Source: Candidatus Oxydemutatoraceae bacterium | Lineage (GTDB): Bacteria > Pseudomonadota > Gammaproteobacteria > Poriferisulfidales > Oxydemutatoraceae | DNA: 64,000 nucleotides | Reading direction: 5' to 3' | NCBI GenBank assembly: GCA_965223735.1 | Contig: OZ245010.1 | Location: 1,712,397-1,776,396 of the forward strand | In this document: positions 1 through 64,000 of the stretch, one piece after another | How the letters are laid out: each line of letters starts with the position of its first letter | Position numbering within the stretch: position 1 is the stretch's first letter | Made by a program: the position numbers and the translations under genes | The notes under the pieces: model-generated | What the model was told of the DNA's origin: nothing | What the model saw: the letters and a program-made list of their open reading frames with translations, nothing else | The model's database searches: none

Positions 1-93
1 CTGTTTCTTCAGCGCCAGATTTTCTTCCATCAGCCTGTTATGGTCTTCGAGCAAATCGTTCACCCGCTGCTCAAGTTCCGTCAGCAGTTGCAT
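1..93 (-). CDS. Partial small coiled-coil protein, TIGR02449/ZapB-like. Only the first 31 codons fall in the window; the gene continues past the left edge.
   Basis: Minus-strand ATG at 93-91. Translation is MQLLTELEQRVNDLLEDHNRLMEENLALKKQ, a coiled-coil heptad pattern typical of the small proteins found divergent from pepP/ygfB in gammaproteobacteria. Confidence 0.35.
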   Translation of the reverse strand, partial: MQLLTELEQRVNDLLEDHNRLMEENLALKKQ

Positions 94-765
94 ATTTCCT
101 CTCTGACTTAAATCAGGTTCCATTAAGCAACGGATTATGCTTATTTAGTAAGCAGGGTCAATACTTCTGCAAACCGGTCTCTGCATGATTTTTTGCATTC
201 TCAGCGATAACTTTTCGCGAGTTTGTGTAGAATGCACATTTTGAGTACGCATAACTTGCTGAAAAGGCGGAGAAAACACGTTGAAATTCATTGCAGAACA
301 TGTTCGAAAAAAACAGCGCATTTTACACGGTTGTTTTGATCTTCACGGGGTTTTGTCCGGCGTGTTAACTGTGGATATCTCTGCTCAACTCAAGTACCGA
401 GTACGGGAAATCGAGAAACCGGACACCGGCGCTGAGCGTTTCTCCGGAAGCGTCATACCGGATGGGGAAGCGCTGTTTGATGAAGGTCCCGGCCGACTCG
501 TCGAGGACGATATGCGGTCCGGGCCGCCGCCGTTTGAAGGCAACGGCGCGTCCGTGTCGGCGGACAATCGCCATGAGTGCGTGCAGGCGACGACCGATCG
601 TCGCAGAGGATCTGCATACGGGGTCGGCGTTGACAACACGTCGCTTAAAAATATCCCGTCCGGTTTGAGTTCAAAGTTTTCAAGCGGAATCTGCGAAGTC
701 GGCCTGACCGATTGCGCGGTTTCGCCGGATGACCGTAAGTGCGCCGGCGTGCCGATGGTGCGGGC

Positions 766-2103
766 ATGAGATCGCCCCGGACAAAGGCAGGCGCCATCAA
801 GGCCGGGGGCGAGTTCGCCCGCCGTCGGTGCGCGCTGATGCGTATGCTCGGCAAAGGTGCGCTCGCGGTGATTCCCGCCGCACCGACGGCGTCGCGCACA
901 CGCGACGTCGATCATCCTTATCGCCAGCACAGCGACTTCGCCTACCTGACCGGTTTTTGCGAACCCGATGCAATTGCGGTGTTCGCACCCGGATCACCCG
1001 AACGTCGTGGCGGCGAGTACATTCTGTTTTGTCGTCCCCGCGACGCGCAACGCGAGATCTGGGACGGTGCATTTGCCGGGTGTCGGGGGGCGGTGCGTGA
1101 TTTCGGTGCGGACCGCGCATTTCCGATCGGAGACTTTGACCGAGTCTTCCCAGAACTCGCAGCGAAATGCGCCCGCATCTACCTGCCGATGGACGGTGAG
1201 GAGACGCCGCACCGACACCTGCTGCGCCTGTTGCGACACCCGCTTCGCCAGAGCGGGGGCCGTCGTGAACTGCTCGCGCTTGAGGAGCCGGTTCACGAGA
1301 TGCGCCTGCGCAAGTCGCGCGGCGAGACCGCGTTGATGAGGCGGGCTGCGGTGATTTCGGCGACAGCGCACCGGCGCGCGATGCGCGCGTGCCGCCCAGG
1401 CGTATTTGAATATCAGCTCGCAGCCGAGATCCACTATGAGTTCGAGCGGGCCGATGCGGTGCCCGCGTATCCGTCCATCGTGGCTGGCGGCGTTAACGCG
1501 TGCACCCTGCATTACACGCGCAACGGTGACGCGCTCAGGGACGGTGATTTGCTGCTGATAGACGCCGGCGCCGAGTGTCAGCTTTACGCAAGCGACATTA
1601 CCCGCACGTTTCCGGTCGGCGGACGCTTCAGGCCGGTGCAGCGTGAACTGTACGAGGTCGTGCTCGAAGCGCAGTCCGCGGCGATCGGCGAAGTGCGTCC
1701 GGGCAACACCTGGGAGGACGTACATGGTGCGGCGGTGCGTACACTGACCCGGGGGCTGGTCGCGCTCGGGTTGCTCAGGGGGCAGGTGCGGCGCTTGATC
1801 GCTGCTCGCGAGTATCAGCGCTTTTACATGCACCGCACCGGCCACTGGCTCGGCATGGAAGTGCACGACGTGGGTTGTTACAGCGACGGTGTGCACCCGC
1901 GGCGGTTTGAGCCCGGCATGGTGCTGACCGTCGAACCGGGGCTTTATATTCGCACCGGCGCCGACGTGCCGCGCCGCTGGCGCAACACCGGTATTCGTAT
2001 TGAGGACGACCTCGTAGTGACCAAAGACGGCGCGCGCGTTCTGAGCGACGGCGTGCCGAAAGACCCTGACGAGATCGAGGCGCTGGTTTCGGCGGGTGGA
2101 TGA
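766..2103 (+). CDS. pepP: Xaa-Pro aminopeptidase (M24B family)
   Basis: Long ORF with PepP-like N-terminus (EFARRRCALM..HPYRQHSDFAYLTGFCEPDA) and the M24 metal-binding core (HRTGHWLGMEVHD, EPG..Y). ATG at 766 sits in an ATGA overlap with the upstream ORF. pepP-ubiH-ubiI synteny. Confidence 0.85.
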   Translation: MRSPRTKAGAIKAGGEFARRRCALMRMLGKGALAVIPAAPTASRTRDVDHPYRQHSDFAYLTGFCEPDAIAVFAPGSPERRGGEYILFCRPRDAQREIWDGAFAGCRGAVRDFGADRAFPIGDFDRVFPELAAKCARIYLPMDGEETPHRHLLRLLRHPLRQSGGRRELLALEEPVHEMRLRKSRGETALMRRAAVISATAHRRAMRACRPGVFEYQLAAEIHYEFERADAVPAYPSIVAGGVNACTLHYTRNGDALRDGDLLLIDAGAECQLYASDITRTFPVGGRFRPVQRELYEVVLEAQSAAIGEVRPGNTWEDVHGAAVRTLTRGLVALGLLRGQVRRLIAAREYQRFYMHRTGHWLGMEVHDVGCYSDGVHPRRFEPGMVLTVEPGLYIRTGADVPRRWRNTGIRIEDDLVVTKDGARVLSDGVPKDPDEIEALVSAGG

Positions 2104-3348
2104 GTGTCGGCAATGAAGGCCTTTGACATAACGATCATCGGCGGCGGTCTCGCGGGCGCCGGTCTGGCAGCGGCGTTGCGTGGCTACCCCGGGCGTGTCG
2201 CACTGGTCGAGACGCACGCGCGCGATGTACTGTTCGAGGTGACGTTTGACGAGCGCAGCATCGCGCTCGCCGACGTCAGTCGCCGCATCCTTGACACGCT
2301 GGGGCTGTGGGATGCGCCGGCGATGCAGGTGCATCCGATCCGCGAGATCCGCGTATCCGAAAAAGGCGTGTTCGGCGCCACCCGCATCTGCGCCGCGCAC
2401 GAGAGGCTGGACGCACTCGCGTGGACGGTGCCCCACCGCGTGCTCGGTCAGGCGTTGCACCGGGATCTGCACGGCCTTGAACTGTTCTCACCGGCGACGG
2501 CGACGGCGCTGGCGCAGCACGCGGACCGCGTGACGGTCACGCTTGAGCAGGCGGGGGTATGCCGCGAGATCGAAACCCGCCTGCTGGTGCTTGCTGACAG
2601 CGGCGGACTGCGGGCTGCGGCCGGGTTTGACACCGTGGTATCCGACTACGGGCAGGCCGCCGTTGTGGTCAACATTGAAACCGAGATCGCCTGCGGCGAC
2701 GTGGCTTATGAGCGTTTCACGCCGCAGGGCCCGCTCGCGGTGCTGCCGCTCGGCGGTTCGCGTTGCGGTGTCGTGTGGACGCGGGCGCGGAATGAAGCCG
2801 CCGCCGTCGCCGCGGAACCCGACGAGCGGTTCATCGAGCGGCTGCAAGCTGACTTCGGTCGCCGTCTGGGACGTATTCTGCGCGTTGGCGGGCGCTCGGT
2901 GTTTCCGTTGCGCCTCGTGCGGACGACGCAAATGGTCAGGGGGCGCGTCGTTGTGCTCGGCAACGCCGCCCACACGCTGCACCCGGTTGCGGGGCAGAAC
3001 TTCAATCTCACGTTGCGTGATATTGCGGCGCTTGCCGAAAGTGTGTTCGCTGCGGACGACGCGGGCGCACGTGCCGGTCTCGCCGCGTGGCAGGATCAGC
3101 GCCGCGCCGATGTCCGGCGTGTTGCACGCTTCACCGATTTTCTGGCGCGCGCATTCACCCGGTGTCGGCGCGTGTTCGCGCCGGTGCGCGGTGCGGCGTT
3201 GCTCGGCTTTGAGTTGTTTCCGCCTCTGCGCCGCGCCGTCGTGCGTAGAAGCCTCGGCCTGTTGCCGTCGGCGTCGCGCCTCGCGAGCGGCCTGCCGCTG
3301 ACGCCCCGGAAGCCGCGGGCGGCGCGGGGAGAAGCGCGTGCCGGCTGA
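2104..3348 (+). CDS. ubiH: 2-octaprenyl-6-methoxyphenol hydroxylase (FAD-dependent monooxygenase)
   Basis: N-terminal FAD fold IIGGGLAGAGLA, a UbiH/Coq6-family ORF immediately downstream of pepP. Conserved order pepP-ubiH-ubiI. Confidence 0.8.
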   Translation: MSAMKAFDITIIGGGLAGAGLAAALRGYPGRVALVETHARDVLFEVTFDERSIALADVSRRILDTLGLWDAPAMQVHPIREIRVSEKGVFGATRICAAHERLDALAWTVPHRVLGQALHRDLHGLELFSPATATALAQHADRVTVTLEQAGVCREIETRLLVLADSGGLRAAAGFDTVVSDYGQAAVVVNIETEIACGDVAYERFTPQGPLAVLPLGGSRCGVVWTRARNEAAAVAAEPDERFIERLQADFGRRLGRILRVGGRSVFPLRLVRTTQMVRGRVVVLGNAAHTLHPVAGQNFNLTLRDIAALAESVFAADDAGARAGLAAWQDQRRADVRRVARFTDFLARAFTRCRRVFAPVRGAALLGFELFPPLRRAVVRRSLGLLPSASRLASGLPLTPRKPRAARGEARAG

Positions 3349-4513
3349 CCGCGTCGTTGTTGTCGGCAGCGGCGTCACCGGTCTTGCCTGCGCCGCCGGT
3401 TTCGCGCAGATCGGCTGTCCGGTCGTGTTGTGCGGCGACGAGCCGCTGCCGTTTGACGTCGCTCAGGATCACGACCTGCGCGTGTTTGCGCTGAATGACG
3501 CATCCTGTGAATTGCTGCGGCGTCTCGACGTGTGGGACGCCGTCGCTGCCCAGCGGCTCTGTCCTTACGAGAAGATGGAGGTGTGGGCCGGGCGCGGGCG
3601 CGTGACGTTTCACGCAACCGACGTCGCCCGGGCGCAACTCGGCGTGATCGTTGAAAACCGGCTCCTGTGCAGTGTGCTGTTTGAGCATCTGCGCGGATGC
3701 CGCAAGGTTGAGGTTCGCTGTCCGGCGCGGCTGCAATCCATGCGATCCGTCGCCGACGGGGACGCCTGGTGCGTTGCGTTCGACGACGGCGGCGAAATTG
3801 AAGCGGGTCTTGTCGTCGGTGCCGACGGCGCCGATTCGCAGGTGCGGGCATACGCCGGCATCGTTTACAGGCGTCATGGATATGGTCAGGAGGCGATCGT
3901 CGCGACGGTCGAGTGTGAAGTCGCGCACGACAACATTTGTCTGCAATGTTTCTCGCGCGACGGCATCGCGGCTTTGTTGCCGCTCACCGGGTGCGGCGGG
4001 AAGTTGGGCTCCGTTGTGTGGTCGTGCAACAGGCCGCTCGCCGACGAACTCGCCGCGTTGCCCGACGAGGCGTTCGGTAAACGGCTGATGCAGGTGCTGG
4101 AGAATCGTCTCGGGGCGATGGCGCCGGTTTCGAGGCGCGTCGCCTTCCCTTTGTACGGCGCGCTGGCCGACGACTACATCGGCGCCGGTATCGCGCTGGT
4201 CGGCGACGCCGCGCACAGCGTCCACCCATTGGCGGGGCAGGGTGCGAACATGGGGCTGGCCGACGTGCGCGTGCTGACCGACGCCGTGGCGTCTGCGGCG
4301 TGTGGTGCGGGTCTTCGCCGGTCGGTGCTGCGCCGCTATCAGCGCAACGTCAAGGGACGCAACCTCGGTATGAAGTACGCTCTCGACGCGATCCGCTGGT
4401 GGTTTGTCGGCGAGCATTTGCCGCCGGGCGTGCTGCAATCTGCGGCGCTGGATCTTACCGACCGCTGTCTGCCGCTGAAGATCTGGTTCATGGAGAAGGC
4501 AGCCGGCAACTGA
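3338..4513 (+). CDS. ubiI: UbiH/UbiF/VisC-family FAD-dependent hydroxylase (ubiquinone biosynthesis)
   Basis: GSGVTGLACA Rossmann motif, family resemblance to UbiH, and position after ubiH. Overlaps the ubiH 3' end by 11 nt. Confidence 0.7.
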   Translation: MPADRVVVVGSGVTGLACAAGFAQIGCPVVLCGDEPLPFDVAQDHDLRVFALNDASCELLRRLDVWDAVAAQRLCPYEKMEVWAGRGRVTFHATDVARAQLGVIVENRLLCSVLFEHLRGCRKVEVRCPARLQSMRSVADGDAWCVAFDDGGEIEAGLVVGADGADSQVRAYAGIVYRRHGYGQEAIVATVECEVAHDNICLQCFSRDGIAALLPLTGCGGKLGSVVWSCNRPLADELAALPDEAFGKRLMQVLENRLGAMAPVSRRVAFPLYGALADDYIGAGIALVGDAAHSVHPLAGQGANMGLADVRVLTDAVASAACGAGLRRSVLRRYQRNVKGRNLGMKYALDAIRWWFVGEHLPPGVLQSAALDLTDRCLPLKIWFMEKAAGN

Positions 4514-4650
4514 TGCGGGATTGCCTTGCGTCCGTGCACGTTGAAGGTGCGGAGCGGGCCTGGTGTCGGCTCAGGCGGCCACGTCGGCAGCCGCCGGATA
4601 ATGGCCGGCGATGTTGTCGCCCCGGATTGAATTCGCTGAACAAGTTGTGA

Positions 4651-5154
4651 TTACGAGGCCAGCACGGTTATTGCGGCGTCATAATCGGGTTCGTTTGCGA
4701 TCTCGCTGACCAGTTCGGCGTGCCGGATGACGTTGTCTTCGTCAATCACGATGACCGCCCGTGCGGTGATGCCTGCCAGCGGGCCGTTTTCGATCAGCAC
4801 GCCGTAGTCCTTGGCGAACGCTCTTGAACGCATCAGCGACAGCGGGATCACGTTGTTGAGGTTTTCACTTGAACAAAAGCGCGACATCGCGAACGGGAGG
4901 TCGGATGAAATGATCAGGAACACCGCGTCGGGGTTGCGTTGCGCCGCCTCGTCAAACTTCTTTGTAGAGGTTGCGCACACCGGCGTATCAAGACTCGGCA
5001 CGATGTTCAGCAACTTTCGCTTGCCCTGGAAGTCCTTGAGACTGACGTCTTCAAGATCCTTGTTGACCAGCGTAAAGTCGGGCGCCTCCGCCTCCGGCGC
5101 CGGAAAGACACCGTGCGTGTGTATTTTGTTGCCTTGTAAAGTGATCTCCGTCAT
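4651..5154 (-). CDS. tpx: Thiol peroxidase (atypical 2-Cys peroxiredoxin)
   Basis: Alignable along its length to E. coli Tpx (FTLV.KDL..V.L..F.GKRK.LNI.PS.DT.VCA.S..KF, LPFA.SRFC..E.L.NV). Start chosen at MTEITLQ. Confidence 0.85.
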   Translation of the reverse strand: MTEITLQGNKIHTHGVFPAPEAEAPDFTLVNKDLEDVSLKDFQGKRKLLNIVPSLDTPVCATSTKKFDEAAQRNPDAVFLIISSDLPFAMSRFCSSENLNNVIPLSLMRSRAFAKDYGVLIENGPLAGITARAVIVIDEDNVIRHAELVSEIANEPDYDAAITVLAS

Positions 5155-5432
5155 GGCTTGATTCCTGTTGGGTTGGTTTTGCAACGCGACGCCCGTTTTC
5201 AGGCGACGGGCAGGCTGCTGTTTTTCAGAGGCCTATATTCTACTTGCAGAGCCGCTTGCGGGGCTAAGTATATAATTGCCCTTGTTTAATTAGAAACCGG
5301 AGCCGGTCCAGCCCGAAAACCCCGGAGCAGGGCGGTTACAGCGGCGGGGCTTTGCGGGCGCCCGCCGTAATCCGCTGATTTTATGTGCATAACAAGGGTA
5401 CCTGAACGGCCGCCCGCCGGGCGGCGGAGCGT

Positions 5433-6140
5433 ATGAACGACTTCAGCCACGCTTTTCGTGTCGCCGTCGAGATGGTGGCGGCACTTGATCCCGACCTGCT
5501 CGAGATCATCAGTTTATCGCTTACGGTGAGTTTGACCGCGGTCGTAATCGCCGCGGTGATCGGCCTCTGCATCGGCGCAACGTTGGCGGTCAGCCGTTTT
5601 CCGACGCGCAATTTCTGGATCAGCCTGCTGACTGCCTTCATGGGCCTCCCGCCGGTGGTGGTGGGGTTGTTCGTTTACCTGATGCTGTCGCGCTCGGGCC
5701 CGCTCGGCGTGCTTGGACTGTTGTACACGCCGGGCGCGATGATCATCGCCCAGACCTTGCTGATCTTCCCGATCATTGCGGCGCTGACTTACCAGACCGT
5801 GCGGGATCTGTACCTTGAATACGGCGAACAACTGCGTTCTCTGGGTTGCCGGATGCCGCATACGGTGGGCACTTTGCTGTGGGAGGGGCGTTTCAGCCTG
5901 CTGACCGCGGTGCTCGCCGGTTTCGGGCGCGCCATCGCCGAGGTCGGCGCGGTGCTGATCGTCGGTGGCAACATCAATCATGCGACGCGCGTGATGACCA
6001 CCGCAATTGCGCTCGAAACCAGCAAGGGCAATCTCGCGCTGGCGCTGGCGCTCGGCATGGTGTTGATCGTGTTGTCCCTGTTGATCACTTTCTCCGCGCA
6101 GGCGCTGCGTAATCTCGGCGAATCACGGCTGCACGTCTGA
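5433..6140 (+). CDS. ABC transporter permease (tungstate/anion TupB-like)
   Basis: A 235-aa polytopic membrane ORF with an ABC permease fold, first gene of a permease-ATPase-binding protein operon. Confidence 0.6.
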   Translation: MNDFSHAFRVAVEMVAALDPDLLEIISLSLTVSLTAVVIAAVIGLCIGATLAVSRFPTRNFWISLLTAFMGLPPVVVGLFVYLMLSRSGPLGVLGLLYTPGAMIIAQTLLIFPIIAALTYQTVRDLYLEYGEQLRSLGCRMPHTVGTLLWEGRFSLLTAVLAGFGRAIAEVGAVLIVGGNINHATRVMTTAIALETSKGNLALALALGMVLIVLSLLITFSAQALRNLGESRLHV

Positions 6141-6853
6141 TGGTTTCACTGCACCTGACAGTTGCTGATCTCGACTATGCCGTGCGTGGTCACACGCTGT
6201 TGCGCGACATCAATTTCACCAGCGATGCCGATGCCTGCACCGCGTTGCTCGGCGCCAACGGTGCGGGCAAGACCACGCTGTTGCGGCTTTGCCATGGTCT
6301 GATCGAGCCGAGCGGCGGCGACATCCGCTGGGGTGACGCGTCGCCGCGCGACCTCGGCGGACGCATCGCGATGGTGTTCCAGAGACCCCGTCTGCTCAGA
6401 CGCAGCGCCTACGCCAACGTCGATTACGTCCTGCGTCTGCATGGGTTTTCGGACGAGGAAAGACGGCGGTGCATCACCGAGGCGTTCAGGCTGGTCGGCC
6501 TCGAGCACCGTGCGACACATCAAGCGCATTTGCTGTCCGGCGGCGAGCAACAGCGGCTTGCGGTCGCGCGCGCCTGCGCACTCAGCCCGGACGTTATCCT
6601 GATGGATGAGCCGACCGGCCGGCTTGATATGGAATCCACTGAGCGGGTTGAGGATGCGATTAGAAGCCTCAAGCGTGCCGGCACCAAGATCATCTTCACG
6701 TCGCATAATCTTTCTCAGGTCAGGCAATTGTGCGACGATGTTATTTTTCTCGATCGCGGGTGTCTGATTGCGCACGCCGCGTGCGAGGAGTTTTTCAGCA
6801 GCACCGGGAACAAGACGATATGCGATTTTCTCCGCCTGCAAGCCGCTTTCTGA
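6140..6853 (+). CDS. ABC transporter ATP-binding protein (TupC-like)
   Basis: Walker A GANGAGKTT, ABC signature LSGGEQQRLAVARA, Walker B ILMDEP. Start overlaps the permease stop. Confidence 0.7.
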   Translation: MVSLHLTVADLDYAVRGHTLLRDINFTSDADACTALLGANGAGKTTLLRLCHGLIEPSGGDIRWGDASPRDLGGRIAMVFQRPRLLRRSAYANVDYVLRLHGFSDEERRRCITEAFRLVGLEHRATHQAHLLSGGEQQRLAVARACALSPDVILMDEPTGRLDMESTERVEDAIRSLKRAGTKIIFTSHNLSQVRQLCDDVIFLDRGCLIAHAACEEFFSSTGNKTICDFLRLQAAF

Positions 6854-7695
6854 AGTCCACCCCGGGGCTATTGCCGGGGTTATTGCTGGGGTTATTGCCG
6901 GGGACATTTCTGGGGATGTCCCCCGGTGCATTATCCGGCGGACAGGCCGTCGCATCGGCGCATCCCGTCAGGCTGGCTTCGACGACCTCGACCGATAATT
7001 CAGGGCTTTACGAAGTGTTGCTGTCCGCGTTCAAGCGCGACACCGGTATTGAGGTACACGTGATCGCCGTCGGTACCGGTCGTGCGTTGAGCATTGCGCG
7101 CCGCGGCGACGCCGACGTCCTGATCGTTCATGACGAACCATCAGAATTGGAATTTGTGCGCGAAGGCTACGGCGTTTCGCGCAAGACCTTTATGTTCAAT
7201 GACTATGTGCTGGTCGGGCCGGTCGCGGGTGCCGCCGACATTGTGGGTGCGGTCGGCGTCGTCGAGGTGCTTCGGCGTATCGCAAAAAGCGGTGCAATCT
7301 TTGTTTCGCGCGGCGACGACAGCGGCACACACAAAAAGGAGTTGTCATTGTGGCGTATGGCGTTGAATGTGGTGCCGTCGGAGCGTGGCTGGTACCGCGA
7401 AGTCGGCAGGGGCATGGGTGCGGCATTGAACATCGCCAATGAGCTCAATGCGTACACCTTGTCCGACCGCTCAACTTGGATCAGTTTCAATAACCGCCCG
7501 AACTTGAAAGTGATCGCCGAGAATGATCCGCCGCTGCGCAATCCCTACAGTGTCATTCTGGTCAATCCCGGGCGTCACCCCGGCGTACGTTTTCACGGGG
7601 CGCGGACGTTTGCCGACTGGCTGACTTCCGAAAAGGGGCTTTCGTTGATCCGCGCTTTCAGGGTGCGCGGTGAACAGTTGTTCTTTCCTCTTTGA
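6820..7695 (+). CDS. Periplasmic oxyanion (tungstate TupA-like) substrate-binding protein
   Basis: Signal peptide followed by TTSTDNSGL..VIAVGTGRAL..ARRGDADVLIVHD..FMFNDYVLVGP, which resembles TupA-family binding proteins. Overlaps the ATPase 3' end in another frame. Start chosen at MRFSPPAS. Confidence 0.6.
   Translation: MRFSPPASRFLKSTPGLLPGLLLGLLPGTFLGMSPGALSGGQAVASAHPVRLASTTSTDNSGLYEVLLSAFKRDTGIEVHVIAVGTGRALSIARRGDADVLIVHDEPSELEFVREGYGVSRKTFMFNDYVLVGPVAGAADIVGAVGVVEVLRRIAKSGAIFVSRGDDSGTHKKELSLWRMALNVVPSERGWYREVGRGMGAALNIANELNAYTLSDRSTWISFNNRPNLKVIAENDPPLRNPYSVILVNPGRHPGVRFHGARTFADWLTSEKGLSLIRAFRVRGEQLFFPL
6864..6905 (+). repeat. Three tandem ~14-15 bp units (GGG[G/C]TTATTGC[C/T]GG) inside the tupA-like signal-peptide coding region
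   Basis: Direct reading: ggggctattgccgg ggttattgctgg ggttattgccgg, encoding GLLPGLLLGLLPG. Confidence 0.6.
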
Positions 7696-7710
7696 CGCGG
7701 ATCGGCCGGA

Positions 7711-8265
7711 TCAGCGCGGTGCCGGTTGCATCAGCGTCAATTCGCGCCCCGACTGGCTGAAGTCGAGGCGCTTGAGGAACTCCATGCCGAGCAGGATGCT
7801 GTCGCCCTCCATGTGCGGGTTGATACTGCCGTTGAGGTCGTCGAGACGGATGCCGCCGACTTCAACGCTGTCGAGGCGGGTGCGGTAAACGGTGACCGTG
7901 CCGTTTGCGGTGCGGGCATAAAACGGCGCGCCGTGCACGAGGTTCAGCTTGTTCGCCACTGCCGCGGGGATGTTCACGTCGCTTGCGCCGGTGTCCACCA
8001 GAAAGTTGACCGGGCGGCCGTTGATGTTGCCGCTCGTGACGTAATGGCCGTAACGGTTGCGTACCAGCACAACGCGCATACCGCCGTCCACAAGCCGCTC
8101 GGACACCGGCGCCGTGTTCGGGTTGTAGAGTTTGACCAGATAATCTTCAAAGAACAGAAACAACAGCACCAACACCGAGATCCAGGTCGCCGTGAGCATG
8201 AACCGTCCGTAGCGGCGGCTGACCGGCGCTTCCGGGTGCGGGGGTTCGTCATGGCCGTGGTTCAT
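7711..8265 (-). CDS. Retropepsin-like aspartic protease (TIGR02281 family), membrane-anchored
   Basis: N-terminal TM segment, DTGAS catalytic motif (FLVDTGASDVNIP) and a clan AA fold. Confidence 0.6.
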   Translation of the reverse strand: MNHGHDEPPHPEAPVSRRYGRFMLTATWISVLVLLFLFFEDYLVKLYNPNTAPVSERLVDGGMRVVLVRNRYGHYVTSGNINGRPVNFLVDTGASDVNIPAAVANKLNLVHGAPFYARTANGTVTVYRTRLDSVEVGGIRLDDLNGSINPHMEGDSILLGMEFLKRLDFSQSGRELTLMQPAPR

Positions 8266-8328
8266 TTCGGGAATTATATAACTTCGGACATTCGGGACCG
8301 TTCGCGTCTGCACTTTGAAGATGAACGT

Positions 8329-9066
8329 TCAGTCGGTTTCTGCGACCATCAATTCGCGCGCTTTTTCTGCAAGTTGTTTGCGGTCGCCGTCGCCGGGCAG
8401 GCTGTCGGTGTAGCGCACGACGGCGTGTATGCACGGCTCGCCGAGCACCGCGAGGGCATGGGTGAAGAACGGCACGTCGCTGGTGTAGGGCGCTTTCTCG
8501 TGAACGCCGTCGTGTGCGCTGTTGCACGGGTAAGTGATGACCATCGGCTGCACCCACGCATGGGTGTCGATCGCGGCCATGAACAGGCGGGGGTGAAAGC
8601 GCTGTATTTCGGTGCCGTCCGAAGTCGTGCCTTCGGGAAAGAACGCGACGCTGGCGCCGACGCGCAGGCGTTCGCTGATCAACTGCGCCGCGGTTTCCGC
8701 GCCGGCGCCGCGGTCTATGAACAAGGTGCCGGCTTTGCGCGCGAGATAACCGATGATCGGCCAGCGCGCGACCTCGGCTTTCGACAGAAAACTCACCGGT
8801 TGCAGGCTGCCGACGATCACGATGTCCATCCACGAGATATGGTTGGCGACGACCAGCGACGCGCCTTCGGCGGGTTTGCCGTGAATATGCAGGCGGATGC
8901 CGACCAGTCGCGTGCAGGTGCGCAGCCACCAGCACACGATGCCGCGTTGCCGGGCGTTGCCCGCTTTATGTCCGTCGGGCGTCAGCGCGAAGATGCACAG
9001 CAGTATGCCGATGACGACGTGGATGCCGATCAGCGGGAGACGGATTGCAATGCGCAGGACGCTCAT
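8329..9066 (-). CDS. 1-acyl-sn-glycerol-3-phosphate acyltransferase family (PlsC/LPLAT)
   Basis: NHISWMDI (HX4D acyltransferase motif) and FPEGTTS motif. N-terminal TM segment. Confidence 0.75.
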   Translation of the reverse strand: MSVLRIAIRLPLIGIHVVIGILLCIFALTPDGHKAGNARQRGIVCWWLRTCTRLVGIRLHIHGKPAEGASLVVANHISWMDIVIVGSLQPVSFLSKAEVARWPIIGYLARKAGTLFIDRGAGAETAAQLISERLRVGASVAFFPEGTTSDGTEIQRFHPRLFMAAIDTHAWVQPMVITYPCNSAHDGVHEKAPYTSDVPFFTHALAVLGEPCIHAVVRYTDSLPGDGDRKQLAEKARELMVAETD

Positions 9067-9541
9067 GCGGGATCGGCCGTGTCGGGTCGCAACCCGTCCG
9101 GCGCCGGGTGAATGTCAACCAGTCGCGTGCAGGTGCGCAGCCACCAGCGCACGATGCCGCGCTGCCGCGTGCTGCCCGTTCTATGTCTGTCGGGTGTCAG
9201 CGCGAAGATGCACAGCAGTATGCCGACGACGACGTGGATGCCGATCAGCGGGAGACGGACGGCGATGCGCAGGGCGCTCATGCGGGATCGGTCGGGGTGG
9301 ATCGGAACCCGTCCGGCGCTGGGTGGAGATCGATCAGCCGCGTGCAGGTGCGCAGCCACCAGTGCACGATGCCGCGCTGCCGCGTGCTGCCCGTTCTATG
9401 TCTGTCGGGCGTCAGCGCGAAGATGCACAGCAGTATGCCGATGACGACGTGGATGCCGATCAGCGGGAGACGGATTGCAATGCGCAGGACGCTCATGCGG
9501 GATCGGCCGTGTCGGGTCGCAACCCGTCCGGCGCCGGGTGG
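8896..9541. repeat. Three tandem ~215-bp copies of the acyltransferase 5' end (about 45 codons) plus its upstream region
   Basis: Copies end at about 9110, 9326 and 9541 with a few substitutions. This produces the pseudo-ORFs 9063..9359(-) and 9278..9496(-), which repeat [18 protein letters not shown]. Confidence 0.8.
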
Positions 9542-21200: not shown

Positions 21201-21388
21201 CTTCGTGCCAAGCGGCACTTTCGCCGATGGATATTCTTCGGGGTAGGGTTTTTATCCTCCACCGCACGTTGAAAAATTCGGCATCCCAAGTCAATTAGGC
21301 CGGTTGGTTTGTCATGCTTATCCGCCTCAAGCAATGCCCATCCTATGGAATTGCTGCCGAGATCAAGCCCTAACACCTTCTTGCTCAT
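18280..21388 (-). CDS. cas9: Cas9 (type II-C), with the reading frame interrupted near 18566-18572
   Basis: RuvC-I MSKKVLGLDLGSNSIGWAL at the N-terminus, HNH motif NTEIDHILPLSRSLDDSYMNKV and RuvC-III HRHHAIDAVV. The 942-aa frame stops at 18563. The last ~100 aa (GKDYEFVMALHINDLVSI..., alignable to the NmeCas9 PAM-interacting domain) continue in another frame as the 18280..18675 ORF. No csn2 or cas4, hence II-C. Confidence 0.85.
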
Positions 21389-21416
21389 AGATGCATTCTC
21401 GTATATACTGGCCAGT

Positions 21417-21527
21417 AGTATAACTGACCAAGGCCTATCGATTAGCTTTTCATACCAATGAAATATCTTTTTCGTAGGCAACGCTTTTAAGCGACCAAGA
21501 GCCCTCCCAGCGGGGGCTCTTTTAATA
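21417..21527 (+). ncRNA. Candidate tracrRNA: a 23-nt anti-repeat plus downstream hairpins and terminator. Strand assignment is uncertain.
   Basis: 21417-21439 (AGTATAACTGACCAAGGCCTATC) is the exact reverse complement of repeat positions 14-36. It lies 28 nt upstream of the cas9 ATG. On the plus strand it is followed by hairpins (TTTCAT-ACCA-ATGAAA, CGCTT-TT-AAGCG) and an intrinsic terminator at 21497-21527. Confidence 0.45.
21497..21527 (+). terminator. Rho-independent terminator (8-bp stem followed by TTTT)
   Basis: aagagccc-tcccagcg-gggctctt followed by tt. Confidence 0.5.
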
Positions 21528-21549
21528 TCTGGGAATTATAATAGATAAC

Positions 21550-21822
21550 CTAACGACAAGATTGCTCGTTGAGCATCAAGTGAAGTATTGTCACTCCGCA
21601 AACACTTTCTCGAGGATGTAAATTAATCTGTGTAAGCGGCCAGTTCATGTTATGATCGGCACCCGGTCGCCGAACAGTATGATGAACTGATCCAGGGCCG
21701 CTTTCCAGTCCCTGATCGGCAGCGTCCATTTCTTTGACGCATTCCGCAAACCAGGATACAGGCAGTTTCCGGATCGCGTCGTCATGTGGGAACGCCCTGC
21801 GCCCCTTGATCACTTTCCTCAA
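21550..21822 (-). pseudogene. C-terminal fragment of an IS256-family (mutator-type) transposase
   Basis: RRAFPHDDAIRKL matches the IS256 C-terminal motif (FPN[DE][DE]A.LKL), and NMNWPLTQINL resembles the family's (I)RNW..LNQL tail. The intervening region does not align and the upstream roughly 300 aa of a transposase are absent. Lower GC than backbone. Confidence 0.4.
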
Positions 21823-21851
21823 ACTGTAGTTCAGAGACTCGATATCCCTCC

Positions 21852-22067
21852 ATGGGCACTACCTCGCTATACCGGGCACTCATCGAGGCGAACGTGTCTG
21901 ATGGGACCACCAAGAAAGCAGTTGAGGGACTGATTTCTGTTAATGAGGCGGCTACGAAAATGGACATCGCCGAATTGGAAGTCAGGCTGATCAAATGGAT
22001 CGTTGCCACCGCTATTGCTGTCGGCGGTGCAGTCATTGCAGCCATGGGGTTGATCGCCAGGCTCTGA
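21852..22067 (+). CDS. Small coiled-coil protein with a C-terminal TM helix, XhlA/DUF1640-like (second copy of this type)
   Basis: The 71-aa ORF ends ...EVRLIKWIVATAIAVGGAVIAAMGLIARL. It shares the K-[TI]-x-W-[VI]-V...GAV[VI] pattern with the 14658..14831 ORF. Confidence 0.35.
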   Translation: MGTTSLYRALIEANVSDGTTKKAVEGLISVNEAATKMDIAELEVRLIKWIVATAIAVGGAVIAAMGLIARL

Positions 22068-22166
22068 TAAGCTTTCCATCGCCAAGTCAGAAGTCAAGCT
22101 GATCATCAGCGTGGAGCATTGCCGCCTTGATCATTGCGGTCGCGCATTGTCTTAAGGAGAGCGAAC

Positions 22167-22448
22167 ATGACTTCGACTCCCCGTCAATCAGAAGTAGCCA
22201 CACGCTGGCGTTCTCGCGGGTTCAGTTGTGACCTGTGGGTGGACCCGCCGGGGCAGTGCTGGGAGGATTTCACGCACGCGACCGACGAACTGGTGATGGT
22301 GGTCGAGGGTGAAGTCGAATTCGAGATCACGGGTGAGGTGCGCCGTCCCGCGCCCGGAGAGGAGCTGCTGATACCGGCAGGCGCCGTTCATTCAGTTCGC
22401 AATATCGGCGCCGGCACCGCCCGTTGGTTATACGGTTATAAGCGTTGA
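22167..22448 (+). CDS. Cupin-domain protein
   Basis: Good RBS (aaggaga) before the ATG at 22167. Conserved-barrel motifs ...ELVMVVEGEVEFEI..G.....PGEELLIPAGAVHSVRNIG. Confidence 0.5.
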   Translation: MTSTPRQSEVATRWRSRGFSCDLWVDPPGQCWEDFTHATDELVMVVEGEVEFEITGEVRRPAPGEELLIPAGAVHSVRNIGAGTARWLYGYKR

Positions 22449-22467
22449 GGCCGAGGCAGACGCCTGG

Positions 22468-23595
22468 TCAGTATAAGTGCGGTTTGTGTCTGTCCTTCGG
22501 CGGAAAAATCACTTTCAACTTATTCAGCGGCGTATTGCGGGGCAGATGTTTTTGGTGTTGCAAACATCCCACAACGACGCCCGGGTGGATATTCAATTCT
22601 TTTGCGAATTTGCGGATCGCATGCGCGGACTTTGAGGCTTGTTTGAGTTGTTCCGAGTACTGCTTCGGGATCAGCGTGTTGATCGCAAATTGGCTGGCTT
22701 CTTTTTCGAGTCTGTTTTCATCCGGCATTATTTTGTCGTCCCAGAATGCCATCCGTCGGCTTTGGTGCAGCAGAATGTGGCCGGCTTCGTGAAAGAAAGT
22801 CAGCCAGAACTGATCGTTGGTCTTGCCATATAGCGGCAGTTGGATCAGTGGCCGGTTGGGTCTCAGCCAGCGCGCGATGCTGCTGACGTGCGCTTTCCTG
22901 AAAGCAGGCGTAATCGCCAGATGCACACCTGCGTCGAAGCACAGTTTCTCTATCCCGTGCTCAATCTCCTGTGGTTTTTCGACGGTCAGGTTCCGGATCC
23001 TTGCAATCGCCTTACGGAATTTTACTTTGCCATATTTCGCCGGGGTGCCTTGTTCCTCGGCTTCTATCTCACCCGTGCGCAGCAAAGCTGAAACCGCCCC
23101 CATGTCCTGCCGGCGTTTTTTCGTCAGCGAGAGCATCCTTTCTGTCTCTTCAAAACAGCTTTTCCATTGTTTCGGGGAAGCCACGCCGTAGAATTTCAGC
23201 GCTTCCCGGACAATGCGCGGTTTGTTCCCGGCCGTCTGCCTGGATTTTTCAATGTACCCGTTGTTCATTAACTCCCTGATCGGTATTTGTCTGAGCCACC
23301 TCACCCATTTACGGTATTTTTTGTCTTGCTTCAGGCGTAGCAGTTCAGCGCGGTAATGTGCTTCGCGGGTAAGCCAGAATTTCGCGGAGGGGCCTCCCAA
23401 CACTTGCTCAAGCACCGCAGCCGTTCCTTCAGTGATAGGCGCTTTGCCGTTGAAGAGAAGGCTTACGTGCTTTTCAGACCATCCGGTTCTTTTTGAAAAA
23501 TCAGTCTGTTTCCATCCCCGAGACCTGATAATGTCCTTGATGGTATCTCCCGCAGGAGATACCCGGTCGGGCTCAAATGTATTTAAATCAGACAT
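22468..23595 (-). CDS. HigA-like XRE-family HTH regulator fused to an ImmA/IrrE (M78, COG2856) zinc-metallopeptidase domain
   Basis: N-terminal HTH (GWKQTDFSKRTGWSEKHVSLLFNGKAPIT) and C-terminal HEAGH zinc-binding motif (FFHEAGHILLH). Overlaps the stop of the upstream toxin-like ORF by 8 nt. Confidence 0.7.
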   Translation of the reverse strand: MSDLNTFEPDRVSPAGDTIKDIIRSRGWKQTDFSKRTGWSEKHVSLLFNGKAPITEGTAAVLEQVLGGPSAKFWLTREAHYRAELLRLKQDKKYRKWVRWLRQIPIRELMNNGYIEKSRQTAGNKPRIVREALKFYGVASPKQWKSCFEETERMLSLTKKRRQDMGAVSALLRTGEIEAEEQGTPAKYGKVKFRKAIARIRNLTVEKPQEIEHGIEKLCFDAGVHLAITPAFRKAHVSSIARWLRPNRPLIQLPLYGKTNDQFWLTFFHEAGHILLHQSRRMAFWDDKIMPDENRLEKEASQFAINTLIPKQYSEQLKQASKSAHAIRKFAKELNIHPGVVVGCLQHQKHLPRNTPLNKLKVIFPPKDRHKPHLY

Positions 23596-23848
23596 GGTAG
23601 TCGCTTATTGACACGATCATTATTTTGGTAATTTTTTTCCAGTCGATATTGCCATCAGATAATTTTGGCGGGTCATGGTGATCATGGGTAAATACCAACC
23701 GTATTCCTCCGCTTATGCTGACCGCCCATTTGTTTTTCAATCGTCCATGCAACAAGTGAGGTTGTCTGTGAGGATTCTCTTTAGAGAAAACAGCCGCATT
23801 TTCCGCCGCTTTCGAGTCGCTGAGCACTGCGGGCGGGTTATTCGCCAC
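23588..23848 (-). CDS. HigB-like toxin (RelE/ParE superfamily, killer-protein family). N-terminal half poorly conserved. GTG start.
   Basis: LLHGRLKNKWAVSISGGIRLVFTHD..ISDYH aligns to the HigB consensus L.GDRKGQ[YW]SIRIN.QWRI.F.....VDYH. The toxin-then-antitoxin order is typical of higBA. Confidence 0.5.
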   Translation of the reverse strand: MANNPPAVLSDSKAAENAAVFSKENPHRQPHLLHGRLKNKWAVSISGGIRLVFTHDHHDPPKLSDGNIDWKKITKIMIVSISDYHV

Positions 23849-24035
23849 TTTCTTGTTGAGCAGGTGTTGTGCTTGTCTTTTTTCCTCACAGGTTCTTTTG
23901 CTTCGAGTTCCTGAATGAGATGGCTGTTTGTTAATATTTACCTATATGGTAAACTTTTTCAAGAGAATAGGTCAACTGATGATCCAGCCCCCGGCACGTC
24001 GGCAACCCGTGTTGATCCGATGAGCCGGTCATCAC

Positions 24036-24151
24036 CGCCCACACCCCACGCTGAACCGCCGTTTCCATTCCGGGTCGCGGCGGCGAGGCGGTTCAAATCA
24101 CGGGTGCAGGCCGTCCGGTTGCGTCCCCGGCTCGCGTTCATGCTTCAGGTC
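24036..24151 (-). pseudogene. Degenerate duplicate of the apaH 3' end (about 40 codons, with W->stop and an internal ~110-bp deletion)
   Basis: Minus-strand translation DLKHEREPGTQPDGLHP*FEPPRRRDP..RRFSVGCG matches ApaH DLGHKREPGTQPDGLHPWFEPPHRRDP...RRFSVRCGE encoded at 28140-28380. Nucleotide identity is clear over two blocks. Confidence 0.55.
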
Positions 24152-24244
24152 TATAATGAATGTTGATCGGATCAAATCGCCCAACGATCCGTTAAATAGA
24201 CTCGTTGCTATCTTGACAGGAAGTGATATTGATATGGAAAAACC

Positions 24245-26326
24245 ATGAGACAGAATGCTTTGAATCACTTGCGGATCGCACTTGGTGATCCTCAAGCGGA
24301 GTTCAGGGATGGGCAATGGGAAAGTATTTCGCAGCTTTTAGATCGTAGAAGGGTGCTTGTCGTCCAGCGTACCGGTTGGGGGAAAAGCATGGTTTATTTT
24401 TTGGCGACAAAGCTTATTCGAGAGTCGGGTTCAGGGCCAACCTTATTAATTTCTCCGCTATTATCATTAATGCGCAATCAGATTGAGGCTGCCGCGCGAA
24501 TTGGCATTACACCCAGGAAGATAGACAGTACCAATACCGGCGAATGGGATCAGATCAGGCAGGAGTTGACCGCTGATCAGGTAGATATATTGCTGATTTC
24601 TCCCGAACGCCTTGCAAATGCTTCCTTTCGCCGGCAAGTTTTCCCTGTTATTGCAGAAAACATCGGGCTTTTTGTGATTGACGAGGTTCACTGTATCTCA
24701 GACTGGGGGCATGATTTCAGACCGGATTACAAGCGTATCGTTCGTGTCCTTCAAGCTATTCCTTCCAATGTTCCGGTGCTGGCAACAACGGCAACAGCCA
24801 ATGACAGGGTTGTGGATGATGTCAAGTCGCAACTCGGGGATGACATTGAATTGGCCAGAGGTTCTTTAGTCAGAGAAAGCCTCAAACTTCAGAATATAAA
24901 TATGCCCAGTCCCGCAGCAAGAATGGCTTGGCTGGCACAGACTATTCCAAATCTTCCGGGCAGTGGAATAATCTATACTCTGACTCAGCGCGATGCAGAA
25001 CGACTCACTGAATGGCTTCAGCGCAACAGAATTCGTGCGGAAGCCTATCATGCCGACATCTCAAACCGCGAAGTGTTGGAACAGCGGTTGCTTGATAATG
25101 AAGTAAAAGTTCTGGTTGCCACCGTTGCTTTGGGGATGGGATTTGACAAGCCTGACTTGGGGTTTGTAATTCATTTTCAAAGGCCTGCTTCCGTCGTTCA
25201 TTACTATCAACAGGTTGGTCGTGCCGGTCGTGCTGTTAAAGAGGCGTATGGCATTCTGCTTTGTGGCGAGGAGGACGATCACATTGCAGATTACTTCATA
25301 CGCAGTGCCTTTCCACCTCAGCAGCATATTACCGCCATCCTTGAAACGCTTGATAAGGCGGATGATGGCCTGCCACCATCATCAATGCAAAATTTTTTAA
25401 ATATCAGCGGGTCACAAATTAAAAAAACGATCAAATATCTGACCATAGAATCCCCTTCTCCGATTGTAAAAGACGGTTCTAAATGGTATGCGACAGCTTC
25501 GGCGGCTGACTATGCAATTGATCAGGGGTATATAGAGGCAATTACCCGGATCCGGAGACAGGAACAGCGTCAGATGCAGGAATATATGGAACACAGAGGA
25601 TGCCTGATGGCATTCCTCCAAAATGCGCTCGATGACCCCAACTCACAGGGCTGCGGTAAATGCCGGAATTGTAACCCCGGACTTCTGCTTTCTGAACAGT
25701 ACAGCGATGAATTGGCAAACCAGGCGGCACTCTTTCTTAAAAGAGGCTGTCAACCAATCAAGCCTCGCAAGCAATGGCCCGCAGAGAATATGTTCAAACA
25801 TTATCCACTTGGAGGAAGGTGGATTCCACCAAAATTTCGAGCCTCTAAAGGTCGTGCCCTGAGTCTGTGGCGTGATGCCGGTTGGGGGCAACTCGTTGCC
25901 AAAGGGAAATATGAAACTGGAAGTTTTGCAGATGAGCTTGTAACCGCGTGTGTCGAGATGATTGCAGCATGGGATCCCAGACCGCCCCCCGAATGGTTGA
26001 CCTGCATACCTTCACTTGATCATCCTGAGTTAGTTCCGGATTTTGCACGGCGTTTAGCGGGTGGCCTGAAGCTGCCGTTTATTCCCTGTGTTCGGAAAGC
26101 AAGGCAGAATGATCAACAGAAAACCAGGGAAAACAGCTTTCAGAAAGCACGAAATTTGGATGGTGTTTTTGAAATCAACCTTGAACGGAATGATCCGTGC
26201 CTGTTGATCGACGACGTGGTTGACTCGGGGTGGACTTTTACCGTTGTATCCGCTTTGTTGCGTCAGGCGGGTTGCACGGCGGTTCGTCCTCTGGCATTGG
26301 CGCTTAATTCTCCAAGGATGAATTGA
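24245..26326 (+). CDS. RecQ-family SF2 DNA helicase with a RecQ-type Zn-binding motif, C-terminally fused to a ComF/GntX-type phosphoribosyltransferase (PRTase) domain
   Basis: Motif I RTGWGKS, motif II DEVHCISDWGHDFRPDY (RecQ DEAH box), III ATTATA, VI QQVGRAGR. Cys cluster CLMAF..GCGKCRNCNP like the RecQ zinc finger. C-terminal type-I PRTase signature NDPCLLIDDVVDSGWTF. GC about 47%. Confidence 0.8.
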   Translation: MRQNALNHLRIALGDPQAEFRDGQWESISQLLDRRRVLVVQRTGWGKSMVYFLATKLIRESGSGPTLLISPLLSLMRNQIEAAARIGITPRKIDSTNTGEWDQIRQELTADQVDILLISPERLANASFRRQVFPVIAENIGLFVIDEVHCISDWGHDFRPDYKRIVRVLQAIPSNVPVLATTATANDRVVDDVKSQLGDDIELARGSLVRESLKLQNINMPSPAARMAWLAQTIPNLPGSGIIYTLTQRDAERLTEWLQRNRIRAEAYHADISNREVLEQRLLDNEVKVLVATVALGMGFDKPDLGFVIHFQRPASVVHYYQQVGRAGRAVKEAYGILLCGEEDDHIADYFIRSAFPPQQHITAILETLDKADDGLPPSSMQNFLNISGSQIKKTIKYLTIESPSPIVKDGSKWYATASAADYAIDQGYIEAITRIRRQEQRQMQEYMEHRGCLMAFLQNALDDPNSQGCGKCRNCNPGLLLSEQYSDELANQAALFLKRGCQPIKPRKQWPAENMFKHYPLGGRWIPPKFRASKGRALSLWRDAGWGQLVAKGKYETGSFADELVTACVEMIAAWDPRPPPEWLTCIPSLDHPELVPDFARRLAGGLKLPFIPCVRKARQNDQQKTRENSFQKARNLDGVFEINLERNDPCLLIDDVVDSGWTFTVVSALLRQAGCTAVRPLALALNSPRMN

Positions 26327-26329
26327 TAA

Positions 26330-28135
26330 ATGAACAATCTTTTAACAGACGATACGAAATCGATAATGCTGCTCTGTGGCGTGCTTGGAAAAGCGCGCTC
26401 CATAAAACCACTCACGCAATCAGAATACAACAGGGTAGCCCGCTGGCTGATCGGTGAGAAAATGCGGCCGGCGGATCTGCTCCGATATGAAAATGTAGAT
26501 TTGGCGGCAATAAATTCCGGGATCGAGCTGCAACGATTGAAATCCCTGCTCGGAAGAGGCGTTCAGCTTGGGTTTGCTGTAGAGGAATGGCAACAGAACG
26601 GCATTTGGGTTTTGAGCCGAAGCGACCGGGATTATCCGGCACGGTATAAAAAGCATCTGAAGAATGAAGCACCTCCGCTTCTTTTCGGAGTAGGCGACAG
26701 GTCTCTTTTGCAGGGTGGTGGAGTTGCAATTGTCGGTTCGCGGAATGTGGACGGTGACGGAGAGGATTTTGCCCGTAAAGTGGCTGAGCTATGCGCTTAC
26801 AACAGAATGCCGGTTGTTTCAGGGGGGGCTCGCGGGGTTGACCAGATTGCCATGACCGCCGCACTTGATGCGGGAGGTGTGGTAATAGGCGTTCTTGCTG
26901 AAAATCTTCTGAGGAGAAGTCTTGAACGCAATGCACGCAGGGCAATCTCTGATGACCAGTTGCTTTTAATATCTCCTTACCGCCCGGATGCCCGCTTTAC
27001 AGTCGGGACGGCAATGGGGCGAAATAAGTTGATCTATGCCATGGCTGATTACGGCCTGGTCGTGAGTGCTGAGTATAAAAAAGGCGGCACCTGGGCCGGG
27101 GCGGTGGAAGAGCTGAAACGGGAAAATCCTCTACCGGTTTTTGTGAGATCGGGCGCAAATGTTCCTGTCGGCAACACAGAGTTGCTGTGTTCAGGTGCTC
27201 TGGAGTATCAGGAAGTGAAATATCGGGAAGAGCTGGGTCAACACCTCGCTGATCTTGCCAAGATTGTAAAAGGTCAAGAACAAGCACAGATCGACAGATC
27301 AGGGAAAGATGAAAAACAGGGAGTTCTTCCTATTGGTCCAACGATGGACAGTTCCGCGGTGGCGCCGGGACCCGGCATTTACGAGACTGTATTACCGGTG
27401 ATCATTGATCATCTGGGATCCCCAACCGCCTCCGGTGAATTATCGAAAACCCTGGACGTGTCGAAAGCACAGCTGTATCGCTGGCTCAGAAAGGCTGTGG
27501 ATGAAGGACGGATCCAAAAACTACTAAGTCCTGTGAGATATCAGGTAATAGAGGCGGAACCGGAAACCATTTACGAAGCCGTATTGCCGGTGATCATTGC
27601 TCATCTGGGATCATCAACTGCGGTCGATGAATTATCGAAAGCTCTGGACGTGTCGAAAGCACAACTGAATCACTGGCTCAAAAAAGCCGTGGATGAAGAA
27701 AGGATCCGAAAGCTATCGCAGCCCGTAAGGTATCAGGCAATGGAAGCGGCGCAGACAACCATTTGCGAAGCCGTCTCGCCGGTGATCATCAGTCATCAAA
27801 CTATTTACGAAGCTGTATTGCCGATGATCATTGCTCATCTGGGATCCCCAACTGCACCCGGTGAATTATCGAAAACGCTGGACGTGTCGAAGGTACAGTT
27901 GAACAGCTGGCTCAAAAAGGCCGTGGATGAAGGACGGATCCAAAAGTTATCGCAGCCCGTAAGGTATCAGGCAATGGCAGCGGAGCCGACAACCATTTAC
28001 GAAGCCGTATTGCCGGTGATCATTGCTCATCTGGGATCATCAACTGCGGTCGATGAATTATCGAAAACTCTGGACGTGTTGAAGGTACAGTTGAACAGTT
28101 GGCTCAAAAAAGCCGTGAATGAAGGAAGGATCTGA
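26330..28135 (+). CDS. DprA/Smf (SLOG-fold) domain protein with four C-terminal ~63-aa tandem winged-helix-like repeats
   Basis: DprA Rossmann core VAIVGSRNVDG..VVSGGARGVDQIAMTAALDAGGVVIGVLAENL. The C-terminus carries 4 repeats of IYEAVLPVIIAHLGS.TA..ELSKTLDVSK.QLN.WLKKAVDEGRIQKLSQPVRYQA. Starts 4 nt after the helicase-PRTase stop. Confidence 0.75.
   Translation: MNNLLTDDTKSIMLLCGVLGKARSIKPLTQSEYNRVARWLIGEKMRPADLLRYENVDLAAINSGIELQRLKSLLGRGVQLGFAVEEWQQNGIWVLSRSDRDYPARYKKHLKNEAPPLLFGVGDRSLLQGGGVAIVGSRNVDGDGEDFARKVAELCAYNRMPVVSGGARGVDQIAMTAALDAGGVVIGVLAENLLRRSLERNARRAISDDQLLLISPYRPDARFTVGTAMGRNKLIYAMADYGLVVSAEYKKGGTWAGAVEELKRENPLPVFVRSGANVPVGNTELLCSGALEYQEVKYREELGQHLADLAKIVKGQEQAQIDRSGKDEKQGVLPIGPTMDSSAVAPGPGIYETVLPVIIDHLGSPTASGELSKTLDVSKAQLYRWLRKAVDEGRIQKLLSPVRYQVIEAEPETIYEAVLPVIIAHLGSSTAVDELSKALDVSKAQLNHWLKKAVDEERIRKLSQPVRYQAMEAAQTTICEAVSPVIISHQTIYEAVLPMIIAHLGSPTAPGELSKTLDVSKVQLNSWLKKAVDEGRIQKLSQPVRYQAMAAEPTTIYEAVLPVIIAHLGSSTAVDELSKTLDVLKVQLNSWLKKAVNEGRI
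27371..28135 (+). repeat. In-frame tandem DNA repeat, about 4.2 copies of about 189 bp, encoding the C-terminal repeats of the DprA-like gene
   Basis: Units begin ATTTACGAAGCCGTATTGCCGGTGATCATTGCTCATCTGGGATC at 27571, 27803 and 27991, with a diverged first unit at 27371 and a partial 42-bp unit at 27761. Confidence 0.85.
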
Positions 28136-28139
28136 TCCT

Positions 28140-28955
28140 TTACTCCCCACACCTCACGCTGAACCGCCGTTCCTGTCCCGGGTCGAGGCGGAACGCGGTC
28201 AGGCTGCCGCCCCACACGCAACCGGTGTCGAGGCCGAGAACCCCATCGCGGCGGATGAAACCGAGCGCCGACCAGTGGCCGAAGATCACCGTGTAGGCCG
28301 GGTCGCGGCGGTGGGGCGGTTCAAACCACGGGTGCAGGCCGTCCGGTTGCGTCCCCGGTTCGCGTTTATGTCCCAGGTCGATGCGTCCGTCGGCGCTGCA
28401 GAAGCGTAGCCGGGTCATCACATTGATGATCACGCGCGCACGGTCGTCGCCGTTTAAATTGTCGTCCCAGTATTCGGGTGTGTTGCCGTAGATGTTCTTG
28501 AGGAACGTCCGGTAGTCGTCCGCACGCAGTCGCGTTTCAACTTCTCCGGCAAGTGCCTGCGCGGTGTTGATGTCCCATCCGGGTATCAGGCCCGCGTGCA
28601 CCATCGCGAGGCGGCGTTCATGGTCCACGATGAACAGCGGGTGTCGTCTCAGCCACTCGATCAGTTCGCGGCGGTCGGGGCTTTGCAGCACCGCGTCGAG
28701 TGTGCCGTCGGCCGGCGGGTGTTCGCAGCCGGCGTCGGTTCTCAGCAGATGGAAGTCGTGATTGCCGAGCACGCACCGCACGCACGCGCCGAGGCTTTTC
28801 AGGAAGCGCAGGCTTTCGAGCGAATCGCTGCCGCGGCTGACGAGATCACCGGTCAGCCAGAGTTCGTCGTGCGCCGGGTCAAACTCGATCTCGTCGAGCA
28901 GTTGTTTCAGCGGGTTGAGGCAGCCTTGCAGATCGCCGATCGCGTAGAGTGACAT
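28140..28955 (-). CDS. apaH: Bis(5'-nucleosyl)-tetraphosphatase, symmetrical
   Basis: MSLYAIGDLQGC..LTGDLVSRG..GNHD metallophosphatase motifs. apaG-apaH synteny. Confidence 0.85.
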   Translation of the reverse strand: MSLYAIGDLQGCLNPLKQLLDEIEFDPAHDELWLTGDLVSRGSDSLESLRFLKSLGACVRCVLGNHDFHLLRTDAGCEHPPADGTLDAVLQSPDRRELIEWLRRHPLFIVDHERRLAMVHAGLIPGWDINTAQALAGEVETRLRADDYRTFLKNIYGNTPEYWDDNLNGDDRARVIINVMTRLRFCSADGRIDLGHKREPGTQPDGLHPWFEPPHRRDPAYTVIFGHWSALGFIRRDGVLGLDTGCVWGGSLTAFRLDPGQERRFSVRCGE

Positions 28956-28989
28956 CTCTTCAGTGCGACGTCACATCAGGGCGGTGCGT

Positions 28990-29367
28990 TCAGTGAAGCA
29001 CGCGCGGTGCGGCGAGCATGAATTCCTGTATTTCGGCGTCAAATTCCTTGCCGTCTTCGGCGAGCATCTGGTAACTGCCGCGCATGGTGCCGATCGGCGT
29101 GTCGATCAGGGTGCCGCTGGTATAGCGGAAGGCTTCACCCGGGCGCAGGAACGGCTTTTCCCCGACCACGCCTTCGCCGCGCACTTCCTGCACCTTCTCG
29201 TTGGAATCGGTGATCACCCAGTGCCGTGACAGCAGTTGTGCCGCGACGCAGCCGTGGTTGGTGATCGTGATCGTATAGGCGAATACGTAACGTTCGTTGT
29301 CTGCATCGGACTGATCTTCCAGGTAGTGCGTTTGCACGTCCACGTCGATGTCATAGCGGTTTTTCAT
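28990..29367 (-). CDS. apaG: ApaG (DUF525) protein
   Basis: 125 aa, alignable to E. coli ApaG (DNERYVFAYT.TI.N....QLL.R.W.IT). Start chosen at MKNRYD. Confidence 0.85.
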   Translation of the reverse strand: MKNRYDIDVDVQTHYLEDQSDADNERYVFAYTITITNHGCVAAQLLSRHWVITDSNEKVQEVRGEGVVGEKPFLRPGEAFRYTSGTLIDTPIGTMRGSYQMLAEDGKEFDAEIQEFMLAAPRVLH

Positions 29368-30187
29368 AGTGGTTGCCTCGCTTTCCTGATGCTGTTTGCT
29401 TGCCGTCAATCAAGTTTAACATGCCGAGGAAATCATCTACCCCCAGCGTTTCGGGGCGGGCGGCGGCGGACAGATTGAGCCGTGCGAAATCGGTGTCGTC
29501 GAGGGTGCCCGAGAAGATCCGCCCGATGGTTTTGCGCCGTTGCGAGAACGCACGTCCGACAAGGTTGAGGAACGCCCGCCGGCGTTGCGGGTCGAACGGG
29601 CACGGGCGCGGCAGCAGCCTGACCAGTGAGGAACTGACTTGTGGTGGCGGCGAGAACGCGCTGGGGGCGACGTCAAACAGATGGCGGACTTCCACGAAAC
29701 ACGCCGCGGTCACGCTCAGCCGCGAGTAATTGCGCGTGCCGGGTTGCGCGGCGAGGCGTTCAGCAACTTCGGTCTGTAACATCAGGTGCATGTCGCGGAT
29801 GTGTTCGCAGGTGTTGAACAAATGCATCAGCAACGGCGTCGAAACGTTATAGGGCAGGTTGCCGATGACTCTGATCTTGCGGTCCGTGTGCAGCGCTGCG
29901 AAGTCAAAGTCGAGCGCGTCGCGGCAGTGCAGCGTGAAGGCTTTGTTTTCGGCAAAGCGTTGCGTCAGCCGGTCGGCGAGCGCGTGGTCGATTTCAACGG
30001 TGTCGAGGTGGGCGCAGCGTTCAAGCACCGGCGCGGTCAACGCGCCGAGGCCGGGGCCGATTTCGACGATCGCCTCGTCCGGGGCCGGCGAGATCGCCTC
30101 AACCACGCGCGCGACGGTCTGTGTGTCGGTGAGGAAATGCTGGCCGAAGTGTTTTTTAGCCGGGGTGTTCATCGCCTTGAGGCTCAT
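29351..30187 (-). CDS. rsmA: 16S rRNA (adenine1518-N6/adenine1519-N6)-dimethyltransferase
   Basis: FGQHFL...[17 protein letters not shown], KsgA family. pdxA-ksgA-apaG-apaH order. Start is uncertain (30187 or 30172). Confidence 0.85.
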   Translation of the reverse strand: MSLKAMNTPAKKHFGQHFLTDTQTVARVVEAISPAPDEAIVEIGPGLGALTAPVLERCAHLDTVEIDHALADRLTQRFAENKAFTLHCRDALDFDFAALHTDRKIRVIGNLPYNVSTPLLMHLFNTCEHIRDMHLMLQTEVAERLAAQPGTRNYSRLSVTAACFVEVRHLFDVAPSAFSPPPQVSSSLVRLLPRPCPFDPQRRRAFLNLVGRAFSQRRKTIGRIFSGTLDDTDFARLNLSAAARPETLGVDDFLGMLNLIDGKQTASGKRGNHYEKPL

Positions 30188-30770
30188 CGTTCGGGGGCCT
30201 GTTTTATCCGGCTTGCTCACTGGCGGTTCTCAGTGCTCATCGTTCGGGGATTCGTTGTTTCAACGGTGTCGAGGCGGCACCGCGTTCGAGCACCGGCGCG
30301 GTCAACGCGCCGAGGCCGGGGCCGATTTCGACGATCGCCTCGTCCGGGGCCGGCGAGATCGCCTCAACCACGCGCGCGACGGTCTGTGTGTCGGTGAGGA
30401 AATGCTGGCCGAGGTGCTTTTTAGCCGGGGTGTTCATCGCCTTGAGGCTCATCGTCCGGGGGCCTGTTTTATCCGGCTTGTTCACTGGCGGTTCTCAGTG
30501 CTCATCGTTCGGGGATTCGTTGTTTCAATGGTGTCGAGGCGGCACCGCGTTCGAGCACCGGTGCGGTCAATGCGCCGAGGCCGGGGCCGATTTCGACGAT
30601 CGCCTCGTTCGGGGCCGACGAGATCGCCTCAACCACGCGCGCGACGGTCTGTGTGTCGGTGAGGAAATGCTGGCCGAGGTGCTTTTTAGCCGGGGTGTTC
30701 ATCGCCTTGAGGCTCATCGTTCGCGTGTTTGTTTTGCCTGCCTGCTCACCGGCGCCCCTCAATGTTGATC
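29995..30770. repeat. Three tandem ~265-bp copies of the ksgA 5' end (about 60 codons) plus its upstream leader
   Basis: Copies start at about 29995, 30260 and 30525. The pseudo-ORFs 30237..30485(-) and 30502..30762(-) repeat [23 protein letters not shown]...[17 protein letters not shown]. Confidence 0.8.
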
Positions 30771-30872
30771 GCCTGGAAGTTCACTGTCCGGGATCCTCGT
30801 CGCATAAGCATTTCACGCCGATACCCAACGACACATAACTACTCACTGATCGGTTTCCGTCGCACCGGTGTT

Positions 30873-31859
30873 TCACGTTGCGTGGCGGTACAGGTTGTCG
30901 GCGAGGCGGCCGGCCTGCACGACGGCGGCGCGGAGGCTGGCGGCGGATGCGCGTCCGGTGCCCGCGAGATCAAAAGCGGTGCCGTGATCCACTGAGGTGC
31001 GTACAAAAGGCAGGCCGAGCGTGATGTTCACGGTGTTGCCGAAGCCGGCGTGCTTGATCACCGGCAGTCCCTGGTCGTGGTACATCGCGACGACGGCGTC
31101 GCAGTCGGTCAATTGTCGCGGCGTGAACGCGGTGTCGGCGGGCAACGGCCCGTTCAGGTTCATCGTCGCGGACAGTTGGTCGAGCACCGGGCGAATGATC
31201 TGCGTCTCTTCGTGCCCGAGATGACCGTCTTCGCCGGCGTGAGGGTTGAGTCCGCACACCGCGATGCGCGGTTCATCGATGCCGAACATTCGCCGCATAG
31301 CCTGATCGACGACGCGCAATGTCCGTTCGAGGCGCGCGCACGTCAGCGCCTGCGCGACGGCGCTCAACGGCAGGTGTGTTGTCGCCAGTGCGACGCGCAG
31401 CGTTTCGCAGACGAGCATCATCACCGTGTCGCAGCCGCAGGCATCGGCGAGATATTCGGTGTGGCCGGAGAAAGCAATGCCCGCCTGATTGATCACGGCC
31501 TTGTTGACCGGTGCGGTGACCAGCGCATCGTAAGCACCGTCGCGACAGCCTGCGATACCTGCGTCAATCTGTGCCAGCACGTAGCGCGCGTTATGCGGGT
31601 CGGCGCGGCCGGCGGCGGCGGGCGCGTCCGCCGTGACCTGCGCCAGTTGCAGGGGATTGGGCGTTGCGGACGACTCCATAGGCAACTCCTCTGGGCTGAT
31701 TTTGCTTCCCAGCAGTTCAGCGCGTTCGGCCAGCACCTGGCGGTCGCCTATCAGGACCAATTGATCGACGAGATGTTCTTTAGTCTGGTCGGCGCCGAGC
31801 GCCAGCGCAATATCGGGGCCGATACCGGCGGGGTCGCCCGTTGTGACGGCAACTTTCAT
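30873..31859 (-). CDS. pdxA: 4-hydroxythreonine-4-phosphate dehydrogenase
   Basis: 328 aa, PdxA family (TGDPAGIGP.., GHTE, CGLNPHAGE). surA-pdxA-ksgA synteny. Confidence 0.85.
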   Translation of the reverse strand: MKVAVTTGDPAGIGPDIALALGADQTKEHLVDQLVLIGDRQVLAERAELLGSKISPEELPMESSATPNPLQLAQVTADAPAAAGRADPHNARYVLAQIDAGIAGCRDGAYDALVTAPVNKAVINQAGIAFSGHTEYLADACGCDTVMMLVCETLRVALATTHLPLSAVAQALTCARLERTLRVVDQAMRRMFGIDEPRIAVCGLNPHAGEDGHLGHEETQIIRPVLDQLSATMNLNGPLPADTAFTPRQLTDCDAVVAMYHDQGLPVIKHAGFGNTVNITLGLPFVRTSVDHGTAFDLAGTGRASAASLRAAVVQAGRLADNLYRHAT

Positions 31860-31865
31860 CGGCGT

Positions 31866-32345
31866 TGCAGCAACGGTGTTCCAGCAACCAGGCGGGTGTT
31901 CAAAAGACAGGCGAGGTCATGCGGTTTCCGGGATGACCACGCGGCGCGGGAATGACCCGCAGCGGAACTTGCGGAGGGACCAGTGAGCAGCGGTGTTCCA
32001 GCAGCCAGGCGGGTGTTCAAAAGACAGGCGGGGTCATGCGCTTTCCGGGATGGCCACGCGGCGCGGGAATGACCCGCAGCGGAACTTGCGGAGGGGTCAG
32101 TGAGCAACGGTGTTCCAGCAACCAGGCGGGTGTTCAAAAGACAGGCGGGATCGTGCGCTTTCCGGGATGGCCACGCAGCGCGGGAATGACCCGCAGCGGA
32201 ACTTGCGGAGGGGCCAGTGAGCAGCGGTGTTCCAGCAGCCAGGCGGGTGTTCAAAAGACAGGCGGGATCGTGCGCTTTCCGGGATGGCCACGCGGCGCGG
32301 GAATGACCCGCAGCGGAACTTGCGGAGGGGTCAGTGGGTGGCGGC
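31866..32345. repeat. Intergenic tandem repeat, 4 x ~120 bp, between pdxA and surA
   Basis: The unit gcaacggtgttccagcaaccaggcgggtgttcaaaagacaggcgXggtcatgcgXtttccgggatgXccacgcggcgcgggaatgacccgcagcggaacttgcggagggXXcagtgagca occurs four times. Each unit contains a hairpin CCGCA-GCGGAACT-TGCGG. Confidence 0.8.
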
Positions 32346-32385
32346 AGCATTTTCGCAACAAGGCAGGCGCTCAAACAGCGCGTGA

Positions 32386-33675
32386 TCAGATCCTGATCTC
32401 GACTCGGCGCTCTTCCCGGAGCTTCAACAACCACAACCGCGTCTCCTCATCCGACTTTCTCTTCCTGATTTCCGCGATCGCCTGTCGGTGTATGGTGTCG
32501 TCGCCGATGTCGTGCTCGCGCGTGTCGAGGACTTCCAGAAGATGCCAGCCGAAGGACGACTTGAATGGGCCGACGATGTCGCCTTTCCCGTGCGCCCGTG
32601 CGACCGCTTCGGCAAATTCGGGTACGTAGTTGCCCGGACTCGACCAGCCCAGATCGCCGCCCTTCATCGAACTCAGCGGATCCTGCGAGTATCTGCACGC
32701 AAAGTCTTCAAAGTCGGCGCCGTTTTGAAGCTGGCGTTTGATCTTCATAAGTTTGCGCCGTACTTTGTCGTCGTCGTCGATCGGGTTGGTCTGTATCAGT
32801 ATATGGCGCACGTGATGCTGCAATTGCATCATCTCCGGGCTGCCGCTGCGACTCGCCAGCAGTTGGAACAGGTGCAGCCCGTCGCGGTTGGAGATCACCG
32901 GGCTGGTGGGGGTGTCGCGTAGCGCCTTGAGGCGCCGGCGCACCGGGGCGGGCAGGTTTTCGGCGCGACGCCAGTCGAGATCCTTGACCTGATAGCGCAG
33001 TTGCGTGCGGCCGTCGGCTGCCGCGGCACGCCACAGCCGGGCGAAGCGCTTGCGCAAGTCGATCAGCGAGGAGAACGAGTCGTTGCGCAGTTGCCGCCGC
33101 ACCCGCATGAGGCGTGTTCTCGCCGCGGCGGACTTGTCGGCGGATTCCTGCGGCGGCACCCGAAGGTGCACGACATGGTACTCGGCGTTGCGTCGGCGGT
33201 TTTCATCGAGCATCAGCACGTTTTCTATTTCCTGCTCGCTGACTTCAATCCGATTGATCACTTCGCGCTGTATCAGCTGCCGGATGGTCAGTTCGTCGCG
33301 TATTTTCCGGTTGACCTCCTCAAAGCTGCGGTCATCTCTTTCAATCTGCCGTTTGAATTCAGCCAGGCTCATGTTATTGCGCTTCGCCATCTCTTCCACC
33401 GCGCGGCTGAGCGTGATGTCGTCGATGACGATGCCGAGCCGCTTGGCTTCCTGCAATTGCAGTTGCTGGATGACCATTTGTTGCAGCACTTGCGCAGTGA
33501 GCGTGCGTTCGTCGGGTAGTTCGCGGTTCTGTTGCGCCAGCGCCGCTTTCGCGCGCCGGATGTTTTGTCTGAGTTGGCGTTCAGTGATGGTCTTGTTTTC
33601 GACGACGGCGACGATGCGGTCGAGTCCCATCGGTTGCGCCGGCGCCGACGCCGGCATCAGTATGGTCGCCGCCAT
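32386..33675 (-). CDS. surA: Periplasmic chaperone/peptidyl-prolyl isomerase SurA
   Basis: Signal peptide, SurA N-domain and two parvulin domains (..GGDLGW..). Start chosen at MAATILMPASA. The upstream part of the supplied ORF is Arg-rich non-coding-like sequence. Confidence 0.8.
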   Translation of the reverse strand: MAATILMPASAPAQPMGLDRIVAVVENKTITERQLRQNIRRAKAALAQQNRELPDERTLTAQVLQQMVIQQLQLQEAKRLGIVIDDITLSRAVEEMAKRNNMSLAEFKRQIERDDRSFEEVNRKIRDELTIRQLIQREVINRIEVSEQEIENVLMLDENRRRNAEYHVVHLRVPPQESADKSAAARTRLMRVRRQLRNDSFSSLIDLRKRFARLWRAAAADGRTQLRYQVKDLDWRRAENLPAPVRRRLKALRDTPTSPVISNRDGLHLFQLLASRSGSPEMMQLQHHVRHILIQTNPIDDDDKVRRKLMKIKRQLQNGADFEDFACRYSQDPLSSMKGGDLGWSSPGNYVPEFAEAVARAHGKGDIVGPFKSSFGWHLLEVLDTREHDIGDDTIHRQAIAEIRKRKSDEETRLWLLKLREERRVEIRI

Positions 33676-33845
33676 TGCGGCCGCGGCGCCCGCTGCAGCG
33701 ATGCGGGATTGGGCGTTGCCGGGCCGACGGATCGCCCGACGACGTAGCCTGGTGCCCGTCGCGGTAATCCGCAGTCGGGTGGCGCACGGCGGGCGTGGTG
33801 CAGGCGTCGGCCTGTCTGCCCGGTTTGCTCGTCCGTTGGCGGAGG

Positions 33846-35897
33846 TCATCGTTTGCGGTAATCCGATATCCATTTTTCAATCAGGCCGCTGCCGGTGTTA
33901 GTGCCCAGTGTGGCCAGCCCGCGCAGGCTGAACTCTATGCCGATCCTCGTATTGTAGTCGAGCGAGCCGTTGGCGATGGACTTGTCAGCGCCGTCGATGT
34001 CGCTCAGCAGGCGTTGTCCCGCCAGACGCAAACTCCAGCAGCAGGTGTCGTAGCGCAGGCCGGTCATAACGCCGATGTCTTCGTTCTCCCGCAGGTCGTA
34101 GCGCCAGCCGCCGAACCAGCGCCAGCGCGTGCCCAGCGGCAGGTGGAAACCGATCTCGCTCTGACTGAAGCCTTCGTCGCCGCGCCGGTAGCGGTTCGAC
34201 AAGCTGATGATCTTGTTGTTGCCCGCGTTCAGCGACAGGCGCACGGCGTGGCGTGCCGGCAACTCCCTTTCGGTGTCCCAGATCAGCGACGAGGTGAATT
34301 TCAGTTTCTCGTTCAGGTTCAGCGCGAACTCTGAGGTCAGGTTCGAGTAGTCGTAGCGGTTGGTGCTGAGGTCTTCGTCGGGCAGGCCGACGTCGCGGTT
34401 TCGGAAATAACTCGTGTGCCCGACGCTGAAGCGCAGTGCTTCCCGGCCGCTGCGCGCGTGGATCAGGCGGCTGCTCAGTGCGAGCGTCAGTTGGTCGGCG
34501 TCGCCGACCCGGTCGGCGCCGTTGAAGCGGTTTTCCTCAAACAGTTGCGAGAAGCGGAACTCGGACGCGCCGGTGTCAAATACCGGGAAGTCGCTTTGAT
34601 CTCTGCGCGGCACGTGGAGGTAGAAAAGTTCGGGTTCAATCGTGTGCCGGTAGCGCTGTTGGTGGATGTTCTTTTCAAAGACCAGGCCGGTACGCAGGCT
34701 GAACCACGGCAGCGTGCGGCTTTCGTCTGGGCGGCGGTCGAGGGTGTAGTCGGTGTGGCGCAGGGCGACGCTCGGTGTGAAGTGAAAGCCAGGGCGGCGG
34801 TACGGCCAGCGCAGCGTGATCTCACTGTCGAGACGTTCACCTTCGGCGGTCTCCGACATGTCGGGCGCGTCGTATTTGCGGTTGAAGTCGGTCCATTCGG
34901 TGCGCAGGCCGAGGTCGAGGTTCAGGTGGGGGGAATACAGATTCTTCGACAGCGCTACGCTCGGGTGCCTTTCGTACAGCCGGGTTTCGCGCCGGGCGTC
35001 GTTGTCGGTGCGCTGGAAGTTTTCGGCGGCGAGGTTCAGGTGCCAACCGCGCCACACGTAGTCGGCGAGGATTTTGCTGTTGAGGTAGTTTTCGTCGATC
35101 AGGTCGAAAGAACTGCTCAGGTCTTCAATATAGTCGCTGTCCGAGACTTTTTGAAGATGCAGTTGCACACGTAGTTTGTCGCCGGCTCTGGTCTGATGTC
35201 GCAGCGAATACGAGTAGCGTTCGTCGTCGCCGTTATTGTCGTAGTCGTTGTCGCTGAGCCAATCGCCTTTGAGTGTGCCTTCGCTGAAGCGTCTCAGATA
35301 GCGGTACTTGCCCGCGAACTGCACACCGCGTTTACTCAGGAACCGCGGTTCGAGAGTGACGTCGTGGTTGGGTGCGAGGTTGAAATAATAAGGAAAGGCG
35401 AGTTCCGCGCCGGTTTCGCTGCTTTCGCCGATCTCGGGCGTGAGGAAGCCCGACTTGCGCCGGTTCTCGAGCGAGACATGGTAGCGCGGCAGGTACAGCA
35501 GTGGCGTGTTGCCGACGACGAGCCATGCGTTTTTGGCGGTGCCGGTGTTGGTTTTGCGGTCGAGCGTGAAACGGTCGGCGGACAGGAACCAGGCTGGCTT
35601 TTTCGTGTCGCAGTTGGTGTAGCGCACGTTGCCGCTGGCCTGTACGCGCCGGGCGTTCGGGTCGTAGTCTATGCGTTCGGCGCGAAGGCGGTTGTCGTTC
35701 TGTCTGAATTGCGCTGCGCCCGACAGGCGCGAGCGTCCGTTGATGCGCGCCACAAAATGGTCCGCCGACGCTTCAATCGCGTCGGCCCCCGCCGTTTCGG
35801 AGGCATCCCGCAACGGGCACAACTCGGCTGCGGGCAGGGTCGAGGCGGCCGCGAGCAGCACCGTCGCAGTCAGCGGTCTGAGCGTCGGCGTCTTCAT
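33846..35897 (-). CDS. lptD: LPS-assembly outer-membrane protein LptD
   Basis: About 680-aa beta-barrel OMP with signal peptide MKTPTLRPLTATVLLAAAS. Position upstream of surA. Confidence 0.85.
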   Translation of the reverse strand: MKTPTLRPLTATVLLAAASTLPAAELCPLRDASETAGADAIEASADHFVARINGRSRLSGAAQFRQNDNRLRAERIDYDPNARRVQASGNVRYTNCDTKKPAWFLSADRFTLDRKTNTGTAKNAWLVVGNTPLLYLPRYHVSLENRRKSGFLTPEIGESSETGAELAFPYYFNLAPNHDVTLEPRFLSKRGVQFAGKYRYLRRFSEGTLKGDWLSDNDYDNNGDDERYSYSLRHQTRAGDKLRVQLHLQKVSDSDYIEDLSSSFDLIDENYLNSKILADYVWRGWHLNLAAENFQRTDNDARRETRLYERHPSVALSKNLYSPHLNLDLGLRTEWTDFNRKYDAPDMSETAEGERLDSEITLRWPYRRPGFHFTPSVALRHTDYTLDRRPDESRTLPWFSLRTGLVFEKNIHQQRYRHTIEPELFYLHVPRRDQSDFPVFDTGASEFRFSQLFEENRFNGADRVGDADQLTLALSSRLIHARSGREALRFSVGHTSYFRNRDVGLPDEDLSTNRYDYSNLTSEFALNLNEKLKFTSSLIWDTERELPARHAVRLSLNAGNNKIISLSNRYRRGDEGFSQSEIGFHLPLGTRWRWFGGWRYDLRENEDIGVMTGLRYDTCCWSLRLAGQRLLSDIDGADKSIANGSLDYNTRIGIEFSLRGLATLGTNTGSGLIEKWISDYRKR

Positions 35898-36496
35898 GGC
35901 TGGCTGTGATCGAGTTGCCGCCAGCGGTTGAAGACGTTGCACAGGATGCGTGCGGTGATGTCGGCGTCATACGCCGCCGAGTGCGCTTTGTCGCTGTCCC
36001 ATTTGATGCCGATGGCTTCGGCGATTTTTGACAGCACTGTCTGTCCGTGAGCCAGCGCCCCCAGTGTGACCGTGTCGATGTTGCTGAAAGCGTGGAACGG
36101 GTTGTTCTTGAGGTGGTTGCGACTGACCGCGGCGTTGAGGAACTTCAGGTCAAACGCGGCGTTGTGGCCGACGAGGATCGCGCGGTTGCATTCATGTTTC
36201 TTGAGCGCGTCGTGCACTTGCGCGAACAGCATATTGAACACTTCCTTTTCCGGTTGTGCGTCGCGCGCGACGTCGAACGGATCAATGCAGTTGACCTTGA
36301 GCGAGGACTCCTCCATGTTCGCGCCCAAAAAAGGCTCGACCGCCCAGCACACGCTGCTTTTCGGGTACAGTAGCCGTTGCCGGTCAATGTCGATGAACAC
36401 CGCCGCTATTTCGAGCAGCGCGTCGGTGTTTTCGTTCAGGCCGCCGGTTTCGACATCTACAACCACCGGCAGGAAGCCGCGGAAGTAGTTTTTCAT
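35894..36496 (-). CDS. rnt: Ribonuclease T (DEDDh 3'-5' exoribonuclease)
   Basis: VVVDVETGG (Exo I), LVGHNAAFDLKFL (Exo II), H..YDA (Exo III). Confidence 0.85.
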   Translation of the reverse strand: MKNYFRGFLPVVVDVETGGLNENTDALLEIAAVFIDIDRQRLLYPKSSVCWAVEPFLGANMEESSLKVNCIDPFDVARDAQPEKEVFNMLFAQVHDALKKHECNRAILVGHNAAFDLKFLNAAVSRNHLKNNPFHAFSNIDTVTLGALAHGQTVLSKIAEAIGIKWDSDKAHSAAYDADITARILCNVFNRWRQLDHSQP

Positions 36497-37575
36497 TGTG
36501 CCACCGGTGCGTTTCGTGCAGACACCTGCCAGGTGATGGTGTCGCCGGCGCGAAACGGCACGACGCGCAGGCCGCCGGTCTCAACCGCCGTTTCAAACGC
36601 CGGGGGCACGCACCACGGACGTTTGATTAACGTCACGCGTTCTTGGTTTTGCGCGACGCCGTAAAACGCGGCGCCGTTGATACTGGTAAACGCTTCAAGC
36701 CGGTCGAGCGTACCGGCTTGCTCGAAGATCTCGGTATAGGTTTCCAGTGCTGCCGGCGCGTTGAAGACCCCTGCGCAGCCGTGGTCGCAGTGTTTGCTTT
36801 CAAGCGGGTGCGGCGCCGAGTCGGTGCCGGCAAAGAAGCAGGCGTCGCCGCTGGTCGCCGCCCCGATCAGCGCCGCGCGGTCGCTTTCGCGCTGCGCCAG
36901 CGGCAGGCAGTGGCGGTGTGGGCGCAGGCCGCCGTCAAACAGCGCGTTGCGGTTGTACAGCAGGTGATGCGGTGTGATCGTTGCGCCGGTGTTGTCGGTT
37001 GCGCGCACGAAGTCCACCGCTTCGCGCGTGGTAATGTGTTCCAGAACGATCCTGAGTTCCGGAAAATGCGCTCGCAACGGCGCGAGCGTCGTTTCGATGA
37101 ATGTTCTTTCGCGGTCGTAAAAGTCAATTGCAGGTTCGGTGCTTTCGCCGTGCAGCAGCAGCGGCAGTCCGCGTTTTTGCATTTCTTCAAACGCCGGATA
37201 CAGGCCTTTGACGTCGCCGACGCCGTGTTCGGCGCCGGTCGTTGCGTTCTTCGGATACAGTTTCGCGCCGAAGACCGCGCCGTAGGCGCCGGCGTCGGGT
37301 TTGGCGTCGGCGATGACCGCGGGCGTCGTCGCGTCGGTCAGAAACAGCGTCGTCAGCGGTTCAAAGCCGCCATCCGCCGCCGCGGCGAGGTCCGCGCGGT
37401 AGCGCGAACACAGCGTCGCATCGGTGAGCGGCACTGTGAGATTGGGCATCGCGATAGCGCGCGCGAACACGCGCGTAGTGTGAGGCAGGACAAAACGCAT
37501 CATTTCGCCTTCCCTGAAATGCGCGTGCCAGTCGTCGGGGCGGATGATGTTCAGGCTGTCTGACGCTTCGTTCAA
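36493..37575 (-). CDS. pyrC: Dihydroorotase (class II)
   Basis: [10 protein letters not shown] metal-binding motif. 360 aa, PyrC family. Confidence 0.85.
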
Positions 37576-37640
37576 TGCCTTTATTTTATTTCAGGCGGTT
37601 TTCTGCCATCATATCACAAGGCACGGTCGTTATTTCCACC

Positions 37641-38858
37641 ATGAACAGTATCGACAAAGTTGTTCTCGCCTATTCCGGCGGGCTGGACACCTCAATCATT
37701 CTTAAGTGGTTGCAGACCGCTTACGAGTGTGAAGTGTGCACTTTCACCGCCGACATCGGTCAGGGGGAGGACGACGCGCCGGTACGGGAGAAGGCGCAGA
37801 CGCTTGGTGCGTGCGAAGTTGTCATTGAAGACCTGCACGAGGAGTTTGCGCGCGATTTTGTCTTTCCGATGTTTCGCGCGAACGCGCTGTACGAGGGCGA
37901 ATATCTGCTCGGTACCGCGATCGCACGGCCGTTGATCGCAAAGCGTCTGGTCGAGGTCGCCGCCGAGGTCGGCGCCGACGCCGTGGCGCACGGCGCAACC
38001 GGCAAGGGCAATGACCAGGTGCGGTTTGAACTCGGCGCGTATGCGCTCAACCCCGGCATCAAGGTCATTGCGCCGTGGCGCGAATGGGACCTGAATTCGC
38101 GCTCGGCGCTGATGGCGTACGCGAAGGAGCACGGCATTGAGGTTGAGAAGAGCGCCGACGGCGGTTCGCCTTATTCGATGGACGCGAATCTGTTGCATGT
38201 CTCCTACGAGGGCGGTGTGCTCGAGGACCCATGGGTGCCCGCCGATGAGGCGATGTGGTTGCGTACAGTTTCGCCCGAGGCCGCACCCGACGAGGTGGCG
38301 TATGTGGAGCTTGATTTTGACGGCGGCGATGCGGTCGCGATCGACGGTGAGGCGCTGTTGCCGGCGGCGCTGCTCGAGGCGCTGAACGCGCTCGCGGGAC
38401 GTCACGGCATCGGGCGCGCCGACATTGTTGAGAACCGCTACGTCGGCGTCAAGTCGCGGGGTTGCTACGAAACGCCGGGTGGCACGGTGCTCGCGAAAGC
38501 GCACCGGGCGATGGAATCACTGACGCTCGACCGCGAGGCGCAGCACCTTAAGGATGAGTTGATGCCGCGTTACGCGGCGCTCATTTATAACGGTTACTGG
38601 TGGAGCGGCGAGCGCAGGATGTTGCAGACCCTGATTGATCAAAGCCAGCAGTTCGTCACTGGCACGGTGCGGCTTAAGCTATATAAAGGTATAGTGTCGG
38701 TCGTCGGACGGCGTTCGCCGAACGCGCTGTACGACCGGAAGATCTCGACTTTTGAGGCCGATGAAGGCGCCTACGACCAGTCCGACGCGACAGGATTTAT
38801 CAAACTGAACGCATTGCGCCTGAAACTTGCGGCGGGGCGCAACGACAAAGTAGAATAG
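37641..38858 (+). CDS. argG: Argininosuccinate synthase
   Basis: [11 protein letters not shown]-loop and [13 protein letters not shown]. About 405 aa. Start chosen at MNSIDKVV. Confidence 0.9.
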
Positions 38859-38920
38859 GCCACCCGAAAAAGAGGCGACTAGATATGACATACAGAGGCG
38901 GCACAATCACCGGCGGCGGG

Positions 38921-39643
38921 ATGAGGTTACGTATCGTTGTGATGTGCCTGTCGCTGTCGCTGTTGAGCGGCTGCGCGGTGAAGCAGGCGTTCAATGGCGA
39001 GCCGCGCGATCCGTGGGAGGGTTACAACCGCCACGTGTTCGCTTTCAACGAAGGCGTTGATGTCGTGGTGCTGAAGCCGGTGGCGTCGGCCTACCACAAG
39101 TTGTTGCCGGGATTCGCCAGGCGCGGCGTTGCCAACGCTTTTTCCAACCTCGAAGACCTGCCGAGCGCGCTGAACAATCTGCTACAGGGTGATTTTGCGG
39201 GCAGCGGCAGCGACGTCCTGCGGTTCTTGATTAACTCGACGCTCGGCGTTTTTGGCCTGTTTGATCCCGCGACCGCCATGGGGCTGACTAAGCAGCAGGA
39301 GGACTTCGGGCAAACGCTCGGCGTTTGGGGTGTCGGACCGGGGCCCTATTTCATGCTGCCGTTGCTCGGCCCGAGCACGGTGCGCGATTTTCCCGGCAGA
39401 GTGGTGGATTTTCTGATCTATCCGGTGAACCTGATTGACAACCGCGACGTGCGTACGGCTTTGCAGGCGACGGAGGTTGTCAGCGCCCGCGCGGGTTTTC
39501 TCGAGCAGGGAAAGATCCTGCGCGAGTTGTCGCCGGATTTCTATCAGCAGCTCAGGAACTTTTACCTGAACCGCCGCGGGCATTTGATCAGGGACGGGGC
39601 GGACGGGGTGGACGAGGATCTATATAAGGAGGTCATTGAATAG
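38921..39643 (+). CDS. mlaA: MlaA/VacJ family outer-membrane lipoprotein
   Basis: Lipobox LLSGC, and conserved NRHVFAFNEGVD, NSTLGVFGLFD, PYFMLPLLGPST. Confidence 0.8.
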   Translation: MRLRIVVMCLSLSLLSGCAVKQAFNGEPRDPWEGYNRHVFAFNEGVDVVVLKPVASAYHKLLPGFARRGVANAFSNLEDLPSALNNLLQGDFAGSGSDVLRFLINSTLGVFGLFDPATAMGLTKQQEDFGQTLGVWGVGPGPYFMLPLLGPSTVRDFPGRVVDFLIYPVNLIDNRDVRTALQATEVVSARAGFLEQGKILRELSPDFYQQLRNFYLNRRGHLIRDGADGVDEDLYKEVIE

Positions 39644-39649
39644 GCCGCC

Positions 39650-40264
<615 letters not shown>

Positions 40265-40347
40265 CCGGCTGCCTGATTTGAACCCGATACGATCAGTCGA
40301 CGTCGGACTGGTCGGCAAACGATTGACGTACCGGGAGCTCGCCCGGG

Positions 40348-41298
40348 GTGCCTGAACCCCTGACCGGAGACAAGATCATGCCAGCTCATCCCGATCTTTT
40401 CTCAGAAGCTACGCCGGGGGAGCCGGCGCGGGCTTTGCCGCGGAAGCCGCACAAACGGGAGAAGGCGGACAACCAGCCTGTTCTCGCGTGCGACGACAAC
40501 CTTGCCTTCATGCGGAAACTGTCCGACGGGACGATGAAATTGATCGTTACTTCCCCACCGTACAATCTGGGGAAGGACTATGAGGCCAGGCTCTCGCTCG
40601 ACGCCTACCTCGTGACACAGGAACGCGTGATCGCCGAGTGCGTGCGGGTTCTGCATCCGCAGGGTTCGATCTGCTGGCAGGTCGGAAACTACGTCGAAAA
40701 CGGCGAGATCATACCCCTCGACACTGTGCTCTACCCCGTATTCCGGGCGCAAGGTCTGCAACTCCGTAACCGGACCATCTGGCACTTCGGGCATGGCTTG
40801 CATTGTACGAAACGTCTCTCCGGACGGTACGAGACGATCAATTGGTGGACGAAGGGCAAGCACTACACGTGGAATTTGGACCCGATCCGGGTTCCCGCGA
40901 AGTACCCGGACAAGCGCCATTTCAAGGGGCCGAACGTCGGCAAGCTGTCGGGTAACCCGAAAGGGAAGAACCCGAGCGACGTTTGGGCTTTTCCGAACGT
41001 GAAGAACAACCATCCTGAGAAGACGATCCACCCATGCCAGTTTCCGGTTGAACTGGTAGAGCGTCTGGTCCTCTCAATGACCGACGCGGGGGACGCGGTG
41101 CTCGATCCCTACATGGGAGTTGGTTCATCGGTCATTGCCGCGCTGATGCACGAGCGGATGGCCTATGGATGCGACAATGTCCCCAGGTATGTCGATATCG
41201 CCCGCAAGCGCGTCCGCCAGCTGTATAACGGATCCTTGCGCACTCGCCCTATGGGGAAACCCATCTACGATCCGGATCGGCCGCGCGGCGGGCATTGA
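40348..41298 (+). CDS. Beta-class DNA methyltransferase (N4-cytosine or N6-adenine), SPPY motif
   Basis: Motif IV TSPPYNL precedes the AdoMet motif I (..DPYMGVGSS..), the beta-class arrangement. Adjacent to an endonuclease-like ORF. Confidence 0.75.
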   Translation: MPEPLTGDKIMPAHPDLFSEATPGEPARALPRKPHKREKADNQPVLACDDNLAFMRKLSDGTMKLIVTSPPYNLGKDYEARLSLDAYLVTQERVIAECVRVLHPQGSICWQVGNYVENGEIIPLDTVLYPVFRAQGLQLRNRTIWHFGHGLHCTKRLSGRYETINWWTKGKHYTWNLDPIRVPAKYPDKRHFKGPNVGKLSGNPKGKNPSDVWAFPNVKNNHPEKTIHPCQFPVELVERLVLSMTDAGDAVLDPYMGVGSSVIAALMHERMAYGCDNVPRYVDIARKRVRQLYNGSLRTRPMGKPIYDPDRPRGGH

Positions 41299-41909
41299 TG
41301 CGGATCAGAGCCCTCTATTCGCACCTGAACGGCAGGGAATACCTGCAGGTCCATCGGGAAAGGCTGTGGCGGGAAGTGGAGGAGGTCATTGAGGCCGTGA
41401 ATGCGGAATCTTGTCGAACCAAGATCTCGGAGGAGAAGAAGCGTCACGGCAAACGTCTCTATTCCCCCGTGGACATGAACCAGGCGTTCAAGTGCGGATT
41501 GGAGGCGCGGGGATGAGGCGAGCGCCGGAGTACGTTCTGGGTGACGTTCGACGAGAAGTTGTTGCGCAGCATCTGTGGACGTTCGGAAAATGAGCAGAAA
41601 CAGGTCATCAGGGACGCAGGCTACGAGCCGATCATGTCCTACAATCAGACCGACTTCGTGAAGGATCGTGTCGCGATCGAAATCCAGTTCGGCAAGTATG
41701 CTTTTGTGGCGCACGACCTGTTCGTGAAGCACGTCAGTTTCTACGTCTCAGACGTCATCGACGTTGGGATCGAAGTCCTGCCCATGAAGGAATTGGAGAG
41801 GAAAATGTCTTCCGGTGTGCCCTACTACGAGAGGGACTTGCTGAATGTGCTGCGGCAGGGGCGCGGCGTCCCGGCGGTTCCGCTGGTGCTGATTGGCGTT
41901 GTGCCGTGA
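41295..41909 (+). pseudogene. BamHI-like type II restriction endonuclease reading frame interrupted by an in-frame TGA (41514-41516)
   Basis: ORFs 41295..41516 and 41541..41909 are in the same frame. SPVDMNQAFK aligns to BamHI GPIDVYKEFI, and DRVAIEIQFGKYAFVAHDLF..IDVGIEVLPMKEL aligns to the BamHI catalytic region RVGMEFETGNISSAHRS..IDLAIILMPIKQL. Confidence 0.55.
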
Positions 41910-42002
41910 GTTGTCAGACCCGGCAGGCAACCCCCATTGATCCGGGTTGCAAACCCGGCGCCGACGGATCAGGTATCAGGCAGGCAAAAATGTCAAGGCG
42001 TA

Positions 42003-42302
42003 TCAGCGCAACACCGGATTGAACGGCTTGACGGGGACTTCCTCGTACACACCCGCTGCCAGATAAGGTTCTTCGTCCGCCCACGCCTGCGCGTCTTCGA
42101 GCGAATCAAATTCAGCGACGATCAGGCTGCCGGTGAAGCCGGCGTCGCCGGGCTCGAGGCAGTCGGTTGCCGGAAACGGCCCCGCGAGCAACAGTCGCCC
42201 GCTGCGGTGCAGTGTCTGAAGTCTTGAAAAATGCGCTTCGCGCGAGCGCCTGCGCTTTTCGAGGCTGTCGGGCAGGTCTTTGCAGAGGAACGCGTACCAC
42301 AT
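42003..42302 (-). CDS. YciI-like protein
   Basis: About 100 aa starting MWYAFLCKD..., with the YciI family's conserved H/D dyad region. The supplied ORF extends further upstream. Confidence 0.6.
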
Positions 42303-42486
42303 GGCGGAGATTACTCTAGCATGTCCGGCCTCGCGGGATTGTGCGGAAATCGCCCCGCAACTGCGCCGGGACAAGGGATTTTCGCCGGGATCAGGCGCGA
42401 TATGCCCCTGATTGCCGGTTCAGTTGCCAATCGGGGCGGGGGTATTACAATAAGGTGATAACGGCAGGATATTTGGAGGGATCGTT

Positions 42487-44790
42487 ATGACAGCTGTTAC
42501 CAAGTTTAAGGCCCCAGAAGGTTATTCAATTCACCATATGCCGTGCCCGCACGATTGTCCGGACACCTGCTCGACGCTGATCACCCGCGACGACAAGACA
42601 GGCAAGGCGATCCGTATTCAGGGCGACCCGACCCACCCGGTGACGAAGGGGTATCTGTGCAACAAGGTCAATCATTACCTGGAGCTGGTTTACAACGACA
42701 ACCGCGTGCTGTATCCGCATAAGCGGGTCGGGCCGAAAGGCCCCGGCGCAAAATTTGAACGTATCAGTTGGGACGAGGCGCTCGACGCCGTCACCGACAA
42801 TTTCAAGCAGACCATTGAGGAATACGGGGCCGAGGCGGTCCAGCCTTATTCCTACTCGGGCACGCTGGGGATGCTGGGTTACTGGGGCATGGACCAGCGC
42901 TTCTGGAACAAGATGAATGCGGCGCGTCTCGAGCAGTCCATCTGCATTTACGCCGCAATGTGGGCGGGCATCTACACTTACGGCATCGCCAACGGTCCCG
43001 CGCTAGACGAGGCGTGCGACGACGCCGAGTTGATCATCCTGTGGGGCACCAATCTTGTCAGCACCGGCGTGCACGCAATTCCCTTCATACAGAAAGCGCG
43101 CGCGCGCGGTGTGAAACTGATCGTCATTGACCCGCGCATCACGCGCACGACGATGATGGCCGACTGGCACATTCAGCCGCGCCCCGGCACCGACGGTGCA
43201 CTCGCGCTCTGCATGATGAAGATCATCGTTGACAAGGGGTTGCACGACGTTGATTTCCTGAAAGAGCAGACCAACGGCTGGGAAGAGTTTCTCGAGAAGA
43301 AATTGCCCGAGTACACGGTCGAGAAAGTCGCCGGGATCACCGGCCTGACCCCGGAGGTGATCACTCGATTTGCGCTGGAATACGCCGCCACTAAAAAGAC
43401 GTATATCCGCGCCAACTACGGCCTCAACCGCCATCAGAACGCGGGGCAGATGTGCCGTGCCATTCTGACGTTGCCGTGCATCACCGGCGCGTGGCGCGAG
43501 AAATGCGGCGGCACCGCGTTCGGCACGCTCGAAGAGATGTGGCTGAAGTTTCCGCTGGGAAAATTGCAGCGTCCCGACCTCGGCAACCGCAGCGAATCGC
43601 GCATCGTGAACATGGTGCAGATCGGGCGCGCGCTTACCGATGACGTCGGCGCCAATGAGGAGAAACTCGATCCGCCGATCAAGTTGTTGTTCGTGTACAA
43701 CTCGGATCCCGCAAACTGCGCGCCGAACAGTAACAACGTGCGCAAGGGGCTGATGCGCGACGATCTGTTTGTCGCGGTGCACGAAACGTTCTGGACGGAC
43801 ACCTGTGATTATGCCGACATCGTGTTGCCGGCGGATACGCAACTCGAGCGCATGGATCTGCACGCGGCGTACGGCAATTACTACTTCGGCATGAACAAGC
43901 CGGTGATCGAGCCCCTCGGCGAGAGCGTGCGCAACACCGAGTTGTTCCGCAAGTTGGCGGCAAAGATGGGCTACGTTGAGCCCGGCGACAACGCGTTCAT
44001 CCAGACCGACGAGGAGATGGTTCGCGAGATCATCGATTCCGAGGAGAACCCGCTGATGGAGGGCATCACCTACGAGCAGCTTGAGGAAAACGGCTGGGCG
44101 CGCGGGCACGTCGAGGCGGAGCGGCGCAACTACCTGAAGAACGGCTGGCCGACGCCCAGCGGCAAGATCGATATCTACTGCGAGGCGTTGAAGGAACTCG
44201 GGCAGGACCCGTTGCCGACTTACAAACCCGAGATCGAGGGGCAGGAGGACGAGCGGCGCAAGCAGTTTCCGTTGCAGGTGCTGAGCAGCGCCACGCATTA
44301 CTTCATCGGCGACTCGTTCCAGTCGGTGCCGCGTTTGCAGGCGATGATGTCGCGTCCGACGGTTGAGTTGAGCGTCGAGGACGCCAAGGTGCGCGGCATC
44401 AACGAAGGCGATCTCGTACGGCTGTACAACGACCGCGGCGAGACTTTCTGCTACGCCGTGATCGTCGAGGGATTGCTGTCGGGCGTGTGCTCGACGCAGA
44501 AGCAGTTCAAGGGCAGCAGAACGCTGGGCGGCGTCAATGCAAATGCGCTGAATACTGAAATGCTGACCGATTTCGGCATGAGCCCGACTTTCTACTCGGT
44601 GCTGGTTGAAGCCGAGAAAGTGGAAGACCACGACCGCGTCACACCGCAGAAATGGGCGCAGGTCGGCGGGGATGAGGGTTATATTCGGGAGTGGCGCGCC
44701 GATCCGCGCAACGCTGGCGTCGAGGCCACCGACGAAGAGATCATCGAGTTTGCCAGGAGCAAACACCCCGAAGCGTTTTGTCAGAAATAA
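42487..44790 (+). CDS. Molybdopterin (bis-MGD) oxidoreductase catalytic subunit, cytoplasmic type (no Tat signal)
   Basis: N-terminal 4Fe-4S motif CPHDCPDTC and MopB-superfamily architecture. 767 aa. Confidence 0.75.
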   Translation: MTAVTKFKAPEGYSIHHMPCPHDCPDTCSTLITRDDKTGKAIRIQGDPTHPVTKGYLCNKVNHYLELVYNDNRVLYPHKRVGPKGPGAKFERISWDEALDAVTDNFKQTIEEYGAEAVQPYSYSGTLGMLGYWGMDQRFWNKMNAARLEQSICIYAAMWAGIYTYGIANGPALDEACDDAELIILWGTNLVSTGVHAIPFIQKARARGVKLIVIDPRITRTTMMADWHIQPRPGTDGALALCMMKIIVDKGLHDVDFLKEQTNGWEEFLEKKLPEYTVEKVAGITGLTPEVITRFALEYAATKKTYIRANYGLNRHQNAGQMCRAILTLPCITGAWREKCGGTAFGTLEEMWLKFPLGKLQRPDLGNRSESRIVNMVQIGRALTDDVGANEEKLDPPIKLLFVYNSDPANCAPNSNNVRKGLMRDDLFVAVHETFWTDTCDYADIVLPADTQLERMDLHAAYGNYYFGMNKPVIEPLGESVRNTELFRKLAAKMGYVEPGDNAFIQTDEEMVREIIDSEENPLMEGITYEQLEENGWARGHVEAERRNYLKNGWPTPSGKIDIYCEALKELGQDPLPTYKPEIEGQEDERRKQFPLQVLSSATHYFIGDSFQSVPRLQAMMSRPTVELSVEDAKVRGINEGDLVRLYNDRGETFCYAVIVEGLLSGVCSTQKQFKGSRTLGGVNANALNTEMLTDFGMSPTFYSVLVEAEKVEDHDRVTPQKWAQVGGDEGYIREWRADPRNAGVEATDEEIIEFARSKHPEAFCQK

Positions 44791-44802
44791 CCGGACAGGG
44801 AT

Positions 44803-45936
44803 TTGATCATGAGAGACTTTGCTCAATTCAGCGATCCGCTTGACCGTTATCTCGGACGCACCGTGCCCAAGCCCGACGGCACTCTGCGTGGACGGCACGT
44901 GGTAATCAGCACGGCGGAGATTTGCGCCATCAAGGAACTGACGCACGACACCTACGCGCTGACGGTGCAGTGCGACGCCGAATGTGAAGGCGTGATGCCG
45001 AAAGCGGGGCAGTATGCGACGCTCAAGCCGGATCATCTGATCAAGCCGCGCGCTTATTCGTTTGCTCGTGCTCCCGGCACTGAGCCGATGGGGCAGCACA
45101 CTTTCTTCGTCCGTCTGATGGAAGGTGGGCTGTTTTCCAACTGGCTGTTCGAGAAAGACCGCGTCGGCGAACCGTTGACGGTCAGTGGCCCGCTCGGCAA
45201 GTTCACGATCGACGGTTCGAACCGCCCGATGCTGTGTGTTGCGGGCGGCAGCGGCATGAGCGCGATTTATGCCATCCTCGAGGACGCCACGCGCAATCAG
45301 GTCAAGTGCGACGCGGTGTTTTTATACGGTGCGCGCACGCAGAGGGACTTGTACCTGCTTGACGAGATCAAAGGGTTTGGGGAGCAGTGGCATCCCGACC
45401 ACAAGTTTGAGTTCGTCCCGGTGTTGTCGGAAGAGCCCGACGACAGCGACTGGCAAGGCGGCAGGGGGTTTGTCACCGACTATATGAAGTCCGAGTATCT
45501 CGACAGCGGGCGCGTCAAGGTGTCCGACTGCGCCGCCTACTTCTGCGGACCGCCGCCGATGATCGACCTGGGGATACAGGTGTTGCTCGACGAGGGCATG
45601 AACATTGACGACATCCGCTACGACAAGTTTGAGGACGCGCGCTCGCCGGCGCCGGTGATTGACAACACCAAATGCGTGCTGTGCGATGAATGTCTTATGG
45701 TGCGTCCTGCCGAGCATTGCATCAACGAGATCGTGCAGTTGAAAAAAAACGGCATAGACTTGACTGAGTACGAGCGATTGAAACCGGCCGACACCTCGGG
45801 GCTTTACTACAACACCCTGTATATAGATGACGACGAGTGCATCCGTTGCTATGCGTGCGTTGACGTCTGCCCCGCCGACGCCATCGACCCCGGTTACAGC
45901 AAAGAGCCTAAAACCCTGCGAAATATAGTGGCGTAG
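44803..45936 (+). CDS. FNR-like FAD/NAD(P)-binding reductase with a C-terminal 2x[4Fe-4S] ferredoxin domain
   Basis: Ferredoxin-reductase-type FAD/NAD fold (CVAGGSGMSAI) plus C-terminal CVLCDEC..CIRCYACVDVCP clusters. Probable electron-transfer partner of the upstream Mo enzyme. Confidence 0.7.
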   Translation: MIMRDFAQFSDPLDRYLGRTVPKPDGTLRGRHVVISTAEICAIKELTHDTYALTVQCDAECEGVMPKAGQYATLKPDHLIKPRAYSFARAPGTEPMGQHTFFVRLMEGGLFSNWLFEKDRVGEPLTVSGPLGKFTIDGSNRPMLCVAGGSGMSAIYAILEDATRNQVKCDAVFLYGARTQRDLYLLDEIKGFGEQWHPDHKFEFVPVLSEEPDDSDWQGGRGFVTDYMKSEYLDSGRVKVSDCAAYFCGPPPMIDLGIQVLLDEGMNIDDIRYDKFEDARSPAPVIDNTKCVLCDECLMVRPAEHCINEIVQLKKNGIDLTEYERLKPADTSGLYYNTLYIDDDECIRCYACVDVCPADAIDPGYSKEPKTLRNIVA

Positions 45937-46089
45937 GTTCGCCCCGAACCTGCGGCCTGCGCGTCGGTCTGCAATTCGTCAGTTCCGCGGGCGCGGAGCG
46001 GGTTTTGTATCCGCCGGGACGATGATGCCTGATTTGTCATTCACATCGGCGCAGAGTTTTGGCATAGTAGCAGTTTAGTTGTTGCACAC

Positions 46090-46166
46090 GCGCCCGTAGC
46101 TCAGTTGGATAGAGTACCTGGCTACGAACCAGGTGGTCGGAGGTTCGAATCCTTCCGGGCGCGCCA
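46090..46166 (+). tRNA. tRNA-Arg (anticodon ACG)
   Basis: Cloverleaf read by eye: acceptor GCGCCCG/CGGGCGC, anticodon stem-loop cctgg-CTACGAA-ccagg, T-arm GGAGGTTCGAATCCTTC, 3' CCA. Near-identical to E. coli argV. Confidence 0.9.
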
Positions 46167-46178
46167 CAGCCTGATAAT

Positions 46179-46955
46179 ATGCCGTCTGCGCTGATTACAC
46201 TGATGATCGTCCTGTCCGGGTTTTTTTCCGGCGCGGCATTATTCGCTTCTCCGTTTGATGAAGCCGTCGAAGAGTCGGTGCGCAGTGCGCGCGCCGGTGC
46301 CGCTTCCCAGCAGCTCGTAGAGAAGCTCGACGACGAGGCGCGCGCCCTGTTTGCCGAATACCGTGCGGTGATCCGCCACGTCGAGGCGCTCGAGATCTAC
46401 GTCGGGCGTTTGCGCCGACTGATCGCCGATCAGGAAGACGACGTTCTCCGCCGCGAAGGCGACGTCGCGAGCGTTGGGACTTTTGAGCGCGAACTGTTTC
46501 CCGTCATGGAGCGTATGATCAGCACGCTCGAGCGTTTCATCCGTGCCGACCTGCCTTTTCTGGCCGAAGAACGCACGGAGCGTATCGTGCGGCTCAAGGA
46601 TCTGATGTCGCATTCCGACGTTACCGTGTCCGAAAAATTTCGCCAACTGATGGAGGCGTATCAGGTCGAAAGCGATTACGGCCGCACGATTGAGGCGTAC
46701 CGGGGAGAAGTCGGCGAAGGCGAAGCACGGCGCATAGTCGATTTCCTGCGCGTCGGGCGCAACCTGCTGGTGTACCAGACGCTTGACGGCGAGGAATCCG
46801 CCGTGTGGAACGTCGCGACCGCCGCTTGGCAACCGCTGGCCGACGCCTACCGCGCCGAAATTCGTCGCGGTCTGCGCATCGCGCGCAAACAGGCGGCGCC
46901 CGATCTGTTGATCCTGCCGTTCACGGCGCCGGTTGATCTGGAGACTTTGCAATGA
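46179..46955 (+). CDS. DUF3450-family protein (first gene of a TonB-system cluster)
   Basis: Signal/TM segment followed by a coiled-coil. Standard position upstream of MotA/TolQ/ExbB-ExbB-ExbD-TonB-TPR. Confidence 0.7.
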   Translation: MPSALITLMIVLSGFFSGAALFASPFDEAVEESVRSARAGAASQQLVEKLDDEARALFAEYRAVIRHVEALEIYVGRLRRLIADQEDDVLRREGDVASVGTFERELFPVMERMISTLERFIRADLPFLAEERTERIVRLKDLMSHSDVTVSEKFRQLMEAYQVESDYGRTIEAYRGEVGEGEARRIVDFLRVGRNLLVYQTLDGEESAVWNVATAAWQPLADAYRAEIRRGLRIARKQAAPDLLILPFTAPVDLETLQ

Positions 46956-48331
46956 CGCGGTTTGTGCGCTTCGCCTGTGTGCTGCTCGCCTGTGCCGGTT
47001 CGTGCACAAGCGCCGCCGAACCGTCGGCGCTGACAGGCCTGCTTGAGGAAGTGCGCCGCATGCGCGTTGCCGGCAGTGAAGAGAACCGCGCGCGTGAAGA
47101 GCAGTTTCTCCTGCGACGCGACGAACGCCGCCGCCTGCTCGACGATGCAAAAAACCGTCTCGATCAATTGACCGCCGACAGTGAACTCCTCGAAAAGCGG
47201 TTCAACGCCAACGAACTCAGGCTGGCGGAGCTCGAAACACTTTATCGTCAACGCGCCGGCGGGTTTGACGAGGTGTCAGGTGTTTTCCGCCGTGCCGCTG
47301 CGGATCTCGAGGTGCAGTTCGCCCATTCCCTCGCCGCGTTGGGCATCGGCAACCGGCGCGGTCTGCTCGCCGAGATGCGTTCGCAAAGCGGCCTGCCGTC
47401 GGTGGCGCAACTCGACGGTTTGTTGCTGCTGTTCATTGAATTGATGACGATGCAGGCGGTGAACGTGCACTTTGAAAGCGAAGTCGTGTCGCCTGAAGGC
47501 ATTGCCGATCGTCGGCGCGTGGTGCGGGTGGGGCCGTTTACGGCGACCGCCGCCGGCGATTTTCTGTCCTACCTGCCCGGGCAGGTAGGCGAGCAGGGGC
47601 GGTTGTTTCAGTTGGCGCGCCGTCCGGCGGCGCGTTACGTCGATGCCGCGGAGTCCTTTATGCAGGCCGGGTCAGGGCTCGCCGCCGCACCGATCGACCC
47701 CTCGCGCGGCTCGGTGCTGTCTTTGCTGGTGCGTTCGCCGACGCTCGCCGAGCGCATCGAACAGGGCGGTCCGATCGGCTATCTGATTCTTCTGATCGGG
47801 GCGACCGGTTTGCTGCTCGGCGCCGAGCGCCTGTGGACTTTGACCGCCGCGCGCCGTGCAGTGGAGCGGCAATGCCGCGACATCGGTCACCCGCGTGACA
47901 ATCCTCTGGGGCGGGTGCTCGCGGTCTGCGAAGCCGATCGTGCCGGCGGCGCGGTCGATTACGAAGTGCTGGAGCTGAAACTCGACGATGCGATGATGAA
48001 GGAGATGCCGCCGCTCGAGAGAGGGCTCGGTGCAATGAAGGTGTTCGCCGCGGTTGCGCCGCTGCTCGGCCTGCTCGGTACCGTGACCGGCATGATCGAG
48101 ACTTTTCAGGCGGTCACGTTGTTCGGCTCCGGCGATCCGAAGGTGATGGCGGGTGGAATTGGCCAGGCGCTGGTGACGACTGCGTTGGGGCTGATCGTCG
48201 CCGTGCCGATCCTGCTGTTGCATACGCTCGCGAGCGCGCGCAGCCGCGCGGTCAGGGAGGTGCTCGAAACGCAAAGCGCGGGCCTGCTCTCGGAATATGT
48301 CGAGACGGGGGTTGCGCGCAAGGGGCGGTGA
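46952..48331 (+). CDS. MotA/TolQ/ExbB proton-channel family protein (long form)
   Basis: Periplasmic coiled-coil N-terminal region plus a C-terminal MotA/TolQ/ExbB channel domain (LLGLLGTVTGMIETF). Confidence 0.75.
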   Translation: MTRFVRFACVLLACAGSCTSAAEPSALTGLLEEVRRMRVAGSEENRAREEQFLLRRDERRRLLDDAKNRLDQLTADSELLEKRFNANELRLAELETLYRQRAGGFDEVSGVFRRAAADLEVQFAHSLAALGIGNRRGLLAEMRSQSGLPSVAQLDGLLLLFIELMTMQAVNVHFESEVVSPEGIADRRRVVRVGPFTATAAGDFLSYLPGQVGEQGRLFQLARRPAARYVDAAESFMQAGSGLAAAPIDPSRGSVLSLLVRSPTLAERIEQGGPIGYLILLIGATGLLLGAERLWTLTAARRAVERQCRDIGHPRDNPLGRVLAVCEADRAGGAVDYEVLELKLDDAMMKEMPPLERGLGAMKVFAAVAPLLGLLGTVTGMIETFQAVTLFGSGDPKVMAGGIGQALVTTALGLIVAVPILLLHTLASARSRAVREVLETQSAGLLSEYVETGVARKGR

Positions 48332-48865
48332 ATGAACGTGAGTCTTGACCCGTTCCGTCCCATCGGTGAACTGCTTGAAAGCGGCGGGCCGGTGCTCGGG
48401 ATACTTCTCGTGATGACGTTCGTCATGTGGCTTCTGATCATTGAACGCTACTGGTACTTGTCGTTCCAGCAGCGGTTTTTCGCTGACGAGTTCGCCTCGC
48501 GCTGGCGGGCGCGCAGCGACCGGCGTTCACGCGCCGCCCGCATGATCCGTTCGTGCTGGCTTTCGCAGTTTCGCTGCCATCTTGAACAACGCATTGCCCT
48601 GATCAGGATGCTGGTCGGTATCAGCCTGCTGCTCGGCCTGCTCGGTACGGTAACCGGCATGGTCGGCGTATTTGAAGGACTGTCGGTATTCGGTGTCGGG
48701 GGTTCCGGCGGTATCCGGGCGGTCGCCGACGGCATTGCCGGCGCGGTCTTCCCCGCGATGGCCGGGATGGTTGCTGCGCTGTCGGGTGTGTATTTCTCTG
48801 CGCAGCTCAAAAAGCGCGTCGCGCACGCGGTGCGGGTATTGCGCGTGTGTCTGGCGCTGGAGTGA
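48332..48865 (+). CDS. exbB: ExbB/TolQ family protein
   Basis: 177 aa, three TM helices, LLGLLGTVTGMVGVF motif. Confidence 0.75.
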   Translation: MNVSLDPFRPIGELLESGGPVLGILLVMTFVMWLLIIERYWYLSFQQRFFADEFASRWRARSDRRSRAARMIRSCWLSQFRCHLEQRIALIRMLVGISLLLGLLGTVTGMVGVFEGLSVFGVGGSGGIRAVADGIAGAVFPAMAGMVAALSGVYFSAQLKKRVAHAVRVLRVCLALE

Positions 48866-48975
48866 GGGGCGATGATCAGAAGACATGGCGACCATGCTGA
48901 AAGCGCGTCGCGCACGCGGTGCGGGTATTGCGCGTGCGCCTGGCGCTGGGGTAAGGGGCGATGATCAGAAGACGC
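48811..48975. repeat. Tandem duplication, 2 x ~85 bp, spanning the exbB 3' end and exbD start
   Basis: aaagcgcgtcgcgcacgcggtgcgggtattgcgcgtg[t/c]g[t/c]ctggcgctgg[a/g]gt[g/a]aggggcgatgatcagaagac occurs twice (48811-48894 and 48893-48975). Confidence 0.7.
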
Positions 48976-49377
48976 GGCAATCGCGCTACGCCGGTTGAGG
49001 ACGACGCCGGGATCAACCTGACGCCGATGATCGACATCGTGTTCATCATGCTGATCTTTTTCGTTGTCACGGCGTCCTTTATCAAGGAGTCGGGCATCGC
49101 GGTGGATCGCCCGAGTGCCGAGACTGCGGTTTTGCAGGAGCACGCCGCGATCATCGTTGCGATCAGCGCCACCGGCGAGGTGTGGATCAACCACCGCCGC
49201 GTGGACATCCGTGCGGTGCGCGTCAACGTTGAACGGCTGCATCTCGAGAACCCCCGAGGTACGGTGGTCATACAGGCCGACAAGTACTCCGACAATGGCG
49301 TCTTTGTCGAGGTACTTGATCAGGTGCGTCTCGCGGGGGTCGAGAAGATTGCCATCGCCGCGGCCGTTGAGCCGTGA
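48961..49377 (+). CDS. exbD: Biopolymer transport protein ExbD/TolR
   Basis: INLTPMIDIVFIMLIFF TM helix followed by the periplasmic domain. 138 aa. Confidence 0.8.
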   Translation: MIRRRGNRATPVEDDAGINLTPMIDIVFIMLIFFVVTASFIKESGIAVDRPSAETAVLQEHAAIIVAISATGEVWINHRRVDIRAVRVNVERLHLENPRGTVVIQADKYSDNGVFVEVLDQVRLAGVEKIAIAAAVEP

Positions 49378-50048
49378 ACAGGGCTGGTTCGCATCCGGGC
49401 GGTTACGGACGCGGCGGCATCTGGAATCACCTGCATCGTCATTGGCGCTGGCCGGGCGCCGTGCTGCTCGCTGCAATCGTTACCTGCACGTTGTTTTTGC
49501 TGATGCACCGCCTGACTGATGCCGATCACGGCGGCGCGCACGTTTATTCGCAACGCCCGTTGACGCTTGACTTCATCCGCATTGAGCGCGATCGGGCGTT
49601 GATTAAAAAGGCACGTTTCCTTCCGCCGAAGCCGCGGATTGTCGAGCCCGCGGCGCCGGCACGGCTCGAACTACCGGCGCAGCCCGGACCGCTGCTGCCG
49701 GCGCGGCCGGATGTTCAGGCACTGTCCTACAGGCCGGCGATTGATGGCGTGTTCAATGCGATCGGTTTTATCCGCACGCGCGACGCTGCGCCGTTGGTGA
49801 GGGTCCGTCCGGTCTATCCACCGGACGCTGAGCGTCGCGGCATTGAAGGCTGGGTGAAGGCCGTGTTCACGATCGCCGAGGACGGCGGCGTGATTGAGCC
49901 TCGTGTCGTCGATGCCGAACCCGATCGTGTGTTTGATCGCGCCGCGTTGCGTGCGATCTCCAAATGGCGTTACCAGCCGCAGGTGATCGACGGGCAGGCG
50001 ATCCGGCGCACCGGCGTTGAGGTCATCATTGAGTTCAAGTTACAGTGA
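49374..50048 (+). CDS. tonB: TonB-family energy transducer
   Basis: N-terminal TM segment, Pro-rich spacer, and C-terminal TonB domain (YPPDAERRGIEGWVKAVFTI...). ATGA overlap with exbD. Confidence 0.75.
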   Translation: MNRAGSHPGGYGRGGIWNHLHRHWRWPGAVLLAAIVTCTLFLLMHRLTDADHGGAHVYSQRPLTLDFIRIERDRALIKKARFLPPKPRIVEPAAPARLELPAQPGPLLPARPDVQALSYRPAIDGVFNAIGFIRTRDAAPLVRVRPVYPPDAERRGIEGWVKAVFTIAEDGGVIEPRVVDAEPDRVFDRAALRAISKWRYQPQVIDGQAIRRTGVEVIIEFKLQ

Positions 50049-51160
50049 TGACCGTGCGGCGGAATATTCTTTTTCTGGGCATCCTTTGCCTGTTGTCGCC
50101 GTTTGCAGCGGGAGCTGACGGGTTTCTGGTTTCAGAAAGTGCCTACCGCACGTTGTCGCAGGCTGAGGAGCACATCACGCGGCAGGCGCATCGCGAGGCG
50201 GTGGCGTTACTCGACCGTGCGTCCGCCAGAAGCGGTCTGAACGGATATGAGCACGCTTTGTTTGAGCGTCTTGCGGGGGTTGCGCTGATCGGGGTCGGCG
50301 ATTATGCAGCCGCGGTAGCGCGGTTTGAGGTGGTACTGGCGGGTGCGGCTTTGCCCGCCGCCGTGCTCGAGCAGACGAAGTACCGGCTCGCGCAGTTGTA
50401 TCTGCATCAGGCGCGCTACGACGACGCGCTCGCGTTGCTTAAGCCGTGGAGGGACGAAGTTGAGCCGTCTTCCGCCGAAGCGTATTTTCTGATCGCGTCG
50501 GTATATGCCGGACTTGAGCGGCCGGTGGCGGCGCTCGAGTGGGGCGAGCGCGGGCTTGCGCGGGCGGATACGCCCGCTGAAAATCAATACGTCTTTGTCG
50601 CCAATCTGAACCTCGTGCTGGAGCACTACCTGCGCGCCGCTGAGTTGTTTGAGCAGTTGATTGAGCGCCACCCCCGAACTGCGCAGTATTGGCGTCAACT
50701 GTCGGTGGTGTACAGCGAACTCGAACGCGGCGCGCAGGCGCTCGCCGTCGCCGAGTTGGGTTATCTGCAAGGTGTGCTGACTGCGGACAAAGACATGGAG
50801 CGTCTGGTGCGATTGTATTTGCACCGCAAATTGCCTTACAAGGCCGCCGTATTACTGGAGGATGCGCTGCAGACCGACGCTTCCGGCTTTGACGCTGCGC
50901 GTTACCGCCTGCTGGCCGACGCTTGGATCGCCGCCCGCGATTATCGGCGTGCGGTGCGTCCGCTTGGGAAAGCGGTGGGCTTGTTGCACGCCGTCGGCGA
51001 TTTTGAAGAGGAAGCCGAAACACATCTGCGCAAAGGCATGATCCACGCGCACCTGGCACAGTACGGCGAAGCCGAACGCGAGTTTGAGTATTGCCTGAAG
51101 TTTGAGCGCACCCGCGACGCCGCCGGCCGCTGGCTTGCCTATGTACGGACGGATGAATAA
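50045..51160 (+). CDS. TPR-repeat protein (TonB-system associated)
   Basis: Signal peptide followed by multiple TPR-like helical repeats. Conserved position after tonB. Confidence 0.65.
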   Translation: MMTVRRNILFLGILCLLSPFAAGADGFLVSESAYRTLSQAEEHITRQAHREAVALLDRASARSGLNGYEHALFERLAGVALIGVGDYAAAVARFEVVLAGAALPAAVLEQTKYRLAQLYLHQARYDDALALLKPWRDEVEPSSAEAYFLIASVYAGLERPVAALEWGERGLARADTPAENQYVFVANLNLVLEHYLRAAELFEQLIERHPRTAQYWRQLSVVYSELERGAQALAVAELGYLQGVLTADKDMERLVRLYLHRKLPYKAAVLLEDALQTDASGFDAARYRLLADAWIAARDYRRAVRPLGKAVGLLHAVGDFEEEAETHLRKGMIHAHLAQYGEAEREFEYCLKFERTRDAAGRWLAYVRTDE

Positions 51161-51415
51161 CTTTCGGTGCGCTGGGGATGTTTCCGGAATGTCGTCCATG
51201 CCGGGCGACGACTTTAATGGGACTTATGTACTTACGCCACATTGGGAAGCAAGCATCAATTTCACGTTTCGCAGCCCGGCCGACCCTGAAACTCAAGCAC
51301 GGTTCATGTCGATTTCGTTTGACGTCCGTTGTGGCTGATGATGCTTTCTTTATTGACTATCCCCATGCACGCGCTGTCATTACTTTTTGCCTTTGATTGA
51401 CCAAGAAGGAGAACC

Positions 51416-53829
51416 ATGCTGTTTTGTACAGCGAAAACGCGGTTCATCAAGATTGGTTTTTCCAGACTTTCAATTCCGCCAGCGCTTGTCTTGCCGGTGA
51501 TCTTCTTGTTCGGTGCATCTCCGGCTTGGCCCGAAGAGATCGAGACGATTACCGTTATTGGAACGACGCCGGTGCGTCCGGACGATCTGGACTTGCGCGA
51601 TTTTCCCGGCAACATTCAATCTGTCGGCGGCGATGAGATTGCAAAAAGTGGAAGCCCTGACATCTCAAATTATCTTAATCGTCATTTTGGCGGTGTGCAT
51701 ATCAATTCGGCGCAAGGCAACCCGTTGCAATCGGACTTGTACTATCGCGGCTACGCCGCCTCGCCGCTGCTCGGCCTGCCCATGGGGCTTACGGTTTACC
51801 AAAACGGCGTACGTTTGAACGAACCCCTCGGCGACGCCGGTCACCTGGGATCTGGTGCCGATGAATGCGGTCGCCGGTATGAGCCTGCTCGGTGGTTCCA
51901 ACTCTCTGTATGGTCTGAATACGCTTGGCGGCTCGATAGTGCTGCGGATGAAAAACGGTTTTACCCACCCGGGGCATTCGGTCGGGATCGAGGGCGGTTC
52001 CTACCACCGGTTCATCGCAAACTTTGAAAGTGGCGGCAACAACGGCGAGTTTGCCTACTATGTGAATGCGCAGCGCTTTTACGAAGAGGGTTGGCGCGAC
52101 CTGTCCAATTCCTGGTCGGAGAACGTATATGCGGGTTTTGACTGGCGCGGCGACGCAGGCGCGTTGGGAATCAACTATCACAGGGCCATGTCGGACTTGG
52201 CAGGTAACGGCTTGTTGCCTTACGGTCTGCTCGATCAGGACCGGGGCATCATTTTCACTGCGCCCGACATTACCGACAACGACGTATCTATGTGGGTGGT
52301 CAGCGGCGATTACACGTTTGGCGACGGGGCGACTCTGTCCGGCAATCTTTACTATCGTGACAACGACACCGGTTCGTTCAACGGCGACGCTCTTGAAGAG
52401 GACGACGTGAGTGAACTGATCGACAACGGGTTTGGTGGGGAAGGTGGTTTGAGAAACGCTTTGCGGGGCGAATGCCGCGACGCGGTGGAAAGGGCGATGA
52501 ATGAAGGCGACAACTTCGGGGAGGCGGTCGGCGGGAGCGGCTGCGGCGCGGTCAACAACCTCAGCAGCCGCGGGCAGGAATCGCTTGGGGGGGTCTTCGA
52601 GATTGATGTTCCGCTTGATGGGTTCGGCCTGGTTCACGACCTCAGCGCCGGTGTTGGCTATTACGAAGGGTGCAGCGGTTTTGACTCCCGCGTTCAATTT
52701 GCATTGTTCGACCCGGATACGCGTTCGACACGGGGACCGCAATCTGCATCCGGTGAATTCAGCGATGACAGAACCGATATCGACACACGCGTCGAGAGGA
52801 CCTACGTTTACGTCGGCGACAGCATCTCGATCGGCGACGACTGGGTTATAACGCTGTCGGGGTTTTTTCACGACAGAGAGATCAAGTTGCGTGACCGCAC
52901 CGACGAGCAACCGCAGTTGAACGGCGAGCACGATTACGACAATTTCAACTGGGGGGCGGGCGGCGTGTATCGCTGGAATCCTCAATTTGATGTCTATGCC
53001 TCCTACAGCGAATCGAGCCGTCTGCCGACGCCGATCGAACTCGCGTGCAGTGAGAGGCTTGCCCGCAATCCGGAGACCGATGAGGTGGAGGAGTGCCGCC
53101 TGCCCAATGCCTTTCTTGCTGACCCGCCGCTCGACGAAGTTGTTGCAAAAAGCTTTGAGCTCGGCGTGCGCGGCGAGACGTTGAACGGCTGGAGTTGGTC
53201 GCTGGGAGCTTTTCATACGCGCAACAAGGACGACATCATCTGGCAGACGGGGCAGACCCGCGCCCACGGCTTGTTCAGAAACGTGGATGAAACCCGACGC
53301 CGCGGCATTGAAGCCTCGCTTGCCGGCGCCTACGAAAAGTGGGGTTGGAATTTGAGCCACACTTATGTCGAGGCGACTTTTGAAGATGATTTTGAGGTGC
53401 TCAGCCCGAATCATCCGTTGAACGACGAGGAAGGTGGAATGATGACCAGGTCGGTGGAGAAGGGTGACGATATTCCGGGCATTCCTGATCATCTGTTCAA
53501 GGCCGCTGTGGATTATGCTTTCACCGACCGGTTTTCGCTCGGGTTTGACATGATCGCAGTTTCCGGCAGCCATCTTCGCGGCGACGAATCCAATGAATTG
53601 GACGAGCTCAGCGGCTACGCAGTGTTCAACGCGCGCGAACTACAGGATTGCAAACTTTGAGGCGTTTCTGCTGGTTGAGAATCTGTTCGACAAAGATTAC
53701 GAGAACTTCGGCCTGATCGGTGAGGAGCCGAACGAGGTCGTCGGGCTTGACGACATTCCGGATGACGTTCGCTTCTTCGCGCCCGGCGCTCCGGCGTCAG
53801 TCTGGACGGGCGCGAAGCTGTATTTCTGA
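51416..53829 (+). CDS. TonB-dependent outer-membrane receptor, reading frame broken twice (near 51832 and near 53635)
   Basis: Plug domain in 51416..52027, barrel in 51855..53660, C-terminal ...GAKLYF in 53593..53829. Removing a single G at gacgccggtcacc restores NEPLGDAVTWDLVPMNAV. A second 1-nt shift sits in a gcgcgcg run. Confidence 0.7.
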
Positions 53830-53985
53830 CATATCGGGTTTTAATTTTGTGCGTGAATTCAGGATTAACTTGATACTTGCAAGGCGGAATGTCTTCAGGT
53901 AGGGTGCGTGCCGTCTGGACAGGATATCGAGCAGAAGGGGCTTGAGCATGAAGTCCGCAATTTGGAGGGGGCAGGCTGTTTGGCC

Positions 53986-55326
53986 ATGGTGCAACAGCTG
54001 AGCCAGTTCCGCTATGTCATCGTCGGGGCCGGAATCCACGGTCTCAGTACAGCTTATCACCTTGCACTCGAACTCAAGGCGCGCGGCATAGGCGACGGCG
54101 GCGACCTCGTCGTCGTTGACAAATCATCAGTCGGTGCGGGCGCGTCGGGCATCGCCTGCGGCGTCATCCGCAATAACTACTTCCAGCCCGCGATGCGTGA
54201 GTTGATGGTACACAGCGTCGAGGTGTGGGAAAGCGATCCTGAAAGTTACAGTTACCATCCGGTGGGATATATGCAGATCGCCCCCGCCGTGATGCACGAA
54301 GACGTTGCGAGCATCGCCCGGCAGCAAAAAGACATAGGCTACGAATCGGTCTTTGTCGATGGCAAGAAAGACTGCGCAAATTACATGAAGGAGCTGTTTG
54401 ACGATTGGCAGGCGCGGGACATGACTTGCATATTGCATGAAAAGCGCGGCGGCTATGCGAACAACATGAAATCCATGCACGGGCTCGCCGCAAAGGTCAA
54501 GGGCGAGGGCGTGCAGATCCTTGAGGGCGTTGAAGTCACCGGGTTTGAACGCGACTCGGGAAACGGAGCGGTCAGCGCGGTCGCTACGAGTGCGGGACGC
54601 ATCGACTGCGAATACGTCGTCATCGCATTGGGGCCTTGGGTTAAAACCGCGTGGGAGATGCTCGATTTGCCGGCGACGATAACGGTCGGTCAAGACGGCG
54701 CCGCGCGCGAGTTTCCGATGTGGGTTTACTGGTCGTTGCAGGAAGGCACTTTGGGGGTCAAACCGGACTATCTCAAGACCAATGCCGGTGAGTTTCCGCC
54801 GGTGATTCACATTGATTCAACCGCGCCGCTTCATTCCGACGCCGACGGCTCTCTGATCACCGACAAGATGTGGGGCATTTACTACAAGCCGGATTTTGAG
54901 TTTGGCGGCGTTCAGGGTGGCGCCTCGCCGCACCTGATCGATACCGATCCGGACCGGGTCAAGGTGGACCCTTATGGCCCCGCTTCACCTGACTATGTTG
55001 TGGACGACAAGTTTGTGAACATGTGGGTATCGGCGCTGGGTCATTGCCAGAAGCGCTTTGAAGGTACTCTCCCGAAGTACAAAAACGAGCCGTCGGGCGG
55101 CATCGGCGCGTTTACGCCCGACAACTTTCCGGTGTTTGACGTGTTTTGCGACAACTGCTATATCATTGCCGACTCCAACCACGGCTACAAAATGCTGGGG
55201 GTGGGAAAGCTGGTCGCCGAGGAGATCTGTGGTGATAAGAGACACCTGCTGGAGCCTTTTCGCTTTTCGCGCTACGCGGCGGGCAAGTTACACCCGAAGT
55301 CCCACAGCCCGTTTCCGTGGAGTTGA
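53986..55326 (+). CDS. FAD-dependent oxidoreductase (DAO/sarcosine-oxidase-beta-like)
   Basis: N-terminal dinucleotide fold YVIVGAGIHGLSTAYHLA. RBS GGAGGGGG before the ATG at 53986. Confidence 0.7.
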   Translation: MVQQLSQFRYVIVGAGIHGLSTAYHLALELKARGIGDGGDLVVVDKSSVGAGASGIACGVIRNNYFQPAMRELMVHSVEVWESDPESYSYHPVGYMQIAPAVMHEDVASIARQQKDIGYESVFVDGKKDCANYMKELFDDWQARDMTCILHEKRGGYANNMKSMHGLAAKVKGEGVQILEGVEVTGFERDSGNGAVSAVATSAGRIDCEYVVIALGPWVKTAWEMLDLPATITVGQDGAAREFPMWVYWSLQEGTLGVKPDYLKTNAGEFPPVIHIDSTAPLHSDADGSLITDKMWGIYYKPDFEFGGVQGGASPHLIDTDPDRVKVDPYGPASPDYVVDDKFVNMWVSALGHCQKRFEGTLPKYKNEPSGGIGAFTPDNFPVFDVFCDNCYIIADSNHGYKMLGVGKLVAEEICGDKRHLLEPFRFSRYAAGKLHPKSHSPFPWS

Positions 55327-55378
55327 CAGTGGCGGGGCAAGTGGGTAGTTTGCATTGTCAACGAAGGGGGGCTCGAAC

Positions 55379-56857
55379 GTGACAGATCTTGAAAAGCATG
55401 TCAATGCGCCCGGCAGGGCGGAATTGATCGAGAAAGTGCGCGAGAAAATAAACGCACTCGATATTAAATATATTTACTACCAATTTATTTCAGTCACCGG
55501 CCGCATCGTCGGCAAAGGCATTCCGGCGGACCACTGGGAGCGCGTTTCGGAACGCGGCTTTCAATTGGTTTACGGTTCGACCGCCAATCTTTTTCTCGAT
55601 CGTCACGGCGAATATATCGGCTACGGTCCGGAAGCCGCTGAACTGGTCGGCATCGCTGATCCTGAAACTTTCTGCCAGTTGCCGTGGGACAAGCGCGTGG
55701 CGCGCGTGTTCTGTACCTGTTTCCGCAACCGTGAAGAGCCTCGGGACCCCGGCGCCCACCTGACTTCCGACTGCCGCGGCAATTTGCGGATCATCCACGA
55801 AGAATTCAAGGCCAGGCACGACGGTCTGCATCTGCGCATCGGCACCGAGCCCGAGATGATGTGGCTGAAGCGCGGCGACGGCGGCGGCACCAGCGGCGGG
55901 GTGACCAAGCCGAACTGCTATCACATAGACCAGTTTGAAGAGTTGCGCCCGGTATTCATGAAAGTTATAGAGTATTCGGAAGCGATGGGGTTTGACATGA
56001 TACAGGGTGATCACGAAGACGCGCCCGGCCAGTTGGAACTCAACTGGATGTTCGACGATCCGCTCAGGAATTCTGACCGGCTCAGCACTTACCGTCAGAT
56101 CTGCGCGCAGGTTGCACGTGAGTACGGCCTGATCGCGTGCTTCATGAGCAAGCCGTTTATGGGGGTTTCGGCTTCGGGCTGCCACCATAATGTTTCCCTG
56201 TGGCGCGGGGGCGCGGAGGAACTCAACAAACTGCATTACGACAGTTTGCCCGGGTCGAATAAGGTGTTCACTTATCTTAAAGGCGGGGAAAACACGTTCA
56301 TGCCCGACCCGTCCGCTTCGGATCAGCGCAAGCCCGGGCGCGTCGGTCTGCAGGCCATCGGCGGCGTGATGAAGCATTTGTCGGCACTCACCGCGCTGGG
56401 GTCCTCGACGGTGAACTCATATCGGCGCTTGTGGGACACCGGCTTCTGGGCTCCGTTGTTTGCCGACTGGGGATACCAGAACCGCACTTGCGGTCTGCGT
56501 GTTTCCGCTCCCGGGCGGTTTGAATACCGTTCGGTGGACTCGATGGTCAATCCTTATCTGATGGCGGGCGGCCTGCTCAAGGCGTTTGGCGACGGCATCA
56601 GAAACGACCTCGATCCGGGCGAGCCCGAGGAAAGGAACATTTATGAGGTGATCAAGGAAGGCAAGAAGCAGGTCAAGAAGTTGCCGTTGTCTTTGGGTAA
56701 TGCGCTCGACGCACTTGAAAATGACGAAGTGATCAAAAGCGCTTTGCCCGACGAGATGTATAAAGTATTCATGCACTACAAGCGCGACGAGTGGGAGAGA
56801 TTCAACCATACGGTGACCAATTGGGATATCGAGACTTATCTCGATTACCTGCCGTAG
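55379..56857 (+). CDS. Glutamine-synthetase-family enzyme, gamma-glutamylmethylamide synthetase (GmaS)-like
   Basis: GS catalytic domain (..GTEPEMMWL.., NWMFDD, SYRRLW). Adjacent to an MgsABC-like triplet. GTG start preferred after RBS aaggggggc. Confidence 0.7.
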   Translation: MTDLEKHVNAPGRAELIEKVREKINALDIKYIYYQFISVTGRIVGKGIPADHWERVSERGFQLVYGSTANLFLDRHGEYIGYGPEAAELVGIADPETFCQLPWDKRVARVFCTCFRNREEPRDPGAHLTSDCRGNLRIIHEEFKARHDGLHLRIGTEPEMMWLKRGDGGGTSGGVTKPNCYHIDQFEELRPVFMKVIEYSEAMGFDMIQGDHEDAPGQLELNWMFDDPLRNSDRLSTYRQICAQVAREYGLIACFMSKPFMGVSASGCHHNVSLWRGGAEELNKLHYDSLPGSNKVFTYLKGGENTFMPDPSASDQRKPGRVGLQAIGGVMKHLSALTALGSSTVNSYRRLWDTGFWAPLFADWGYQNRTCGLRVSAPGRFEYRSVDSMVNPYLMAGGLLKAFGDGIRNDLDPGEPEERNIYEVIKEGKKQVKKLPLSLGNALDALENDEVIKSALPDEMYKVFMHYKRDEWERFNHTVTNWDIETYLDYLP

Positions 56858-56912
56858 TTTCTGGATTTAACTTAAAACTGCTGTCATCAAGTCTGAAAAC
56901 TCGGAGGAGAAC

Positions 56913-57854
56913 ATGTGCGGAATAGCGGGCATTATTCACACCGGCAGGGAATCCGACATCGGCACCGAGATAGCTTCCATGCTGCAGGCGATGAAGCATC
57001 GGGGGCCCGACTCGGCGGGATTTGCGCTGTACGGTGCGCCGTTGACGGCCGACCATTATGTGATGCGGGTGAAATTTGCCGAGCAGAAAGACCTGGACAA
57101 GGGAGTCAGCGAAAGAGAAGAGGTCCGAAAGAGAAAAGAAGAAGTTATCGGGCGTCTGGAAAAAATGGGTGCCGAAATCGAATCGCAGGAAGACGTAACC
57201 GAGTATGCGTCGCGTATTGTATTTTCATACAGCAAGGAATTGAAAGGTCTCGCCGACTATATCGAGGACATTGAAGACGTCGAAATACTGTCGCTGGGTT
57301 CGGCGCTGGAACTCGTCAAGGATCTGGGGGATGCCGAGCATATCTGCAGACAGTATAAGCTCGGCGGTTTCGAAGGCACGCACGCGATCGGCCACACGCG
57401 CATGGCAACCGAGTCCGACGTGGACATCCGCTCGGCGCATCCGTTCTGGGCGTACCCGTACAGCGACATCTCGGTGGTTCACAACGGGCAGTTGACCAAC
57501 TACTGGGGCCGGCGGCGTGAGCTCGAAAGAAAAGGGCACCGTTTCACTACCGATTGCGATTCGGAGTTGATCGCGGTCTATGTTGCCGACGCGATGGAGG
57601 AAGGACTGGATATGCGTGCCGCGATGGAGAAATCCATCGGCGATCTCGACGGTGTGTTTACCTATCTGGTTGCGACCAGGGACGCCCTCGGCATGGCCAA
57701 GGACATGATGGCTGCAAAGCCGCTGGTGCTTTATGAGGGTGAGGACTGCATTGTGATGGCATCGGAGGAAGTGTCGATCCGCAGTGTTTTCCCGCACGAA
57801 ATTGATACGTTTGATCCTTACGAAGGAGAGATCTACGTATGGCACACCACGTGA
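56913..57854 (+). CDS. Class-II glutamine amidotransferase domain protein (N-methylglutamate synthase subunit A-like)
   Basis: Ntn nucleophile MCGIAGI and a GATase-2 fold. Confidence 0.7.
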   Translation: MCGIAGIIHTGRESDIGTEIASMLQAMKHRGPDSAGFALYGAPLTADHYVMRVKFAEQKDLDKGVSEREEVRKRKEEVIGRLEKMGAEIESQEDVTEYASRIVFSYSKELKGLADYIEDIEDVEILSLGSALELVKDLGDAEHICRQYKLGGFEGTHAIGHTRMATESDVDIRSAHPFWAYPYSDISVVHNGQLTNYWGRRRELERKGHRFTTDCDSELIAVYVADAMEEGLDMRAAMEKSIGDLDGVFTYLVATRDALGMAKDMMAAKPLVLYEGEDCIVMASEEVSIRSVFPHEIDTFDPYEGEIYVWHTT

Positions 57855-58672
57855 CAGCATCTGAAGGGATGCACGGGGAAAAGCTGGCGGGCAGAACCCA
57901 GCAGGTTTTTTTCTCCCCGACCGCTGAAGAGCGTTTTACTTATCCGGACGCTTTTGAGGTTGATTTCAGCAAGGCAGCCGATATAGACGCCGCCGATATG
58001 GACGCGACGGCGGTGAACCTTCAGATCCGTGAATTAATGGGGCAGGGCTACGGCACGATCACGGTCAAGAACCCGGGTGCCAGACATGGTCTCGGCGTTG
58101 GTATCCTGAACCGGCTGAACCTGAACTTTGAGGGCAGTCTGGGTTACTTCGGCTGCGGCTTGGTTGACGGGCCGAACATCCGCATCAGCGGCCGCGTCGG
58201 CTGGTCTTGCGGCGAGAACATGATGTCCGGAACCATCGTCGTGGAGAAAAACGGTGGTTCCACTTTCGGTGCGGCAATTCGCGGCGGCGACCTCGTATGC
58301 AAGGGCGACGTTGGCGGGCGCACCGGAATTGACCAGAAAGGCGGTACCATCATTGTCGGCGGCAACGTCGGCATGAACACCGGTTTCATGATGCAGCGCG
58401 GACGCATCGTCATACTCGGCGACGCCGGTCCCAACCTCGGCGATTCCATGTATGACGGGATTATTTACATCGCGGGCAAGATCACAAACCTGGGCGTCGA
58501 TGCCGTTGAGGGCGAGATGAGCGAAGTGGACGTTCACTGGCTCGAACACAAATTGGCAATTCATGGCCTGGAAGCGCCCGGCGGCGTGAAGAACGTCACC
58601 AAAATCGTGTCCGGCAAGCAGTTGTGGAACTATGACAATCTGGAGCCGACCGAGAAGAAGCTTGTACTGTAG
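57839..58672 (+). CDS. GXGXG-motif protein (glutamate synthase alpha C-terminal-domain-like; MgsB-like)
   Basis: Repeated G-x-G-x-G beta-helix motifs (GRVGWSCGENM, GGRTGIDQKGGTIIVGGNVG). Confidence 0.65.
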   Translation: MAHHVTASEGMHGEKLAGRTQQVFFSPTAEERFTYPDAFEVDFSKAADIDAADMDATAVNLQIRELMGQGYGTITVKNPGARHGLGVGILNRLNLNFEGSLGYFGCGLVDGPNIRISGRVGWSCGENMMSGTIVVEKNGGSTFGAAIRGGDLVCKGDVGGRTGIDQKGGTIIVGGNVGMNTGFMMQRGRIVILGDAGPNLGDSMYDGIIYIAGKITNLGVDAVEGEMSEVDVHWLEHKLAIHGLEAPGGVKNVTKIVSGKQLWNYDNLEPTEKKLVL

Positions 58673-58695
58673 GTTTTTTACCAGGAGATACACTC

Positions 58696-60078
58696 ATGGC
58701 AATCCCGGAAAAAGAAGTTCTGCCCAAGGTTGATTCCGAAGAGAACGCAGAAAACGACCGGCATAATCTCGGTTCGAGTTTTATGTTCCCGCCGAATGTC
58801 ATCAATGACATTCACGTGAAAGCCGAACTTGGCCGATACCGCATGCGCGGTTTCTCGCTGTTCAAGAAAATTCCGACCTGGGACGATCTGACGTTTCTGC
58901 CGGGGACACTGACGCGCTTTGTCATAGAAGGCTACCGCGAGAAATGTGACACCAGGACGGTCATCGGTCCGCGTTGCAGGCGTCCGCTCGAACTCGACAT
59001 CCCGGTGTATATCACCGGCATGAGTTTCGGCGCTTTGAGTTACGAGGCGAAGACCGCGCTCGCACGCGGCGCGACGATGGCCGGGACGGCGACCTGCTCG
59101 GGCGAGGGCGGCATGATCCCCGATGAGCGCCGTTATTCAGGGAAATGGTTTTATCAATGCATACAGTCGCGTTACGGTTTCAACCCCCATCATCTGCGTT
59201 TGGCTGATGCCGTTGAGTTTTTTATCGGACAGGGATGCAAGGTCGGCATGGGGGGGCACTTGATGGGGCAGAAAGTGACTGATCAGGTCGCCGAAATGCG
59301 CTCGTTGCCGGCCGGTATTGACCAACGTTCGCCGGCTCGCCACCCGGATTGGCTGGGGCCGGACGACCTGGCGCTCAAGATCCGCGAGATCCGCGAGGCG
59401 ACGAACTGGGAGATCCCGATCCAGTTGAAACTGGGGGCCGCGCGCGTTTATGACGATGTGCGTATGGCCGCCAAGACCGGGCCGGACAGCATTTACATGG
59501 ATGGGATGGAAGGCGGCACCGGCGCAGGACCGCATCTCGCTACTGAAGACACCGGCGTGCCCGGTATCGCCGCGATCCGCCAGGCGCGCAGGGCACTCGA
59601 CGATGTCGGCAAAAGCGGCGAGATCTCGCTGGTGTATGCCGGCGGCATACGCAATGGCTCGGATGTCGCCAAGGCGCTGGCACTCGGCGCGGATGCGGTG
59701 GCCATCGGTCACTCCGCGTTGATCGCGCTGAACTGCAATAAAGACATCCCCGAAGCCGACTTTCCGAAGGAGATGGGCGTGCAGGCGGGACACTGTTACC
59801 ATTGCCACAGCGGGCGCTGTCCGGTCGGCGTCGCGACGCAGGATCCGGAATTGCGCAAGCGTCTGGATCCCGACGAAGCCGCGGAGCGCGTTTACAACTT
59901 TTTGCATACGCTGACAATAGAAGCGCAACTGTTTGCGCGTGCGTGCGCCAAGACCAGCGTACATTCGCTTGAGCCGGAAGACCTTGCGGCGTTGACGATG
60001 GAGGCTTCAGCCATGGCGCAAGTGCCTCTCGCGGGGACTCAGCATACGGTTGGGCGTCCCGATATGACGCGCTTCTGA
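58696..60078 (+). CDS. Glutamate-synthase FMN-binding-domain protein (MgsC-like)
   Basis: GltS FMN domain motifs (ITGMSFGALS, VYAGGIRNGSDVAKALALGADAV) plus Fe-S cysteines CYHCHSGRC. Confidence 0.7.
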   Translation: MAIPEKEVLPKVDSEENAENDRHNLGSSFMFPPNVINDIHVKAELGRYRMRGFSLFKKIPTWDDLTFLPGTLTRFVIEGYREKCDTRTVIGPRCRRPLELDIPVYITGMSFGALSYEAKTALARGATMAGTATCSGEGGMIPDERRYSGKWFYQCIQSRYGFNPHHLRLADAVEFFIGQGCKVGMGGHLMGQKVTDQVAEMRSLPAGIDQRSPARHPDWLGPDDLALKIREIREATNWEIPIQLKLGAARVYDDVRMAAKTGPDSIYMDGMEGGTGAGPHLATEDTGVPGIAAIRQARRALDDVGKSGEISLVYAGGIRNGSDVAKALALGADAVAIGHSALIALNCNKDIPEADFPKEMGVQAGHCYHCHSGRCPVGVATQDPELRKRLDPDEAAERVYNFLHTLTIEAQLFARACAKTSVHSLEPEDLAALTMEASAMAQVPLAGTQHTVGRPDMTRF

Positions 60079-60097
60079 TTTCCGGGAGATTTATGAA

Positions 60098-64000: not shown

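Follow-up and report, generated by a model that had tools for sequence, protein, structure and literature searches.

The 64,000-nucleotide stretch of DNA analysed here (the window) contains a DNA methyltransferase gene followed directly by a type II restriction endonuclease frame that is interrupted by a single in-frame TGA. The question raised by this locus is whether the cell has lost its restriction enzyme while keeping the methylase, or whether the stop is read through, recoded, introduced by the assembly or merely the boundary between two genes. We consider it likely that the locus is a BstYI-type restriction-modification (R-M) operon that has undergone a recent nonsense loss of the endonuclease beside an intact methylase. 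The features on which the discussion rests are the following.

40378–41298, plus strand: DNA methyltransferase gene, beta class, 306 aa, assigned from PF01555, PADLOC and an identical public protein.
41298–41513, plus strand: N-terminal segment (codons 1–72) of the BstYI-type endonuclease, which aligns to BstYI residues 1–72 and appears as a 72/73-aa gene in public records.
41514–41516, plus strand: in-frame TGA at codon 73, in place of the Trp codon TGG (Trp in 120 of 120 listed homologues and in BstYI).
41517–41909, plus strand: C-terminal segment (codons 74–203 and the stop) with the catalytic residues D119, E128 and Q130; its 122-aa ORF alone scores 98 bits on PF09195.
40265–42002, no strand assigned: inserted segment of 1738 bp, from the folE stop to the yciI stop, with only the methylase–endonuclease pair inside, defined by synteny with relatives.

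The methylase reading frame, taken from the ORF list and the raw sequence, extends from GTG 40348 to the TGA at 41296–41298. The true start is likely to be ATG 40378, which has a GGAG 9 nt upstream, with GTG 40348 as the alternative upstream start. In the Pfam profile search the protein scores 163 bits against PF01555 (N6_N4_Mtase; cut-off 26.7), and it matches the PADLOC model MTase_II at 1.3e-77. In the NCBIfam search the methylase stayed under every equivalog cut-off, and no model was found for the endonuclease. Motif IV, SPPY, is located at 40552–40563 (residues 59–62), ahead of the FxGxG-like motif I, DPYMGVGSS, at 41104–41130 (residues 243–251), and this order of motifs places the enzyme in the beta class. 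The initial annotation had described an intact SPPY beta-class methyltransferase, and our results agree with it. A public 306-aa protein (P0121), encoded on a contig of 1,846,438 bp (the 1.85-Mb record), is 100% identical to the methylase of the window. Among 159 positions that are at least 95% conserved in 119 homologues, only two depart from the conserved residue. The methylase gene appears to be intact.

The endonuclease frame (41295/41298–41909, plus strand) comprises 203 codons, ends with a terminal TGA at 41907–41909 and contains a single internal stop. Its start codon, ATG 41298, overlaps the stop codon of the methylase in the sequence TGATG (41296–41300). We translated the frame with W put at codon 73 and refer to the result as the joined product. 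On the Pfam profile PF09195 (Endonuc-BglII) it scores 121.5 bits (cut-off 26), it matches database homologues with E=1e-104, and the PADLOC model REase_II PDLC03442 covers positions 1–203 of 203 at 3.5e-90. The top match among solved structures in the PDB search is R.BstYI of Geobacillus stearothermophilus Y406 (1SDO, 1VRR, 2P0J), whose residues 1–203 align to residues 1–203 of the joined product with E=6.7e-86. According to BLASTP, the two proteins, both of 203 aa, share 64% identity with 0 gaps (E=5e-102). The catalytic residues D119 (41652–41654), E128 (41679–41681) and Q130 (41685–41687) occupy identical positions in BstYI, align with D84, E93 and Q95 of BglII in the HMMER alignment and are invariant in a 17-sequence alignment. 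Two further residues of BstYI, K133 and S172, which Townson et al. 2005 reportedly found to contact the outer base pair, are also conserved in the alignment. Judged by its sequence, the endonuclease is a BstYI orthologue within the BstYI/BglII family. The hosts differ, since BstYI comes from a thermophilic Firmicute, whereas the window belongs to a GC-rich marine gammaproteobacterial MAG lineage.

The relationship to the other enzymes considered is more distant. R.BglII (1D2I, 1DFM; AGATCT) shares PF09195 and the aligned D-X8-E-X-Q motif with the window enzyme, but the pairwise similarity in the PDB search is marginal (E=9e-4), and between positions 46 and 70 of the profile the window enzyme carries about 29 additional residues, which BstYI also has. 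The site recognised by BamHI is likewise a hexamer with a GATC core, and the PD-(D/E)XK fold class is common to both enzymes. The initial annotation had called the endonuclease BamHI-like and had proposed an insertion of about 40 aa relative to BamHI, and both descriptions need to be corrected. The joined product has no match to the BamHI family in Pfam and none to a BamHI chain in the PDB at E<=1, and BstYI, with its 64% identity and colinear sequence, is the right comparator. There is no insertion, because the frame is gap-free and has the same length as BstYI and the 120 listed homologues; the supposed one arises from the comparison with BamHI, and BstYI itself already has the residues that exceed the BglII profile. 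Furthermore, BamHI has 213 aa and is longer than the 203-aa window product, so that an insertion of 40 aa relative to it is not meaningful.

The window copy differs from BstYI most conspicuously at codon 73, where it has TGA and BstYI has Trp. At least 8000 relatives of the endonuclease were found in the protein search, and the 120 that are listed are all 203 aa long, at 72–78% identity. The initial annotation had recommended inspecting this codon in homologues, and Trp is present in every one of the 120 listed. The lesion is therefore a change of TGG to TGA, a single G-to-A transition. The annotated coordinates of the frame (41295–41909) and of its only interruption (41514–41516) are confirmed, as is the observation that the catalytic motif (41652–41687) lies downstream of the stop, with all three catalytic residues on that side. 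The rest of the frame is very well preserved. Besides codon 73, it deviates at 2 of the 122 positions that are at least 95% conserved among the 120 listed homologues, and these two changes, D35N and L146V, are both found in a few homologues. With so few deviations and no visible decay beyond the one stop, the lesion would be very recent.

A Trp codon that is replaced by TGA is also what an organism using genetic code 4 would show, and judging by the 1.85-Mb contig the host probably has a small genome and lives as a symbiont. Under such a reading the TGA would encode Trp, or alternatively selenocysteine, and the gene would be intact as written. However, of 39 crude long ORFs in the window, 29 terminate with TGA, among them folE, the methylase and the endonuclease, which makes it the commonest stop; the end of folE aligns with the TGA-terminated folE of relatives. 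TGA is thus a normal terminator in the window, and the genome does not read it as Trp. The fold of the 76 nt at 41505–41580 revealed no RNA structure after the TGA beyond that of shuffled sequences (z = -0.02). The absence of a stem-loop 3' of the TGA, together with homologues that have Trp and never Cys or Sec at this position, excludes selenocysteine. Based on the TGA usage, the fold test and the Trp of the homologues, both forms of recoding were rejected, and we regard them as scarcely credible. Since the frame has an internal stop and TGA is read normally, the endonuclease is a member of PF09195 by descent and reads as a pseudogene.

A more subtle alternative is that the stop is leaky. UGA is the leakiest bacterial stop codon and is decoded mainly as Trp by near-cognate tRNA-Trp, as known from E. 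coli and B. subtilis. Because read-through of UGA inserts Trp, the change from TGG to TGA is the most forgiving nonsense mutation, and a trace of wild-type enzyme is possible. Read-through by tRNA-Trp would then give a little native enzyme and an attenuated R-M system, in which the stop acts as a dimmer and not as a kill switch. The position of the TGA exactly at a Trp codon, the retention of an intact methylase and the nearly undamaged remainder of the frame (2/122), as would be seen if the gene still worked, whether by read-through or with a true TGG, are compatible with this proposal. Conversely, a recent mutation would leave the frame just as undamaged, the sequence after the TGA has no stimulatory structure (z = -0.02, as above), and no stop at codon 73 occurs in about 54 intact loci or in the 120 listed homologues. 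We therefore consider a functional leaky stop unlikely. If true, the wild-type enzyme would be present at roughly a hundredth or less of its normal level. This could explain how an operon that has no controller settled amid about 1 unmethylated RGATCY site per kb, and a weak restriction might persist.

It is also conceivable that the TGA arose as an error in sequencing or in the consensus, or represents a minority allele, and that the organism carries TGG and an active BstYI-type R-M system. An error would look like this, with one base changed in an invariant TGG and the rest of the frame perfect. However, the exact-protein look-up of the 122-aa ORF retrieved, in addition to the record of more than 1 Mb, two Logan assemblies from runs ERR13605531 and ERR13602196. 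These match the window at 100% over 2502 and 1464 bp, respectively, and both contain the TGA, so that the same base is found in three assemblies (the 1.85-Mb record and the two Logan runs), each 100% identical across the region. The initial annotation had called for confirmation of the TGA in the reads; the confirmation obtained here is at the contig level. In all three records the gene is called as split 72/73-aa and 122-aa genes. Since the TGA recurs in separate assemblies, it was not created by a single assembler. A project or specimen may be common to the two Logan runs and the window assembly, and an artefact at the library level is conceivable. Moreover, the change is a substitution and not a change in homopolymer length, and substitutions are the rarer type of error in consensus assemblies. 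We consider an error or minority allele quite improbable. Both Logan contigs start at the same base, window position 40686, inside the methylase gene. The shared start suggests a branch in the assembly graph, for instance due to a second highly similar methylase gene in the samples or to strain variation upstream.

The division of the frame in the public records raises a further possibility, that the 122-aa ORF (GTG 41541 to 41909) is an independent functional gene, or that the two fragments together form an active split enzyme. The GTG at which the gene callers open this ORF is preceded by a GGAG about 10 nt upstream, and the fragment contains all three catalytic residues. However, the fragment corresponds to BstYI residues 82–203, so that 40% of a single-domain fold is missing. 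The 120 listed homologues are all of the full length of 203 aa, and the few sequences that cluster with the fragment are shorter pieces of 50–91 aa. An independent downstream gene, which the initial annotation had named as a finding that would overturn its reading, is thus not what the ORF represents; it is residues 82–203 of a 203-aa family. We judge a split or independent gene to be very improbable.

The preferred reading, a recent nonsense loss, is placed in context by the family. We surveyed 81 loci, consisting of L035 and 80 metagenome loci with relatives of the methylase. L035 encodes the nearest methylase homologue (P0122, 80% identity), with an intact 207-aa endonuclease gene directly downstream. 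The state of the endonuclease in the 81 loci was as follows.

Full-length endonuclease without a stop by the strict test: 51 loci.
Endonuclease that looks intact but aligns differently at the N terminus (L035, L055, L059): 3 loci.
Clearly degraded endonuclease (L040, L054, L095, L113): 4 loci.
Methylase with room for, but lacking, an endonuclease homologue within about 2.5 kb: 7 loci.
Other weak or partial endonuclease matches (L056, L073 and L110, distant BglII-family enzymes of 25–37% identity; L096, 31 residues at a contig end): 4 loci.
Endonuclease running off the contig end: 6 loci.
Downstream sequence too short to assess: 6 loci.

The four degraded copies are damaged in different ways.

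L040, 1703–1951: endonuclease truncated after residue 83.
L054, 1280–1684: endonuclease whose sequence ceases to be related beyond about residue 126.
L095, 2770–3183: deletion across the methylase–endonuclease junction, with the end of the methylase fused to endonuclease residue 66.
L113, 1090–1358: endonuclease frameshifted and interrupted by a stop.

A stop at codon 73 was found in none of these four loci, nor in the approximately 54 intact loci or the 120 listed homologues. The TGA is thus a one-off and not a conserved or recurrent selected feature. Loss of the endonuclease with retention of the methylase, on the other hand, recurs in the family, as indicated by the four degraded copies and the seven lone methylases, although some of these metagenome loci could be assembly errors. 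The window locus represents endonuclease loss in this family at its earliest. It resembles the solitary (orphan) methyltransferases, which likewise combine an intact methylase with a disabled adjacent endonuclease, but it stands at the first step, where a single nonsense codon is the only damage. Because the endonuclease frame is stopped yet otherwise intact, the methylase is, in terms of sequence, not yet a true orphan. The view of the initial annotation that this is a type II R-M pair on the route to an orphan methylase is upheld in the sense of such a first step.

The recognition sequence can be predicted from the nearest characterised enzyme. BstYI cuts R^GATCY (PMC2731914) and is insensitive to G6mATC (PMC10734518). 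The window methylase is predicted to protect RGATCY sites, and the modification is most likely N4-methylation of cytosine (m4C). The latter assignment is based on the SPPY motif and on the insensitivity of BstYI to 6mA; the solved structure closest to the methylase is M.RsrI, which is an N6-adenine (m6A) enzyme. A useful comparison is the Nph3I R-M system of Nitratiruptor phage NrS-3, which, similarly to the window pair, combines a PF09195 endonuclease with an adjacent methylase (PMC10734518). The Nph3I methylase also targets RGATCY, and the system is located on a mobile element (PMC10734518). In that system the methylase makes RG(6mA)TCY and the endonuclease is blocked by 6mA (PMC10734518). 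In contrast, BstYI is insensitive to 6mA, and m4C would be expected from the SPPY methylase of the window. The module carries predicted target sites of its own, GGATCC at 41230–41235 in the methylase gene and AGATCT at 41422–41427 in the endonuclease gene. In the 64-kb window RGATCY occurs 64 times, compared with 69 +/- 9 expected, and we found no avoidance of RGATCY or of any NGATCN hexamer (ratios 0.91–1.12). The lack of depletion of RGATCY is consistent with a recent arrival of the module.

The genomic context also points to acquisition. The nearest loci by FolE among GTDB representative genomes belong to Ca. Oxydemutatoraceae and uncultured Chromatiales MAGs, with FolE identities of 83–89%. 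In L003, L004, L005 and L033 the gene order is argG, a vacJ-like gene, folE, yciI and a molybdopterin oxidoreductase. Neither the methylase nor the endonuclease is found between folE and yciI in these four closest genomes, where the spacer is roughly 50–120 bp. Since these relatives lack the module at the corresponding position, it is a lineage-specific insertion. The spacers of these four genomes are too diverged to place insertion junctions or target duplications, and we claim presence versus absence alone. Base composition gives no usable signal of foreign DNA (GC of 0.55–0.61 in the module and 0.57–0.65 in the flanks), and a scan of 40150–42100 for promoters and terminators found none and was uninformative. 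Relatives of the methylase are also encoded on small plasmids of Sphingobium, Komagataeibacter and Acinetobacter, which fits mobility of the module. In related Ca. Porisulfidus MAGs, a second folE copy (L032, 8001–8543) aligns in three pieces in different frames, and the molybdopterin oxidoreductase beside folE is reduced to two short fragments (L006, 8691–8942); these are possibly pseudogenes or assembly errors in symbiont genomes.

In the nearest intact relative, L035, the regions around the R-M pair (775–4401 and 10160–12924) contain SNF2/helicase–NOV_C, Zeta-toxin/AAA_33-like, IS66 transposase and DruA (Druantia) genes, and the pair looks as if it sits in a defence or mobile island. Elsewhere in the window itself, a CRISPR-like array is present at 16448–17010 (plus strand), with nine perfect copies of the 36-nt repeat GTTGTGAATTGCGGATAGGCCTTGGTCAGTTATACT, spaced 65–66 bp apart, and differing spacers of about 30 nt. 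Long tandem repeats occur at 8903–9540, 27376–28023, 29992–30720 and 31869–32336, with units of 215 bp (3.0 copies, 90% matches), 192/234 bp (about 2 copies), 265 bp (2.7 copies, 96%) and 117 bp (4.0 copies, 95%), respectively.

We propose the following course of events for the loss of the endonuclease. The ancestral unit would have been a BstYI-type type II R-M operon in which the methylase gene preceded the endonuclease gene and was coupled to it by the TGATG overlap; the present operon has this order and start/stop overlap and contains no controller gene. Horizontal transfer probably placed the module between folE and yciI in one gammaproteobacterial lineage of the Chromatiales / Ca. Oxydemutatoraceae type. 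A G-to-A transition then converted the Trp73 codon from TGG to TGA, so that translation would end after 72 of 203 residues, upstream of D119, E128 and Q130. The cell would keep the methylation, while most or all of the restriction would be lost. The mutation may have occurred soon after arrival, perhaps as the module settled in a genome with about 1 unprotected site per kb. The entry of a controller-less operon into such a genome could even have favoured the stop.

The locus is an unremarkable example of restriction-gene loss at an early stage, following a horizontal acquisition that is itself recent, and has little import beyond annotation. A suitable annotation would be a BstYI-type R-M system in which the endonuclease is a pseudogene (W73 to stop) and the methylase is probably active at RGATCY. 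If m4C at RGATCY were found in a methylome, it would tie this specificity to a very large and highly conserved metagenomic family, with at least 8000 members at about 75% identity to the window gene. As a clean snapshot of the first step in the loss of a restriction gene, the locus is of possible interest for the turnover of defence systems in symbiont genomes.
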